Source: Armatimonadota bacterium
GTDB taxonomy: Bacteria > Armatimonadota > SYMT01
Direction of reading: 5' to 3'
Assembly (NCBI GenBank): GCA_046292385.1
Contig: JBKBRF010000021.1
Location: 32,001-96,000, forward strand
DNA length: 64,000 nt
Under the pieces are notes generated by a model. That model was not told where the DNA came from. It saw only the letters and a list, made by a program, of their open reading frames with translations, and did not search any database. The position numbers and the translations under genes were made by a program. Each line of letters begins with the position of its first letter. Position 1 is the stretch's first letter. Below are positions 1 to 64,000 of this stretch, piece by piece.

Positions 1-644
1 TAGGCGGCGGCCGGATGCCGGCTCCAGTCGTTCTCCCCGGTCAGCGTGACGTCCTGTCCGGGCACGTCGTGGGCCATCGGGTGCTTGGCGACGTCGACCG
101 TGAACCCGGCAGGCCCCACGATCCCATTCAGGCTGACGCTGCCGTGCCCGAAGTAGAGCAGCCCGTCATGCGGTCCGATCACCGGGCCGCCCGGCTCGTG
201 CCAGCCGCCGCTCGGCATCTGCTCGATCAGGGTCCGGCGCTGCCGCGTGGTGCGGTCGTACACGTCGATCCGCCCGCAGTAGCCGCCCTTCGCGCTGACG
301 TAGACCGAGTGGTCCAGGAACGCGAAGCCCCGCGGGCCGGCCAGCTCCTCCGTGGCGAAGACCTCCAGCTCACCCGAAGCGGGGTCGTAGGTGAGGATGC
401 GCGGCGGCATCGCCGGCCGGGTGGGCCAGGTGCTCCCTCCCTCGCCGATGAACAGGACCCCATCCGGCGCGAACTCGAGCTTGGCCGGCAGCGAGAGGCC
501 GACGATCAACGGCTCCACCCGGTAGTCGGGCGGGGCGACCACGTCGTCCGCGTTCACGCAGGGGCGTGCGGTCGTCGGCAGGCTGCGCAGTCCCTCGACC
601 GTGGTATGCGTGGTCGGAAACGATCGGATCTCCTCGAGCGTCAT
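1..644 (-). CDS. PQQ-dependent sugar (glucose/sorbosone) dehydrogenase-like beta-propeller protein, runs off window edge
   Basis: Not in the ORF track because it has no stop in the window. Manual translation from ATG at 644 (RBS GGAGG upstream) gives MTLEEIRSF...VAPPDYRVEPLIVGLSLPAKLEFAPDGVLFIGEGG...GWHEPGGPVIGPHDGLLYFGHGS, typical of the GSDH family. Confidence 0.7.
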   Translation of the reverse strand, partial: MTLEEIRSFPTTHTTVEGLRSLPTTARPCVNADDVVAPPDYRVEPLIVGLSLPAKLEFAPDGVLFIGEGGSTWPTRPAMPPRILTYDPASGELEVFATEELAGPRGFAFLDHSVYVSAKGGYCGRIDVYDRTTRQRRTLIEQMPSGGWHEPGGPVIGPHDGLLYFGHGSVSLNGIVGPAGFTVDVAKHPMAHDVPGQDVTLTGENDWSRHPAAA

Positions 645-844
645 CGGAGTCCCTCCTGCTTACCGAAGGGCTGCGGGCGCACCCGGAGCGCTGCCGGGGA
701 CCGTCACCCTGCGGTGCCCACATCCGCGCCGGGCGCAAACTGCCTCCGGGGGAGAAGTGGCAGGGACTCGGCATCTTATAATCGGAAGGAAGCCGATCGG
801 CGCCGCGGCCCGCGCGGTGGCTGCGGCGCCCGGAGGAGACGAGA

Positions 845-1249
845 GTGCATCACGGAAGCTGCCTTTGCGGAGCAGTCCGCTATGAGATCGAGGGCGAGCT
901 GGGACCCTTCGTGTTCTGCCACTGCGCGCGCTGCCGGAAGGCGAACGGCAGCGCGTTCAATGCGGCGACCGGCGTGGCGACCGACCGGTTCCGCGTGGTG
1001 GCCGGCCGGGACTCGCTGGCCGAGTTCCAGTCGTCCCCGGGCGTCTACCGGGTCTTCTGCGGGGGCTGCGGATCGCCCCTCTACAGCCGGCGCGACTACA
1101 TGCCGGAGACGATCCGGCTCCGCATCGGGACGCTCGATACCCCGGTGGAGGGCCGGCCCGCCGCCCACATCTTCGTGAGCGAGCGGGCCGAGTGGTTCGA
1201 GATCTGCGACGACGCACCGCAGTACCCGGAGCTTCCGCCGACCCGGTGA
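845..1249 (+). CDS. GFA family (glutathione-dependent formaldehyde-activating/Mss4-like) Zn protein
   Basis: GSCLCGAVRY, CHCARCRK and FCGGCGSPL motifs; GGAGGAG RBS. Confidence 0.92.
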   Translation: MHHGSCLCGAVRYEIEGELGPFVFCHCARCRKANGSAFNAATGVATDRFRVVAGRDSLAEFQSSPGVYRVFCGGCGSPLYSRRDYMPETIRLRIGTLDTPVEGRPAAHIFVSERAEWFEICDDAPQYPELPPTR

Positions 1250-1265
1250 GCCGCCGCGCCCTGGC

Positions 1266-2477
1266 TTAGCGCGACGCCTGGAAGAGGCGGGGAGCGAACT
1301 GGCCGAGGTAGTCTCGCCAGTTGGTCCAGGTGTGCCCGCCTTCCGACTCGATATACTCCGGCCGGAAGCCGTGGCGCTTGAACAGGTCGACGGTGTTCCG
1401 CGTGATCTGGAGCAGGAAGTCCTCTTTGCCGGTGTTGAACCAGAGCAGCCGCAGCCCTTTCTTCGCGTCGTTCTCCAGCAGGGCCTTGTTCTCGGCTTCC
1501 CAGGCGGTGGAGCTCCCCGTGGCGGGCGCGCCGGCCGCGCCGGCCGCGCCGCGGCCGAGCTGGAAGGCGTTGAAGAGGCCGGAGCTGAAGACGCCGACGT
1601 ACGCGAACTTCTCCAGGTTCGGCAGCGCGACGTTCAGGGTCTGGCCGCCGCCCATCGAGAGCCCCGCGATCGCGCGGTTCTCCCGCCCCTTCAGCACGCG
1701 GTAGCTCTTCTCCACGTACGGCATCACGTCGGTTGTGAAGTCGGCGACGAACTCGTCGCGGGTCGGCTGGGAGACGGCCGGGGGCGGCGGGCCGCCAAAG
1801 GTGAAGCCGCGCGTGTGGCCGGCGGGCATCACCACCAGCATCGGCTTCGCCTTCCCCGCGGCGATCAGGTTGTCCAGGATGAAGCCGGCCCGGCCGACGG
1901 TGGGCCAGGAGTCGTCCGAGTCGCCCGCGCCGTGCAGCAGGTAGAAGACCGGGTAGCGGCCGTTGCCCTTCTCGTAGCCCGGCGGGGTGTAGACGTGCAT
2001 CCGCCGGAAGCGGTTCAGCGCGGTGGAGTAGTAAGTCACCTCTGAGACCGCGCCGTGCGGCACCTGCTGCGTGTCGCTGAGGTCGGACCCCGGCACGTAG
2101 ACCAGGCTCCAAGAGCTGGAGACCGACTCGCTGGTGGCGGGGTTCCGGGGATCGAGCACTGGGACGCCGTCCACCTGGAACTGGTAGCGGTAGGCTCCGG
2201 GCGGGACCGGCCCCACCGTGGTCTCCCAGACGCCGCTCTCCTGGCGGGTCATCGCCGCGCCCGGCCCCAGGCCGGGGAGATCGCTGCCGGAGAGCCGCAC
2301 CGCGTCCGACTGCGGCGCGTAGATGCGGAAGGTGATGCGGCGGTCGGACCGCACTTCCGGCGAGTTGACGGTCGCGGCGACCGGCGGTCGCTGGGCCTGG
2401 CCCCAGGCAGCTCCGCCCGCGCCGAGCAGCAGCACCGGCAGGAGATAGGCAGCGATACGGGAGTGAGGGATCGTCAT
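1266..2477 (-). CDS. Secreted esterase (CE1/feruloyl-esterase-like) with N-terminal CBM48/E-set domain
   Basis: Signal peptide; VYTPPGY, YLLHG, GLSMGG nucleophile elbow, GGHTW. Confidence 0.88.
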   Translation of the reverse strand: MTIPHSRIAAYLLPVLLLGAGGAAWGQAQRPPVAATVNSPEVRSDRRITFRIYAPQSDAVRLSGSDLPGLGPGAAMTRQESGVWETTVGPVPPGAYRYQFQVDGVPVLDPRNPATSESVSSSWSLVYVPGSDLSDTQQVPHGAVSEVTYYSTALNRFRRMHVYTPPGYEKGNGRYPVFYLLHGAGDSDDSWPTVGRAGFILDNLIAAGKAKPMLVVMPAGHTRGFTFGGPPPPAVSQPTRDEFVADFTTDVMPYVEKSYRVLKGRENRAIAGLSMGGGQTLNVALPNLEKFAYVGVFSSGLFNAFQLGRGAAGAAGAPATGSSTAWEAENKALLENDAKKGLRLLWFNTGKEDFLLQITRNTVDLFKRHGFRPEYIESEGGHTWTNWRDYLGQFAPRLFQASR

Positions 2478-2721
2478 CGTCTTCGATGCTCCAGGGTGAG
2501 AAGTGAAATCGCCGGATTCGGAGTGATCCGCTTACGTCTGGGACCGGCCGTTCAGCGCAGAGAGAATGCCGCACCTTCTCGCCCGGTGTCCACATGATCG
2601 AACCGCCGCTTTGCCGCGTGGGACCAGCGGCGGTGACGCGGAAACGGCGGAGAAGAAGGGGCGGCGCGGCTCCAGGTCACACAAGCAGTTAGCGAACTGA
2701 TTCCTCCGTGGGGAGCCACCG

Positions 2722-4863
2722 ATGAGAATGAACCAGAGGACCTGGATTACGCTGGGCGGGGCAGTGCTCGTCTCCTCCTGCGCGGTCGCCGCCACGCGGC
2801 TGGCGGCGGCTCCGCCGACGACGGCGAAGGGGAGCGCGGAGGGCCGGTCCGACTGGCCGAGCTACGGCGGAAGCCCGGACGGCATCCGGTACTCCGGCCT
2901 GACCCAGATCAACCGGGAGAACGTCGGGCTGCTCGAGGTGGCGTGGACCTTCGACACGGGCGAGGGCCCGGGCGGCACACAGGCGCAGCCGCTGGTCACC
3001 GGCGGCGTGCTCTACACCGTGACCCCGAAGCACAACGTCGTGGCGCTCGACGCCGCCACCGGGAAGCAGCTCTGGAAGTTCGAGTCCGGCGTCACCGGGC
3101 GCGGCGCCAACCGCGGGGTCGCCTACTGGACCAGCGGCGGCGAGCGGCGGCTCTTCGCCTCCGTCCAGCACTGGCTCTACGCGCTCGACCCGGCCACCGG
3201 CAAGCCGATCCCGGGCTTCGGCACCGGCGGGCGGATCGACCTGCGGGAGGGCCTGGGCCGCGACCCGGCGAAGCAGTCGATCTTGCTGACCACGCCCGGA
3301 ATCGTCTACAAAGACTTGCTCATCGTCGGCGGGCGCACCTCCGAGGGGCTGCCCGCCACGCCGGGCGACATCCGCGCCTACGACGTGCGCACCGGCCGCA
3401 CGCGCTGGACGTTCCACACCATTCCCCGCCCCGGCGAGTACGGCTTCAAGACGTGGCCCCCGCTGGCCTACAAGGTGACCGGCTCCGCTAACAACTGGGC
3501 CGGGATGGCGGTCGACGTCAAGCGGGGGCTCGTCTTCGCCCCGACCGGCTCCTCCGCCATGGACTTCTACGGCGCCAACCGCCACGGCGACAACCTCTTC
3601 GCCAACTCGCTCCTGGCGCTCGACGCGGATACCGGCAAGCGCGTCTGGCACTTCCAGGCGGTGAAGCACGACATCTGGGACCGCGACTTCCCCTCGCCTC
3701 CCGCGCTGGTGCGGGTGAAGCGCGGCCGCCGCTGGATCGACGCGGTGGCCCAGACCACCAAGACGGGTCACGTCTACGTCTTCGAGCGGTCCAACGGCAA
3801 GCCGCTCTTCCCGATCAAGTACCGGGAGTACCCCCCGAGCGATGTCCCCGGGGAAGTCACCGCGAAAACGCAGCCCCTCCCCACCAAGCCGGCCCCCTTC
3901 GCGCGGCAGTCGGTGACGGAGGGGATGCTGACCCAGCGGACGCCCGAGGCGCACCAGTGGGCCGTGGAAAAGTTCCGCACCTTCCACGGGGGCACGCCGT
4001 TCGTGCCGTTCCGCGTGGGCCAGGAGACGATCATCTTCCCCGGCTTCGACGGCGGCGCCGAGTGGGGTGGACCCGCGTACGACCCCGAGAGCGGACTGCT
4101 CTACGTCAACGCCAACGACCTCGTCTGGACTGCCAGCCTGGCGAAGAACGACCACGCGAAGACCGGGCGCCAGCTCTACCTGCAGAACTGCGCCAACTGC
4201 CACGGCGACACCCTGGCGGGGGCGCCGCCGCAGATGCCGTCGCTTCTGAAGCTCGACCCGAAGTGGGACCTCGCCGCGGTCTCGAAGATCACCCGCGAAG
4301 GCGCCGGCCGGATGCCCGGCTTCCCGAACCTCTCGCCGGAGGACGTGAAGGCGGTCTCCGAGTACGTGCTGAGCGGCGAGAGCAAGCCGATCGATCCGGA
4401 CGAGGCGGCGGTTACTCAGCTCGACTACCGCTTCACCGGCTACCACAAGTTCCTCGATCCGGACGGCTATCCGGCGGTCGCGCCGCCGTGGGGCACACTG
4501 AACGCCATCAATCTGAGCACCGGGGAGTATGCCTGGAAGATCCCGTTCGGCGAATACCCGGAGCTGGCGGCGAAGGGCCTGAAGAACACCGGCAGCGAGA
4601 ACTACGGCGGGCCGGTCGTTACCGCCGGCGGGCTGCTCTTCATCGCGGCGACGAACTACGACCGCAAGCTCCGCGCCTTCGACAAGAGCACCGGCAAGCT
4701 GCTCTGGGAGACGACCCTGCCGTTCGCGGCCAACGCCACCCCCGCAGTCTACGAGGTGGGGGGACGACAGTTCGTGGTGGTCTGCGCCGAGGGGTCAAAG
4801 GGTAGACCGAACGATCCGAAGGGCAGCCGCTACATCGCCTTCGCCCTCCCGGCGAAGCGCTGA
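2722..4863 (+). CDS. PQQ-dependent quinoprotein glucose dehydrogenase-like protein with inserted cytochrome c domain
   Basis: Signal peptide; WPSYGG..RYS, PQQ propeller repeats (ALDAATGKQLW, WHFQAVKHDIWDRD); heme motif CANCH with GRMPGF distal Met. Confidence 0.88.
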   Translation: MRMNQRTWITLGGAVLVSSCAVAATRLAAAPPTTAKGSAEGRSDWPSYGGSPDGIRYSGLTQINRENVGLLEVAWTFDTGEGPGGTQAQPLVTGGVLYTVTPKHNVVALDAATGKQLWKFESGVTGRGANRGVAYWTSGGERRLFASVQHWLYALDPATGKPIPGFGTGGRIDLREGLGRDPAKQSILLTTPGIVYKDLLIVGGRTSEGLPATPGDIRAYDVRTGRTRWTFHTIPRPGEYGFKTWPPLAYKVTGSANNWAGMAVDVKRGLVFAPTGSSAMDFYGANRHGDNLFANSLLALDADTGKRVWHFQAVKHDIWDRDFPSPPALVRVKRGRRWIDAVAQTTKTGHVYVFERSNGKPLFPIKYREYPPSDVPGEVTAKTQPLPTKPAPFARQSVTEGMLTQRTPEAHQWAVEKFRTFHGGTPFVPFRVGQETIIFPGFDGGAEWGGPAYDPESGLLYVNANDLVWTASLAKNDHAKTGRQLYLQNCANCHGDTLAGAPPQMPSLLKLDPKWDLAAVSKITREGAGRMPGFPNLSPEDVKAVSEYVLSGESKPIDPDEAAVTQLDYRFTGYHKFLDPDGYPAVAPPWGTLNAINLSTGEYAWKIPFGEYPELAAKGLKNTGSENYGGPVVTAGGLLFIAATNYDRKLRAFDKSTGKLLWETTLPFAANATPAVYEVGGRQFVVVCAEGSKGRPNDPKGSRYIAFALPAKR

Positions 4864-4900
4864 GGGAAACGTGCGGAGATTGAGGTGGCCAGCCGCCTCG

Positions 4901-4950
4901 CCTCGGACTGAAGTCGAGGCTACAGAGAGCAAAGCCCGCCTGCGCGGGCT
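4901..4950 (-). repeat. GTAG-type REP-like palindrome plus second hairpin
   Basis: Minus strand reads GTAG-CCTCGACTTCAGTCCGAGG (imperfect hairpin); AGCCCGCCTGCGCGGGCT hairpin at 4933-4950; lies between convergent genes. Confidence 0.6.
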
Positions 4951-5040
4951 GAGGACAGCCGCGCAGCGATTGCATTCTATTCCTGGTGTTCGGAATAGTT
5001 GGTCGGCGGCTGGGGGGCCATCCAGCCGCCGACCGGCTCC

Positions 5041-5982
5041 TTACTTCAGGCCCTTCAGCCACTGGATCGCGCCCGGGATTCCCTGCTGGACCATCGAGTC
5101 GTAGTGATCGCCGCTCGGCACGCGGACCAAGGTTACGTTTGGGTTCTTCGCCTGGACCGCGGCGGCGAGGCGGATTGACTCCTGCGGCGGAACAACGCTG
5201 TCGTCGCCCGCGTGGAACAGGTAGAGCGGCTGCTTCAGGTGCTCGGCGTTTCGCACCGGGGAGGTCTGCCGGACGAAGTCCCGGTAGCCCGGCACCACGG
5301 AGGAGAGCGCGTCGATGAGCTGCGGTCCCAGCCGCCCTTCCAGGTCCGTACACGGCGCGAACGCCACGCATCCCTTCACCCGCGGCTCCCGCGCCGCCAC
5401 TTGCAGCGCCAGAGTCGCCGCGGAGCTGTGCCCGGCCGCGTAGATGCGCGCCGGGTCGACCGCCGGAACCTTCTCCGCTACGTAGTCGAGCGCCAGCCGC
5501 GCGTTCGCCACGCCGCCCTCCGCGGCCTTGAACGCCGAAACTGCCGCGATCAGCTCGGGGTCGCTCGCGTTGTCGCTCAGCGGCCCGTCGATCTCATACG
5601 CGACGACCGCAAAGCCGGCGCGGACGTACGGCAGGTGCTCCGGGCGGTCGCCCTCCCCCAGCCCGATCCCGTGGAACAGGCGCGTTCCCGCCGGCCCGAT
5701 CAGGACGCACGGCAGCTTGGCGGCGGCCGGCTCCTCCGGGAGATAGATCCAGAGGGTGCTGCCGCCCTTTCCCCTCGCGAGACGAACCTCGTGCAGCCGG
5801 ACGCCCGGCGCGATCACCCGGCCGGCGCCGAGATCCGGGAACGAGGCCGGCCGCTGAAACGATCCGGCCGGAGCGGCGCCCGTAAGTCGGCTCGCCACCC
5901 AGCCGCAGCCGGGGAGCAGGAGGAGCGCGAGCGCCGCGGCCGAGAGGCCGGGGCGAAGGAATACAGTGTGGGAACTTGCCAT
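5041..5982 (-). CDS. Alpha/beta hydrolase (S9/dienelactone-hydrolase-like), probable lipoprotein
   Basis: LLLLPGC lipobox-like sequence; GHSSA nucleophile, HAGDDSVV Asp, GDH His. Confidence 0.8.
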   Translation of the reverse strand: MASSHTVFLRPGLSAAALALLLLPGCGWVASRLTGAAPAGSFQRPASFPDLGAGRVIAPGVRLHEVRLARGKGGSTLWIYLPEEPAAAKLPCVLIGPAGTRLFHGIGLGEGDRPEHLPYVRAGFAVVAYEIDGPLSDNASDPELIAAVSAFKAAEGGVANARLALDYVAEKVPAVDPARIYAAGHSSAATLALQVAAREPRVKGCVAFAPCTDLEGRLGPQLIDALSSVVPGYRDFVRQTSPVRNAEHLKQPLYLFHAGDDSVVPPQESIRLAAAVQAKNPNVTLVRVPSGDHYDSMVQQGIPGAIQWLKGLK

Positions 5983-6108
5983 AAACCCGAGTTACGCAGA
6001 TCCGGCCCGCCGAGTGCCCGGCCCGCCGCAGTTGCTCGCCGCCGAACACCGTGAGCGCGAAGGAGGACCTCTCCGGGAGTCGGAACCGGCATTCAGGAGG
6101 GACGACCC

Positions 6109-6942
6109 ATGCGCGTCGGGCATTTCCAGTACGAGGTCCAGCCGGAGGGCTACGCGAGCAACATCGAGACCGTTCTGCGCGGCCTGACCATGGCGGATGC
6201 GCGAGGGGTGGAGATCGTCAGTTTCCCTGAGTGCGGGCTGACAGGCTACTTCGACCGCGAGGAGCCGACCCGCAAGCACGCGCTCTCCCTGGACGGGCCC
6301 GAGATCCGCAGCTTTCTGGAGCAGAGCGGCCACTTCAAGGCGACCTGCATCGTCGGCTTCAACGAGCGGCGCGGGGACGACCTCTACAACACCGCCCTGG
6401 TGGCGCAGGGCGGAAAGCTGCTGGGGACCTACAGCAAGGCGTTCGCGTACCAGCCGTTCCACAAGCGCGGACGGGAGTTCCCCGTGTTCGAGCGCGCGGG
6501 CGTGAAGTTCGGCGTCATCATCTGCGCCGACGGCGGCTACGTGGAGCCGGCGCGGATTCTGGCGCTCAAGGGCGCCCGCATCCTCTTCGCACCCCACTAC
6601 AACTACATCGGCCAGCAGCACCTGCTCAGCCACTTCCAGAACGTCCGCAGCGACCACATCGCGCGTGCCGTCGAGAACGGCGTCTGGTTCGTGCGGGGCA
6701 ACAACTTCGTCCGCGGCCGGGACCGCGGCATGACGACCGACGGGGTCGGCTACGGCGACAGCTACGTCCTCGACCCGTTCGGTGAGATGCTGGTCCGCGC
6801 GCGGCGGCTGGTGGAGGACTTCATCGACGTGGAGATCGACTTCGACACCCCCGCCTACGATCGCGGGCGAGAAGACCGGAGCCGCCGCAGCGCGCGAGAG
6901 TTGGGACATCTCGTCGTGGAAGCCGCCCGGGCACGCGCCTGA
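6109..6942 (+). CDS. Carbon-nitrogen hydrolase (nitrilase superfamily)
   Basis: Glu-Lys-Cys triad motifs FPEC, YSK, ICAD; AGGAGG RBS. Confidence 0.9.
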
Positions 6943-6947
6943 ATCCC

Positions 6948-7022
6948 GCCGAAGTCGAGTCGGCCGCGGGTGACGGCGACCACCACCTCCCGACCCATGA
7001 TCGTCCGCTCCAGGTGGGCGTC
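6948..7022 (-). pseudogene. 75-bp fragment of a yjbQ allele (direct repeat of 7753-7827)
   Basis: 70/75 identical to the intact gene; translates [25 protein letters not shown]. Confidence 0.85.
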
Positions 7023-7052
7023 CACACTGTCGTCGGCGGGAACGACGTCGCG

Positions 7053-7439
7053 CTACCAGATCCGAGTGACCGGGTACCGGTCTAGAGATGCATCTCCGCT
7101 CACGAGCGGAACCAACTCGGCAATCGCCTGCCCAATCAACAGACGATCGAACGGGTCCCGATGATGGAACGGAAGCGTCGTCAAGACCCCTGTGTGCTCC
7201 GGAAGAATCGGGAGGATCTCGAAACCGTTCCCCTGGATCGCCTCGTACATGAATGCTCGGTATGGCTCGTTGAGAACATACTTCCCCAGGCTGATCTTGA
7301 TAGCGATCTCCCAGTATGAGGCGGGACTCACAAGCACCTGGTTGTCCGGCGCTGCGATCTGCTGACGTGCGACCGCACTGAGGCGTCCGTCCCCGAGTGC
7401 GAACCAGAGCAGTGCGTGCGTGTCCAGGAGAAGTCTCAC
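7053..7439 (-). CDS. vapC: Type II TA toxin, PIN domain (VapC)
   Basis: MRLLLDTHALLW...SPASYWEIAIK...HHRDPFDRLLIGQA. Confidence 0.95.
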   Translation of the reverse strand: MRLLLDTHALLWFALGDGRLSAVARQQIAAPDNQVLVSPASYWEIAIKISLGKYVLNEPYRAFMYEAIQGNGFEILPILPEHTGVLTTLPFHHRDPFDRLLIGQAIAELVPLVSGDASLDRYPVTRIW

Positions 7440-7663
7440 CCCGTGTACTCAGCGAAGTCGGACAAGTGTTCGTCATCCTCCGTGAGGATCGTCAACTTCC
7501 CGCGGCAGTTCCCGAAGACCGGTCTTGGTCGATTGCCACGCGGGGGAACCAGTTCCGCCACCGGTTGGGCATCCCGCGTGATGATGATCTCCTCACCGCC
7601 GGCAAGCCGGTCAATCAGCGCGGAGAGTTCACTTTGAGCCTTCTCTACAGAAACCTCCACCAT
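7436..7663 (-). CDS. Type II TA antitoxin, Phd/YefM family
   Basis: VSVEKAQSELSALIDRLAGGEEIIITR..PVAEL; ATG at 7663 with GAGGAG RBS; GTGA overlap with vapC. Confidence 0.9.
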   Translation of the reverse strand: MVEVSVEKAQSELSALIDRLAGGEEIIITRDAQPVAELVPPRGNRPRPVFGNCRGKLTILTEDDEHLSDFAEYTG

Positions 7664-7674
7664 CTCGTTCCTCC

Positions 7675-8097
7675 TCACTCTCCTATGATTTTAATCAGCA
7701 CCCGCTTGTCGCGCCGGCCGTCGAACTCGCCGTAGAAGATCTGCTCCCAGGTGCCGAAGTCGAGCCGGCCGCGGGTGACGGCGACCACCACCTCGCGGCC
7801 CATGATCGTGCGCTTCAGGTGGGCGTCGGCGTTGTCCTCTCCGGTGCGGTTGTGGTGGTAGACCTCGGGGCTCGGGTTGAACGGCGCCAGCTCCTCCAGC
7901 CACACTTCAAAGTCGTGCCACAAGCCGGGCTCGTGGTCGTTGATGAAGACGCTGCTCGTGATGTGCATCGAGTTGACCAGGCAGAGCCCCTCGCGGATGC
8001 CGCTCTCGCGGAGCTGCTGCTCCACCTGGGGCGTGATGTTCACGAAGCCGCGCTCGGTCGGCACGTGCAGAGTGAGGTAGTGGGTGTGGGATTTCAC
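7675..8097 (-). CDS. yjbQ: YjbQ/UPF0047 secondary thiamine-phosphate synthase family protein
   Basis: [38 protein letters not shown]. Confidence 0.93.
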
Positions 8098-8393
8098 GGT
8101 AGGTTGCTCGTTCGGTTAGGAAGGCGGGTACGGGCGCAGGCGCTAGCGCTCTGTCGTTACCGGAAGGGTGCGGCGTGCGCCGGTTGGATAAGCTTCACGC
8201 TTGATGATACCGCCAGAGCATGCGGCGCTGGCCGGCTCCAAGGACTTCCGTCTGTACTACTCCCCGCGAGAGTCTTGCCGGGATGCGCAGATTCTGCCGG
8301 CGGTAATCGCGCGCGTGACCTTGCGAACCGGGAGGAGCCAGTCTCGAGGCCTCTTTGCTTCTCTTCGAGATGCAGCCTCGATCCCGCTGTCCG

Positions 8394-8633
8394 ACCCCGC
8401 GCCCTTGTGCCGGGAGGCAGCCCTCCCGCGACGCAGGCCCTCCGCGGCCTTTTCACACTCCGCTGCGCTCCGTTAGCAGGCCGCTACGGGAGCTCACGTC
8501 GAGAAGCTTTTCCCGCGTCACCGCGTTGCACCGCCACAAGAGCAGGGTTCACGGGCTGCCTCCCGACCCTTCGAGTGACCACCCCTGCCGCCCAGGGGTG
8601 GTCACAACTGGCGCCCTACAGGCGCCTCCGGTC
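8394..8633 (-). ncRNA. Structured non-coding repeat, copy A (most diverged); candidate ncRNA or MITE
   Basis: Shares motif order with copies B and C; stem CGGGAGGCAGCCC/GGGCTGCCTCCCG and hairpin GTGACCACCCCTG..CAGGGGTGGTCAC. Confidence 0.55.
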
Positions 8634-8712
8634 TGGGCGCGACAGCCAGTCCGCGGGTTAGCCAAAGCCGGTGCAGCACGACCCGCTTCCCGCCAGGCGG
8701 TGTGAGGACCTG

Positions 8713-8969
8713 CGGAGCCCGGAGGCGCTGCCGAAGGCAGAGCCGGAGGGGTTCACTTGCGACCACCCCTGCGAGGGGTGGTCGCTTGAGCCGCCCGGAG
8801 CGGCCCATGAACCGTCGCCTCGCTGCAGGCGCCGCCTGCGGACGCGGAACGGAGCGCGCGGGGAGCACGCCCGCAGCGCCCGCTAGCGCAGGCGCAGCCG
8901 GAGCGTGAAAGGGCCGCGGAGGGCCACCCACGCGGGAGGGCCGCTCCGGGTGGGGAGGGCGCGGGGTGG
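8713..8969 (+). ncRNA. Structured non-coding repeat, copy B
   Basis: Colinear reverse-complement match to 18975-19233 over ~257 nt; 16-bp stem 8791-8806/8938-8953. Confidence 0.6.
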
Positions 8970-9070
8970 ACCCTCGGCGCGATCCTGATCTCGACTGATC
9001 AAGCATTCACCCGCCGTCTTGGGTTTGGTTGCGGCATCAGCCGCGCTGTGGCTGTATTGTGGCACGGAAA

Positions 9071-9421
9071 ATGACGCAGCTAATCACAAACATCGGGATA
9101 GGGTGCTCCTTAGTGCTCATGCTGCTGCTATCGCCAGTTCTGCTCCCACTCATAGCGCTGTCAAACGCGAGGAAAGTGAAGCGGCGACGGGAAACCGCCG
9201 AGCGGACCGCGTGTGCAAGGAGCGGGCAGTTCCTCGGAGACCGGGCGCTACATCTTGCGGACGAGGAGTGGCATCGATACGTCGAAGAGCTTCGGCGCGA
9301 GAAACCCCACGTTCGTCTACGCCTGCAGCGAGGTACTCACGCCATCTGCCCCGGCTGCGGTCAGCGTTATGTCTACCAGGAGGCCGCGCGGCACTTCATA
9401 AGGATCGCGGAGCCTTCCTGA
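9071..9421 (+). CDS. Small hypothetical membrane-anchored protein with possible Zn-ribbon remnant
   Basis: N-terminal hydrophobic helix; CARS and CPGCG motifs; atypical codon usage. Confidence 0.55.
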   Translation: MTQLITNIGIGCSLVLMLLLSPVLLPLIALSNARKVKRRRETAERTACARSGQFLGDRALHLADEEWHRYVEELRREKPHVRLRLQRGTHAICPGCGQRYVYQEAARHFIRIAEPS

Positions 9422-9475
9422 GGGCCCCGGGGGGCCTCTCTGCGTCCTCGGCGGTCTCTGCGGTGGAATAAGGAG

Positions 9476-10201
9476 CTATTGGGAGCCGAAGAGCCGCTGA
9501 AAGAGCGACTTCCTCCGCTTCATGGCAAAGATCGGGAGCGTGCCGAAGCGCCGGATCTCCGTAGCCGGTCCGTAGCGACCCCAGGAGAAGCCACTGCCGA
9601 TCTCGCCCGCGCGGAGGTCGAAGATCTCATACGACGGGTCGAGCTGCCGCGCAAACGCCGCCAGCTCCGGATCCGGAGAGGCGAGGCACTCTTCCTGCGG
9701 GAGCACCCCCGGGTTGTGCCGCCACACCTCGCACAGGCGGTCCTCGTGGACGTCGTCAATGGCGCTCGTGAACGGCGGGGTATCCATCTTGAATACCTCC
9801 GTCAGGAAGTGCTCCAGCGAGGGGCTCTGGTGCAGGATCACCGGCGGATCGTGCGAAGCGAAATAGATCGGCGCCCAGTCGCGTGAGTCGGGGAGCAGGT
9901 CGGCCACCCAGAAGTTGCCGAAGCCGTCCGCGCCGATCGGCAGCCCGTGCGGGAAGGCGTCTGTGAACTCCCAGTCGAGCTCGCCGGTGAAGTCGACCGG
10001 CTCCACGGAGGCACCCTCGAAGCCGCGGCAGAACGCGAGCAGCTCCCGGATGTGGGGCGGCAGCGGGCACGGGAGCCGGGAGGCGAACAGCTCGATCTCG
10101 GCGTCGGTGAGGCCGGGAAGCAGCTCGATCCGCACCGGGTCGCCGTCCTCCGACTGCAGCGGCCGGCGGAGGGCGTCCTGAATGATCTCGACGGGTGTCA
10201 T
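9476..10201 (-). CDS. SMI1/KNR4 (SUKH) family protein
   Basis: PGLTDAEIELFASRLPCPLPPHIRELL and LPIGADGFGNFWVAD..PIYFASHDPP; start reassigned to ATG at 10201. Confidence 0.82.
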   Translation of the reverse strand: MTPVEIIQDALRRPLQSEDGDPVRIELLPGLTDAEIELFASRLPCPLPPHIRELLAFCRGFEGASVEPVDFTGELDWEFTDAFPHGLPIGADGFGNFWVADLLPDSRDWAPIYFASHDPPVILHQSPSLEHFLTEVFKMDTPPFTSAIDDVHEDRLCEVWRHNPGVLPQEECLASPDPELAAFARQLDPSYEIFDLRAGEIGSGFSWGRYGPATEIRRFGTLPIFAMKRRKSLFQRLFGSQ

Positions 10202-10376
10202 CGGGTGGATGTGGTTGATCGCGAGCTCTCCGGCAGAGCGTCCTGCCGCGGAATAGGTTCCACTCCGCGTCCTCTGCGTCCTCGGCGGTGAATTCCCGAA
10301 CAGGAACCCGCGCCGGGGTGCGCGAACTCTAAAGCCGTGGGGCGCACCGATGCGCGGCGCCCCGGGGAGCCAAACG

Positions 10377-11549
10377 ATGGACGCATTCCGGTTCAACCGC
10401 AGAGAGCTCTTGAAAGGCGCGGGCGCGCTTGCCGGGGCCGCCGCGTTCGGCAGCTTCGGGGCGGAGCGGCTCCTCGCCGCGCCGAAAGCCCCCACCTCTC
10501 CCGTTTCGATCGCGCGGTGCGCCACGTACGACCTCGCGACGGTGACCCGCCACCTGGAGACGATCTTCGACCAGCTCGGCGGCATCAAGAAGCAGGTCGC
10601 CGGGAAGACGGTCGTCGTCAAGGTGAACCTCACCGGCAGCCCGGAGGGGAAGGTCGACGGCCTCCCCGCCAATCGCACCTACCAGACCCACCCGAACACC
10701 GCGCTGGCGACGGCGATGCTGCTCGACCGCGCCGGGGCCCGCCGCATCCGCTTCGTGGAGTGCACCTACCAGCACGGCAGCATGGAAGAGTTCTTCCGCT
10801 CCGGCGGCTGGGATCTCCAGGCGCTGGCGGCGCTCAAGGCCGAAGTCGACTACGAGAACACCAGGAACCTGGGCAAGGGCAAGAGCTACACCCGCGTGAA
10901 GGTGCCGTGGGGCGGGTCGCTATTCCCCTCCTACGAGCTGAACCACTCGTACGTCGACTGCGACTATTACATCTCCCTCGCCAAGCTGAAGAACCACGCC
11001 AACGCGGGCGTGACCCTGGCGGTGAAGAACAACTTCGGCGTTACGCCGACGGCGCTCTACGGCCAGGCGGAGCACGACGAGAACACCACCAACGCGCGCG
11101 TGGCGATGTTCCACGAGGGCAAGATCAACCCGCCGGCCGGGGTGCCGCGAGAGCTGGACCCGACCAGCCCGCGGAAGCCGACTTACCGCGTGCCGCGGCA
11201 TACGGTCGACTCGCTCGGTATCCGGCCGATCGACCTGGCGCTCATCGATGGAGTGGAGACCGCTTCCGGCGGCGAAGGCCCGTGGGTCGGCAAGCTGACC
11301 CCGCGGAAGTCGCACGTGCTGATCGGCGGACGCAACGCGGTCTGCACCGACGCGATCGCCACCGCGGTGATGGGCTACGATCCGCTGGCGAAGTCCGGCA
11401 CCGGCCCGTTCCCGGGCGACAACCACCTGACGATGGCGATGGAGCTCGGGCTCGGCACGTGCAACCCGAAGCAGATCGAGGTGCGCGGTCTCGCGCTGAA
11501 GCAGGCGGTCCATCCGTTCGAGTGGGAGCCGGCGGAGCGCCACTTCTGA
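10377..11549 (+). CDS. Tat-exported DUF362 domain protein
   Basis: NRRELLK Tat motif; VVVKVNL, THP, KLKNH..AGVTLAVKN, DLALIDG..GEGP. Confidence 0.85.
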   Translation: MDAFRFNRRELLKGAGALAGAAAFGSFGAERLLAAPKAPTSPVSIARCATYDLATVTRHLETIFDQLGGIKKQVAGKTVVVKVNLTGSPEGKVDGLPANRTYQTHPNTALATAMLLDRAGARRIRFVECTYQHGSMEEFFRSGGWDLQALAALKAEVDYENTRNLGKGKSYTRVKVPWGGSLFPSYELNHSYVDCDYYISLAKLKNHANAGVTLAVKNNFGVTPTALYGQAEHDENTTNARVAMFHEGKINPPAGVPRELDPTSPRKPTYRVPRHTVDSLGIRPIDLALIDGVETASGGEGPWVGKLTPRKSHVLIGGRNAVCTDAIATAVMGYDPLAKSGTGPFPGDNHLTMAMELGLGTCNPKQIEVRGLALKQAVHPFEWEPAERHF

Positions 11550-11581
11550 CGCGCCGGAAGGTAACCAGCGACTTCATAAGG

Positions 11582-11611
11582 GCGGGTGCCGTGTCCTCGG
11601 CACCCGCTTTT
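11582..11611 (+). terminator. Intrinsic terminator
   Basis: GCGGGTGCCG/CGGCACCCGC stem followed by TTTT. Confidence 0.7.
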
Positions 11612-11639
11612 CCGTTCATAGCCCCGAGGATGATCGAAC

Positions 11640-11918
11640 ATGCTTGCGTTTGTCGACTTCGTGCCGCGGCAGGTGCGCGCGCCGCGCCTCAGCTTCTCGC
11701 TGTCCGACATGCAGGGACAGTGCGAGACGTTCGAGGCTGCGCTCCAAGCCGCGAATCCCTGGCTCCGGCGGGCGAACGCCCGCGTGGTGAACGTGGAGAC
11801 GGTGGTGCTGCCGAACCTCTGGGCGCCGGGCGAGCAGGGCAGCACCGATCCCGTCATCGCGACCGCCGAGCACGCCAGCTTCCACCAGTTCATCCGCGTC
11901 TGGTATCACGCCGAATAG
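11640..11918 (+). CDS. Small hypothetical protein
   Basis: Protein-like 92-aa ORF (DFVP..ETFEAALQAANPW..VVNVETVVLPN..QFIRVWY) with GAGGA RBS. Confidence 0.7.
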   Translation: MLAFVDFVPRQVRAPRLSFSLSDMQGQCETFEAALQAANPWLRRANARVVNVETVVLPNLWAPGEQGSTDPVIATAEHASFHQFIRVWYHAE

Positions 11919-12152
11919 TCTTTCCGCCAGCGGCGGGACTTCGCTGTTCCAGGTTGGCAAGTTGGCAGGTTGCAGGTTAATTCCCCGCGTAGCCCGGCTC
12001 GGGAGCCTGTGAGCCTGCGGACCTGGAGCCCGCCAACTCGCTTCCGGCAGCAGCTACTCAGAACGTTTCCCCACTTAACTCTCCTGGCATGTCCCTTAGG
12101 GAGGCCCCTCGCGGGCGACCGCGGGGGCCCCGGAACACGTCGGGAGGGAGAC

Positions 12153-12560
12153 ATGAGACAGATCATGAGAATTGCCGGTGCGCTGGCGTTGGCCGGCGGC
12201 CTGGTACTGCCGGTCGGCGCGCAGGAGACGACGGAACACCTGCCGTCGGTGGAGATCAACGGTCAGCGGGTGCTCACGATTCGGGTCGGCGCGGGCGGCC
12301 TGACACCGGAGGAACGGGCGGACGTCGTGCGCCAGCGGTTGGGGCCGATCTTGACGATGCCGGACCTCAAGGCGGAGGACATCTGGATCAAGCAGGAGCG
12401 GCGAGGGCAGACCGCCGCGATCTACGTGCGGGACCGATTGTTGATCACGGTGGACCGCAGCCTGGCGAAGGCGAACGACACGATGCCGCTGCCGCTGGCG
12501 CGGATCTGGGCCAACAACCTTCGCGAGACACTGCCCGAGATCGACGTCACGGTCCGGTAG
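12153..12560 (+). CDS. Secreted hypothetical protein
   Basis: GGGAGGGAG RBS, signal peptide, host-like codon usage. Confidence 0.75.
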   Translation: MRQIMRIAGALALAGGLVLPVGAQETTEHLPSVEINGQRVLTIRVGAGGLTPEERADVVRQRLGPILTMPDLKAEDIWIKQERRGQTAAIYVRDRLLITVDRSLAKANDTMPLPLARIWANNLRETLPEIDVTVR

Positions 12561-12569
12561 CTGAGCGCT

Positions 12570-12610
12570 GAACAGCGGGCCGGAGGATTTTACCCTCCGG
12601 CCCGCTGTTC
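12570..12610. terminator. Likely bidirectional terminator between convergent genes
   Basis: 17-bp perfect stem GAACAGCGGGCCGGAGG/CCTCCGGCCCGCTGTTC. Confidence 0.7.
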
Positions 12611-12628
12611 TTGCGGGAGAGCCTATCC

Positions 12629-15421
12629 CTATCCCGCGAAGAGCTTCAGCCGCCGCTCCAGCTTTTCGCGCCGCTCCAGCAGCTCGTCGCGCTGGGCGCG
12701 GGCCTTCTCCACCACCTCCGCGGGAGCGCGGCTGACGAAGCTCTCGTTGGAGAGCCGCCCGTCGATCCCGGCGAGGTCCTTCGTGATGGCGGCGAGCTCC
12801 TTGTTCAGGCGCGCCGTCTCCGCCGCGGGGTCGACCAGCCCCGCCATCGCTACGGAGATCTCCATCCCCGCCGCCAGCGCGGTCGAGCTGGGCCCCTCCG
12901 GCTTCTCCCGAGTCACCCGGCAGCGGGCGCTCTGCTCCACGTACGGGATCTCCAGCTTACCGTCACCCAGGATCGAGACGTCGACCGTCCGCTGCTGCGC
13001 GTTCAACTCCGCCTTGAGATTGCGGATGGCACGGGTCACCTCCATCACCGTTTCCATCCGGGCCTCCGCGTCGGCGCTCCGCAGTTCCGCCAGGGCGCCC
13101 GGGTACTGCGCGCGGATCAGGGCCGCGCCTTCGGTCGCGCCGGGGAGCGACTGCCAGATTTCCTCCGTGATGAACGGCACGAACGGATGCGCCAGCCGCA
13201 GCGAGGCCTCCAGCACTGCCACCAGCATCTCCCGGATCAGCGACGGGTCTTCGCTGCGCAGGCGCGGCTTCGCCAGCTCCACGTACCAGTCCGCGAACTC
13301 GTCCCACAGGAAGTGGTAGAGCGTCCACGACGCCTCCCCCAGGGCGTACCGGTCGAGCGCGTCGTTCACCGCGGCGGAGGCGGCGGCGAAGCGGGAGAGG
13401 ATCCAGCGGTCCGAAAGCTCCAGCTCCTGCCGCGCCGCCAGCTCCTCCAGGGAGCGGCGCGCCACCTCCGCGCCTTCCACGTTCATCAGGACGAACCGGC
13501 TGATGTTCCAGAGCTTGTTGCAGAAGAAGCGCATCTGCTCGATCTGCTCCGCCCGCGCCAGCCGGTCGTCCGGGCCGGTCGCCGTCTTGCCGCCCGACTC
13601 CCACTGCATCTTGAAGCGGATGTCCTGGCTCTCGCTCACCAGGCTGGTGAGGCCGAAGCGGGTGGCGTCCGCCCCGTACAGCCGGATCAGCTCCAGCGGG
13701 TCCACGCCGGTGCCGAGGGACTTGCTCATCCGCTTGCCGTCTTCGGTCATCACGGTGGCGTGTACCAGGACCTCGTGGAACGGTACCTCCCCGAGGAACT
13801 CCTCGCCGGTCATGATCATCCGTGCCACCCAGAGGTAGAGGATGTCCCGGCCGGTGATCATCAGGTCGGTCGGGTAGAACGCCGCCAGGTCATCCGTCCG
13901 CTCCGGCCAGCCCAGCGTGGCGTGGGGCCAGAGGGCGCTGCTGAACCAGGTATCCAGCACGTCCGGGTCCTGCTCCAGCTCGCTGCCGCCGCAGCGCGGG
14001 CACTGCGACGGCGGCTCCACCGAGGCGATCGGCTGCGCGCTCTCCCCCACCTGCAGCTCGCCGGAGGGACCGCGGCTCACCGCATCGTCGCACGCCAGGC
14101 AGTAGAAGAGCGGAATGCGGTGTCCCCACCAGAGCTGGCGGGAGACGCACCAGGGGCGGATGTTCTCCAGCCACTCCGTCTCCATCTGCCGAAACCGCTC
14201 CGGCGTGAAGGTCACCCGGTTCGCGCGGATCGCCGCCAGCGCCTTCGCCGCCAGCTCGTCGCAGCGGGCCCACCACTGCAGCTTGAGCAGCGGCTCCACC
14301 ACCGTGCCGCACTTGTCGTGGTGGCCCACCGAATGGGTGTAGTCCTCCACCTTCACCAGCAGGCCCTGCGCCTCCAGGTCCGCCACCACCCGCTTGCGGG
14401 CTTCCTTCCGCGGCAGCCCCGCGTAGGCGCCGGCCGCCCCGGTGGTCGTTCCCGCGTCGTCCAGCACGGTGATCGCCGGGAGCAGCTCCGGGTGGCGCTG
14501 GGCAATGTCCCAGTCGTTGGGGTCGTGCGCCGGGGTCACTTTCACGGCGCCGGTGCCGAACTCCGCGCTCACGTGGTGATCCGCCACCACCGGGATCTCC
14601 CGGTCCACCAGCGGCAGCCGCAGCGTCTTGCCCACCAGGCCGGCGTAGCGGGGGTCGGACGGGTTCACCGCCACCCCCGTGTCACCGAGCATCGTCTCCG
14701 GGCGGGTGGTCGCCACCACCAGCCCCTCGCCGCCGTCCGCCGCGGGGTAGCGGAGGTGCCACAGGTGCGACGGCACCTCCTTGTACTCCATCTCCAGCTC
14801 GGAGAGGGTGGTGCGGCACTGCGGGCACCAGTTCACGATCCGCTCCGCGCGGTAGATCCAGCCGCGCTCGTAGAAGCCGACGAACGCGCTCAGCACTGCG
14901 CGGGCGTAGCCGCTGCGGGTGTAGAGCTTCCGGAGCGCCCAATCGGCGGTCTGCGGCCCCTCCTCCACGAACTCGTCCAGCGTAAAGCGGGTGCGGGTCC
15001 AGTCGTAGGAGCAGCCGAGCGCCTTGAGCTGGCCCAGGATGGTGCCGCCGTACTTGAGCGTCCACTCCCGCGCGCGCTGGAGGAAGCCCTCGCGGCCGAG
15101 GGTCCAGCGGTCGAGCCCCTCCGCGCGGATCATCTGCTCCACCTTCATGTTGGTGGCGATGCCGGCGTGGTCGGTGCCGGGCACGCAGAGGGTGTTGAAG
15201 CCCTGCATCCGCTTGCGGCGGATCACCAGGTCGTGGATCGCGTGCTGCAGCGCGTGGCCCATGTGCAGCTCGCCGGTTACGTTCGGCGGCGGGATGGTGA
15301 CGCAGAACGACGGCGCCTCCGACTTCCCGGCAGGGGTAAAGTCGCCGCGCTCCAGCCAGAACTGGTAGAGACGCGCCTCCACGTCGGTAGGATCGTATGC
15401 CTTCGAAAGCTCGCGTGCCAT
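12629..15421 (-). CDS. valS: Valine--tRNA ligase
   Basis: PPPNVTGELHMGH (HIGH), ATTRPETMLGD, WCVSRQLWWGH, RMSKS (KMSKS), C-terminal coiled coil. Confidence 0.98.
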   Translation of the reverse strand: MARELSKAYDPTDVEARLYQFWLERGDFTPAGKSEAPSFCVTIPPPNVTGELHMGHALQHAIHDLVIRRKRMQGFNTLCVPGTDHAGIATNMKVEQMIRAEGLDRWTLGREGFLQRAREWTLKYGGTILGQLKALGCSYDWTRTRFTLDEFVEEGPQTADWALRKLYTRSGYARAVLSAFVGFYERGWIYRAERIVNWCPQCRTTLSELEMEYKEVPSHLWHLRYPAADGGEGLVVATTRPETMLGDTGVAVNPSDPRYAGLVGKTLRLPLVDREIPVVADHHVSAEFGTGAVKVTPAHDPNDWDIAQRHPELLPAITVLDDAGTTTGAAGAYAGLPRKEARKRVVADLEAQGLLVKVEDYTHSVGHHDKCGTVVEPLLKLQWWARCDELAAKALAAIRANRVTFTPERFRQMETEWLENIRPWCVSRQLWWGHRIPLFYCLACDDAVSRGPSGELQVGESAQPIASVEPPSQCPRCGGSELEQDPDVLDTWFSSALWPHATLGWPERTDDLAAFYPTDLMITGRDILYLWVARMIMTGEEFLGEVPFHEVLVHATVMTEDGKRMSKSLGTGVDPLELIRLYGADATRFGLTSLVSESQDIRFKMQWESGGKTATGPDDRLARAEQIEQMRFFCNKLWNISRFVLMNVEGAEVARRSLEELAARQELELSDRWILSRFAAASAAVNDALDRYALGEASWTLYHFLWDEFADWYVELAKPRLRSEDPSLIREMLVAVLEASLRLAHPFVPFITEEIWQSLPGATEGAALIRAQYPGALAELRSADAEARMETVMEVTRAIRNLKAELNAQQRTVDVSILGDGKLEIPYVEQSARCRVTREKPEGPSSTALAAGMEISVAMAGLVDPAAETARLNKELAAITKDLAGIDGRLSNESFVSRAPAEVVEKARAQRDELLERREKLERRLKLFAG

Positions 15422-15454
15422 TGCCTCACTCCGCCGCGCCCAACCGGCGCCAGA

Positions 15455-15700
15455 AAACAAAAAGCTCCCTCGTCCCCGAAGGACGAGAGAGTCACTTCTC
15501 CCGCGGTACCACCTTCATTCCCCCGCGGCCGGCGCGAGGGCTCTCTTGCGCGATGACGGGCGCACCCGGTCCCGCACGGGACCCGGCTCCGGGGCGACGT
15601 TCGGCGCCGGCACGCGAGGAGCGCTCTCAGCCGGTGACGCTCCCTCTCTGGCGCTGCCCCCGCGGAACCCGCGGACGCCTACTCTTCCCCATCACAGCCG
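15455..15700 (-). promoter_or_regulatory. Val T-box riboswitch with terminator
   Basis: Minus strand shows GAAGAGTAG, AGAGAG, GGCTGAGA, specifier GAAC-GTC (Val; + strand 15596-15598), T-box AAGGTGGTACCGCG, and terminator CTCTCTCGTCC-TTCG-GGGACGAGGGAG-CTTTTTGTTTT. Confidence 0.93.
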
Positions 15701-15719
15701 GAAAACCAGTTGTGGCGGA

Positions 15720-15748
15720 ATGATAACACGAGGTCCGGACGTCGGCAA
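15720..15748 (-). promoter_or_regulatory. Sigma70-type promoter for the T-box/valS leader
   Basis: TTGCCG-17 nt-TATCAT immediately upstream of T-box stem I. Confidence 0.7.
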
Positions 15749-16086
15749 CCGTGCCGCGCGGATGCGGTGACACCGGTCCGGAACGAGTACCCCTGAAGGA
15801 GCACCTTGTTCGTGTAGCAGCCCGCTGATGAAGGTCAGCTAGATAGCTGGGAAGCCAGGCGGAGCATCCGTCGGGCCGCGAGGCATTGGAATACCTCGCT
15901 AGAAGGCCTGCGGCCACGCGTCCTCCGGACGCCCGAGCTACGCCCATCTGAGCCCCCGCAGGGGGGTCCCCCGTCCGGGGCCTAAAACTTCGTGCTGTGG
16001 TTGCCGCGGATTCAACCGCCCGGCATATGGCTTCGAAGCCAGGACCGGAGAGTGAGCTGCGGGACTCAGTCTCCGGTCTACGGCCA

Positions 16087-17550
16087 CTACCGAATACCGG
16101 TGCCGGCCAGCACCCGAACGGTGTACTTGATCTTGCCCTTCTTCTTCAGCTTCTTGAAGCGCAGGGTCGTCTTCGCCGTCTCACCCGCGGCGAGCACCCC
16201 GTCCGACCCGACGTTCAGGTCGAGGTACGGGCTGCCGGCCGGGAGCGTCTCAGTCGTGCTGCCGCTGGCGTTGACCAGGGTATCAACTGGGCTCAGCTCG
16301 TCCAGCACCAGGGAGACGGGGCCGGTGATCGGCTGCTTGGAGACGTTCTTCACGGACACCTTCTGGAGGTACTGCTTCTTCTTGGGCGAGTACTTGAAGC
16401 CGCTGGTCTTCACCTTGACCCGCTTCGTGACGTCCTCCACCTGGACCGGCGCGTTGGCCGGGTTCGCGCGGGCGATCACCTGCACGCCGCCGGCGAGGGT
16501 CGCCTTGAAGGCGATCTGGCCCTGGTCGTTGATTCCCTCGCGGCTCAGCTCCACCGTCTGGACCGTTCCGCCCAGCAGCGTATCGCCGGTCGCGATCACC
16601 TTGTCCGCCACCGGGTCCGGTCCGGTGAAGATGCCCCAGCCGGACGGCACCTTCGCCAGGAACGCCACCGTCCCGTTCGCGATCGTCACCGCCTGAAAGT
16701 TGCTGTAGCCGTGGTCGGTGCTGGCGATCAAGGTCTGGTTCTTGTAGACCTCCTGCCTTCCGCCTTCCAGATAGCCGATATAGGCGACGTCCCCGTCATT
16801 CGCGGGGCTGTCGTGGAAGCCGATGAAGCGGTCGGTCGTGTCCGCGATGCGGCTGACCGCGCCGTTCGAGTAGGAGACGATGGCGCTCGGGCCGGCGCGG
16901 CCGTCGACCCGGTAGGTGGCGTAGAAGGCCGCGGAGAAGCCGAGGGCGGTCGGATTGTTCGGGTCCCCCTCGAAGTTCAGGTCCGGGTCCCTCACGTAGA
17001 TGAACTGGCTGTCGTCCTCCGTGCTGACCGCCGGGCTTCCGGGCACGCCGCCGTTCAGATCGGTGAGGAAGATCCCGCTCGCCCGTCCGGTGCCACCGGC
17101 GAGGTAGGCCACCACGCCGCCCTCGACCGACGGCTTGTTCGGCGAGAGCCCCTGCCGAACATCGAAAACCGTGCCGCCGCTGCTGGTGTAGAGCCCGATG
17201 AACGACTGCGGCGGATCGACGTTGGGGTTCCAGCGGGAGCCGATGAAGACGACCTGTCCGGAGCTGGTGAGGTCGAACTCCTGGGAGATGGAGGTGAACG
17301 GACCGGTGGGGGAGCTGGTCACCAGCGCTTCCGGATCGTCCCCACTCCCGCGGAAGATCCCCGAGCCGCCCCCGACGATGCGGGCCCAGTAGGCCACCTG
17401 CCCCGAGGCATTGATCGCCGGACGGCTGAGGGAGTCGACCTCCGTGCGGGTGTCCTTGATGATCGTGAAAGTGTAATTGGCGGCGCGTGCCGGCAGCGCG
17501 GCGAAGAGCCCTCCCACCAGGAGAAGGCCCAAGAGCAAACGATACTTCAA
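16087..17550 (-). CDS. Secreted NxxGxxAF-repeat (choice-of-anchor-like) protein with basic C-terminal beta domain
   Basis: Signal peptide; repeats INASGQVAY, NDGDVAY, NGTVAF, INDQGQIAF; Lys-rich C-terminal domain; TTG start with GAGGAG RBS. Confidence 0.7.
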   Translation of the reverse strand: MKYRLLLGLLLVGGLFAALPARAANYTFTIIKDTRTEVDSLSRPAINASGQVAYWARIVGGGSGIFRGSGDDPEALVTSSPTGPFTSISQEFDLTSSGQVVFIGSRWNPNVDPPQSFIGLYTSSGGTVFDVRQGLSPNKPSVEGGVVAYLAGGTGRASGIFLTDLNGGVPGSPAVSTEDDSQFIYVRDPDLNFEGDPNNPTALGFSAAFYATYRVDGRAGPSAIVSYSNGAVSRIADTTDRFIGFHDSPANDGDVAYIGYLEGGRQEVYKNQTLIASTDHGYSNFQAVTIANGTVAFLAKVPSGWGIFTGPDPVADKVIATGDTLLGGTVQTVELSREGINDQGQIAFKATLAGGVQVIARANPANAPVQVEDVTKRVKVKTSGFKYSPKKKQYLQKVSVKNVSKQPITGPVSLVLDELSPVDTLVNASGSTTETLPAGSPYLDLNVGSDGVLAAGETAKTTLRFKKLKKKGKIKYTVRVLAGTGIR

Positions 17551-17788
17551 AACTACTCCTCGTGCGCCCGTCGGGCGCTAGCGTATCACGTCCCCCGCGG
17601 ACTTCCGACGTCCGGGAGAAGCCGAGTCAGTTCGTCGGCAGGCAGCGGCCCGCAAAGCAGTCGCGCGGGGAGGTAGCTCCAGGCGGTTTGCCCAGGCAGC
17701 GAGCTAGCGCCGTTGCAGGGGGAGTGTAGCACCCAACCAGGCAGCCGCCTGTGAACCAAGCCACAGGGCCGCGCCCAGGCAGGGACCG

Positions 17789-18829
17789 TTACCGCCGGTA
17801 CTTGAGCGTCCAGATCTCGGTCGACTGCGGGAGGCGGGAGCGGGCCAGGAGCGTCACGTCGCTGGCGAGGCGGCTGACGGCGTAGGGGCTGGCGGCGATG
17901 AAGTCGTCCACCGGGCGCAGCTTCGCGGCGGCGCCGGACATGCCGGGGGTGGAATAGGCCATCGGGACCACCACCGGCGGCTTGAGCTGCTCGGAGATCG
18001 CGACCGCCTGCCGCGGCGTGAGCCCCTCGCCCACCGGCAGCAGCAGCACGTCGACCTTCCCCAGCGCGGCCAGCTCGGCGTCGGTGGGCGGCTGGGTGGG
18101 GGCGCCCAGGTGGGCGAGCCGCAGCGGTCCCGCTTCGATCACGTACGCGGTGTTGCCGCCGCGAGTCGGCACCGGGGTGATCCGCAGGTCGCCACGGGTG
18201 CCCTGGGCGGCGCGAAGCACCTGCTTGGTGTCGTCCTGGAAGGCGCGGACGCCTGCCTCGTAGCTGTGGCGGGGATCGCTGCTGCTGACCGTCACGAAGT
18301 GCGCGCCGGCTTCCGGCGAGGGAATCCCCGCGGCGGCCGGGTCGAACGGGTCGGTCACCACCCCCACCCCGCCCGGCGAGTGGATGTAGAACGAGGAGTA
18401 GCCGAGCCACTGGAGCGTCACCTCGGCGTCCCCCGTCGTGCTGAGCGGGGGGTGGTCGTTCGGGAGGCCTTCCGGCGGCGTGGCAGGCCGTTCCGCGGCC
18501 ACCGGCGGCTGCGCGCCGTTTGCCGGGTCAGTACCGGGAGCAACCGGTCTGTTTCCCGCGGGCGAATTGGCGGGAGCCCCGCCATTCGGCGCGTCGGTAG
18601 TGGCGGGGACTGGGGCATTGCCGGGGCTGGAGGCGCCGGGACTGTTCTGCGGGTGGGAGCTCTGCGCCCGGCGGTCCGGACCGTTCGCCGGCGTGGGCGG
18701 CGGCGGAGCCGGGCGGGAGACTACCGCCACGATGCCGATCGTGAGCACGGCCAGGACTGCCGCGATCAGGCCGGCCCGCGGCGGGCCGCCGGGGCGGACG
18801 GGAGAGGGTTCCGGCTTTTCCGTACTCAT
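17789..18829 (-). CDS. Membrane-anchored MBL-fold (Lactamase_B_3-like) protein with degenerate metal site
   Basis: TM helix, Pro-rich linker, LQWLGYSSFYI..VVTDPF..VDVLLLPVG..PMAY; HxHxDH replaced by SSDPRH. Confidence 0.75.
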   Translation of the reverse strand: MSTEKPEPSPVRPGGPPRAGLIAAVLAVLTIGIVAVVSRPAPPPPTPANGPDRRAQSSHPQNSPGASSPGNAPVPATTDAPNGGAPANSPAGNRPVAPGTDPANGAQPPVAAERPATPPEGLPNDHPPLSTTGDAEVTLQWLGYSSFYIHSPGGVGVVTDPFDPAAAGIPSPEAGAHFVTVSSSDPRHSYEAGVRAFQDDTKQVLRAAQGTRGDLRITPVPTRGGNTAYVIEAGPLRLAHLGAPTQPPTDAELAALGKVDVLLLPVGEGLTPRQAVAISEQLKPPVVVPMAYSTPGMSGAAAKLRPVDDFIAASPYAVSRLASDVTLLARSRLPQSTEIWTLKYRR

Positions 18830-18974
18830 AGCAGGCGTGCTCCTGGTGACGTGGCGCCACGGAGATTCTACGATGAGCGCGGCGGGATGTCCCACTGGCT
18901 GGTGTGAGGTCCGAGAGAAGCGCGCTGCTGAAACTCCACGCCTCCGCGCCCTCGCATCTTCCGTCCCGAAGTTC

Positions 18975-19233
18975 CCACCCCGTGCCCTCCCCGGACGGAG
19001 CGGCCCTCCCGCGTGAGTGGCCCTGCGCGGCCCTTTCACGCTCCGCCTCCGGCTTCGCTAGCGGGCGCTACGGGCGTGCTACTCGCCGCGTTGCGCTCCG
19101 CGACCGATAGCGACGTCTTCGGCGAGACGGCGATTCACGGGCCGCTCCGTCCGGCTCAAGCAGCCACCCCTCGCCAGGGGTGGCCACAAGGGGAACCCTT
19201 CGGACCTGCCTTCGGCACACCCTCCGGGCTCCG
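18975..19233 (-). ncRNA. Structured non-coding repeat, copy C
   Basis: Perfect 16-bp stem 18991-19006/19139-19154; hairpin GCCACCCCT/AGGGGTGGC; colinear with copy B. Confidence 0.6.
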
Positions 19234-19318
19234 ACGGCCGAACACGCTGGGACCGAAGGCAGGTTCGTCGAGCGTCGGGCAGGTGCCGCCGCGCTGGCAT
19301 GAGATACACTCCCCCGAG

Positions 19319-20074
19319 ATGAACACGTCCTTCTCCCGAATCGCTATTCAGGTCGCCGTCCCGCAGGAGCTGGCGCCGCTGCGGCGGCTGCTCGGCGCCA
19401 CCGCGGGGCCGGAGGGGCTGCGGAGGTGGTCGGCGGCGGCGGCGCAGGTGGGAGATCGGGAGGTGCTGCTGCTCGCGAGCGGGATGGGCGCGCGGCGGGC
19501 GGCGGAGTGCGCGGCGGCGGTGCTGGACCACTGGCGGCCGGATCTGCTCCTGCCGGCCGGGGTCGCCGGGGCGCTCTCCGCTACCCTGCGGATCGGCGAT
19601 CTGGTCGTGGCGGACGCGGTGCTCTCGGGCGAGGAGTGGCTGCGCGCCTCGCTGGTGCCGAAGCTCACCTCCAAGGGCGCCCACACTCGCAGCGGCGGCC
19701 TGCTCTCCCAGGACCAGGTGCTGATTGACGCGAGCGAGAAGAGAGCGGCCGCCGTGGAGCCGCTCCTCGCGGTGGAGATGGAAACCGCGGCCGCGGCGCG
19801 GCTCGCCATCGAGAAGGGCGTGGCGTGGGCGGCGGTGCGCGCCGTCTCCGATACGGCGGACGAGAGTCTCCCCCTGGACTTCAACCTCCTGCGGGACGAG
19901 AGCGGCGACCTCCCCACCGCGCGCGTGGCGCTCGCCGCGCTGCGGCGGCCGGGGTCTATTCCGGGACTGGTCCGCCTGGGCGGAAACACCTCGCGGGCCG
20001 CCGCGGCGCTCGCTGCGGCACTGCAGGGCTGGCTGGATGCCGGCTGCCCCGCCCGGCTCGCCGCGCCGCGTTGA
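19319..20074 (+). CDS. Nucleoside phosphorylase/MTA-SAH nucleosidase family (HpnG-like)
   Basis: SGMG, AGVAGAL, AVEMETAA, VRAVSD. Confidence 0.82.
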   Translation: MNTSFSRIAIQVAVPQELAPLRRLLGATAGPEGLRRWSAAAAQVGDREVLLLASGMGARRAAECAAAVLDHWRPDLLLPAGVAGALSATLRIGDLVVADAVLSGEEWLRASLVPKLTSKGAHTRSGGLLSQDQVLIDASEKRAAAVEPLLAVEMETAAAARLAIEKGVAWAAVRAVSDTADESLPLDFNLLRDESGDLPTARVALAALRRPGSIPGLVRLGGNTSRAAAALAAALQGWLDAGCPARLAAPR

Positions 20075-20289
20075 CTCGCTCCCGGAATCCCGGCATACTC
20101 ACGTGGAGCAGGCAAGCTTTCGGTTTCTGTGGCTGGCCTCGCCGTGATTCGAAAGTGAGTCCCTCTCACGCCAGCTCGTATTGCGTAGTGCGTATTCCGT
20201 AGCGGGCGGCTTCGCGCTCGCAGCGAGGACAGCGTGCCGGGCGATACGCCGCGCCGGCCGCCGCGCAATTCGCGATACGCACTACCCCC

Positions 20290-21618
20290 ATGCCCCGCCC
20301 TCTCCTCACCCCGCTCCTCGTCGCCGTCCTGCTCGCTCCGGCTGCGTCGGTGGCGCAGGACGCTGCTCCCGCGGTCCTGACCCCGGAGGAGGCGGTCCGG
20401 ATCGCGATCCGGCAGAGCCCGACGCTCGAGGTGGCGCGGCGGGAGCGGAACGTCGACCTGTTGGAGGCGGACCGCAACCGTCCGGGGTTCCGGCCGGAGG
20501 TCTCCGCCACCGTCTCGCAGATCCTGCGCGCGCCGCAGGTCGATCTCCCCGGCCGCCGGGACGCGGTGGTGCTGCCGAACTCGATCTCCCGCTTCGAGGT
20601 GGGGCTGAAGACTCCGCTCTACCAGTTCGGCGCCGGCAGCGCTCCGGGCGCGCGGGCCGACGCAATGGCGGCGGCGGCGCGCAGCGAGTACGACCAGGCG
20701 GTGCTCGATCTCGCTCTCCAGGTACGGGAGAGCTATCTCGACCTGCTGCGCGCGCAGGCGTTCGCGGAGGTTGCGCGTCGCGGCCTGGCGCTGGCCCGAG
20801 AGCACGTGGAGCAGACGAAGCTGCTGGAGTCGCGGGGGCTCCAGGCGGCGGTCGACGTGCTCCAGGCGCAGCGCTCCGAAGCGGAGGCGGAGAGCAGCCT
20901 GCTGAAGGCGGAGCACGGCGTCGTCCTGGCGCGGGCGAACGTCAACCGGGTGCTCGGACGGGAGCTCGAGACCGCGTTCTCCCCCGCGGATCCGGAGGCG
21001 CTCCCGGGTGAGCCGGAGCCGGTCTCGGTGCTGGCGGCGCGGGCCATCGCCGAGCGGCCGGAGATCGCGCTGCTGCGGCACCAGATCGAGGCGGCGGAGG
21101 CGGGGATCAGGCTCGCCCGTGCCGCGCGGCAGCCGCGGGTCGATCTCGACGTCGCCTACGCGCTCCAGACCGAGACGGCGCTCGTCCCGCGCAGCGGCAT
21201 CGCCGCCGGGGTGAGTCTGCGGGTGCCGATCTTCGACAGCGCCGTCCACCGGTATACCGTCCGCGAAGCGGAGGAGCGCCTCGCACAGCTCCGGAGCGCC
21301 CTTCGCGCCGCAGAGCAGGGCGTGGAGCTGGAGGTGACGCGGGAGCGCCTCGGCATGGAAGAAGCGCGCAGCCGCATCCGGACCACGGAGCGCGCCGTCA
21401 CCGCCGCGGAAGAGGTCCTCTCCATCGCGCGGCTCCGCCTGGAGCGCGGGCATGCGGTGCAGCTGGAGGTGGAGAACGCCCGGCTGGCGCTCCAGCGGGC
21501 GCTGACAGACCGCGCCGCCGCGGAGCTCGACCTGCGCCTCGCCCGGGCCCGTCTCGACCGCGCGCTCGGCCTTGGCGTGCCGGCCGGAGCGGTGGAAGCG
21601 GAGTCCGCGCCGCGTTAG
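20290..21618 (+). CDS. TolC family outer-membrane efflux protein
   Basis: Signal peptide; LTPEEAV..A, two OEP repeats (PLYQFG / VPIFDS). Confidence 0.9.
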   Translation: MPRPLLTPLLVAVLLAPAASVAQDAAPAVLTPEEAVRIAIRQSPTLEVARRERNVDLLEADRNRPGFRPEVSATVSQILRAPQVDLPGRRDAVVLPNSISRFEVGLKTPLYQFGAGSAPGARADAMAAAARSEYDQAVLDLALQVRESYLDLLRAQAFAEVARRGLALAREHVEQTKLLESRGLQAAVDVLQAQRSEAEAESSLLKAEHGVVLARANVNRVLGRELETAFSPADPEALPGEPEPVSVLAARAIAERPEIALLRHQIEAAEAGIRLARAARQPRVDLDVAYALQTETALVPRSGIAAGVSLRVPIFDSAVHRYTVREAEERLAQLRSALRAAEQGVELEVTRERLGMEEARSRIRTTERAVTAAEEVLSIARLRLERGHAVQLEVENARLALQRALTDRAAAELDLRLARARLDRALGLGVPAGAVEAESAPR

Positions 21619-21719
21619 GCACCGATCCGCGTTTCCGCTGAACGCGCGAGGGCTTCTCCACGTAATATAATGGGCACGCTGCCGGAGGAGCCGCCGGCGC
21701 GCCACGCCCCGGTGCTTTC

Positions 21720-23372
21720 ATGAACGTCCGAACCATTCTCGTCCCCGTGCTCGGGGCTCTCCTGCTCGGCGCGGCGGTGTACCCCGTGCTCTCGCGCCGC
21801 GAAGACCCGGTGCGGCCGGTCGATGCCCAGTCGGCGGAGGCCCCGATCGTGCGCACGGCGCCGGTAACTCGCCGCGCCATGTCGCGGGAGATCCTCCTCA
21901 CCGGCCAGCTCAAGAGCGGCAGCGAGGCCTCGCTCTCGCCCAAGCTCGGCGGCCGGGTGCTGGCGGTGCTCGTAGCGGAGGGACAGGCGGTGCGCGCGGG
22001 CGACGTGCTGCTGCGGATCGATACCTCGGACGCGCAGGGACAGGTCGACCAGGCTGCGGCCGGTGTCGCGGCGGCACGCGCGGCGCTCCAGAAAGCGCGC
22101 GAGGGACTGCGGCTCAAAGAGATCGACGTCGAGCGCCGCGTGCGGGAGGCGGAGCGCGGCGTGGAGCAGGCGAAGCTGGCGCAGGAGCGGGCCGAGGCGG
22201 GGATGACGCTGCAGCGGAAGGCGCTGGGGGCCGACGTCCAGCGCGCCTCCGCGGGCGTGGATGCCGCGCGCAGCGCCCTGGCCCGCGCGAAGAAGGGTGC
22301 CACGCCGGAGCAGCGGCGCCAGGCAGAGATCCAGCTCCGCCAGGCGGAGCGCGGCCTGGAGCAGGCGAAGAAGAGCCTGGACGACGTCCAGTTCCTGGCG
22401 GACCGCGGCGGACTGCCGCGCATCCAGCTCGACCAGGCCCGCGAAGGCTATAAGAAGGCGGAAGACGGCGTGGAGCTCGCCCGCGCGCAGCTCCAGGCGC
22501 TGGAGCGGGGCGCCTCCGCGGAAGAGATCGCCGCGGCCGAAGCGCAGCTCCGCTCCGCGGAGTCGGGCCTCCAGGCGGCGCGGGCCGCGGCCGGACGCGG
22601 CGAGATCGATGACGCGGAGCTGGCGGTGGTCCGCAGCCAGGTCCGGCAGGCGGAGGACGGGCTGAAGACCGCGATCGCAGCCCGCGCGGAGCTGCGCGTG
22701 GCCCGGGAAGATGTCCGCGCGGCCGAGGCGGCGCTCTTGCAGGCGCAGGCCGGGCACCGGCTGGCACGGCAGCAGCTCGACAGCGGCGCGCTGCTGAGCC
22801 CGATCGACGGCACCGTGACCGCGGTGCGCGTGAACGCCGGGGAAATGGCCGGGCCCGGGATGCCGGCGGTGACCGTCGTCTCCCGCACCGGCGCCTATCT
22901 CGAAGCGGGCGCACCGGCCCGCCACCTCTCCGCGCTCCGGCCGGGGCTGCCGGTGCAGGTGTCGCTCGACGCCTCCCGTGACCGCACCTTCCCGGGCACG
23001 GTCCGCACCGTCGACACGGTCGCCGGACCGGACGGTCGCACCTTCCCGGTCAAGATCGACGTCACGGCGCCCGCCGCGGAGCTGAAGCCGGGAGCGCGCG
23101 CGCGGGCAACGGTCCGTGCCGCCGCAGACGCTCCGGGGCTCGCCGTCCCGCTCGACGCGCTGCGGTACGAAGGGGAGCGCACCAGTGTCTGGACCGTTCG
23201 GGACGGCCACCTCGCGGAAGTGCCGGTTTCGGTCGCGATGCAGGAAGGCGGGTACGCGCTGGTCGACCCCAGGGGAGCGGAGCTGGAGCCGGGCGTGCCG
23301 GTGGTGCTCTCCGGCGCCGTCGGAGTAGCACCCGGAGACCCGGTGCGGGTGCGCGGAGAGGCGGCTCGCTAA
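21720..23372 (+). CDS. RND efflux periplasmic adaptor with very long coiled coil
   Basis: Lipoyl half motifs GRVLAVLVAEGQAVRAGD and SPIDGTV; long heptad-rich hairpin. Confidence 0.9.
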   Translation: MNVRTILVPVLGALLLGAAVYPVLSRREDPVRPVDAQSAEAPIVRTAPVTRRAMSREILLTGQLKSGSEASLSPKLGGRVLAVLVAEGQAVRAGDVLLRIDTSDAQGQVDQAAAGVAAARAALQKAREGLRLKEIDVERRVREAERGVEQAKLAQERAEAGMTLQRKALGADVQRASAGVDAARSALARAKKGATPEQRRQAEIQLRQAERGLEQAKKSLDDVQFLADRGGLPRIQLDQAREGYKKAEDGVELARAQLQALERGASAEEIAAAEAQLRSAESGLQAARAAAGRGEIDDAELAVVRSQVRQAEDGLKTAIAARAELRVAREDVRAAEAALLQAQAGHRLARQQLDSGALLSPIDGTVTAVRVNAGEMAGPGMPAVTVVSRTGAYLEAGAPARHLSALRPGLPVQVSLDASRDRTFPGTVRTVDTVAGPDGRTFPVKIDVTAPAAELKPGARARATVRAAADAPGLAVPLDALRYEGERTSVWTVRDGHLAEVPVSVAMQEGGYALVDPRGAELEPGVPVVLSGAVGVAPGDPVRVRGEAAR

Positions 23373-23376
23373 TCCG

Positions 23377-26300
23377 ATGAACCTGACTCGCTTCTGCATC
23401 CAGCGCCCGATCGCGCTGATGATGGTGATCGGCGCGATCCTGATCCTCGGCTGGCGGGCCCAGATGGGGATGCCGGCGGAGCTCGACCCCCGGGTCGATA
23501 TTCCGGTGATCAACGTCGTCACCCTCTACCCCGGCGCCGGCCCGGAAGAGGTGGAGCAGCGGGTCACCCGTCCAATTGAAGAAGCGGTCGGAGCGATCGG
23601 GAACATCGAAGAAGTCGATTCCCGCTCCCTGGAGAGCGTCTCGTTCGTCACCGTCCGGTTGAAGCTCGGCACGAACCTCGACTCGGCCGCGGCCGACATT
23701 CGCTCGAAGGTGGAGGCGGCCCGGCGGGAGCTGCCGGACGGCGCGGAAGCGCCGCTGATCGAGAAATTCGACTACAACGCCCGCCCGGTGCTGGTGCTCG
23801 GCGTTACCGGCGCCCAGTCAGCGGAGCAGCTCCGGCGCCTGGTAGACGAGCAGATCCGCACCCGGATCGGGCAGGTGGCCGGGGTCGGCAGCGTGCAGAT
23901 CGTCGGAGGCCGCCGCCGTGAGGTGCGGGTGGAGGTCGACCCCCAGCGCCTGGAAGAGCACGGCCTCACCCTGCTGGACCTCCTCCGTCCGCTGAAGACC
24001 GCGTCCCAGTCCGCTCCGGCGGGAAGCCTGTCGCAGGGAGATCGCGACGTCTCGGTCCGGCTCCTCGGCGAGTTCGAGTCGCTGGAGGAGATCCGCAGCA
24101 TCCCGATTCCGCCGCCCGATCCGGGCATGCCGGCCGACCCCCGCATGCTGGCGCTCGCCGGCCCGCCGGCGCCTTCCGCTCCGCTCCGCCTGCGCGATGT
24201 CGCGACGGTGACGGAGGGGGCGGAAGAGCGGACGCAGATCACCCGCGTGGGCCGCCGGGAAAGCATCGGCATCATCGTCTCCCGGGTGCCGGACGCCAAC
24301 TCCGTGGAAGTGGCAGACGGTGTGAAGGCGGCGCTGGAAGAGCTCCGCCCCACCCTGCCGGAGCGCGTGCGGATCGGCGTGCTGCAGGACCACTCGATCG
24401 CCGTGGGCGACGCGCTGGAAGATATCAACGTCGCGCTGATCCTCGGGGCGCTGCTGGCGGTGGTGGTGGTCTGGCTGTTCCTGCACAGCTTCAAAGACAC
24501 GCTGATCATCGCGCTCTCGATCCCGACCTCCATCGTCGGGACGTTCCTGGTGATGTACTTCGCCGGGTTCAGCCTGAACCAGATGACGATGCTGGCGCTC
24601 TCCCTGTCGGTCGGCATCCTCATCGACGACAGCATCCTGATCCTGGAGTCGATCCACCGGCACCGGGAGATGGGGAAGTCGCCGGTCGACGCGGCGCTGG
24701 ACGGCCGCGCGGAGATCGGGCTCGCGGACGCGGCGAATACGTTCGTCGACGTGATCGTCTTCCTCCCCATCGCGTTCATGGGCGGGATCGTGGGCCAGTT
24801 CTTCATGCAGTTCGGGCTCACGATCGTCACGGCGTCGCTCGCCTCGCTCTACATCTCCTTCACACTCACGCCGATGCTGGCGGCGCGCTGGTTCCGGCGC
24901 GAAGAGATGCTCCAGGACCGCCGGGGCGCCTTCGCCCGGTGGTTCGACGCCCAGTACCAGAAGCTGGAGCAGCTCTACGGGCGCTCCCTCGGTTGGGCGC
25001 TGCGCCACCGGCTGGCGGTGGTGACCGGCGGCTTCGGCTCGCTGGCACTGGTCGGCTTCCTGGGGTGGCAGGTGATTGGCTTCGACTTCACCCCCTCCGT
25101 CGACCGTGGCCAGGTCACCGTGCTCGTAGAACTGCCCCCCGGCGCTTCTCTCGCCGCTACGGACCGGCTCGTTCAGCAGGTAGAGGCCGCTGCGGTGCGC
25201 ATTCCGGAGGTCGATGCGGACCGGATGCTCACCAGCGTCGGCGAGATCATCGGCGGCTTCGGCTCGATACCGGACCGGGGGTCGCAGTTCGCCCAGGTCA
25301 CGCTGATGCTGCGAGACAAGGCCGGCCTGGCCGAGCGGCTCCTCGATCCGCTCGGCACCGGCGCTTACCGTCATCGCAGCGACGAGGACGTGGCGCGGGA
25401 GCTGCGGCAGCGGCTGCACGAGGTGGTAGGAGCGGAGCGGATCCAGGTGGCGGCGGTCCGGGGGATGACTTCCTCGCTCGCGCCGCTGCAGATCGGGATC
25501 TACGGCAACGACCTCCCGGCGCTGGAGCGCGTCTCCGAGGAGATCCGGCGGCGCCTGGCGACGGTGCCGACGCTGCAGAACGTCGATAGCTCCCTCCGCC
25601 GCGGAAAGCCGGAGCTGCAGGTGCGGATCGACCGGGAGCGCGCGGACGAGCTCTTCGTCTCTCCCGCCGAAGTGGCGGGCGTGGTGCGCACCGCGATCTC
25701 CGGCAATACCGACCTCCGCTTCCGCGAGGGCGACCAGAGCCACCCGGTCCGCCTGATGCTGGCGCGGAACGGATCCTCCGGGCTCACCGCCGATCCGGAC
25801 GACCTGCGCGGCCTCTTGGTGGCGCAGCGGGGCCCCAGCCCCGTCTACCTGGACGACGTGGCGACCGTCGGCCGCGGTGAGGGGCCCACCAAGATCATGC
25901 GCTCGCAGCAGACGCGGCGCGTGGTGATCACCTCTCACGTGCTGGAGGGAGTTTCGCTCGGCGCCGCGCGCGCGCAGGCCGCGGAGGCGCTGGAGGGGCT
26001 GGACGCCGCCGGGGTGCGCTGGACGTGGGAGGGCGACGTGAACGAGATGGATGAGAGCTCCGCATTGATGGCGGGGGCGATCATCCTCGCCATCGTGCTC
26101 TCCTACATGCTCATGGCGGCGCTGTTCAACAACATGCTCCACCCGTTCACCATCATCCTGAGCGTGCCGATGGCGCTGGTGGGAGCCCTGCTCGGCCTGA
26201 TCTACACCGACACCACGATGAACCTGGTCTCGATGATCGGCATCGTGATGCTGGTCGGCCTGGTGGCAAAGAACGCGATCCTGCTGGTCGACTACACCAA

Positions 26301-26646
26301 CACGCTCCGCGAGCGCGGCCTGAGCCGGGATGCCGCGGTACAGGCTGCCGGCCCCGTGCGCCTGCGGCCGATCCTGATGACCACCGTCTCCACCGTCATC
26401 GCCACGCTGCCGGTCGCGCTTCAGATCGGGCGCGGCAGCGAGATCCGCTCCCCGATGGCGATCGTGGTGATCGGCGGCCTGCTGCTCTCTACGCTCCTCA
26501 CCCTGCTCGTCATTCCGGTGATGTACACCTACCTGGACGACTTCGCCAGCCGCTTCAGCAAGGGCGGCGGCGACGGATCGGATGCCTCACTCGGGATGTC
26601 GTCGAGCGAGCTGCCGGCGGATGACCGGCCGGTGAGCGTGGGGTAG
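23377..26646 (+). CDS. RND efflux permease (AcrB/HAE1 family)
   Basis: YPGAGPEEVE, GILIDD, AKNAILLVD, RLRPILMT. Confidence 0.95.
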   Translation: MNLTRFCIQRPIALMMVIGAILILGWRAQMGMPAELDPRVDIPVINVVTLYPGAGPEEVEQRVTRPIEEAVGAIGNIEEVDSRSLESVSFVTVRLKLGTNLDSAAADIRSKVEAARRELPDGAEAPLIEKFDYNARPVLVLGVTGAQSAEQLRRLVDEQIRTRIGQVAGVGSVQIVGGRRREVRVEVDPQRLEEHGLTLLDLLRPLKTASQSAPAGSLSQGDRDVSVRLLGEFESLEEIRSIPIPPPDPGMPADPRMLALAGPPAPSAPLRLRDVATVTEGAEERTQITRVGRRESIGIIVSRVPDANSVEVADGVKAALEELRPTLPERVRIGVLQDHSIAVGDALEDINVALILGALLAVVVVWLFLHSFKDTLIIALSIPTSIVGTFLVMYFAGFSLNQMTMLALSLSVGILIDDSILILESIHRHREMGKSPVDAALDGRAEIGLADAANTFVDVIVFLPIAFMGGIVGQFFMQFGLTIVTASLASLYISFTLTPMLAARWFRREEMLQDRRGAFARWFDAQYQKLEQLYGRSLGWALRHRLAVVTGGFGSLALVGFLGWQVIGFDFTPSVDRGQVTVLVELPPGASLAATDRLVQQVEAAAVRIPEVDADRMLTSVGEIIGGFGSIPDRGSQFAQVTLMLRDKAGLAERLLDPLGTGAYRHRSDEDVARELRQRLHEVVGAERIQVAAVRGMTSSLAPLQIGIYGNDLPALERVSEEIRRRLATVPTLQNVDSSLRRGKPELQVRIDRERADELFVSPAEVAGVVRTAISGNTDLRFREGDQSHPVRLMLARNGSSGLTADPDDLRGLLVAQRGPSPVYLDDVATVGRGEGPTKIMRSQQTRRVVITSHVLEGVSLGAARAQAAEALEGLDAAGVRWTWEGDVNEMDESSALMAGAIILAIVLSYMLMAALFNNMLHPFTIILSVPMALVGALLGLIYTDTTMNLVSMIGIVMLVGLVAKNAILLVDYTNTLRERGLSRDAAVQAAGPVRLRPILMTTVSTVIATLPVALQIGRGSEIRSPMAIVVIGGLLLSTLLTLLVIPVMYTYLDDFASRFSKGGGDGSDASLGMSSSELPADDRPVSVG

Positions 26647-26824
26647 CACAGACCGGTATCCGCACTCCGGGACCGGCGGGGCGTCCGGCTCCGCACGCGC
26701 TCCGCTTACGAATCCCTGGCGCCGTTCAGGCGAGGACGGCAGGGTCGTTCCACGTCCGTCTGCGGCCACCCTCACAGCCACCCGAAATCGTGTTGCCGTT
26801 CTACTGCGGATAGGATAGGCTCCC

Positions 26825-26848
26825 TAATAGGATAAAGATGTCCTATTA
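26825..26848. promoter_or_regulatory. Palindromic operator upstream of doxX (candidate Rrf2 site)
   Basis: TAATAGGA-N8-TCCTATTA perfect 8-bp inverted repeat in an AT-rich patch. Confidence 0.6.
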
Positions 26849-26910
26849 ATCCTGTTCCGGGGCGTTGCCACGGAGCCCGGAGCAGAACCTCACAAGGGAG
26901 GACCACGCAG

Positions 26911-27345
26911 ATGGCACAGGTTTCACACGAAGCGGCCGGAGCCCCGGGGATCCAGGCTCAGGTACACGACCCCGCGCACCAGGCTTACCAGATCCTGCGA
27001 CTCGCCTTTACGGTCGCGCCAATCGTGGCGGGCGCAGACAAGTTCCTCGGCCTGCTCACCAATTGGGAGCGCTACCTCAGCCCGCCGGTAGCCAGCCTCG
27101 TGGGAGGAAACGGGCATACGCTGATGCTCGGAGTCGGGGTCGTCGAGATCGCCGCGGGGCTGCTAGTCGCGTTCAAGCCGCGTATCGGGGGCTATGTGGT
27201 CGCGGCCTGGCTCGCGGGCATCATCGTCAACCTGCTGCTCATCCCCGGCTTCTATGACGTTGCCTTCCGAGACTTCGGCCTCGCTCTGGCGGCGCTGGCA
27301 CTCGCCCGGCTCAGCCTGGCGTACCCGGACCCGACGGGCCGGTGA
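26911..27345 (+). CDS. DoxX family membrane protein
   Basis: Four TM helices; LRLAF..AGADKF..W..YL, GVVEIAAG, RDFGL. Confidence 0.8.
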   Translation: MAQVSHEAAGAPGIQAQVHDPAHQAYQILRLAFTVAPIVAGADKFLGLLTNWERYLSPPVASLVGGNGHTLMLGVGVVEIAAGLLVAFKPRIGGYVVAAWLAGIIVNLLLIPGFYDVAFRDFGLALAALALARLSLAYPDPTGR

Positions 27346-27745
27346 GCGCGCAGGAGTTGCTCAGGAGGTCGGAGATATGCACTTGCTCCAGCTCCGCGCC
27401 GAAGCGCGCCTCGATCCGGCTCCAGAGCCGGAAGACAGGGCAGTCCGGGTTCAGGGGACATCCCTTGCCGCGGCGCGGGCACCGCTGAAAGCGGAGCGGC
27501 CCCTGCATCGCTTCCACCACCTGGCGCAGGTGGATCTCGGTGGGATCCGGGAGCAAGCGGACCCCACCCCGCCGCCCACGCGTGGTCTCAACCAGGCCCG
27601 CGCGGGCAAGGGCCTGGATCACTTTGGCCAGATGCGGCGCCGGGATGCCGGTGCGGCGGGCGATGTCTTCAACCCGACCGTCGGGGTGCTTAGCGAGATC
27701 GACCAGGGCACGCACTGCGTAGTCTTCGGTTTGTCCTAACTGCAT
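27311..27745 (-). CDS. Rrf2 family transcriptional regulator with three Cys (Fe-S type)
   Basis: DYAVRALVDLA..IA...IP..HLAKV...L...GLV.TTRGRRGG; C-x6-C-x5-C. Confidence 0.92.
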   Translation of the reverse strand: MQLGQTEDYAVRALVDLAKHPDGRVEDIARRTGIPAPHLAKVIQALARAGLVETTRGRRGGVRLLPDPTEIHLRQVVEAMQGPLRFQRCPRRGKGCPLNPDCPVFRLWSRIEARFGAELEQVHISDLLSNSCALTGPSGPGTPG

Positions 27746-27833
27746 CGTCTGCTCCCCGGCTCCTGATCTCTAGCGACCGTCCATCTACTTCATTGTTACC
27801 GCAGGGGGCGTGGGAGAGCGGCGCTCAGGCGAA

Positions 27834-27856
27834 TAAAAGGAAACACTCTCCTTTAA
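27834..27856. promoter_or_regulatory. Second related palindrome between rrf2 and the cytochrome gene
   Basis: TAAAAGGA-N7-TCCTTTAA, resembling the doxX site. Confidence 0.45.
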
Positions 27857-27923
27857 TTCCATTAATCGCCGGCGGTACCCCGCAAGCTCCGTTCCCCGCC
27901 CCCGAACCCGAAAGGAAGAGGTT

Positions 27924-29318
27924 ATGTCACGTCTCAACAGCTCCCGATGGATCGTCGGCGGGTTGTGCGCTGCGCTCACCCTGCTCCTGATCCTCGGTCT
28001 GGCGGATCGCTCCGCCGATGCCCAGATCGGCTCGGAGGCGGAAGCCCTTCGGGCCGGATCGCGGTCCGGCCCGGCACAGCGCTATGAAGCGGCGGCGACA
28101 GAAAACGCAGCCAGTCTCTTGAAGGAGGGCCGCCGCGCGTTCCGATTCGACACCTTCGGCAGCGAAGCGTTCTGGGGAGACACCCTTCAGCTTCACCGGG
28201 CGATTGCGGGAGCGAAGCTCGGGGGAGTCGGTCCCGGTCTGAGTCCCGTCGCGGCGCTGGGAGCGGGCCTCAAGGTCGATGCCGACGCTCTTCCCCCGCG
28301 CCTGCTCCGAAAGCTGGGTGCGGGACGCCTCGATCTGAACGACCCGGCGGTCACCCTGGAGCTGCTCCGGCATGACGCCGTCGTCGGGGTGCGCGGTGTC
28401 TTCGACGGCCGCACCCGCGCGCTCAAGTCGGTCGGAATCAACTGCAGCATGTGCCACTCCACGGTGGACGACAGCATCGCGCCGGGAATCGGCCGACGCC
28501 TGGACGGCTGGGCGAACCGGGACCTAAACGTCGGAGCGATCGCGGCCCTGTCTCCGGACCTTCAGGCGGTCGCCGGTCTGCTGGGGGTGGATGAGCCGAC
28601 CGTTCGCACCGTCCTGAACAGCTGGGGCCCCGGCAAGTTCGATGCCGCGCTCTTCCTGGACGGGAAGGCGTTTCGACCCGATGGGAAGTCCGCCGCCACG
28701 CTGATCCCCCCGGCGTTCGGCCTGGCCGGCGTCAACCTCCACACCTGGACCGGATGGGGATCGGTCTCCCACTGGAACGCCTTCGTGGCTAACCTGGAGA
28801 TGCACGGCGTGGGGAGCTTCTTCGATCCGAGACTGGATGACGCCGATCGCTTCCCCATCGCCGCCCGGAACCGCTTCGGGCACGTCACCATGCCGCCCGA
28901 TCAGGACCGCATCACGGCGAAACTGCCCGCGCTTCAGCTCTATCAGCTCTCGCTCCCGGCGCCGAAAGCGCCGGCCGGAAGCTACGACCGGCAGGCCGCG
29001 GCGCGTGGGCAGCAGGTCTTCCTGGGGGCGGCGCGCTGCGGCAGCTGCCACGTGCCGCCAATCTACACGGAGCCTGGCTGGAACATGCACACGCCCGAGG
29101 AGATCGGGATCGACTCCTTCCAGGCGGAGCGCGCTCCCGACCGCCGCTACCGCACCGCGCCTCTCAAGGGCCTGTGGTCGCACCAGAAGGGAGGCTTCTA
29201 CCACGACGGCCGGTTCCCCACCCTCGGAGCGGTGGTGGATCATTACGACCGCACGTTCCGTCTGCAGCTTACCGGTCCGCAGAAGACGGACCTGGTCGAG
29301 TACCTGAAGTCGCTGTAG
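27924..29318 (+). CDS. Exported di-heme cytochrome c (bCcP/MauG/RoxA-like superfamily)
   Basis: Signal/TM segment; CSMCH and CGSCH; YRTAPLKGLW..FYHDGRFPTL..VVDHY..DLVEYLKSL. Confidence 0.85.
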   Translation: MSRLNSSRWIVGGLCAALTLLLILGLADRSADAQIGSEAEALRAGSRSGPAQRYEAAATENAASLLKEGRRAFRFDTFGSEAFWGDTLQLHRAIAGAKLGGVGPGLSPVAALGAGLKVDADALPPRLLRKLGAGRLDLNDPAVTLELLRHDAVVGVRGVFDGRTRALKSVGINCSMCHSTVDDSIAPGIGRRLDGWANRDLNVGAIAALSPDLQAVAGLLGVDEPTVRTVLNSWGPGKFDAALFLDGKAFRPDGKSAATLIPPAFGLAGVNLHTWTGWGSVSHWNAFVANLEMHGVGSFFDPRLDDADRFPIAARNRFGHVTMPPDQDRITAKLPALQLYQLSLPAPKAPAGSYDRQAAARGQQVFLGAARCGSCHVPPIYTEPGWNMHTPEEIGIDSFQAERAPDRRYRTAPLKGLWSHQKGGFYHDGRFPTLGAVVDHYDRTFRLQLTGPQKTDLVEYLKSL

Positions 29319-29366
29319 CACGAGCTCGGGGCGGCGGGAAACGCTTTCCGCCGCCTCGGCTTCAGG

Positions 29367-30131
29367 CTACAGCTTCCGCAGGGCGAGGCGGTACTTCCAG
29401 GCGTCCTGGGCGCGGTTGTCGCCGTCGGTAAGCTCCACCAGGTAGGGTCCGTCTTCCGGCAGCTTCACCTCGATGAAGCAGTCGCCGTAGAAGCTGACGG
29501 CGGCGCGCAGCGGAGCCCGGCGCGGATCCCGCAGGCGGAGGACCGGCTCGAACTCGATCGCGGGGTTCAGCCGCTTAGAGAAGAGCTCGATCCGCCACGT
29601 CTCCCCCGCCTTGCCCTGGAACTGGAAGACGTCCGCGCCTTCCTGGTTAAGCGTGCCGAGCACGGTTACGGAGCCCGCCGGCAGTTCCTGGGGCTTGCGG
29701 AGGTCGTGGTTCGGCTCCTGCTCCTGCGTCTCCGGGGCGGGGACGTCGACGGTTACCTCTCCGCGCGCCTCGATCTCCTTCTCGCCGGTCAGCAGGAACG
29801 GGTAGCGGCCCGGCTTGAGGTCGGCGGCCGGCTCGACCTCCACCTCGACCAGCGAGTTGCCGCGGCGCTTCTCGGCGTCGTCCTTCGGCATGAAGGTGCC
29901 GGCGCGGACCGACTTCACGAGGATCCGGGATTCGTCGAAGCGCAGCGCGGAGGCGGGCAGGTCCTGTCCGTAGATCTTCAGCGTGGCCGGCTGGCCGGCG
30001 GTGACGAACGCCGGCTCTACGAAGCGCACTTCCTTGCGCTCCGGCTTCTGCTGCGCTCCCACCGCCGCGGCGAGCAGCAGGGCGCCGGAGAGCGCGGTGC
30101 TGGCGAGGAAGGCTGTGTTCCACTGCTTCAC
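29367..30131 (-). CDS. Secreted PPC (pre-peptidase C-terminal) domain protein
   Basis: GTG start overlapping upstream stop; EQEPNHD, DVFQFQGKAGE, LPEDGPY. Confidence 0.75.
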   Translation of the reverse strand: MKQWNTAFLASTALSGALLLAAAVGAQQKPERKEVRFVEPAFVTAGQPATLKIYGQDLPASALRFDESRILVKSVRAGTFMPKDDAEKRRGNSLVEVEVEPAADLKPGRYPFLLTGEKEIEARGEVTVDVPAPETQEQEPNHDLRKPQELPAGSVTVLGTLNQEGADVFQFQGKAGETWRIELFSKRLNPAIEFEPVLRLRDPRRAPLRAAVSFYGDCFIEVKLPEDGPYLVELTDGDNRAQDAWKYRLALRKL

Positions 30132-31582
30132 TTCGCCGCCTCCGAGGTCGCCGCTACCTGGCTGGCGGCCGGTCCGATCGCCAGCGAGCGCAGCAGCTTG
30201 CCGTCCTCCGCGTTCCAGAAGTAGACCTTGCCGTCCCCCGCGCCGGCCGCCGCGGTCTTGCCGTCCGGCGAGAGGGCGACGGAGTAGACCCAGTCCTGCG
30301 CGTCCTGCAGCTCCCGCTTGTGGTCGCTCACCTCCGCGTTCCAGAGGCGGACGCGCCGGTTGGTGGCTCCCCAGGCAAAGCGGGATCCGTCCGCGCTGAA
30401 GGTGATGGAGCAGACCGGCTCCCCCTCCCCGTGCTCCCGCAGCGGGTTGCGGTTCCCTTCGGACTTCACGGGCCACACGCGGACCCGTTTCTCCGCGCAG
30501 GTGACCAGCACGTCTCCCCTGGGGCTGAACGCCACCCCGGATACCCCCTCGCCGTGTGTCAGGGTGGTCGGCAGCTTGGACGTGCCGGCTTCGTAGAGAC
30601 GGGCGGTGCGGTCCAGGCTGCTGGTGGCGAGCCACTTGCCGTCGGCGCTGTAGGCGACCCCCGTCACCGGGGCGACGTGGTCTTTCAGGATGCGCGTGAC
30701 CTTGCCGGTGCCGAGGTCCCAGAGCCGCGCGGTGCGGTCCTGACCCGCGGTCGCCAGCTCTTCCGTGCCGGGCCGCCAGGCGACCGCGTTGATCGTATCG
30801 GTGTGGTCGCGCAGCACCCGGGGTTTGGCGGCGGGGGTCTTCACGCTCCAGACGCAGACCTCGCCAGAGGTTCCGGGGCTGCCGCCCGCGGCGGCCAGGC
30901 GGGCACTGTCCGAAGACCACGCCAGCGAGAGCACCTGGTCCGCCGCGCCGGTCAGCGTCTCCTTCACCTCGCCGGTCGCCGGATCGAGCAGGCGCACCGC
31001 GCGGTAGCCGCCGACTGCCAGCCGCGTGCCGTCCGGAGAGTAGGCGAGCGCGGTGACGGGGGCCGACTGGATCACCGCAGCGGGGAGAAAGCGCTGGTGA
31101 CCGGTAGGAACGGCGGCGCCGCCGGGACGGCGCTGCATCGGCATCGCGCCGCGCATGATGCCGCCCTTCTCCACGGGGGCGACCATGCTGTCGACCTTCG
31201 CCCCCTCGTCGATCCAGCGGCGGACCAGGGCGATCGTCTCCAGGTCGAGCGGCTTGCCGGGAGGCATCTGGGGCTTCAGCTCGCCGGTAAGGTACTTCAC
31301 CAGCGTGCTCTCCTTGCTCTTGCCGGGGACCACGGCGCGGCCGTGGCGCCCGCCGGCGAAGAGCTTCTCCTGGCTCTCCAGGCTGTAACCGCCCGGCGCC
31401 GCGGAGCCTTTGTGGCAGGAGAGGCACTCCCGGTTGAGCATCGGGAGCACCTGCTTGCTGAAGACCACGGGGGCCGGCGCCGCCGTCCCGGGCCTGGCCA
31501 GCGAGAGGAGAGCAGTCCCTCCGGCGAGTACGGCGGCGAGCGCCCCGGCGGCGCGGAGAGAGACCGAACGATACTTCGTCAT
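30128..31582 (-). CDS. Planctomycete-type cytochrome c plus WD40 repeat protein
   Basis: FSKQVLPML..CLSCH..PGKS.ES.L..MPP..WIDEGA, followed by WD40 repeats. Confidence 0.9.
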   Translation of the reverse strand: MTKYRSVSLRAAGALAAVLAGGTALLSLARPGTAAPAPVVFSKQVLPMLNRECLSCHKGSAAPGGYSLESQEKLFAGGRHGRAVVPGKSKESTLVKYLTGELKPQMPPGKPLDLETIALVRRWIDEGAKVDSMVAPVEKGGIMRGAMPMQRRPGGAAVPTGHQRFLPAAVIQSAPVTALAYSPDGTRLAVGGYRAVRLLDPATGEVKETLTGAADQVLSLAWSSDSARLAAAGGSPGTSGEVCVWSVKTPAAKPRVLRDHTDTINAVAWRPGTEELATAGQDRTARLWDLGTGKVTRILKDHVAPVTGVAYSADGKWLATSSLDRTARLYEAGTSKLPTTLTHGEGVSGVAFSPRGDVLVTCAEKRVRVWPVKSEGNRNPLREHGEGEPVCSITFSADGSRFAWGATNRRVRLWNAEVSDHKRELQDAQDWVYSVALSPDGKTAAAGAGDGKVYFWNAEDGKLLRSLAIGPAASQVAATSEAAK

Positions 31583-32916
31583 CCGTACAGCTCGTGGATC
31601 GGCTCGGCGTCGGTCAGGATCCGCACCGGCCGGCCGGACGGCGTCTGCAGCTCCTTGTGGTAGTCGACTCCCAGGGCGTCGTAGATCGTGGCGGCCACCT
31701 CGTGCGGGCGGACCGGCCGGTCCAGCACGTACTCGCCGCGGTCATCCGTGGTGCCGATCACCTGGCCGCCGCGCACCCCCGCCCCCGCGAAGAGCATCGA
31801 GCCGGCGTGGGCCCAGTGGTCGCGGCCGGCGTCCTTGTTGATCGTGGCGGTGCGGCCGAAGTCGCCGAACATCGCGACCAGCGTCTCGTCCAGCAGGCCG
31901 CGGTCCTTCATGTCGCGGAGCAGCGCCGCCACCGCCTGGTCCCACGGCTTCAGCATCTTGTCGCAGTTCTCGAAGATCTGGGCGTGGTGGTCCCAGGCGC
32001 TGTACTGCAGGAAGACGAACCGCACGTTCGCCTCCACCATCCGCCGGGCCAGCAGCGCCTGCATGCCCCAGCGGTCGCTCTTGCCGTACGCTTCCTTCGT
32101 CTTGTCGCTCTCCTTTGAGAGATCGAACGCCTGGCGCGCCTCTTCGGAAAGGACCATCTGCGCGGCCCGCTGGTAGAACGAGTCCATCGAGCGCAGCCCG
32201 TCGTTCCCCTCCACCCGCTTCGCCAGCGTGTCGACCGCGGAGAGCAGCCCCTTCCGGCGCTGGAGCCGGTCTTCCTTCACGTCCGGCTGGAGCCCCAGGT
32301 TCGGCACCTTCCAGTTGCCCTGCGACGGATCGCCGGTCTTGAACGACTCGTAGCGCTCGCCGAGCCAGGCTGCCTTGCCGAGCTCCCAGGTGAAGGAGTG
32401 GTTGCGCGGGATGGCGACATACGGCGGGAGCGAGTTGACCGCCTTCGTCTCGTGCGCCACGATGGCGCCGATCGCCGGGTAGTCGCCGCCCTGGGCCGTG
32501 CCGTAGTTGCCGGTGAGCATCCACTGCGCCGCCGTCTCGTGATGGTCGCTGCCCGCCACCTGGGAGCGGACCAGCGTGTAGAGGTCGTTGCACTGGGCGA
32601 GCTGCGGCACCTGGTCGGTGTACTGGACGCCCGCCAGCTTCGTCGGAATCACGCCGTACTTGCCGCGGATCTCCGACGGCGCCTGCGGCTTGGGATCGAG
32701 CGTGTCGTGGTGCGTCAGCCCGCCGCCGAGGTAGATCACCAGCACGTTCTTCGCCCGCGGCTTCCGCACGGAGCCGCTCGCGGCGGCGGCCGACTCAGCA
32801 CGCAGCAGGTCCGCAAGCGACAGCCCCAGCACCGAGAGGCTTCCCGCGCGCAGCACGTCGCGCCGGCTCACCCCGTCGCACTGCCGGTCCCTCGCCTTGC
32901 CGTAGAACGAAAGCAT
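31579..32916 (-). CDS. DUF1501 domain protein (Tat-like motif)
   Basis: SRRDVL; GGLTHHDTLDPKP, WDHH, GDFGRT..IN..GRDHW. Confidence 0.93.
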   Translation of the reverse strand: MLSFYGKARDRQCDGVSRRDVLRAGSLSVLGLSLADLLRAESAAAASGSVRKPRAKNVLVIYLGGGLTHHDTLDPKPQAPSEIRGKYGVIPTKLAGVQYTDQVPQLAQCNDLYTLVRSQVAGSDHHETAAQWMLTGNYGTAQGGDYPAIGAIVAHETKAVNSLPPYVAIPRNHSFTWELGKAAWLGERYESFKTGDPSQGNWKVPNLGLQPDVKEDRLQRRKGLLSAVDTLAKRVEGNDGLRSMDSFYQRAAQMVLSEEARQAFDLSKESDKTKEAYGKSDRWGMQALLARRMVEANVRFVFLQYSAWDHHAQIFENCDKMLKPWDQAVAALLRDMKDRGLLDETLVAMFGDFGRTATINKDAGRDHWAHAGSMLFAGAGVRGGQVIGTTDDRGEYVLDRPVRPHEVAATIYDALGVDYHKELQTPSGRPVRILTDAEPIHELYG

Positions 32917-33060
32917 CTCGTATCCCCTCAACTGTTATTCGTTAGCTTCAGCCGCTTGTCGGCAGCGAATGGGGGCAATGGCGAGTCGAAGAGTGGGAGA
33001 ACCCGCTCCCGGGTTTCGGCGCGCCCATTCCCCCACTCCCCCTTGCTCCCACTCAGCTCG

Positions 33061-35610
33061 TCAGTGATTGAACATGAACTCTTTGCTGTTAAGGAGCGCC
33101 CACAGGACGTCCTGCATTCCTTCGTCGCGGTTCGGAGCCTGCGCGAGCGCCTGCTGCACCGCCGCCAGCTCGCGGGCGTCCGGGCGGCGCGCGAACGCAG
33201 TCAGGTAGAGCTCCTCGATGATCTCCGGGTCCTTCTTCCCGCTCTTCAGAAGCCGGGCGAGCTTCCCCTCTCCGTGCTTCAACTTGCCCTGCAGCGCCTC
33301 GCCGTTGTAGAGGTCGAGCGCGGCGGTCAGGCTCGGAGCGCTGCTGCGGTCGCATTCGCACGGCGTGGTGCGCACCGGGCGGCCGAACGTATCGAGCGCC
33401 AGCGACGGCAGCTCCGGATCGGAGAGCTCGATGGCCCGCGTGCCGATCGGGTAGGACGCATACCGGTCCGGGACCCCGGTTACCTGGGCAATGGCGTCGA
33501 CCAGCTCCTCCGCGGGCAGCCGGCGGGCCGGGTAGTGGGAGAAGAACTGCGAGTCGACCCGGTTGGCGGGGGTGGCGGCGGCGCTCGACTGGTAGGTGCG
33601 CGACTTCATGATCGTCGCCATCAGGTACTTCAGGTCGTACTGGTGGGCTACCAGGTCCTTCGCCAGCGCCGCCAGCAGCGCTTCGTTCCGCGGCGGGTTG
33701 GCGCTGCTCATGTCGTCGACCGGATCGACGATCCCGATTCCGAACAGCCGCGCCCAGACGCGGTTGGCGATACTGCGGGAGAAGAGATCGCGACCGTCGC
33801 CGTGGAGCCACTTCAGGAACGCCTGGCGGCGGTCCTCGCCCTCTTTCAACAGGAGTGGCTTGCGATCGAGCGACATCGGCGTGACGATCTGCCCCGTGCG
33901 CAGGTGCCGCACGTCGCCTTTGTCGTTCGGGAGCAGCCGCTCCGGCACCGGGTCGCCGCGGCCGTCGCCGTTCACCTGCGCGAAGAGCGCGGCGAAGCGA
34001 TAGTAGTCGTCCTGCGTGTACTTCTCGGTTGGGTGGTTGTGGCACTTGGCGCACTGCAGGCGCTGGCCCAGGAAGACCTGCGCCACCGTCTCCGCCGTCA
34101 GCTCGTAATGGCGCACCCAGCCGCGGCTGTTGGGGCGCGTCATCTGCCGGCTCACCCACCAGAGCGCCTGGGGCTGCTCTTCCACGCTGCCGGTGACGCC
34201 GATCAGGTCCGCCGCCAGCTCGTCCCACGGGCGGTTGGCGCGGAACTGCTCCGTGAGCCACTGGTTCAGCGCGACGGTGTACTTCCGACCCATGTGCTCC
34301 TTGCGGACCATGGAGACGTCGCACAGCTTGAGCGCCCAGACGGAGCCGTACTCCGGCCGCTGCAGCACCGCCTCGATCAACCGGTCGCGCTTGTCCGGTC
34401 GGGGATCATCCAGGAACGCGCGCGCCTCTTCGGCGGTCGGGAGCGTGCCAAGCGCGTCGACATAGACGCGCCGCACGAATTCCGCGTCGGTGCAGAGCGG
34501 GCTCACGTCCAGGTTCAGCTCGCGCAGGCGCCGGAAGACCGCCGAATCGACGTAGTTGACCGCTTTCGGGTAAGCGGCGGCGATCTTGTTCGGGAACGGC
34601 ACGGTCACTTGCAGCACGCCGAGCAGGTCCATGTACTTCGCCTGGACTGCGGTCGCGCCCGGGTTGAGCGCCGTCACCTCTCCGCTCGCGGTGACGTCCG
34701 CCACGCCGACGTCGGTCGACTTGAAGACGGTCTGATCGGTCACGTCCCGCACGGTGCCGTCGGAGAAGGTCGCCTGCACGACGGCGCGCTGCGTCTCTTT
34801 CGGGCGGTACATCCGGTCGCCGGGGAAGACCTGCAGCGAGACGAGGCGGGGGTCGCTCTCATCCGGCCCGGCGGCGCCCTGCATGATCCAGCCGAGGAGC
34901 GTGTAGTACTCTGGGCTTCCCTTCTCCAGCGGCTTGCCGCCGCCGTGAGGCACCTCCATCAGCGCCTTGCGGAGCAGCAGGCTCTGCTCCGGCGCCTCGC
35001 GGGAGATGCGGCGCCCGGCCTGCTCCCGGGTGATGGAAAGGAAGTCGAGCTCCGGCGCGTAGCCGCGCAGGGAGAGCTTGAATCCGCCCTTGCCGGAATT
35101 GGCGCCGTGGCAGGTGCCCTGGCTGCAGCCGAGCCGCGCCAGCACGGGGACCACTTCGTTCCGAAACGAGTAGGAGACGGGGCGATCCGCGCCACTGACG
35201 CTGACGTGGACCTTCGCCACCTTACCGCCGTAGCGCGCCGCCAGCACGCCCTTCCCGTTGCTGCGAGCGGAGACCTTGCCGCCGCCGACACCGATCACCT
35301 TCGGCGCGGAGGTGGTGAGCTTCGCCTGCGCCGTGAGGTCGACCTGGCGTCCGTCGGCGAGCGTGCCCATCACCAGCAGTCGCTGCGTGGCGATCGGGCC
35401 GTGGAGCGCCACGGCCGGCGGGAGGAGCGTGAGGCGGACCACCTTCGGCGCCGCGGGCTCCGCGGCTTTGGACCGGCTGCTCGCCGCCTTCGGCGCGGCC
35501 GGCGGCTTCGCGACCTCGCGCGGCGCTCCGGCGGCGGGCACGAGCGGAAGCAGGAGCGCGGTAGCGACGAGCACGGCGCGGCGGAACCTGATGGAGCTCA
35601 AATCAATCAC
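33061..35610 (-). CDS. DUF1549/DUF1553 (PSCyt2/PSD1) protein with Ig-like domains
   Basis: GCSQGTCHG..GKGGFKLSL, LQCAKCHNHP, NRVWARLFG.GIVDP.DD, WALLNSKEF. Confidence 0.93.
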   Translation of the reverse strand: MIDLSSIRFRRAVLVATALLLPLVPAAGAPREVAKPPAAPKAASSRSKAAEPAAPKVVRLTLLPPAVALHGPIATQRLLVMGTLADGRQVDLTAQAKLTTSAPKVIGVGGGKVSARSNGKGVLAARYGGKVAKVHVSVSGADRPVSYSFRNEVVPVLARLGCSQGTCHGANSGKGGFKLSLRGYAPELDFLSITREQAGRRISREAPEQSLLLRKALMEVPHGGGKPLEKGSPEYYTLLGWIMQGAAGPDESDPRLVSLQVFPGDRMYRPKETQRAVVQATFSDGTVRDVTDQTVFKSTDVGVADVTASGEVTALNPGATAVQAKYMDLLGVLQVTVPFPNKIAAAYPKAVNYVDSAVFRRLRELNLDVSPLCTDAEFVRRVYVDALGTLPTAEEARAFLDDPRPDKRDRLIEAVLQRPEYGSVWALKLCDVSMVRKEHMGRKYTVALNQWLTEQFRANRPWDELAADLIGVTGSVEEQPQALWWVSRQMTRPNSRGWVRHYELTAETVAQVFLGQRLQCAKCHNHPTEKYTQDDYYRFAALFAQVNGDGRGDPVPERLLPNDKGDVRHLRTGQIVTPMSLDRKPLLLKEGEDRRQAFLKWLHGDGRDLFSRSIANRVWARLFGIGIVDPVDDMSSANPPRNEALLAALAKDLVAHQYDLKYLMATIMKSRTYQSSAAATPANRVDSQFFSHYPARRLPAEELVDAIAQVTGVPDRYASYPIGTRAIELSDPELPSLALDTFGRPVRTTPCECDRSSAPSLTAALDLYNGEALQGKLKHGEGKLARLLKSGKKDPEIIEELYLTAFARRPDARELAAVQQALAQAPNRDEGMQDVLWALLNSKEFMFNH

Positions 35611-35870
35611 CTACATTGAGAGCCGGAGCGACGGATACGGTTTCAGTTGGGATTGTATTGCCTGCCGGAGGATCGTCCCGCTGCTCCGCTAGAAATTGGC
35701 GCTCCCGGAGGAAACTTCCGCGGACACTGCGCACGCATTTATCGATACCAGGCGAGCTTTTCGGGACGGGTTTGAGCCATCCGTCGGACGGCAAGAGCAG
35801 ACCCGGAGGGCTTTCGGGTCCGAGACGGCGAGAGGCGGAGAGGTCCGGGCGAGCTCGGCTGGGCTGGAGT

Positions 35871-36935
35871 ATGGCGATGAGCGCGGACTTCAAGAAATGG
35901 CGAGGCATCCTCGCGGTGGCGGGGCTTGCCATCGGGGCGTTCTTCGGGGGCCGGGCGCTGCCCACGTTCAGCGACCCAGAGCCCCCGGCCGCCCCCGCCC
36001 CCACACCGCCGCGGCCGCCTGCCCCGTTCGGCGCAGCGGCCCCGGCGGCGCCCGCTCCGGCGACCCCGCGCACCCCCGCGCCGCCGCCGGTAGCGACGGT
36101 GCAGTCCTCGATCGATCCGTTCGCCTTCCTTCGCCGCCCGGAGCCGGCTCCGATAAACCCGGCCGCGGACCGCCTGGCGCGGCTCCAGGCGGTACTGGAC
36201 GAGGAGGCGACTCGCGTGCCGGGGTTCTTCAGCGCTCACGTGCGGCTGGAGGACGGCGGTGAGGCGGGCGTGAACGCCTACCAGCCGATGGAGGGCGCCA
36301 GCCTGATCAAGGTGCCGGTGATGGCGGCGCTCTACGCCGCGTGGGACGCCGGGTTCACCAGGCGGACCAATGAAGACGAGCAGAAGCTGCGGCAGATGGT
36401 CACCCGGAGCCGGAACATCCCGACCAACCACTTCATCGAGAAGCTGGGGATGCAGCGGATCAACGCGTGGCTGGCGGCGAACAGTTACGGCTCCACCGGA
36501 ATCATCGACCGCGTCCTCTCCCCCTCCCCCATCGGCGCGAACCAGACGACCGCGGCCGACATGACCCGGATGCTGCAGCAGATCGTGCGCGGGGAGCTGG
36601 TCAGCCCGGAGGCGAGCCTGGAGATGCGTGAGCTGCTGCTGGACCAGCGGTGGCGCGACCGGATCCCGGCGGGAATTCCGGACGAGGCGGTAGTCGGCAA
36701 CAAAACCGGCACGCTGAGCGTGGTGCTGCACGACGTCGCGTTCGTGGAGCCGCCGCGCGGGCCGCGCTACACCGTCGCCATCATGATCGCGCGGCCGTCC
36801 CGCGCCGAGGTCAAGGCGGAGACGATCGAACGGATCAGCCGGCGGATCTACACCGTCATCGCCGGCGTTCCTTCGCCCCAGCAGGGGAGTAACCAGTGGC
36901 CTCGCCCGAGTCGACTGCCGCACCGCTGGGGTTAA
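35871..36935 (+). CDS. Class A beta-lactamase-like serine hydrolase, membrane anchored
   Basis: TM plus Pro-rich linker; ASLIK (SxxK), SRN (SxN), NKTG. Confidence 0.85.
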   Translation: MAMSADFKKWRGILAVAGLAIGAFFGGRALPTFSDPEPPAAPAPTPPRPPAPFGAAAPAAPAPATPRTPAPPPVATVQSSIDPFAFLRRPEPAPINPAADRLARLQAVLDEEATRVPGFFSAHVRLEDGGEAGVNAYQPMEGASLIKVPVMAALYAAWDAGFTRRTNEDEQKLRQMVTRSRNIPTNHFIEKLGMQRINAWLAANSYGSTGIIDRVLSPSPIGANQTTAADMTRMLQQIVRGELVSPEASLEMRELLLDQRWRDRIPAGIPDEAVVGNKTGTLSVVLHDVAFVEPPRGPRYTVAIMIARPSRAEVKAETIERISRRIYTVIAGVPSPQQGSNQWPRPSRLPHRWG

Positions 36936-36976
36936 GTCGCACCGCTGCCTGGGGACAAGATGTTCGGGGTGCGGAC

Positions 36977-37954
36977 ATGGGACGGGGGGTCTTCCAGGCG
37001 CCGATCGGACGGTCCCTGCTGCGGGCACTCGCGCTGGGTGCCGTGCTGACCGCCGCCGGGTGCGCCGATCCGCTGATGGTAGCCGGCAATCACCCTGCCG
37101 GCAACGCGCCAGCCTCGAAAGGCGAGGGTGCGCGGGCGCCGCGCCCTCCCTTGCTAATCGATGCCGAGTTCTTCGGCCAGCCGGTCAGTGGTCTCGACCC
37201 GGAGCTGGTACGTCGCCTGCAGCGGGCTGAGACGCGGCTTGCCGCTCAGACCGACCGTGCGGACGCGGACCGCCACTCGGCCTGGGTGAAGACGATCGCG
37301 GGTTATCGCGAAGGCAGCCGGGCCCACTCGGAGGGTCGCGCCGTCGATATCAACTCCTCGTCCAACCCGTACGTGATGCACGAGTACGGCGAGGAAGAGC
37401 TGGACCAGGTGCTCGGTCCCATCTACCACCGGATCGCTCGCCTGATGCTCGGCCGCGACTCGGTCATTCCGGAGGAGATCACGCAGGGTACACCCTCTCC
37501 GGACCGCACGATGCGCCTGTACGAGAAGCTGCGCGAGGAGAGCGGCGCCATGGCCGCTTACTTCCGGCTCATGCCGGACCGCACGCGCCTCTCCGAGCAG
37601 CTCGCGAAGGTAAACAGTCGCGGACGCTCGGACACGCTCGACGACCTGGCCGGCGTCACTCCGGAGGCGCTGCAGGCGCAGATGATGACGGATTACGTCA
37701 CTCTCGCCGGACGACCCGGCCCGCCGGTAGAGGGGTTGACTTATCCAGAGCCGGCTCCGGTCCCGGGCGACCGTCCTCTCGAAGGAGCTGCGGAGCATCG
37801 CGCTCCGGAGCAAGGTTTCCTCGACCTGGACCGGGACCTGGTGCGGGCGCTCACCGAAGCCGGAATCCGGTGGGGCGGCACCGACATGGCGAATGCCAGC
37901 GGCGATCTCATGCACTTCTTCTTGCCGGGCGAAGAGAGCTCGATCGGTGAGTGA
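36977..37954 (+). CDS. Lipoprotein with M15-type Zn peptidase motifs
   Basis: LTAAGC lipobox; SRAHSEGRAVDIN and WGG...DLMHF. Confidence 0.65.
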   Translation: MGRGVFQAPIGRSLLRALALGAVLTAAGCADPLMVAGNHPAGNAPASKGEGARAPRPPLLIDAEFFGQPVSGLDPELVRRLQRAETRLAAQTDRADADRHSAWVKTIAGYREGSRAHSEGRAVDINSSSNPYVMHEYGEEELDQVLGPIYHRIARLMLGRDSVIPEEITQGTPSPDRTMRLYEKLREESGAMAAYFRLMPDRTRLSEQLAKVNSRGRSDTLDDLAGVTPEALQAQMMTDYVTLAGRPGPPVEGLTYPEPAPVPGDRPLEGAAEHRAPEQGFLDLDRDLVRALTEAGIRWGGTDMANASGDLMHFFLPGEESSIGE

Positions 37955-38009
37955 TTTCGCTGCTTAGGCACTCCCGGCGCCGGGTACCTCCCCAGTGGGA
38001 GGAAGTGCG

Positions 38010-39014
38010 ATGCGAAGGTGGGCATGGCTCGCAGCGGCGGTGTTGGCCGTCGCCGGATCCGGAGCTTCTGCGGCAGCGCCTCAGCTCGCCGCGACAGCGC
38101 CTCAGCTCTCTGCGGCAGCGATCAACAATGCCGGCCCGGGCCAGCCCCTGCCGGGCGGCCGCGGGATGAATCCCGCCATCGTCAAAGCGCAGGTGCTGCT
38201 CGACCGGTCGATCGTGTCGCCCGGCGTCATCGACGGCTTTCCCGGGGGCAATACGACCAAGGCGATCCGCGTCTTTCAGCAGCTCAACCGGTTGCAGCCG
38301 TCCGGCGCGCTGGATGAGCCGACCTGGACCCTGCTGACTCGGATCACCAGCGATCCGGCCGTCGCGACCTACACGATCACGCAGGCCGACGTCACCGGTC
38401 CGTTCGTGCAGCGGATACCGACCAAGATGAAGGCGATGGCCGATTTGAAGTCGCTCGCCTACCGGTCTCCCCGCGAGCGGCTGGCGGAGAGGTTTCACAT
38501 GGATGAGGACCTCTTGCGAGCACTCAACCCGGGTGTCGACTTCACGAGGCCGGGCACTCAGATCCTCGTGGCGAACGTGCGCCGTGCGCCTTCCGGTGTC
38601 AAGGCGGCACTCATCACCGTTAATAAGCGGGCGCAGTCAGTAAGCGCGTTCTCCCGGGACGGACGGCTGCTCGCCTTCTATCCAGCCACGGTGGGGAGCG
38701 GTGAGTTCCCCTCGCCGTCCGGCGAGCGCAAGGTCACCGCCATCGCGTGGAACCCCACCTTTACCTACACGTCCAGACTCGAGTACTCGCAGGGACTGAA
38801 GCCCGGTGAGGGCGTTGTCATCCCCGCCGGTCCAAACAGCCCGGTCGGCCTCGTCTGGATCGACCTGAACAAGCGGGGCTACGGCATCCACGGCTCTCCG
38901 GATCCGGAGAAGATCGGCAAGCGTGCTTCGCACGGCTGCGTGCGCCTGACCAACTGGGACGCGCAGGAGCTGGCGCAGATGACCGAAAAGGGCACCACGG
39001 TCCGGTTCGAGTAA
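38010..39014 (+). CDS. L,D-transpeptidase (YkuD) with peptidoglycan-binding domain
   Basis: SPGVIDG..G.NT.KA..FQ PG-binding motif; GPNSPVG, YGIHG, SHGCVRL. Confidence 0.93.
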   Translation: MRRWAWLAAAVLAVAGSGASAAAPQLAATAPQLSAAAINNAGPGQPLPGGRGMNPAIVKAQVLLDRSIVSPGVIDGFPGGNTTKAIRVFQQLNRLQPSGALDEPTWTLLTRITSDPAVATYTITQADVTGPFVQRIPTKMKAMADLKSLAYRSPRERLAERFHMDEDLLRALNPGVDFTRPGTQILVANVRRAPSGVKAALITVNKRAQSVSAFSRDGRLLAFYPATVGSGEFPSPSGERKVTAIAWNPTFTYTSRLEYSQGLKPGEGVVIPAGPNSPVGLVWIDLNKRGYGIHGSPDPEKIGKRASHGCVRLTNWDAQELAQMTEKGTTVRFE

Positions 39015-39189
39015 GGCGCTTCTCCCCAGGAGAGACTCTGCGGGGCGCCCATCCACGTCCCCGGTTGGTTGCGAGTCGATCCATCGCATCTCTGGTCAGT
39101 GATTTCCAGTGTGTGCCATACTGGGATCTGTGCGGCGAGGCCGATGCTGACTCGAGCCGTCCCCACGCTGCCACCGGAGGGATCATCGA

Positions 39190-40962
39190 ATGCGATGCCG
39201 CGTCGGTCTGCTGCTGCCGCTCTGCCTTGCCGGAGCCCTGTTGGGGTTAGCTGCGGACCGGGGGAATGCCGGCGCCGGGCTCTCCGGACAGTCTGTCTTG
39301 CTCTCTGCTGCTTCAGAGCCGGGACTGCGCAAGCGCGTCTCGCTGAACGCGGAAGGGGCTCACGTCGAACAGGTGCTGACACAGCTCCAGGCGGTCTCGG
39401 GCGTGCGCCTGGAGGCGCAGGGTCGGGTCAAGGACGAACGCGTCGTAGCACTCGTCGCGGACGAAACGGTTGGGGAAGTACTCGACTCGATCGCGTCCCT
39501 GTATCGAGCGGGGTGGGTCCGGCAGCAGTCCGGATCGCGGGTGGTCTATCGCCTGGAGGAGCGGCCCAACCTGGAGCGGGACGAGGACCGGCTCCGGCGG
39601 CAGTGCCTGGAGCGCGCCATGGCGCGGCTGAGGGCGGGACTGTCGAACGGCCCCGCCCGCCCGGTCGATCCGCGGCGCGATTGGAGCAAGTGTTATGAGC
39701 TCGTGCTGCCCGCGATCAGCTCCCGCGCCGGGGAGCTGCTGCAAAGCGGCTATCTCGAGCTCGCGCCGGGTGAGCTCCCCGAACCGGCGCGGAGCGGTCT
39801 CCTCGCCGCACTGCAGCCGCGCCTGGACTACGAGCATGCCGCGTTCGTGGGGATTCAGGAGACGTTCGATGCGGACAGGCAGCCCGGGGCAGCCGGACTG
39901 GTTGTCCCAGAAGCGAAAGCTCCGCCGGCGGCGGCTGTGGATTGCCGGATCGCCGTCCGGTTCGTTCTCGCGGATGATCCGGGGATCCAGGTCGGGCTGC
40001 TGACGCCGAGCGGCGGGTACTTCCCCTGGCTCACCACCTCCGAGGCCGGCTCCGGCACCGTCGGGGTACGGCTCTATGAGACCGACGCTGCCTCCAAAGC
40101 CGCCGGGGAGCAGCCGGACGCGCAGAACGAGGAGAAAGACGGATCTCTCGACCGGGTGATCGCGCTGCGGCCGCCGCGCAGCAAGCGGGAACGGGACGCG
40201 AAGTACTGGATCGGACAGCTGCGTCGTCTCGCCGACTCCGCCCGGATCAGCATCTACGCGGACTGCTACGCGGACTATCGCTACGGGGACGACGGTCATC
40301 CTCGCGGAGGCGTTCGCTGGGCGGAACAGGGCACTCTGCGGGAGCTGTTAACGACCTTCTGTCGAGCTGAAAGCACTGCCGCGGGAGCCCTGCCACCGCC
40401 GCACAGCTTCTGGTGGCGCCGGAGCCAGTCGATCTTCGTCCGCAGCACGCGCTGGATCTGGCAGGAGCAGACCATCATCCCGGCCGCGATTTCGGAACAG
40501 ATCGGCCGGAGCCTGGAACGGAACGGGCGCCTCTCGCCGGATGACCTCTCCGCGCTAGCGGCTCTCAACCGGATCCAGCTGGCGGGCGCCGGGCCGGCAC
40601 GCGGCACGACGATCGGGTGGACCCTCGGCATCGAGGCGGCATCGCAGTTCAGCGTACCGGGCCGCGATCTGCTGCTCCGCTCCTTCCTCGTGTGGGAGCG
40701 CCTGCTCCCAGCAGACCAGGCGGTACTGCTGCGCCTGTTTCCAGGGAATGGGTCCGCGGTACCCGCGTATCAAGCTTCCGTCGAAACCCGACTCCGGAAA
40801 CTTGCCTCTCAGGGCGGCCTGGCTGCCACGCTGATCGTCGAAGGCCGCTGGAACGGAAACCGGGGTCTCACCGTTGCGCACCTCCCCCTGCCGGGGAAAG
40901 GTGAGAACGGGAAGACCGATCCCTCGCTGCTCGAGTGTAAACTCGTTCCCAATGCGTCGTGA
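39190..40962 (+). CDS. Secreted hypothetical protein with STN-like N-terminal domain
   Basis: Signal peptide; LRKRVSL....VEQVL..L...SGVRL; 590-aa uninterrupted ORF. Confidence 0.6.
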   Translation: MRCRVGLLLPLCLAGALLGLAADRGNAGAGLSGQSVLLSAASEPGLRKRVSLNAEGAHVEQVLTQLQAVSGVRLEAQGRVKDERVVALVADETVGEVLDSIASLYRAGWVRQQSGSRVVYRLEERPNLERDEDRLRRQCLERAMARLRAGLSNGPARPVDPRRDWSKCYELVLPAISSRAGELLQSGYLELAPGELPEPARSGLLAALQPRLDYEHAAFVGIQETFDADRQPGAAGLVVPEAKAPPAAAVDCRIAVRFVLADDPGIQVGLLTPSGGYFPWLTTSEAGSGTVGVRLYETDAASKAAGEQPDAQNEEKDGSLDRVIALRPPRSKRERDAKYWIGQLRRLADSARISIYADCYADYRYGDDGHPRGGVRWAEQGTLRELLTTFCRAESTAAGALPPPHSFWWRRSQSIFVRSTRWIWQEQTIIPAAISEQIGRSLERNGRLSPDDLSALAALNRIQLAGAGPARGTTIGWTLGIEAASQFSVPGRDLLLRSFLVWERLLPADQAVLLRLFPGNGSAVPAYQASVETRLRKLASQGGLAATLIVEGRWNGNRGLTVAHLPLPGKGENGKTDPSLLECKLVPNAS

Positions 40963-40981
40963 GCGCGTGCCGGGCCGCCGC

Positions 40982-41995
40982 TCAGCGCTGCCAGTAGCGG
41001 CGCTGGGCGGCGTCCAGGGCGGCGCCGAGGAAGATCACCGCTCCCTGCACCAGCTTCTTCCAGCTCGTGTCGCCGAACTGGCCGCCGAGCATCGGGAGGC
41101 CGTTGAAGAGCAGCGCGAGGAGCAGGAAGCCGAGGAACGTGCCGCCTACCCCGCCGCGGCCGCCGGTGAGGCTGGTGCCGCCGATCACCACCATCGCGAT
41201 CGCGTTGAGCTCGAAGGCGTCGCTGAGGGCCACCTTCGGGTCGGCCGTGTGGTTGACGCCCATCTGCATCACGGCGGCGAGCCAGGCGCAGACAGCGGAG
41301 ATGACGTATGCGGAGAGCTCCACCCACCGCACCGGCACGCCGTTCAGCCGCGCCGCCTCCCGGTTGGAGCCGACCGCGTAGACGTACCGCCCGTAAGAAG
41401 TGCGCGCGAGCACCAGCGCGGCCAGCGCGTAGAGCGCCAGCACCGCCGGGAGCATCACCGGGAAACGAGTGCCCAGGAGCGGGAAGTCGGTCCCGCCGAG
41501 CCACTCCAGCTCCGGCGGGAGCGGGGAGATCGACTGGTTGTTGGAGATCAGGAGCGCACCGCCGTACGCCGCCACCATCACCGCCAGCGTGACGATGAAC
41601 GACGGGATCCGGAAGACCGCCACGCAGGCACCGACCGCTCCCCCGATCGCCAGCGCCGCCCCGAAGCCTCCCGCCAGCGCCGCCGCGGGCGGAGCGCCGG
41701 AGCCTTTCCAGAGCCCGGCCATGACGAACATCAGGAGCATCATCAGGAAGCCGACCGAGAGGTCGATCCCCCCAGTGAGGATGACGAACGTCATCCCGAG
41801 GGCGAGCACCGCCACCGGGCTGTAGTACTTGAAAATCAGCGCGACGGTGTTCCAGCTCAGGAACGTCGGCTGCGCCCGCGCGAAGATCACCGCCAGCACG
41901 ACGATTACCGCCAGGACGCCAAGCTGCGTCGCAAACTTCCCGATCCGGAGCGACGGCGCCCCGGCAGCGGTCTTCTCCAGCATTCCGCTCCGCAC
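40982..41995 (-). CDS. Sugar ABC transporter permease (RbsC family)
   Basis: GMTFVILTGGIDLSVG, IPSFIVTL, YAVGSNREAARLNG, ELNAIAMVVIGGTSL.GG.G. Confidence 0.95.
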   Translation of the reverse strand: MRSGMLEKTAAGAPSLRIGKFATQLGVLAVIVVLAVIFARAQPTFLSWNTVALIFKYYSPVAVLALGMTFVILTGGIDLSVGFLMMLLMFVMAGLWKGSGAPPAAALAGGFGAALAIGGAVGACVAVFRIPSFIVTLAVMVAAYGGALLISNNQSISPLPPELEWLGGTDFPLLGTRFPVMLPAVLALYALAALVLARTSYGRYVYAVGSNREAARLNGVPVRWVELSAYVISAVCAWLAAVMQMGVNHTADPKVALSDAFELNAIAMVVIGGTSLTGGRGGVGGTFLGFLLLALLFNGLPMLGGQFGDTSWKKLVQGAVIFLGAALDAAQRRYWQR

Positions 41996-42099
41996 TTCCT
42001 AATCCAAGCCGACGCCCGGACCCACCCGCCGTGGGGGGCGTCCTGACCGGCACTAACTGTGGCCCGCCCGTGGTCGGCAGTCCTCGTCTTCCTGCCCTA

Positions 42100-42256
42100 G
42101 TCATCCTGACAGGAGGGGAGGATCTACGTCACGCGGCTCTCCGCAAGTACGTCTGGCTGCCGTTCGGGAGCGCCCCGCCAGGCCGCATCATCGTCACTCC
42201 GATGCGTGCTCCGGACCAAGACGGCTGCCGAGATTCTTCACTCCGTTCAGAATGAC
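42100..42256. repeat. GTCAT..ATGAC inverted REP-like pair
   Basis: GTCATCCTGACAGGAGGGGAGGATCT ... AGATTCTTCACTCCGTTCAGAATGAC. Confidence 0.6.
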
Positions 42257-42454
42257 AAATCCGCGGAACGGTGCCTCGATCGAAGCGCCGGACGGCTATC
42301 GATGGGGCGGTGATCCGCTTCTTCGGGTGTGGCCGACCCTCGGCCGTGCCTGCGGCTCACGATGACTGGAGTGTAAGACGGTTGCAGCCTCCCGCGCACG
42401 GCCTCTCCCCGTCCCTCTGTCTCTCCGTCCCTCTGTCCCTCTGTCCCGGGAAGG

Positions 42455-43567
42455 CTACACGCCGCCCTTCAGCTGGTCGGCCCAGAGTTTACCCTGCTGC
42501 TCCTGGGCTTCCTTCTGGGTGACCAGGTGGTGGCGGATGGCGATGTAGGTGCTGTCCGGCTGGCTGCCGTTCAGGACCTTGCGGAGCTGCTTCACCGTCT
42601 CGCGGCCCATCTCGATCGGCTCCTGGGAGACGGTCGCCTCGATCTCCCCGGCGCGCACCGCGTCGATCACCGGCTTGTTGCCGTCCATCCCGACGATCAG
42701 CACCCGCTTCGGATCGTTCGGCTCGCCGCGGCCCTTCTTCACGTCTTTGACCGCGTTCAGGGCGCCGATGGCGTTGTCATCGTTGTGGCAGAAGAGCAGC
42801 TCGATGTCCGGGTTCGAGGTGAGGATCGGAGCGATCTCCTGCTGGCTCTTCGCCGCGTTGAAGTTGCCGACCGCCTTGATGATCTTCACGCCGGGGGTCT
42901 TCGTGGAATTGAAGACCCGCTCGAACCCGGCGGCGCGGTCCTGGGCGGAGCTGGCCGCTTCCAGGCCCCAGAGATGGACCACCGTCGCGGAGAGCTTCTT
43001 CACCTCCTCCGCATTGGCGGGGTCGAGGCCTCGACGTTCGCAGAGCAGCTTCATCGCGTGCTCCGCCGCCATCTCCCCCATCGCCACGTTGTCGGTCTCC
43101 ACGGTGCAGGCGACCTCGGCCCCGTCCGCCGTGACCCGGCGGTCGATGCAAAAGACCGGAATCCCCGCCGCGTTGGCCGCCTTCACCGGGTTCACCGCCT
43201 GGGTGGCGTCGACCGGCACCATGACGATCGCCTTGACCCCCTTCTGGATCAGCTGGTCGACCTGCTGCTGCTGCTGGGTCGCGCTGTCGTCCGCCACCAC
43301 GAACTCGCCCCGCATGCCTTCTTCCGCGAGCTGCTCCTCCACGCCCTGGCGCATTCCGATGAAGAAGTTGTGGTTCATCGAGGAGAGCGCCACGCCGACT
43401 GTCTCGCCGGACACCTGCATGCCGCCGCCGCCGTTGCCGAGGGTAGCGCCGGAGTTGTCGCCGGCGGTGCCGCCGCTGCAGCCGGCGAGCGCGAAGGACA
43501 GGGCGGTCAGGCCGAGCAGCGCGGAGCGCCGCGAAAAGAGGGTTCTGGGGGAGAAGATGGAGTTCAT
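42455..43567 (-). CDS. Sugar ABC transporter substrate-binding lipoprotein (RbsB family)
   Basis: LAGC lipobox; HNFF, IDR, TDN, DRAAGF, HNDD, GMDG, TVSQ. Confidence 0.92.
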   Translation of the reverse strand: MNSIFSPRTLFSRRSALLGLTALSFALAGCSGGTAGDNSGATLGNGGGGMQVSGETVGVALSSMNHNFFIGMRQGVEEQLAEEGMRGEFVVADDSATQQQQQVDQLIQKGVKAIVMVPVDATQAVNPVKAANAAGIPVFCIDRRVTADGAEVACTVETDNVAMGEMAAEHAMKLLCERRGLDPANAEEVKKLSATVVHLWGLEAASSAQDRAAGFERVFNSTKTPGVKIIKAVGNFNAAKSQQEIAPILTSNPDIELLFCHNDDNAIGALNAVKDVKKGRGEPNDPKRVLIVGMDGNKPVIDAVRAGEIEATVSQEPIEMGRETVKQLRKVLNGSQPDSTYIAIRHHLVTQKEAQEQQGKLWADQLKGGV

Positions 43568-43769
43568 CGGCTTCGCAAGTGAGGCAGGTGGGGACGATCC
43601 GCACCGACAACTATCGCTCCGATACTGTTGGCCCTCGGCGGCCCGGGTTCCTTACTGCGAGGGTGTAGCGTTTCAGGTGCAGCGTGCAGCTCGAGAAGAG
43701 CTGCGGCGTTCCGTCCCTGGTCCGTTACCATCCCCCGTTCCGCCCTGGTGCCGGTCTGATGAAACGATC

Positions 43770-44639
43770 ATGCCTGTCCCTACCAGCTTCCTTTCCGAGA
43801 TCATCGCCCTGTTCGGCCAGCCGGTGGCCGAGAACCCGACCCAGTACATGCACGAGCGCGCGTTCGAGTCGCTGGGACTGAACTGGCGCTACGTCACGCT
43901 GGAAGTTCCCCCGCCGGCGCTGCCGGACGCGGTCCGCGGCATGCGGGCGATGAGCTTTGCCGGGGCCAACTGCACCATCCCGCATAAGGTAGCGGTGATG
44001 GAGCACCTGGACGAGATCACCCCGGCCGCGCGCAAGATTGGCGCGGTGAACACGATCGTCCGGCAGGCGGACGGCAGCCTGCTGGGTGAGAACACTGACG
44101 GCAAGGGCTTTATCCGCAGTGTGCGCGAGGCGGGCGGCGACCTCGCCGGCGCGCGGGCCGTGGTGCTGGGGGCGGGCGGCGCGGCCCGCGCCATCGCGGT
44201 GGAGCTGGCGGAGGCCGGCGCGCGCCACGTCACCATCGTGAACCGTACCCGGGAGAAGGGCGAGGCGCTGGCGGCGCAGGTGCGGGAGCGGACCTCCGCG
44301 GAGACCCGCTTCGAGCCGTGGGCCGGCGACTACGCCGTGCCGGCGGACACCCAGCTTCTGGTCAACGCGACCAGCATCGCGCTCTTCCCGGACGTGGACG
44401 ACCGGGTGCCGGTCGATTACTCCACCCTCCGACCGGGAATGCTCGCCTGCGACGTGATCCCGAATCCGCCAAGCACCCCGTTCCTTCGCCTGGCGGCGGA
44501 GGCGGGGGCCACCCCGCTCGACGGGCTGGGGATGCTGGTCTACCAGGGCGCCATCGCGTTCAAGATGTGGACCGGCCACGACGCGCCGGTCGACGTGATG
44601 CGCGGCGCCCTGGAAGAGGTGTTCGCGGCCGGGTCGTAG
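43770..44639 (+). CDS. aroE: Shikimate dehydrogenase family protein
   Basis: GANCTIPHK, GAVNT, ENTDG, GAGGAAR, NRT, DGLGMLVYQG. Confidence 0.88.
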   Translation: MPVPTSFLSEIIALFGQPVAENPTQYMHERAFESLGLNWRYVTLEVPPPALPDAVRGMRAMSFAGANCTIPHKVAVMEHLDEITPAARKIGAVNTIVRQADGSLLGENTDGKGFIRSVREAGGDLAGARAVVLGAGGAARAIAVELAEAGARHVTIVNRTREKGEALAAQVRERTSAETRFEPWAGDYAVPADTQLLVNATSIALFPDVDDRVPVDYSTLRPGMLACDVIPNPPSTPFLRLAAEAGATPLDGLGMLVYQGAIAFKMWTGHDAPVDVMRGALEEVFAAGS

Positions 44640-44744
44640 GACGTCGGCTCCGCCGCGAGCTGCTGCGCGGCCTGACCCGCACGTGCGGGTGCGCTGCAGA
44701 ACGATCGACGCTCCAGGGCCCTCGTCCCCGCAGGCCGAAGGCCC

Positions 44745-44883
44745 TGGAGTGCGGGAGCTTGCTCCCGCGTTCGCTGCCGTATGCGATACCGAGCCGTCGA
44801 AACCGGAAGAACCCTGCGTCGGCCTGGGAGTATTCTGCGTGAGCGGCAGGCTCCCCAAAGCGGCAGCAAGCTGCCGCACTCCA
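44745..44883. repeat. TGGAGTGCGG-type REP pair (BIME-like)
   Basis: TGGAGTGCGGGAGCTTGCTCCCGC and inverted copy AAAGCGGCAGCAAGCTGCCGCACTCCA. Confidence 0.7.
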
Positions 44884-44982
44884 CATACCAGCCCGCGTGC
44901 TGATCCCGCTTCACCCACAGAGTGAACCGGGCAGGTAGCTCCGTGGGGAATGTGTCACACAGCGAGGGCTTGCCTCTCCGCG

Positions 44983-46485
44983 CTACTCGTCTTGCTCGAA
45001 CTCCGCCAGGGCGCGCTCCAGGCGGAGCTGGACGGCGGCACGATCGGAGGCGGCGAGCGCCTGCTCCTGGGCGGGAGTCGGCTGCCAGCCGCGGCGGTCG
45101 AGGCCGCGAAACGGCTCCCGCAGCTTGCGGTAGGCGCCGTCGGTCCAGAGGCTCTCGCCCGGCAGGAACGAGTACTCGAGGCTGTTTCGGGCGAGCTCCT
45201 TCAGGTCGGCGTAGGAGAGGTCCCAGCTTCGCGCGGCGCGGAGGTACTCCAGGGTGATGTTGCTGCGGGAGACCGCGTCGTCGTCGGTGTTGAGCGTGAG
45301 CGGGACGCCGGCCTTGCGGTAGAAGTGGAACGGGTAGTCGCTTCCGCTCTTCCCCAGGATCACGGCGGCGCTGGTGGGGCACACCTCCACCGCGATCCGC
45401 TCGTCGCGCATCTTCCGGAGGAGCTGTGCCGCGTTGTCTTCCCACGCCACCGCGGTCCCGTGGCCGATCCGGCGGGCGTGCCCGATCTCGATCGACTTCC
45501 GGATGTGGCTGGTGAGGTCTTCCAGCGGCGCCAGGGTGACGTTCAGCTCTCCGGCGTGGAGCGTCACGTTCGGGCGGTCGAACTGCTTCCAGAGGAAATC
45601 GAGGATCGCCATGTGGCGGTCGAACCGCTCCCGGGCGATCGGATGGTCTTCCGGCGCGGCGAAGTTGACCCCCACCACGCGCCGGTCCTCCTGCATCAGC
45701 GCGAAGGCGGCCGCCCACGCGGCGAAGATCGTGGCATCCGGTCCGGTGCGGTAGGCGGTGATGAGGTAGCGCACCGTGACCGGCCCTCCTGGCCCGGACA
45801 GCGGCGCCGGCACCTCTGCTAGACGGGCGACCTCCCGGTCGAGACGGTCCAGCTCGGCGCGAGCTTCGCGCACGTAGTCCGGCAGCAGGGGCCGGATCCG
45901 CTGCAGCACCTGGGCGTCCGTCCCCGGCTCCGCCGCGGCGGCGCGGAGGCGCGGGATCACGGAGGTCTCCGGGGAATGCATCAGCTCCAGGTACTGCAGG
46001 TTCTGCATGCGGGCCCGCCGAACGATCTCCGCAAGCGCCACGGCGTCGTCGGTCTTCTGCCAGCCGCTTCCGAGGGGCCCGAAGGCGGAGAAGAAGTGGT
46101 CGTGCCCGCCCGCCGCTCCGCCGAACGGCCCGCGCATGGTCGCACGGTTGAAGTAGGCGTAGCGCAGCGGGTCATCGGTCAGCAGCCGCGAGGCCGGCAC
46201 GTTCTCCGCGCTCTGCTCCGCCTCGAACCGGAAGAGCCGCGGGTTGTAGAAGAGCCCCTGCCGCACCGCCTCGCGCAGCCCGTGCTCCACAAAGACCGAG
46301 CCGCCGGCGTGGTTGTGGAGGTCGCCGCCCTTCGGCATCGCGCGCAGGAAGGCGATGAGGGATGGCTCATCGGCAAGCGCCTCCCGGAAGCGGCGCGCCG
46401 TCGAGCGCTGGTCGCCGGTAGCGGGCGCGAGAGGCAGGACGACCGCGAGCAGAAGTAGAGCGAGCAGGCGGGCGAGAGGTCTCAT
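44983..46485 (-). CDS. Secreted adenosine deaminase family protein
   Basis: Signal peptide; MPKGGDLHNH, LHAGE, RIGHG, VEVCPTS, NTDD. Confidence 0.88.
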   Translation of the reverse strand: MRPLARLLALLLLAVVLPLAPATGDQRSTARRFREALADEPSLIAFLRAMPKGGDLHNHAGGSVFVEHGLREAVRQGLFYNPRLFRFEAEQSAENVPASRLLTDDPLRYAYFNRATMRGPFGGAAGGHDHFFSAFGPLGSGWQKTDDAVALAEIVRRARMQNLQYLELMHSPETSVIPRLRAAAAEPGTDAQVLQRIRPLLPDYVREARAELDRLDREVARLAEVPAPLSGPGGPVTVRYLITAYRTGPDATIFAAWAAAFALMQEDRRVVGVNFAAPEDHPIARERFDRHMAILDFLWKQFDRPNVTLHAGELNVTLAPLEDLTSHIRKSIEIGHARRIGHGTAVAWEDNAAQLLRKMRDERIAVEVCPTSAAVILGKSGSDYPFHFYRKAGVPLTLNTDDDAVSRSNITLEYLRAARSWDLSYADLKELARNSLEYSFLPGESLWTDGAYRKLREPFRGLDRRGWQPTPAQEQALAASDRAAVQLRLERALAEFEQDE

Positions 46486-46567
46486 GCCAGATCGTTAAGG
46501 GATCGGCCCGCCGTTTCCTGTCGCGGAGCGCGCGCAGCCGAAGGACGAGTGAGAAGGAGAGATCCGG

Positions 46568-47449
46568 ATGTCGCAGTGGAACCGGAGAGAATTGCTGCTC
46601 GGAGCGGTGCCGGCGCTGGGCGCCGCCTCGCTGGGGCTGACGGCCCCGGCTGCCGCCCAGGCGCAGGGCGCCGACCCGCCGTTCAAGCTTGGCACGGTGA
46701 CCTACAACGTGCCGAAGGACTGGGACTTCCCCACGCTGGTGAAGCTGCTTCCGCAGGCGGGAGTCTCCGCCGTGGAGCTGCGCACCACGCACGCGCACGG
46801 GGTGGAGCCCTCGCTCGGCGCGTCCCAGCGGGCGGAGGTAAAGCAGCGCGCGGCGGACGGCGGCCTGGTGCTCTGGGGCCTGGGCACCACGTGCGAGTTC
46901 CACAGCCCGGACCCGGCGGTGGTGCGGGAGAACATCCGGACCTGCGGCGAGTTCGTGAAGCTGGCGCGGGACATTGGCGCGCGGGGCGTCAAGGTGCGTC
47001 CGAACGGCTTCCCGAACGACGTGCCGCAGGAGAAGACACTGGAGCAGATCGGTCGCGCGCTGCGGGAGTGCGGCCAGGTCGCGGCGGACCACGGCGTGGA
47101 GATCTGGGTGGAGGTCCACGGCGCCGGGACCCAGGAGCCGCGCCACATGCGGACGATGCTCGACCACTGCGGGCACCCGTCGGTCGGCGCCAACTGGAAT
47201 AGCAACGGGACCGACGTGAAGAACGGCTCCGTCAAGGAGAGCTTCGAGCTGCTCCGCCCCTACCTGAAGAGCGTCCACATCAACACCCTGTGGGGCTCCT
47301 ACCCCTACCGGGAGCTGTTCGGCCTGCTCCGCCAGGCAGGCTACGACCGCTACACCCTCTGCGAGGTAGCGAGCCCCGTGAGGCCGGAGGAAGGCGTGCT
47401 CTTCTTCCAGTGCTACCGCGGGCTGTGGAGAGAGCTGGCCCGGGGCTGA
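46568..47449 (+). CDS. Tat-exported sugar phosphate isomerase/epimerase (xylose-isomerase-like TIM barrel)
   Basis: NRRELL Tat motif; VELR, IWVEVHG, SVHI, LCE. Confidence 0.85.
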   Translation: MSQWNRRELLLGAVPALGAASLGLTAPAAAQAQGADPPFKLGTVTYNVPKDWDFPTLVKLLPQAGVSAVELRTTHAHGVEPSLGASQRAEVKQRAADGGLVLWGLGTTCEFHSPDPAVVRENIRTCGEFVKLARDIGARGVKVRPNGFPNDVPQEKTLEQIGRALRECGQVAADHGVEIWVEVHGAGTQEPRHMRTMLDHCGHPSVGANWNSNGTDVKNGSVKESFELLRPYLKSVHINTLWGSYPYRELFGLLRQAGYDRYTLCEVASPVRPEEGVLFFQCYRGLWRELARG

Positions 47450-47460
47450 TTCCGAACCGG

Positions 47461-47826
47461 TTTTTCACCGCAGAGGACGCAGAGCTCGCAAAGGGGAGAA
47501 CTCTGGATAGATCAAACCCGAGTGAGAGCTACTTCTCACGCGGCCTCACCCCCGGCCCCTCTCCTGCGAGGAGAGGGGAGCTATGGATGTCAGGCTAGCC
47601 TACTCCCCCTTCCCTCGCAGGGAAGGGGGTTTGGGGGGTTAGGCCGCGCCGGAGCGCCAACCGATCGTAATACGCCTTCGAGAGCTTTCAGAGCAGCAGG
47701 ACGCAAAGAACGCCGAGGATGGATCAGAGGGACGAGCCTGCCCCACCGCACAAGCTTCGTGCGGTGTCCCCGGCTGGTTCCCTTTTGTTCCCTCTCCGCG
47801 TCCTTTGCGTTCTCTGCGGTAAAAAA
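47461..47826. repeat. Nested composite of two palindromic repeat families
   Basis: Outer inverted arms TTTTCACCGCAGAGGACGCAGAG / CTTTGCGTTCTCTGCGGTAAAAA; inner pair CCTCACCCCCGGCCCCTCTCC..GGAGAGGGG (47544-47580) and inverted copy (47603-47643). Confidence 0.7.
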
Positions 47827-47862
47827 CTCGCTGCGGGCGGCACCGAGTTAAACGCTAGACGC

Positions 47863-48378
47863 TCACTCGTCCGGCGTCGGGATCGGCTTGATGACGACCG
47901 GCTTCTTCTTGGACTTCTTTTCCTTCTTCTCGTCCTTCTTCGCCTCGTCGGCCGATTTCTCGCCCTCAGGCTTCTTCTCGTCCGTCGCGGCCTCGCCGGC
48001 CTTCTCGGGCTTGGGGACGCGCAGCGTGTACTGCATCGTCTGGGAGCCGCGGCGCATCCAGAGCGTCACTTCCTTGCCGGGGCGGATGTCGTTGATACGC
48101 TCGAAGACCGGGCGGAGCTGACGAACCTCGCGGTCGTCGAAGCGGATCAGCTCGTCGCCGACGCGGACGCCCTTCAGCGCTGCCTCGCTCTTCTCCTCGA
48201 TCTTCAGCACGAACGGATGCGGGTTGCTCCGCTCCTCGCCTACGTACATCCCGAGCAGCCAGCCGGCGCGCTCCGCCTTGTAGACGCCCTTCTGGCGCTT
48301 CTCGCCCTCGGCGTGCGCGGCGCCCACGCAGAACACCGCGGCGGCGGCCAGCAGTAGTGATCGGCTCCAGCGGTTCAT
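47863..48378 (-). CDS. Secreted PDZ domain protein with Lys-rich tail
   Basis: Signal peptide; SEAALKGVRVGDELIRFD; GGAGG RBS. Confidence 0.8.
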   Translation of the reverse strand: MNRWSRSLLLAAAAVFCVGAAHAEGEKRQKGVYKAERAGWLLGMYVGEERSNPHPFVLKIEEKSEAALKGVRVGDELIRFDDREVRQLRPVFERINDIRPGKEVTLWMRRGSQTMQYTLRVPKPEKAGEAATDEKKPEGEKSADEAKKDEKKEKKSKKKPVVIKPIPTPDE

Positions 48379-48639
48379 GGTCGATTCCTCCGTGGTCTCG
48401 GCGTCCCTGTTGGCTTCGCCAGGCGACGTCTCCTCCCCCACTCGGTTGTATCGGGAAGTCGGCCGCGTGTCCGACGAAGCAAGCGCCAGGGTATCAGCCG
48501 CCCTCCCGTCTATGAACAGGGCGTTTGGAGTCCGGGGGTGGGCGGTAAAGTGAGCCCAGTTACCCAAGCTGCTGTCTGGTCGTGGGGTGAATCACGACCA
48601 CAACGACCCGGCCGGCCAGGGCTCGGGCGAGGAAACTGA

Positions 48640-49707
48640 ATGCTCACACTGGTCACGGGCGCGACCGGTTTTCTGGGGCGAGCGCTGGTCCGCGAGCTGG
48701 CGGACCGGGGGGCGGCGCTTCGAGTCCTGACGCGCGATCCGGAACGGGCGACGCGGGAATGCCCCGGGGCCGCGGAGTACGTCCCGGGCGACCTCGCCGA
48801 CCCGGAGAGCCTGGGGCGAGCGGTGCAGGGAGCGCGACATGTCTTCCACCTCGCCACGAGCACCCAAGGGCCGTGGGAGCAGTACGAGCGAGAGACGGTC
48901 CACGGCTCCGCGCACCTGGCCAGGGCCGCCGCCGCGGCCGGAGTGGAGCGGTTCCTCTACGTCAGCTCGATCTGGGTGGTCGACCTGTTTGGCGGCCACG
49001 ACGTGATCGACGAGCGCACCCCGTACCGCACCCAGCACCTGAACCGGTACATCCGCTCCAAGCTGCTGGCGGAGCAAGCGGTGCTGGCGGTCGCCAGGGA
49101 GACTTCCCTGCCGCTCGTCGTGGCGCGGCCGGGGCGCCTCTTCGGTCCGGGCAGCCCGGAGCTGCTCTCGCCCGGGTTCCGGCTGGGCTCCCGGGTGGTG
49201 CTGACCGGCTGGCGAGACACTCCGAGTCCCACGATCTTTCTCCAACACGCGGTCGAGGCGCTCTGTCTGCTGATGGAGCGGGGTGAGCCGGGCGGGATCT
49301 ATCACCTGGTCGATGACCAGCCGGTGCGCCGGCACGCGTACCTCCGGCTGCTCCGCCGCCATTACAACCCGCGGCTCCTCCCGGTGCGCGTGCCGGCCGT
49401 GTGCGTCGGCGCGGCGATCTCCGCACTCCGGCTCTGCGGGCGACTGCACCCCACGCTGGCGGAGCTGGCGCGCTACGCGGAGCGCAGCGCGGAGCGCGTT
49501 TCCGGCGGCCGGGAGATCCGCTTTTCCAACCAACGCCTGCGAGCCCTGGGCTGGCGGCAGTCGTCGCCCACGGAGCTCAACCTCCTCCGCACCATCCGCT
49601 CGTTTGACAATAATCGAGAGGGTGACACACCAAGCCCGGCCATTCCCGGTGCGGAGTCCCCGGCCGGGCCGGATAGCCCTCCAGAAGGAGTCACGAATGC
49701 GATCTAG
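48640..49707 (+). CDS. NAD-dependent epimerase/dehydratase (extended SDR)
   Basis: VTGATGFLG, HLA, YVSS, YIRSK. Confidence 0.88.
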   Translation: MLTLVTGATGFLGRALVRELADRGAALRVLTRDPERATRECPGAAEYVPGDLADPESLGRAVQGARHVFHLATSTQGPWEQYERETVHGSAHLARAAAAAGVERFLYVSSIWVVDLFGGHDVIDERTPYRTQHLNRYIRSKLLAEQAVLAVARETSLPLVVARPGRLFGPGSPELLSPGFRLGSRVVLTGWRDTPSPTIFLQHAVEALCLLMERGEPGGIYHLVDDQPVRRHAYLRLLRRHYNPRLLPVRVPAVCVGAAISALRLCGRLHPTLAELARYAERSAERVSGGREIRFSNQRLRALGWRQSSPTELNLLRTIRSFDNNREGDTPSPAIPGAESPAGPDSPPEGVTNAI

Positions 49708-51148
49708 AGCTCGGGGCCACCGCTGGCCCCGCTTCGGCGTCGCGATCCTCGCCGCCGCGCTCGTAGCCATAGCCGCCGCGCGCCCTTCCACCAGCGGCGG
49801 GGCATCCCCGGAAACCCAGGGGGCCTGGTCTGCCGTGCAGGACTGGCCCGTCATCGCGATCCACAGCCACGTGCTGCCCACGGGGAACGTGCTGGCGTGG
49901 GGCGGGCTGGAAGAGAGTAACTACGCTCCGGAAGTCCGCCTCTGGAACCCCACCACGGGCCAGTTCGTGGGGAGCTTCCCGAACACCCGGACCAACGTCT
50001 TCTGCGCCGGCCACTCGTTCCTGCCGGACGGCCGCTTGCTGGTGACCGGCGGGCATATCACCCCGTTCCGGGGCGTTGCGGACATCAACATCTTCAATCC
50101 GTTCAGCAACACCTGGTCGGCGGGTCCGACCATGAACGCCCCGCGGTGGTATCCCACCAACGTGACGCTCCCCAACGGGGAGGTGCTGATCGTGGCGGGC
50201 ACGATCACCAAAAAGAAGAACAACAAGATTCCGCAGGTGCTCACCACGTCCGGCAGCCTGCGGACCCTGAGCCGGGCGAAGCGCGGTCTCTACACCTATC
50301 CGTGGATGCACCTGGCGCCGAACGGCCGGGTCTTTATGGCGGGGCCGGACCGGTCGACCGCCTACCTGGATACCGCCGGCACGGGCCGCTGGAAGACGGT
50401 CGGAAACCGCAAGGTGAGCAACCGCCGCGAAGGGAGCATGGCGCCCTACGACGTCGACAGGATCCTGGTGGCGGGCGGCGGGAACAACCCGACCAACACC
50501 GCCGAGGTGATCGATCTGAGCGCGGCCCGGCCGAAGTGGCGGAAGGTCTCCCCCATGGCGAGCCGCCGGCGGCACCTGAACCTGACCACGCTGCCGGACG
50601 GCACGGTGCTGGCGAGCGGCGGCACTTCCGGCAAGGGCTTCAACAACGTACGCTTCCCGGTGCTCTCCGCGGAGCTGTGGAACCCTGCGACCGAGCGGTT
50701 CACCACGCTCGCCTCCATGCGGACGCCCCGGCTCTATCACTCGGTCGCGATGCTGCTCCCGGACGCCCGGGTGCTGATGGCGGGCGGCGAGGGCGAAGGC
50801 GGACCGGCGCAGCCGAACGCGGAGATCTTCTCGCCGCCGTACCTCTTCAAGGGCGCCCGGCCGACGATCAGCTCCACGCCCTCCACGGTCACCTACGGCC
50901 AGACCTTCTTCGTCGGCACGCCGGACGCCGGCTCGATCCAGAAGGTGACCTGGATCCGGCTGCAGTCGGTCACGCACAGCTACAACCAGGACCAACGGAT
51001 CAACCGCCTCACCTTTACGCCGTCCGGCGGAGGGCTGAACGTCGCCGCCCCGGCGGATCCGCGGCTGGCGCCCCCGGGCCACTACATGCTCTTCATCCTG
51101 AACGGCAGCGGGGTGCCGTCCGTCTCGCGAATCGTCCGCATCAGTTAG
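49697..51148 (+). CDS. Copper radical oxidase (galactose/glyoxal oxidase, AA5; GlxA-like) with DUF1929 C-terminal domain
   Basis: FCAG (Cys), RWYP (Tyr), YHS and SVTH ligands; kelch repeats; APPGHYMLF; AAGGAG RBS. Confidence 0.9.
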   Translation: MRSRARGHRWPRFGVAILAAALVAIAAARPSTSGGASPETQGAWSAVQDWPVIAIHSHVLPTGNVLAWGGLEESNYAPEVRLWNPTTGQFVGSFPNTRTNVFCAGHSFLPDGRLLVTGGHITPFRGVADINIFNPFSNTWSAGPTMNAPRWYPTNVTLPNGEVLIVAGTITKKKNNKIPQVLTTSGSLRTLSRAKRGLYTYPWMHLAPNGRVFMAGPDRSTAYLDTAGTGRWKTVGNRKVSNRREGSMAPYDVDRILVAGGGNNPTNTAEVIDLSAARPKWRKVSPMASRRRHLNLTTLPDGTVLASGGTSGKGFNNVRFPVLSAELWNPATERFTTLASMRTPRLYHSVAMLLPDARVLMAGGEGEGGPAQPNAEIFSPPYLFKGARPTISSTPSTVTYGQTFFVGTPDAGSIQKVTWIRLQSVTHSYNQDQRINRLTFTPSGGGLNVAAPADPRLAPPGHYMLFILNGSGVPSVSRIVRIS

Positions 51149-51215
51149 CGGACGTTAGCAGGTTGCGGGTTTGCAGGTTAGAACCCGGTTTCCGGGAGCG
51201 CAGACCTGCAGCCTG

Positions 51216-52058
51216 CTACCTGGCCTGACGCCGTGTCCCCGCACTCGAAACCGCCGCGATCTCGGCCCGGAGCGCGGCGATCTCCTGCTGAAGCGCCTGG
51301 AGCTGCTCCGCACCGGCGACCCCGCCCTGCGCCTCCTGGGCGTCCCGCCCGATGAAATAGGAAGCGAGCGTGGCGGTGACGTACCCGAAGATCGCGGTGG
51401 CGAAGAGCGAGAGGATGAAGCTCAGGAGACGACCCTCGGCCGTCCGGGGCCAGTACTCGGAGCCGAGGGTGGTCATCAGCATGCCGGTCCACCAGAGCGC
51501 GTCCGGGTAGCCCCGGAAGCCGCCGCCGGGCGCCGACTTCTCGAACTCGAGCATCCCCGCGGCGCCCGCAAAGGTGACGAGCACCGCGGTCACCAGGACG
51601 TAGCCGAAGCCCCGGCGACCGAAGGCGCTGCGGACCGCCCGGATGCCGCGGTTGAGCGAGGTGATGAGCCGGAAGAACCGGACGCCCCGGGCGGCGCGGG
51701 TGGCCCGGAGCAGCCGCAGCACCCGCACGATGCGGAACACCCGCAGCGCGGGAAGCGCCAGCGCCAGCACGGTGAGCCATTGGCTCCGCAGGAACGGCAG
51801 CTTCTCCGGCGCGAGAGCAAACTTCACGAGGAAGTCGACCACGAAGATGCCCCAGATGACGGTGCCGATCTGCTCCAGCAGCGGCATGGGGCCCCAGAGG
51901 ATCTCCGCCACGAACAGGCCGAGCCAGACGAATCCGAGGATCACCATCGGCGTCTCGAGCCAGTCGACGAGCTGGTCCAGCAGCTCCCACCGCTCGCGCC
52001 GCAGCGTCTCCTCCACCTGCCGCTCGTCGCCCCTCAACTCCCGATCCAGCTCCGCCAT
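51216..52058 (-). CDS. 6-TM voltage-gated ion channel family protein
   Basis: Arg-rich S4 (LRVFRIVRVLRLLR), pore helix DALWW, filter TTLGSEYWP, C-terminal coiled coil. Confidence 0.85.
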   Translation of the reverse strand: MAELDRELRGDERQVEETLRRERWELLDQLVDWLETPMVILGFVWLGLFVAEILWGPMPLLEQIGTVIWGIFVVDFLVKFALAPEKLPFLRSQWLTVLALALPALRVFRIVRVLRLLRATRAARGVRFFRLITSLNRGIRAVRSAFGRRGFGYVLVTAVLVTFAGAAGMLEFEKSAPGGGFRGYPDALWWTGMLMTTLGSEYWPRTAEGRLLSFILSLFATAIFGYVTATLASYFIGRDAQEAQGGVAGAEQLQALQQEIAALRAEIAAVSSAGTRRQAR

Positions 52059-52203
52059 TTGCCGTCCCTCCCGGAGCCCACCCGCTCCTGATGGGGTCTA
52101 CCGGCCCCGGAAGGCGCGCGAAACCCCGCCGGGCGGGCGTAAAGCAGGCAGGCAGATCGTCGCTCCACCCCGAATGAGGCGATAGACCACCGGAGCCATC
52201 GCC

Positions 52204-53673
52204 ATGCCGCGTCTCGCCGTTCCCCTCTCCGCTCTGCTCCTCGCTTCGGCCGGGGCCGGGCTGGTGCCGCGTGCTGCCACCTCCGCGGGCGGGCGCGCGG
52301 ACCGGTCCGCGATCTACGGCCACTCCGCGCCGGAGCGGCCGTCCGGCCCGGTGGATCTTGGGGCCGGCCCGCACCTCTTTCTGGACGACTACCTGATCGA
52401 GTCGAGCGAGGGGCTCACCCGGAGCGCGAACCGCCCACCGCGCGATCCGGCGCTCCCGAACCCGATCGTCACCGGCAAGGAAGACGGGTGCTTCCAACCC
52501 TACCTCTCCGTCGTCCGCGATCCGGAGCGCGGGGTCTTCCGCCTCTGGTACGGCGCTCGGACCGAGGACCGCCGCGGCGACGCCTCTCGCCTCGCCTACC
52601 TGGAATCGCCGGACGGCATCCGCTGGCAACGTCCGCACCGCCTGCTGCCCGACCCGGGGCCGATCCAGTTCGGCGTGAGCGTGCTGGACGAGGGCCCCGG
52701 CTACCCCGACCGGGCGAAGCGCTACAAGTACGCCTGGTGGCACGGCGGCGGCCTGCGCGTGGCCGGCTCCCCGGACGGCTTCCGCTTTACCCCGCTTGCC
52801 GGCGACCGGGTGCTGCTGCCGCACAATCACGACATCAACGGCATCTTCTGGGACCCGATCCGCAAGCGGTACGGCGCGATCGCCTCCACCTACGAGCCGG
52901 GGCCGAAGTGGAAGGGACAGCGGCGGGTGACGATGCAGAGCGTGAGCCCCGACCTGCGCCAGTGGCAGGAGCCGTGGCTCGTCCTGACGCCGGAGGACGG
53001 CGTCGACCCAGGCGAGACGCAGTTCTACGCGATGGACGGCATTCTGGCGCGCGGCGACCTGCTGATCGGCATGGTGAAGGTGCTGCGCGACGACCTGGTG
53101 GCGGACACCCCGCCCGATCCGCCGGAGCAGTACGGCATCGGCTACACGACGCTCGCCTGGAGCCGGGACGGCGAACGCTGGGTGCGGGACCGGGAGCACT
53201 TCTTCGATCCCGACCCGAAGCGAGGCGCCTGGGACCACGCCCACGCGTGGATTGATGAACAGGTGCCGGTCGGCGACCAGGTCTACCTCTACTACGGCGG
53301 CTACGCGCGCGGGCACAAGGTGAACCGCTTCGAGGAGCGGCAGCTCGGCCTGGTGCGGATGCGGCGGGACCGGTACGTCGCCCGCGCAGCCGGAGAGACG
53401 CCGGGCACCCTGCGGACCGTGGTGGTCGTCCCCCGCGGCGACCGCCTGACGCTGAACGTCGACGCCGCCGGAGGAGAGGTCCGCGCCCGCCTGCTGAAGC
53501 CGGACGGCACCCCGCTCCGCGGCTTCACCTACGCTGACTGCCGCCCCATTGCGAGCGACTCCCTCGACGCGCCGGTGCGGTGGAAGCGCCCCCTCGCGGA
53601 GCTAAAGGGCAAGCCGGTGCGCCTGGAGCTTCAGATGCGCAGCGCTAAGCTCTATGCACTCTCGGTGAAGTGA
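52204..53673 (+). CDS. Secreted five-bladed beta-propeller glycosidase-like protein (GH32/43/130 clan-like)
   Basis: Signal peptide; HLFLDD, repeated S.DG..W boxes, YLYYGG, C-terminal beta-sandwich. Confidence 0.65.
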   Translation: MPRLAVPLSALLLASAGAGLVPRAATSAGGRADRSAIYGHSAPERPSGPVDLGAGPHLFLDDYLIESSEGLTRSANRPPRDPALPNPIVTGKEDGCFQPYLSVVRDPERGVFRLWYGARTEDRRGDASRLAYLESPDGIRWQRPHRLLPDPGPIQFGVSVLDEGPGYPDRAKRYKYAWWHGGGLRVAGSPDGFRFTPLAGDRVLLPHNHDINGIFWDPIRKRYGAIASTYEPGPKWKGQRRVTMQSVSPDLRQWQEPWLVLTPEDGVDPGETQFYAMDGILARGDLLIGMVKVLRDDLVADTPPDPPEQYGIGYTTLAWSRDGERWVRDREHFFDPDPKRGAWDHAHAWIDEQVPVGDQVYLYYGGYARGHKVNRFEERQLGLVRMRRDRYVARAAGETPGTLRTVVVVPRGDRLTLNVDAAGGEVRARLLKPDGTPLRGFTYADCRPIASDSLDAPVRWKRPLAELKGKPVRLELQMRSAKLYALSVK

Positions 53674-53703
53674 CGCGTTGCGTCGGGTGCGAGCGCGGCG
53701 GGC

Positions 53704-54651
53704 TCACGGCACCCGCGAACGAGAAGGGAGTCGGGTTCCGAGAACACCCTTCACCTGGTTCCCGTCGAACGTGATTGCCAGCAGCGCGTCCTCTTCGAAG
53801 TACCGGGCGTAGGCCAGGATCTCCAGGCGTCCGTCGCCGTTTACGTCGAGTGGCGCGAAAACCCGATATGCTGCTACCTGCGTGTTCGCCGACTCGAACG
53901 CGAGCGCGACCTCACGAACCCGGCCGCGGCTGAGGAAGCGCAGCCCCAGGAGCGCGAAGTCTCCCTCGACGGCGCGCCCGGGTCCCTCGCGATACGGCGA
54001 CTTCCACGCCTCGCGGGAGCGGGCGGTCCAGAGGACCTCCTCCGTCCCGTCTCCGTTCAGGTCGATCCGCCACGAGTCCAGGACGCGCCAACGGGACGGC
54101 TCACGAGCCCCCATACGTGCCAGCAGCTTACGAGTGCTCGGTCGGAGCTCGGCACGGTCAGGCCCCTGACGCCGCGCGATGCGAGGTCGAGCATTGCTGG
54201 CGCCGGAGAGGTATACGCCCGGCGGTGCAGGGCGAATGGGCCGGTACCCAATCGGCTCCATCCCCTCCGCTTGATGCGGCACAGGCTTGGTACGGACCGC
54301 ACGAGGGGCGGCAGCAGGTGATGAGAAGGCGAGCCATTCGGATGCGGTCCACGCTCCCAGCGCACCCACCTCCGGAAGCCCGATCCATCCACGAGAGGGA
54401 CTCCAGCCACCGGAGAGCGAGAGGCGCTCGACAGGACTCCGCGGCGCGGCATACGCCACGAGCGTAAGCGGTTCACGCTCGGCCGAACTCGATGCCACCT
54501 CCGCCTGGCAGCACAGCCCCAGCGCGGCAGTGAGGCCTGCCAGGCGAGCCAGATGGATCGGCAGCGGCAACGCATCCCTCGCTTTCGAGCGCCATCGGTG
54601 GAGTGCTACCCCTATGGTGACCCGGGACGGGAGCTGGATTCGAACGGCCAA
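53704..54651 (-). CDS. Hypothetical protein with DxNGDG (FG-GAP-like) motifs; start uncertain
   Basis: IDLNGDGTEEV and LDVNGDGRLEI. Confidence 0.5.
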   Translation of the reverse strand: MAVRIQLPSRVTIGVALHRWRSKARDALPLPIHLARLAGLTAALGLCCQAEVASSSAEREPLTLVAYAAPRSPVERLSLSGGWSPSRGWIGLPEVGALGAWTASEWLAFSSPAAAPRAVRTKPVPHQAEGMEPIGYRPIRPAPPGVYLSGASNARPRIARRQGPDRAELRPSTRKLLARMGAREPSRWRVLDSWRIDLNGDGTEEVLWTARSREAWKSPYREGPGRAVEGDFALLGLRFLSRGRVREVALAFESANTQVAAYRVFAPLDVNGDGRLEILAYARYFEEDALLAITFDGNQVKGVLGTRLPSRSRVP

Positions 54652-55568
54652 TCCGGCAGCGGCTCCCGCTTCCGGAGCCAGCGCTCCGGGATCGCCTCAG
54701 CTCCCGTGTAGGCGGCGACGATCCCGCCGACGATGGCGCAGGTGGTGTCCCGGTCTCCCAGGGCGCTAACGGTCAGCCAGAGCGCCTCTTCGTAGTGGTC
54801 CAGGCGCTCGCCGGCGGACCAGAGGCAGAACGGCACCGTATCCTGCGCGGAGATCCGGGAGCCGTTCCCCAGCGCCATCGCCGCCAGCTCCACGGAACAG
54901 CCGGGCTCCAGGCTCCAGGCGTGGCGGAGCTTCTCCCGGACCTCGCTGTCGGGCGTCCGCTCCCGCACCCGCTCCAGCAGCTCACGGCGGCTCGGGCGCT
55001 CTCCCGCCTCCCGGGAGCGCGCGGCCCAGGCGGCGGCGAGCGCCACCGCGACGGCGCCTGCGATCCCCTCCGGATGTGAGTGGGTCACCGCAGCCGACCG
55101 GGCCGCGTGCTCGACCACGGCGTCCAGGTCGTCCGCGAAGTAGGCGCCGAGCGGCGCGACCCGCATCGCGGCGCCGTTGCCGTAGGAGCCCTGCCCACCG
55201 AAGAGCGCGGAAGCCGCCCCCTGCCACGGCTGCCCCTGGCGGATATCCGCCAGGAGCCCGTGCATGGCGGCGCCGTACCCGCGGCCGGGGTCGTACCGCT
55301 CCGCGAAGCTCCACGCGAGGCGGTCCGGGTCGATCCCGCCGCACTCGGCCAGGACCGCGTAGACGGAGAGCGCCATCTCGGTGTCGTCGGTGTACCACCA
55401 GGGCGCCGCCAGCTCCGCGCGCCGGGCGATCAGGCTGCGGAGTGGACCGGCGCTGGTGTCCGAGAGGGTGAAATAGCGGTCGCCGAACGCGTCACCGACG
55501 GAGAGCCCTTCCAGCGATTGGCGAGCGCGCTGGAGGCGCTGGTCGGTGGAGGCGAAATCTGGCATCAC
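54612..55568 (-). CDS. ADP-ribosylglycohydrolase (DraG/ARH family)
   Basis: GDAFG, YTDDTEM, GNGAAMR, THSH, GDRDT. Confidence 0.93.
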   Translation of the reverse strand: MMPDFASTDQRLQRARQSLEGLSVGDAFGDRYFTLSDTSAGPLRSLIARRAELAAPWWYTDDTEMALSVYAVLAECGGIDPDRLAWSFAERYDPGRGYGAAMHGLLADIRQGQPWQGAASALFGGQGSYGNGAAMRVAPLGAYFADDLDAVVEHAARSAAVTHSHPEGIAGAVAVALAAAWAARSREAGERPSRRELLERVRERTPDSEVREKLRHAWSLEPGCSVELAAMALGNGSRISAQDTVPFCLWSAGERLDHYEEALWLTVSALGDRDTTCAIVGGIVAAYTGAEAIPERWLRKREPLPDWPFESSSRPGSP

Positions 55569-55757
55569 CTGAGCTCCTGGCTTTCACAATGCTCGGACTG
55601 GTAAACGGTGCCCGGTCCACCGAGTCCGTAATGGTTCTTCGCATGAAAGAGGTGATACGGGGGGCCGCCTGCAACGTGAGGGAAATCACCGGTTCATGCG
55701 GATTGTATCCTCCGCCACCTCGCGGGGCATGCTCCGCGAGGTGGCACGGCATCCCGG

Positions 55758-57428
55758 ATGGAAGCGAAGGCTACTCGAAAAGCAGCCAGGTTATGCCTGG
55801 CCGGCAGGATCCCGGCGGCTCTGGCGGACACGGCTTCCGCCGACCTGATCCGGATCATGGCCCGAAGGGAGCTGACTCGCGCCGTCAGCTTCACGCGCCT
55901 CCGGGTTGATCTCGCCTTCGCGCTCGCCGGCGCCGCTGCCCTTACGCTAGCGATTCCGCTCCACCGGTCGGTCGAAGCCGCAGACGCGCCGCGTGGGACT
56001 ACCTATCTGGCGGTCCTCGCGGTCGTCATTCAGCTCGGCATCATCGGGCAGAGTGCGATCGCCACCCGCTCCCGCTGGCATCGGGACATGAGCAGCGGCT
56101 CCGCGGAAGAGCTGGCCATGACCGGGGCGGCGCCCTCGCAGCTTCTGCTGGGGATCTGGCTTGGAGCGTGCGGGGCTGCAGCCGCCTCGATTCTCACACT
56201 GCTGCCGGTTCTGGTCCTGACGCTCGCCGTCACCGGGGCATCGGCCTCCGTAATGGCGCCGGTGCTCCTCTCCTGGTGGCTCTCCGCCGCCGCGGGCAGC
56301 GTGCTGGGTCTCATCCTGGCCTCCACCGAGCGCCAGGGCCTGAACGGGTCGCCCGTAGCTTGGCGCTTCTGGATCCTTCTGATTCTGGCCTGGGGATCCT
56401 ACCGGAGCCTGTTTTCGACGTTCGGCGGCAGTGGATGGGCGCTCGAGCTACTGCGCATCTTCCGCAGCGCCGATCCCTTGCTCCTGGTGCCGGCCGCGGC
56501 CGGAGCGGTCGGCGAGCCGTGGGTGCCGAAGGCAGCGGCGGCCCTCCTGGCAATCGCCGGAACGGTAGCGTGGATCGGCAGCTCGCCCCGGCGGTTCGAC
56601 TGGGGCGAGCCGCCAAAGGCGAGCGCGAGCTTCGACGGACTGATGCTGCTGCGGCCGGTGCGGCGATGGGTCGCCGCGCACCGCCAGGCGCAGCCTCCCT
56701 GCTACGACCGGGACCTGGCCTATCGCTTTGAGCGGGCGCATGGTTGGCGTTTGCGAATTAGCACGGCGGGCTGGCTAATGCTGCTGGCGATCCTGCTGAT
56801 CCCGGCGCTGCCGGTCGCGCTGTTGGGACCGGGCGCGCGGTCCGGCGCCTGGCTGCTGCTGATGCTCCCGCCGGTCGGCTCCGCGTTGATCGCCGGAATC
56901 GGAACAGCCGCCGCCCTCGCGGCGGAGCGGGAGCTGTCGCGTTGGCCGGGCCTGCTGTCCACGCCGCTGAGGACACGTGACTGGCTGCTGGCGAAGTGCC
57001 GCGCCGCCTGCACGGAGAGTGCTCCGCTCTGGGCGGCGGCGGCTTTCCAGGCCGCGCTTTTCGCGGTGGCGGGTGTCCTCGACTGGTCGGCGGTGGCGGT
57101 GGCGGGGCTGAGCGCGCCGCTCGCCGCCGGCGTCACCGCCGCCTGGACTGCGGCGTTCTGCGTCTCAGCGCGCTCCCTCGCCACTGCCACCCAGCGCGCC
57201 GTGATCCTGCTGCTCGTGCCGCCGGTGGTGGTGGAGCTGGCTCGCTGGCTGCTGCCGGGCGGGGAGGCACTGGAGAGCCTGAGTCTCTTCCATCTCCTCG
57301 CAGAGGCGCACCGCCACGGGCTTCACTCCGGCGGCCTCCCTCTCGTGGTCTCCACGGCACATGCCGCGAGTGCCTCGCTCTGCCTGGCGGCGGCCGTGTG
57401 GCAGCTCGAGCGCGATTCGCTCGAATGA
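55758..57428 (+). CDS. Polytopic membrane protein with two ABC-2 permease-like halves
   Basis: SGSAEELAMTG..PSQLLLG and AERELSRWPGLLSTPL...DWLLAK motifs; many TM segments; start uncertain. Confidence 0.55.
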   Translation: MEAKATRKAARLCLAGRIPAALADTASADLIRIMARRELTRAVSFTRLRVDLAFALAGAAALTLAIPLHRSVEAADAPRGTTYLAVLAVVIQLGIIGQSAIATRSRWHRDMSSGSAEELAMTGAAPSQLLLGIWLGACGAAAASILTLLPVLVLTLAVTGASASVMAPVLLSWWLSAAAGSVLGLILASTERQGLNGSPVAWRFWILLILAWGSYRSLFSTFGGSGWALELLRIFRSADPLLLVPAAAGAVGEPWVPKAAAALLAIAGTVAWIGSSPRRFDWGEPPKASASFDGLMLLRPVRRWVAAHRQAQPPCYDRDLAYRFERAHGWRLRISTAGWLMLLAILLIPALPVALLGPGARSGAWLLLMLPPVGSALIAGIGTAAALAAERELSRWPGLLSTPLRTRDWLLAKCRAACTESAPLWAAAAFQAALFAVAGVLDWSAVAVAGLSAPLAAGVTAAWTAAFCVSARSLATATQRAVILLLVPPVVVELARWLLPGGEALESLSLFHLLAEAHRHGLHSGGLPLVVSTAHAASASLCLAAAVWQLERDSLE

Positions 57429-57439
57429 TCCTGTGAGGA

Positions 57440-59215
57440 ATGATGATGATCCGGTGGGTGCTCTGGCTACTCCTATCTGCCCTCGTGATTGCCGCGCCGG
57501 CTACCGCAGCTCCCGAGGTGAGACGCCGATCCACTCCCCCCGACTACAGCGCGTACCGGGCGGCGGCAGGCGCGGCGGGCGTGGTGTGGAGCGAAGAGGC
57601 CCGCAGTTCCTCACCCTGCCGGGTGTTTGTTCGGCTGGACACCCACACGCAGCGGCTTTCGGTGGACCTGCCCCCACAGGTTTCTCTCGCCACCGCGGAA
57701 CCCTGGCTGCAGGAAACGTCCGAGGCGCTGGGTGGGTCCGCCGTCCGCCTCTACTCGTATCAGGATGCGCAGCGAACGGTGGTAACGCTCGTCTCACCCG
57801 TGCACTCCGTGCATCCGTTCAGCCGTCGCGCCACGGTGGACACGAGACTGCTGGAAGCGCGGCTCCGGAAGCTGACCCCCAACCCTGTACTCCTGTATGT
57901 CCGTAGCAGCAACGCCGGCATCACCTCGGTCGCACCGGCGCCTTCCGCCCGCGCGACCTACGGAGGGGATACGTTCCTCTTCTACGCGGCGCTGCCGTCC
58001 GGTTCGGGAGCCCTCTCCGTCATCTACGGATACTCCGCGCGCGAGACGGCGGCGGTGCTGCTGGCTCTCGGGCTGTGGCTCCTTTTCCCCGTGGTGGTGC
58101 TGCTGGCCTTGCGGGCACATCTACGGCGCCAGGAGGATCTCACGCCGGAGGCGCGAGCGGCCGCCTTCAAGCGCTGGGGCTGGGGGATCCGCATCGCCGC
58201 AGTCGTAGGCACCTTCTTCACCTTTGCCGTCCTGGGAACGGCGAGAGCCGGAGGGCTTCCGCTGGGGGGTACCTCCGGCCTCCCGCCAGCGGTTCCCCTC
58301 TGGTTCTGGTGCAGTGCCGTCGCCAAGCTAATCACCCTCCCCGAACCGTCGGATCGCCCCAGACTGGCGGCGTGGTCGCGCTGGTGCTCGGCATTATGGG
58401 ATCTCGCGCTGATGGGGTTGTTAGTCGCGGTCTGGCTGGCCCCCATTCGGAGCTGGGTCGCTCCCCTGGTGCTCCGCAGCGGGCTACAGGCGATACCGCT
58501 CCTGGTCGCGACGGCCGTCGCGGCGCTGGGCGCCGGGCTGGCATTCTTCGGGCTCTACCTGCTCCGCAGAGCGCCAGCCGCGTGGGCCGCTTCCCGAGCT
58601 CCCTCTCCGATTCCCAGTGATCCGGAGGGGCTGCGCGAGGCGTTTCGCGAGCTAACAGCACAAGCGGCGAGCGAAGAGATCCCGGCCACTCCAGAGATCC
58701 CATCCACCATCCCCCGGGGGGCTGCCGACTTCATCAACGCCCTGGAAGAGACGGTGAGGACGCTGGAGCCGGACCAGCGCGCCGCCCTGACGGCCAGCAG
58801 TCGCCTCCTGCTGGAAGGCCGGCCGCCTCGGATCCACGGCCCGCTCCTCTCCATCTTCGTGACGGGCGCCGCGCTGGCAGGAACCGGAGTCGCGGTCTGG
58901 CTGGTGCCTGTTCCGCTGCAGTGGGTGGTCCTGGCCGGCGGAGTGGGACTGAGTTTCGCCGGTTCGATCTTCGGGAGCTGGATTGCCAACAAGTCGGACG
59001 GCTCGCTCCGCCAGCGCCAGGAAGAAGCCGACTTCAAGGTGGCGCAGGTGATGGATGATCCGCACCGCCTGGTCGACGCCCTCCGCCGGCTGGAAGAGTG
59101 CGAGCGGGTCCTCGGTTTCAGGACAGCATCCGGAGCGGCGGTGACGTCGATCCACCAGGACCGCAGAGAGCGCCTGGAGCGGCGCCTGGGAGACGGCTGC
59201 TGTCCGACAGCGTGA
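57440..59215 (+). CDS. Membrane protein with degenerate M48-peptidase-like C-terminus
   Basis: Signal peptide, TM segments; QEEADF....DDPHRLVDALRRL...SIHQDRRERL; no HExxH. Confidence 0.5.
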   Translation: MMMIRWVLWLLLSALVIAAPATAAPEVRRRSTPPDYSAYRAAAGAAGVVWSEEARSSSPCRVFVRLDTHTQRLSVDLPPQVSLATAEPWLQETSEALGGSAVRLYSYQDAQRTVVTLVSPVHSVHPFSRRATVDTRLLEARLRKLTPNPVLLYVRSSNAGITSVAPAPSARATYGGDTFLFYAALPSGSGALSVIYGYSARETAAVLLALGLWLLFPVVVLLALRAHLRRQEDLTPEARAAAFKRWGWGIRIAAVVGTFFTFAVLGTARAGGLPLGGTSGLPPAVPLWFWCSAVAKLITLPEPSDRPRLAAWSRWCSALWDLALMGLLVAVWLAPIRSWVAPLVLRSGLQAIPLLVATAVAALGAGLAFFGLYLLRRAPAAWAASRAPSPIPSDPEGLREAFRELTAQAASEEIPATPEIPSTIPRGAADFINALEETVRTLEPDQRAALTASSRLLLEGRPPRIHGPLLSIFVTGAALAGTGVAVWLVPVPLQWVVLAGGVGLSFAGSIFGSWIANKSDGSLRQRQEEADFKVAQVMDDPHRLVDALRRLEECERVLGFRTASGAAVTSIHQDRRERLERRLGDGCCPTA

Positions 59216-59344
59216 TCCGACGGCCTCGCCGACGGAGAACCCTTCCAGCGCGTGGCGAGCCCGCTGGGGGCGCTCGGGTTGGGAGGCTGGGTGAGCCCAC
59301 TGAAACGTCTCCGCACCCGCTCCGCTGGTGGGGACGCTTTCCGG

Positions 59345-59704
59345 CTAGGAGAGGACCTCGATCCGGAAGCCGCCCGGCGCGATGAAGTAGAACGTCCAGG
59401 AGCCGTGCTGCCGTTCCGGCATCGGAACGTCGTAGCCGTCGTCCTTCAGCCGCCGATAGAGTTCGTTCACCGCCTCCTGGCTTGGCTGCGTGAACCCGAT
59501 GTGGAAGAACCCGGGGTATTCCACGGGGACGTCCCGCTTACCTCGAAACAGGCTGAGGATGAACCCGCGATCGTCGCGTAGGAACGCCATCGTAGCGCTG
59601 TGCGGCGGGGCTCCGTCGAACGGCCGCAGCCCGAAGTACTTCTCCAGGAAGCTCGCCGCCTCGGCGGCATCGGTCACGGTTAGGTTCAAGTGGTTGAGGG
59701 TCAT
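59345..59704 (-). CDS. VOC/glyoxalase family protein
   Basis: LNHLNLTV, FHIGF, FYFIAPGGFRIEV; GGAGG RBS. Confidence 0.9.
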   Translation of the reverse strand: MTLNHLNLTVTDAAEAASFLEKYFGLRPFDGAPPHSATMAFLRDDRGFILSLFRGKRDVPVEYPGFFHIGFTQPSQEAVNELYRRLKDDGYDVPMPERQHGSWTFYFIAPGGFRIEVLS

Positions 59705-59967
59705 TCGGCATCCCTCCGCTGCCAGGGGGTTGTTACCCCGGCAGACAGGCGAGGGGGCGACTGTGTTGTCCCCAATCTGTGAGATGAATCATCTGGCCGG
59801 AAAGCTCCGCCGCCGGCAGTGTGCAGTCTCCTGACCGCCTGGCCGGCACCCCGATCCGGGTAACTCGTGCTATCCGACGCAAACCTGCTCTGTCGCTCGC
59901 CGGGTCGCCCCCGTGTTGCCGGTTTCGGGGGCGCCTGCGGTCAATCACCTCTGGCAGGACTTATCGG

Positions 59968-60010
59968 GCAAAGGCCCTGGGGCCGTGGCCAGTGGCCCCA
60001 GGGCCTTTGC
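59968..60010. repeat. 17-bp perfect inverted repeat (possible terminator or stabiliser hairpin)
   Basis: GCAAAGGCCCTGGGGCC / GGCCCCAGGGCCTTTGC. Confidence 0.55.
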
Positions 60011-60084
60011 GGAGGCTGCGGTTGCGCCCCGTTGACTGCGCGTTCCAGTCGAGGTGAAGCCTGGTTGAGCTAGCCGAGGCCAGG

Positions 60085-60900
60085 CTATGCTGCCCGACGT
60101 CGGACGTCGGCCGGGCCAGTCCTGGTGGGTGCTTCTGCTGCAGTCTCCGCCGGATACGGTGGCGTCGGCACCGAACCGCGCACCGTGTGGATGTGCTGGC
60201 GCACGTGCGGGGCCGCCTGCTGCGCTGTGTCGACCCATCTGCGGGTCAACTCCGCCGCCACTTCGCGCCCGCCCAGGCCAAAGCTCAACGCCAAGGCTAG
60301 GCCGATTGTCGCGACTAGCCCGATGAAGAGGGTGTTTACCACCACCGGCGCGATGTTCAACTGATTCATGGCCGCGACTATCCCAAACGCCATCACCGCC
60401 CAATACGCCAGGTCGTCAAGGAGACTAGCCCCCACCGCCCCGGCGCTCGACATGGCCCCTCGCACTACCCCCTGGAGAAGCCGCCCGAGGAAGCCCGCGA
60501 CCATCAGTATCAGCACGGCCACGAAGATGTTCGGAATAAACGCGATCATCTGGTTCAGCAACACGGTGACCTGCCGGAGACCGAGCACGTCTGCCGCCAT
60601 CTGTATCACGACGAGCCGCAGGGTCCAAGCCACGGCCTGTCCGAGCACGGAACTGGAGTCCATCCGTTCAACGCCGGCTTTCTCCAGGAACGTCTTAAAG
60701 CCCACGCGCCCAGCGAACGGCTCGAAGCCGACGCGACGCAGGATCCCTGCCGTAAGCTTCCCGAGGACACCACTGATCACCCAGCCCACGATCAGGATGA
60801 GAATGGCTCCCAGCAACGCCGGGATCACCCCCAGAAGCTGATTCAGAGCGCCAGTAAGGGCGATGAGCATCGCCTCGCCCCAGTTCTGTATGCGTTGCAT
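60085..60900 (-). CDS. MscS-associated TM-helix repeat protein (CmpX-like)
   Basis: IPALLGAILILIVGW and FIPNIFVAVLIL repeats; LALSFGLGGRE. Confidence 0.85.
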   Translation of the reverse strand: MQRIQNWGEAMLIALTGALNQLLGVIPALLGAILILIVGWVISGVLGKLTAGILRRVGFEPFAGRVGFKTFLEKAGVERMDSSSVLGQAVAWTLRLVVIQMAADVLGLRQVTVLLNQMIAFIPNIFVAVLILMVAGFLGRLLQGVVRGAMSSAGAVGASLLDDLAYWAVMAFGIVAAMNQLNIAPVVVNTLFIGLVATIGLALALSFGLGGREVAAELTRRWVDTAQQAAPHVRQHIHTVRGSVPTPPYPAETAAEAPTRTGPADVRRRAA

Positions 60901-61272
60901 GACTAGCTACCATCCTCTATGGACACTTCAAAGCGTCATCCCTTCGGTCTGCTGGTGGTACAACACAGACGTACCCTGGGCTTAGAGTAGCGAAACTGTA
61001 AGCAGCCTTTGGATGCAGTTGCCGCTGGCGGTCGGAAGGCACAGGAGCGGCCGGAGGAACTTCCCGGAACCCGCCGCTCGGCGTCCTGAAGCGTCGGGTC
61101 GAGCGGCCGATCTGGCGCGACGACGCTTACGGCACGCCTTAAGCACCCTGAGCTCCACACCGGGTGGGGCGACACCGCGACTCCCCGAAGGAGACGGGCA
61201 CTCAGCCGTGGAGCTTCTTGGAGAGAGCCGTCCCGAGAGCCGTAGAGTGGCTGATGAGGGGGCTGAACTAAG

Positions 61273-61300
61273 CACAAAAGGCCCCCTCTCGGGGACCTTG
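61273..61300 (-). terminator. Terminator downstream of tRNA
   Basis: Minus strand GGTCCCC-GAGA-GGGGGCC-TTTTG. Confidence 0.65.
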
Positions 61301-61303
61301 GAG

Positions 61304-61375
61304 TGGGCACGACAGGATTCGAACCTGTGACCCCTTCGGTGTGAACGAAGTGCTCTACCACTGAGCCACGCGCCC
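61304..61375 (-). tRNA. tRNA-Val (anticodon CAC), CCA not encoded
   Basis: GGGCGCGTGGCTCAGTGGTAGAGCACTTCGTTCACACCGAAGGGGTCACAGGTTCGAATCCTGTCGTGCCCA folds as a cloverleaf. Confidence 0.96.
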
Positions 61376-61418
61376 GTATGCGGTTGGGGGTGCCGCGCCG
61401 TCCGGCCTCGGCTCGGCT

Positions 61419-61447
61419 AGTATAGCAAGGACCCTCCGGCGGGTCAA
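61419..61447 (-). promoter_or_regulatory. Sigma70 promoter of tRNA-Val
   Basis: TTGACC-17 nt-TATACT. Confidence 0.8.
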
Positions 61448-61462
61448 CGGCCGGGAGCATTT

Positions 61463-61846
61463 TTACTCCTGGTTGACCAGGAAGTGAGCGACCTGGTCGA
61501 AGTAGGTCAGCAGAATGCCGCGGGCCGGCTCCTCGATCCCGACCTCCTCCACGGCCGCCCGCATGTGGGCCAGCCAGGCGTCCCGCTCGGCGGGGCCGAT
61601 GCGGAAGGGGAAGTGACGCATCCGCAGGCGGGGGTGGCCGCGCATCGCCTCGTAGCGCGGCGGGCCGCCGAAGAACTGCGTCAGGAACAGGAAGAGGCGC
61701 TCCCGGGCGCCGTCCATGTCGTCCGCCGGGTACATCGGCCGCAGCAGCGGGTCCCCCTCCACGCCGCGGTAGAAGGCGTCGACCAGCAGCGCGAACGTCG
61801 GGTCGCCGCCGGCCTGCTCGTAAACGGTCTGCTCGGTCTGGTGCAT
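61463..61846 (-). CDS. glbO: Group II truncated hemoglobin
   Basis: YEQAGG..F..LVDAFY, FLTQFFGGP..Y...GHPRLRMRH.PF.I...ERDAWL. Confidence 0.92.
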   Translation of the reverse strand: MHQTEQTVYEQAGGDPTFALLVDAFYRGVEGDPLLRPMYPADDMDGARERLFLFLTQFFGGPPRYEAMRGHPRLRMRHFPFRIGPAERDAWLAHMRAAVEEVGIEEPARGILLTYFDQVAHFLVNQE

Positions 61847-62103
61847 CGGTGCCTCTCGTCTCGGGGCTCATCTTAGCGGGAGGTCTCGCGAGGGGCAAGG
61901 GCGATCGGGTTCCGCCGCGGGTCTCCCGGCAGCGCGAACCCGCGCGGGGCGGCGGCTCGCGCTCCAGGGTGATACTTCTTTCGCGGGACGGAGTAACGCT
62001 CCGCGCGACGCAGGGTGAGACGGCGTCCTTGCCGAACCGCAAGCTGGACTCTCATCCGCGGGCGTGTTCGCCCGCCGTCCCGGCCGGCTGGACAAACCTG
62101 GAT

Positions 62104-64000
62104 ATGCGCAGCTCTACTTCTTCCTCCCCGATCCGCTTCTGCTGGATCTTCTACGCCCTGCTCGCCGCGTGCTTGCTCCTGCCGCGGCTCGACGCCCTGG
62201 CGCAGCCGGTGGGACGGCTCGACGTCGGCGAGCCGCAGCTCTCCACGCCCCTGCTGGTCACCGGGACGGAAGGGGTGCTGGCCGTCGAGTTGATCAACTC
62301 CGGGACCCGGGAGCTCCGGGGGTTCACGGTCGAGGCGGTGCCGCCGTTCGGACTCCGCCTGGAGCCGCTTCAGCCGGCGCCCGCGGTGCTGCCGGTCGGG
62401 GAGCGCGCGGAGGTATCGTGGCGGGTCTCCGCGGAGCAGCCAGACCTCTTCCCGGTGCTGGTCCGCGTCCAGGCGGAAGGCGTGGAGCCGGTCGAGCGGG
62501 AGGTGCAGGTGGCGGCGGTGCCGCCCGGGCCGGCGCCGGACCTGCGCACGGTGGAGCATCCGGTGGTGGCGCCGGACGCGGCCGGTAACTTCATCTTCCG
62601 CAACCGGCACCTGGTGGCGCTGCTGGTCAAGACCGGGAACCGCTTCGGGCCCATGATCCTCTGGCCGACGCGCCGACCCACCGATCCGGAGGCGCTGCCG
62701 CTCGCGGTCGCCCCCGCGCTCGCGCGCCTCGCGTGGAAGGAGGGCGACCAGCTCCACAGCGCCTCGTTCCTGCCGTCCGACGTCAAGCGCCTGGGCGACG
62801 ACCGCCTGCGCCTCCGCGGCACGGCTGCGCAGGGTAACGTCACGTGGGACCTGGAGATGGAGCTGGAAATCGGGGAGGAGCCCTGGCTCAAGTGGAGCGC
62901 CAGCACGCGGCCCAGCGCTTCCGCCTCGCTCGTCCGCTTCGCGCCGCTGTCGCTGAAGGTTGCCGCCGAGCCCAGGTCCGAGGTGCTCTTCCCGGGCGTG
63001 CTCTACGACGAGGTCGAGCGCATCGACGCCGAGGAGCTTCGGCCGCGCCTGCTGGCGCCGAACCCGCTGCAGGTAACGGTGCCGCTGATGGCGGTCACTT
63101 CCGGCCGGACTACCCTCTCGCTGATGTGGGACCAGGCGCAGAAGTGGGGCGGCACTGGCGCGCCGGCCGCGCTGCTCGGCACCGCCCCGGTGCGGGACGC
63201 GGGCGCCGAGTATCGGATGGAGCTGTTTCTCCCCTCCATTCCGGACTACGTCCGCGAAGACGAGACGACCGCCACCCAGACCTACGAAGTGCCGGCCGGC
63301 GTGCCGGTCCGGCTCCAGGCGCGCATCGCGGTGCTGCGCGAAGAGGAAGACCCGACTGCCGCGGTACGGACGTGGGCGGACGCCTACCTGCACATGGGAG
63401 TCCGGAAGTATCCGGTTCCGTTCGAGCGGGTGCGGGAGCTGGCCCGCGTAAGCTACCTGCGCACCCTGTGGGACCCGCAGGTGCCCGGCTGGCTTCCCGC
63501 CGTGGGACCAGAGCCGGTCCGCGCAGAGCCTTCCCCCTCTAACGTGCTGGCACTGCTCATCGACGCGGGCCTGACGGAGAAGGACGCCGTCTCCGCGGAG
63601 CTGCGTCAGCGGGCGGAGGTCGTCCTCGACGCGCTCCAGGCGCAGGGGCCGCTCGATCCGGTGCTGGCGTACCGGGTCGGCGGCGTCATTCCCACTCTCG
63701 ACGCCGTTTACGAGGCGGTGCGCCCGCTGATCCGGGAGCAGCTCGCCAGCGGCGCCTGGCCGCTCGACGTTCCGGTGGACGACGAGCCGGCCCGGAGTGA
63801 GGAGATCGGCCCCATTGCCCGGCGCGCGGTGACGGTCCTCCGTTCCGCGGTGCTGACCGGCGACAGCGACGCGGCCGGAGCGGGCCGGCGTGCCCTCGAG
63901 TACATGGCGGGGCGCTTCCGGGTCCCGCGCGGCGGCCTGCCGGGAGAGGTGCCGCTGCAGGCGGCCGATCTCCTCGCCGCCGCCGATGCCGCGGAGGCGT
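62104..64000 (+). CDS. Large secreted hypothetical protein, runs off window edge
   Basis: Not in the ORF track because it has no stop. Frame open from ATG at 62104 (MRSSTSSSPIRFCWIFYALLAACLLLPRLDALAQ...) to the end with host-like codon usage. Confidence 0.7.
   Translation, partial: MRSSTSSSPIRFCWIFYALLAACLLLPRLDALAQPVGRLDVGEPQLSTPLLVTGTEGVLAVELINSGTRELRGFTVEAVPPFGLRLEPLQPAPAVLPVGERAEVSWRVSAEQPDLFPVLVRVQAEGVEPVEREVQVAAVPPGPAPDLRTVEHPVVAPDAAGNFIFRNRHLVALLVKTGNRFGPMILWPTRRPTDPEALPLAVAPALARLAWKEGDQLHSASFLPSDVKRLGDDRLRLRGTAAQGNVTWDLEMELEIGEEPWLKWSASTRPSASASLVRFAPLSLKVAAEPRSEVLFPGVLYDEVERIDAEELRPRLLAPNPLQVTVPLMAVTSGRTTLSLMWDQAQKWGGTGAPAALLGTAPVRDAGAEYRMELFLPSIPDYVREDETTATQTYEVPAGVPVRLQARIAVLREEEDPTAAVRTWADAYLHMGVRKYPVPFERVRELARVSYLRTLWDPQVPGWLPAVGPEPVRAEPSPSNVLALLIDAGLTEKDAVSAELRQRAEVVLDALQAQGPLDPVLAYRVGGVIPTLDAVYEAVRPLIREQLASGAWPLDVPVDDEPARSEEIGPIARRAVTVLRSAVLTGDSDAAGAGRRALEYMAGRFRVPRGGLPGEVPLQAADLLAAADAAEA

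Follow-up and report, generated by a model that had tools for sequence, protein, structure and literature searches.

The window, a 64,000-nt stretch of an uncultured Armatimonadota genome, carries a composite element of about 800 bp (8251..9050) made up of a left tail, unit A on the minus strand, a spacer, unit B on the plus strand and a right tail; its left end reads TCTGTACTAC... and its right end ...GCGCTGTG. The core fold of unit A, a member of the A-type subfamily, lies at 8391..8609 on the minus strand (197.8 bits with our covariance model R1, whose window positions are contig coordinates minus 32000), next to a predicted 5′ hairpin, P0 (8607..8640, minus strand; P0 region aligned). The 3′ tail of unit A (8251..8390, minus strand) constitutes the left end of the composite and contains the subterminal hairpin GAGAGTCT...AGATTCTG. 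A spacer (8641..8710), placed by alignment of 25 doublets, separates unit A from the divergent unit B, whose predicted P0 (8711..8754, plus strand) is capped by a C-GAA-G triloop. The core of unit B belongs to the B/C-type subfamily (8755..8970, plus strand; 168.6 bits) and, read against alignment A1, comprises P1 (8762-8770/8774-8782), the outer stem (8783-8787/8957-8961), the long stem P2 (8792-8806/8938-8952), Pb (8876-8881/8911-8917) and Pc (8886-8887/8903-8904), all on the plus strand. Its 3′ tail (8971..9050, plus strand) forms the composite's right end and is common to the ~800-bp copies and, among the 36 solo B units, to about 10; the stretch from 8962 to 9050 holds a small terminal hairpin, CGGGG-UGGA-CCCUCG, starting at 8962, and a subterminal hairpin, GCGGC-ATCA-GCCGC. 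Unit C stands alone and belongs to the B/C type (core 18974..19191, minus strand; 182.2 bits) with a predicted P0 at 19192..19235 (minus strand), and forms an inverted repeat with unit B. R1 places a core at each of the three copies named in the original prediction, and the stem sequences quoted for them, together with an ACCCCT..AGGGGT hairpin, are all present.

The core spans about 220 nt, or 250-315 nt once the 5′ hairpin and the 3′ tail are counted, and is described in R1 by 219 positions and 38 pairs in five helices. A 9-bp hairpin, P1, and the 15-bp P2 lie within the 5-bp outer stem, and P2 encloses a multi-branch region ending in the conserved hairpin Pb/Pc. The joining strands GUGAAC, CGCGG, GCUAGC, GUGAAAG, GGAGGGCC and CGCGGGAGGGC are near-invariant, and conservation of the unpaired joining strands extends to four genera. 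In 77 of 114 units, the P0 stem upstream of the core has 4 or more base pairs and is capped by a C-GNA-G triloop, a motif that forms unusually stable mini-hairpins in DNA.

Compensatory changes had been claimed from three copies, and they recur across the family: pairing holds in 96.6% of the 2558 cells examined in 68 copies, compared with 80.5% after shuffling and 41-51% when partners are slid. None of 500 shuffles reached the observed level, and two-sided change was seen at 24 of the 38 pairs (390 cells against 113 when shuffled), although these shuffle statistics overstate independence because the copies are paralogs. Twenty-four copies from three related genera (G004, G005 and G006), forming an independent set, gave 93.0% pairing against 75.4% shuffled, with two-sided change at 26 of 38 pairs. 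Among 101 nearest-paralog pairs, which differ at 14.7% of unpaired core columns, one-sided changes numbered 209 in 3769 base pairs against about 944 expected, whereas two-sided changes numbered 197 against 81 expected and kept the pair in 178 cases. The fold has thus been maintained by selection while the copies diverged, and on one strand only.

That strand is identified by its wobble pairs. Across 124 copies, 288 G-U pairs against 39 A-C pairs fall on the minus strand of A, the plus strand of B and the minus strand of C, as had been proposed from the residual mismatches. The bias resides in the long stem (72 vs 8) and the outer stem (183 vs 3), the latter including one U-G pair that is invariant in 68 of 68 copies of the host set and 24 of 24 of the independent set; the two inner hairpins have no bias (21 vs 15 and 10 vs 12). 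The G-U excess and the invariant U-G therefore assign the fold to this strand and, with the covariation and the nearest-paralog changes, bear out the proposal that a single-stranded molecule is under selection for structure.

The host genome (G000 in our analysis) is a metagenome-assembled genome of 7.0 Mb, 69% GC and 98% completeness, and it changes the scale of the finding. The description as a three-copy element is accurate for the window, but in the genome as a whole the family is dispersed and numbers at least 135 copies by blastn and covariance-model searches. Blastn returned 149 loci, 127 of them near-full (at least 180 nt), and R1 gave 142 matches among 150 candidates scored; the conserved core has a summed metagenome contig depth roughly 110-fold that of the unique flanks. 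The more than 135 copies have diverged to 59-84% identity. Nearest neighbours share a median of 86% and at most 98% identity; no two copies are nearly identical, and nothing points to recent movement. The idea of a small structured RNA or ssDNA element accordingly keeps its folded single strand but not its set of three, as the family behaves like a mobile repeat rather than a few RNA genes.

Paired units are frequent. The host genome contains 25 doublets, with the folded strands divergent in all of them, and G005 contains four divergent doublets. The two halves of a doublet are about 67% alike and each folds alone; the spacers are short and variable in length and sequence, some leaving only about 25-35 nt between the 5′ hairpins. 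Eleven doublets, including the window copy, lie within a full-length ~800-bp composite at 80-100% identity, and a ~400-bp composite form also exists; both have sharp ends. Homology stops abruptly at both composite ends in 19 aligned copies, and metagenome contigs diverge at 8251 and 9050. Subterminal hairpins, differing in sequence between left and right, lie near both ends of the ~800-bp and ~400-bp forms only, and solo units do not have these ends. The folded-strand 3′ ends of doublets and composites face out towards the boundaries of the element. Both composite junctions have a conserved CTGT, and the final 5 nt of the left flanks show no conservation other than a preference for C/T. The composite has no terminal inverted repeat, its left end TCTGTACTAC... 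being unrelated to the reverse complement of its right end, CACAGCGCGG...; its left and right ends are confined to non-coding copies. The flanks of aligned composite copies show no direct repeat. For the suggested comparison of filled and empty sites, four metagenome runs contained no empty site for the window copy. Internal-deletion variants occur among the copies.

Turning to genomic context, the copies are intergenic: 88 of 102 elements do not overlap gene calls, which were crude. Orientation relative to neighbouring genes shows no preference (20/20/16/15), no neighbouring protein family is enriched and no gene is linked to the copies. In a prophage-like region, all eight copies lie on one strand, with the folded strand antisense to all late genes. 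A weak orientation bias relative to GC skew (11/42, or 11/36 without the prophage contig) favours the C-rich strand, opposite to the strand expected for an IS608-like insertion. No sigma-70-like promoter was found in the element, including the doublet spacer at 8641..8710; no terminator-like site lies within it, the single match falling outside; and the sequence upstream of the 5′ hairpin of solo copies shows no conservation.

The family was detected in a single Armatimonadota family, whose hosts are soil and hot-spring bacteria, with more than 160 examples known from four genera: at least 135 copies in the host genome and 2-15 in each of G004, G005 and G006. Searches of plasmid, phage and viral collections gave no match. 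Positions differ between genera in the one case in which synteny was tested, the spacer between the PfkB and NIF3 genes, which holds a doublet in G005 and measures 158 nt without a doublet in G000. A cmscan search against Rfam 15, with membership defined as a score at or above the family gathering threshold, matched no family, in line with the earlier failure to place the element by eye. Across the whole window it returned only tRNA and one CRISPR-DR28, both elsewhere than the units, and at E values up to 10 the region 8200-9100 gave four matches of 13-20 bits against thresholds of 38-52.

A linked HUH/RAYT transposase or reverse transcriptase had been envisaged, and none was found in the host genome. 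Searches of this 98% complete genome gave no match to RVT_1, with a working control, or to TnpB (PF07282, PF01385), with working positive controls; RRXRR (PF14239, a stand-in for IscB) also gave no match, a weak blank given that its control matched in no genome. Two IS200-like Y1 genes, at C51 and C22, have different hairpins at their flanks and are distant from every unit; one hairpin type occurs only at its gene and the other is a separate 23-copy repeat. NCBIfam models assign both Y1 genes to the IS200 type (RAYT model, 21.7 against a cut-off of 80), and Y1 genes are also present in genomes of the same bacterial family without units. The host genome also encodes two IS110-type recombinases, and R1 found no unit at either locus. 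When the internal variable region of the units was compared with their own flanks, leaving out six mis-anchored cases, the longest shared words were 6-11 nt, the same as in the control with flanks of other copies.

Several known systems share features with the family. PMC3337134 defines REPINs as inverted repeat doublets with a spacer, the arrangement also preferred here in 25 cases. Like REP, BIME and REPIN-RAYT sequences, the units are intergenic, high-copy, non-autonomous, hairpin-forming and lineage-restricted. However, a REP unit is a 20-40-nt palindrome, whereas the present unit has ~220-315 nt, conserved junctions and five helices that covary; units do not flank any Y1 gene, and the doublet halves are only about 67% alike; membership was therefore rejected on the palindromic unit and the flanked RAYT, the doublet being the shared feature. 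IS200/IS605-derived palindrome-associated elements (PATEs) and IS608, which transposes through ssDNA, have no terminal inverted repeats, cause no target duplication and carry subterminal hairpins, with a strand-specific fold that tolerates G-T pairs. The composites resemble them in these respects and in the CTGT at their junctions, but their ends match no autonomous IS in the genome, their flanks showed no conserved target tetranucleotide and no cognate transposase was found; moreover, the end hairpins are unlike each other, solo units lack such ends and the weak orientation bias points to the opposite strand. ERIC/IRU, Correia (NEMIS), RUP and BOX elements are long imperfect palindromes or mosaics with terminal inverted repeats. 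They are likewise dispersed, intergenic, modular, RNA-foldable and 100-300 nt long, whereas the present family has a multi-branched fold, single-stranded motifs invariant across genera and no terminal inverted repeats. HEARO/IscB and IS605-orfB/TnpB omega RNAs and the orphan large structured RNAs raiA, ROOL and GOLLD are similar in size, many protein-less copies, strong covariation and a function not evident from context; they differ in that the present family has no Rfam 15 match and no guide-like relation to its flanks. A DDE-type MITE was rejected on the absence of terminal inverted repeats and target-site duplications, and a group II intron, retron or other reverse-transcriptase element on the RVT_1 blank and the lack of an Rfam match.

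Our preferred reading, to which we give slightly better than even chances, is that the family is a mobile structured repeat, non-autonomous and specific to its lineage, in which selection acts on the single-stranded fold. Speaking for it are the copy number and dispersal, the intergenic context, the sharp-ended composites, the presence/absence difference between genera, the selected strand-specific fold, the P0 triloops and the single strand shared by the eight copies of the prophage-like region. Counting against it are the blank searches for a mobilising protein, the Y1 genes with hairpins of their own and their occurrence in genomes without units, the lack of near-identical copies, the lack of an empty site in the four metagenome runs and the weakness and direction of the orientation bias. 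Each non-coding module folds on one strand into its five covarying helices and behaves like non-autonomous mobile DNA, scattered among unrelated genes in either orientation; the modules have expanded to at least 135 copies here and occur in divergent doublets and in ~800-bp and ~400-bp composites. During copying or moving, a trans-acting factor would recognise the fold in a single-stranded intermediate, which might be a transcript or else ssDNA of the kind that HUH/Y1 enzymes use. Old copies under selection fit functional RNA genes as well as they fit source lineages of a mobile element, and expressed structured RNA genes with a protein-binding or regulatory host function, in which every copy works and growth came by duplication and not transposition, are a real but lesser possibility. 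The complex fold with near-invariant joining strands in four genera, the strand-specific G-U excess with its invariant U-G, the selected pairing even between closest paralogs with no young or identical copies, and the low copy numbers in the other three genera would all suit such genes. Against them, the missing promoter and terminator sites and the short variable doublet spacers disfavour independent transcription units, as do the blank upstream of solo 5′ hairpins and the 25-35 nt left between some 5′ hairpins; more than 135 diverged copies, modular doublets, sharp composites and internal deletions resemble a mobile repeat, the tested position is non-syntenic, and copies in the prophage-like region have their folded strand antisense to all the late genes.

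The fold could also be the active part of an undescribed mobile element, a ~250-nt RNA or ssDNA module directing its own copying or insertion, perhaps by acting like a ribozyme or a guide together with a host or phage enzyme that has escaped recognition; the divergent doublet would then be the complete transposing unit and phages one vehicle. We regard this reading as rather unlikely. Unlikely, too, is that the units are RNA scaffolds or guides of an unrecognised RNA-guided mobile system akin to TnpB/IscB omega RNAs or IS110 bridge RNA, with most copies protein-less and served in trans. The multi-copy, structured, strand-specific units of about 220-300 nt, the outward-facing 3′ ends at the boundaries, the composites free of terminal inverted repeats and target duplications, and the two IS110-type genes are compatible with it, and HEARO/omega RNAs were also seen as protein-less copies before their function was known. 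Yet TnpB was absent from searches with working positive controls, on which a TnpB omega RNA was rejected, RRXRR was blank with a control that matched nowhere, and neither HEARO nor any other Rfam family matched; an IS110 bridge RNA or IS1111 seekRNA was likewise rejected, as no unit lies beside a DEDD recombinase and the variable region matches its own flanks no better than the control. Finally, paired changes could be a by-product of DNA copying between inverted-repeat arms, by template switching or gene conversion in quasi-palindromes, with no selected fold. The frequent two-sided changes (197 vs 81 expected) and the observation that each strand of a single copy folds better than shuffles are compatible with this, but covariation extends to arms 150-210 nt apart (P2 and the outer stem), a strand-symmetric DNA process cannot produce the G-U over A-C asymmetry and the invariant U-G, and conservation between genera also covers the unpaired joining strands; we therefore disfavour it as very improbable.

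If the mobile-repeat reading holds, the result is a well-supported new family of structured elements in which 38 pairs covary and the strand is defined, and which could already be given an Rfam-style description. The family would also be a bacterial interspersed repeat that keeps an elaborate single-strand fold under selection despite divergence to 60-85% identity, which distinguishes it from simple REP or MITE hairpins and raises the question of which enzyme reads a 220-nt multi-helix fold to move DNA. Additionally, the family accounts for many assembly breaks and spurious open reading frames in high-GC Armatimonadota metagenome-assembled genomes.

Inspection of the sequence bore out three copies of the repeat within the window, namely A (8394–8633, folded strand minus), B (8713–8969, plus), and C (18975–19233, minus). 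In a repeat search of the window, B and C form an inverted repeat of ~260 nt with 77–88% complementarity, and A and C are direct repeats; A and B stand tail to tail, ~80 nt apart. A covariance model of the ~220-nt folded core of the unit (R1) matches the window exactly three times. The original prediction could not match the fold by eye to the structured RNAs it considered, from RNase P to the common riboswitches, and Rfam 15 scans with gathering and E-value thresholds likewise returned nothing relevant for A, B, or C. The only Rfam matches in the window, both elsewhere, are a tRNA gene at 61304–61375 (minus strand; RF00005, 71.8 bits) and a lone CRISPR-DR28 match at 4928–4951 (plus strand; 36.3 bits, threshold 35), which is probably due to chance; no tandem array surrounds it within positions 1–22000.

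The description of the family as three-copy holds for the window but not for the genome (7.04 Mb in 91 contigs, 98% complete, 69% GC), where blastn with A, B, and C as queries identified 149 loci. At least 180 nt is retained at 127 of these, with 67–94% identity to the queries, and they divide into 66 units of A type and 61 of B/C type. R1 matched 142 of 150 scored candidates (E ≤0.001), and the summed depth of metagenome contigs over the most conserved core was ~110 times that of unique flanks, in agreement with this copy number. The 127 copies make up 102 elements: 41 solo A units, 36 solo B/C units, and 25 doublets. All 25 doublets share one layout, comprising A, a spacer, and the reverse complement of B (16 as A+B−, nine as B+A−), with spacers that vary and in some cases separate the 5′ hairpins (P0) by no more than a few tens of bases.

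Turning to the fold, mutual information in a MAFFT alignment of 124 units, taken in the orientation opposite to the plus strand of C, revealed nested covarying pairs. A 68-unit alignment (A1; 63 units from the window's genome and five from its relative G005, aligned by MAFFT rather than by structure) fixed 38 pairs in five helices: P1 (9 bp), the outer stem (5 bp), the long stem P2 (15 bp), Pb (7 bp), and Pc (2 bp), the last closing a purine-rich internal loop and a small hairpin. For Pc, the register given by RNAalifold was replaced by the covarying one, in which G-C alternates with A-U. The compensatory pairing that had been proposed was upheld: standard pairs occupy 96.6% of 2558 cells in A1, compared with 80.5% after shuffling (reached in 0 of 500 shuffles), figures that overstate independence because the rows are paralogs. 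Sliding the partners by 1–3 columns lowered pairing to 41–51%. Two-sided change affects 24 of the 38 pairs, in 390 cells, against 113 in shuffled and 22–89 in slid alignments. In an independent check on 24 units from G004, G005, and G006, three other genomes of the same Armatimonadota family, 93.0% of cells are paired compared with 75.4% after shuffling, with two-sided change in 26 of 38 pairs; this alignment was fitted to R1 and so leans towards the model, and five of its units are also in the seed. The P1 and P2 arms of G005 differ completely in sequence from their counterparts in the window's genome and nonetheless pair, and the joining motifs are kept.

P0 lies 5′ of P1, and in 77 of 114 units its stem of 4 bp or more is closed by a C-GNA-G triloop (GGA in 39, GCA in 18, GAA in 10, and GTA in nine); 3′ of the core come a small hairpin and a subfamily-specific tail. 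Additional helices that are only candidates on the MAFFT alignments comprise P3, Pa, a CGCG:CGCG pairing, and an outermost 5′–3′ helix. Three further pairs (G:C, U-G, G:C) can lengthen P1 in competition with the 5′ arm of the outer stem (window positions 8783 and the 8761 region, with equivalents in other copies). The U-G of this extension is Watson–Crick in A and in B, reached differently in each, and the extension could be an alternative pairing or a switch.

The strand asymmetry of wobble pairs, originally noted in the three copies alone, extends to the family: across the five helices of 124 units, the strand A−/B+/C− carries 288 G-U against 39 A-C mismatches. The outer stem (183 against 3) and P2 (72 against 8) show the strongest asymmetry, with P1 at 21 against 15 and Pb at 10 against 12. 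A U-G pair in the outer stem is invariant in all 68 units of A1 and in all 24 units from G004, G005, and G006, and RNAalifold favours the same strand. Single copies fold better than shuffled sequences on either strand (z of −3.7 and −5.1 for B), so single-sequence folding leaves the strand undecided.

Some copies belong to a larger composite of ~800 bp, occupying positions 8251–9050 in the window. Eleven doublets, including that of the window, are full-length composites with 80–100% identity, and five further copies have both termini and internal deletions. A form of ~400 bp (three aligned) combines the left 45 nt with a B unit and the right tail, and the same left piece is present on ~10 of 36 solo B units. 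Homology breaks sharply at 8251 (TCTGTACTAC...) and 9050 (...GCGCTGTG). CTGT occurs within both junctions, and each end bears a subterminal hairpin; no inverted repeat links the two ends, and the target-site duplication suggested as a check was absent, the composite flanks carrying no direct repeat. At least six copies lie within runs of short TCTGTG-like repeats. Runs resembling TCTGTG/TCCCTCTGTG and ending in ...tgtcgaaaaa surround several ~800-bp copies in the window's genome (C10:72538, C16:36749, C18:35248, and C8:55700) and are possibly their insertion target. Contigs from four metagenome DNA runs included none that bridges an empty site for the window's copy and none that spans the whole stretch. 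The spacer between the PfkB and NIF3 genes holds a doublet in G005, and the orthologous spacer in the window's genome (contig C55) measures 158 nt and holds none. The C55 spacer (5952–6110) contains heptamer-like inverted repeat runs of CAGGTT/AACCTG, and that of G005 (locus positions 1750–2140) contains CACGCATTACGCATCACG-like tandem repeats.

The family has a narrow distribution. A survey of 151 sampled genomes of the phylum, scoring no more than 15 candidates per genome under stricter filters, gave R1 matches only in the window's genome and, among the six further members of its family, in three; the 144 genomes from other families gave none. When 150 candidates were scored, G005 gave 15 matches, G006 eight, and G004 two, and G001 and G002 gave none. 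The units of G005 include four divergent doublets and two tandem pairs, and those of G006 include tandem runs. The 800-bp element had no blastn match among plasmids and phages. Motif scans returned two loci in viral contigs, neither matching R1; 84 loci in metagenome contigs, approximately the chance number, with true units at five of the 80 scanned with R1; and nine in a genome-contig collection, of which eight fall in one Armatimonadota MAG and one in a Nocardioides genome. Among titles and abstract openings, no paper joining Armatimonadota with such repeats was found.

How the units diverge bears on their nature. Unit identity has a median of 69% over all pairs and 86% to the nearest paralog, with a maximum of 98%. 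Between 101 nearest-paralog pairs, 14.7% of unpaired core columns differ, a rate inflated by hypervariable, poorly aligned columns, though the contrast with paired columns is large. At this rate, ~944 one-sided and 81 two-sided changes would be expected in 3769 compared base pairs; the counts observed were 209 one-sided (a wobble pair in 97 and a broken pair in 112) and 197 two-sided, with the pair kept in 178 of the latter. We somewhat favour the reading that the family is a non-autonomous mobile structured repeat that needs a one-strand fold, as RNA or single-stranded DNA, for its propagation. A family of working RNA genes is a less probable, though serious, alternative that would account for the selection still acting and for the small number of copies in relatives; it leaves unexplained the copy-number burst, the modular, sharp-ended composites, and the absence of a promoter. 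A scan detected neither a sigma-70-like promoter nor an intrinsic terminator inside the element, the sole terminator-like match (9182–9200) falling outside it, and upstream of P0 in solo units nothing is conserved, except that many A units carry a short CCAGAAACC-like motif.

We consider it unlikely that the units are guide or scaffold RNAs of an unrecognised system. Guide-like complementarity was considered and rejected, the hypervariable inner region matching its own flanks no better than those of other copies (after removal of six mis-anchored cases from 51). An artefact of copying at the DNA level is the least credible explanation, and we regard it as very improbable.

Returning to the mobile repeat that we favour, the search for partner genes did not support the link to a reverse transcriptase or HUH/RAYT transposase that had been raised. 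In the window's genome, neither RVT_1 nor TnpB (PF07282, PF01385) was matched, with positive controls working in both cases; an RRXRR search also gave no match, its control likewise matching in no genome. Two IS110-type genes are present, neither adjoined by an R1 unit, and two IS200-type Y1 genes are flanked by other hairpins. One of these (C22:55627–55965, 148 aa) adjoins inverted copies of the 26-nt repeat GGCTGCGCTGCGCTGACCCCCGGCTA, which occurs 23 times in the genome (≤4 mismatches), and looks like part of a separate REP/RAYT-type system. The other (C51:25843–26415, 141 aa) lies between 39-nt inverted repeats, each containing the hairpin GCGAGGGGTT-GAAA-AACCCCTCGC, found nowhere else in the genome. 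Co-occurrence of Y1 genes with units was also rejected as not clean, such a gene being present in six of the seven family genomes, two of them unit-free.

With genes called by a crude GC3 rule, 88 of 102 elements are free of overlap with genes, and the neighbours of solo units are oriented same/same in 20 cases, same/opposite in 20, opposite/same in 16, and opposite/opposite in 15. Within 2.5 kb of units in the window's genome, no protein family shows enrichment, and the units of G004, G005, and G006 adjoin unrelated housekeeping genes. Only where GC skew is marked do solo units tend towards the C-rich strand, with 11 of 42 lying on the G-rich one (p 0.003), or 11 of 36 (p 0.03) without contig C40; this bias disappears with wider windows and, being parameter-dependent and partly driven by one contig, is suggestive only.

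Local associations were also observed. G005 encodes a type I-E CRISPR-Cas locus (C3:824000–842000, positions 6650–14850; cse2, cas7, cas5, cas6e, cas1, and cas2) with two arrays, and a tandem unit pair follows each of them on the transcribed strand of the array. The two CRISPR arrays of the window's genome have no unit within 3 kb; a general CRISPR link was therefore rejected and the association in G005 is treated as local. Finally, contig C40 of the window's genome encodes, at ~18–40 kb, a terminase large subunit, an SPP1-type portal, a capsid protein, a tail-completion protein, and Rad52, and this region (~18000–40000; GC skew +0.11) looks like a prophage. The contig carries eight units, all on the minus strand, antisense to the late genes.
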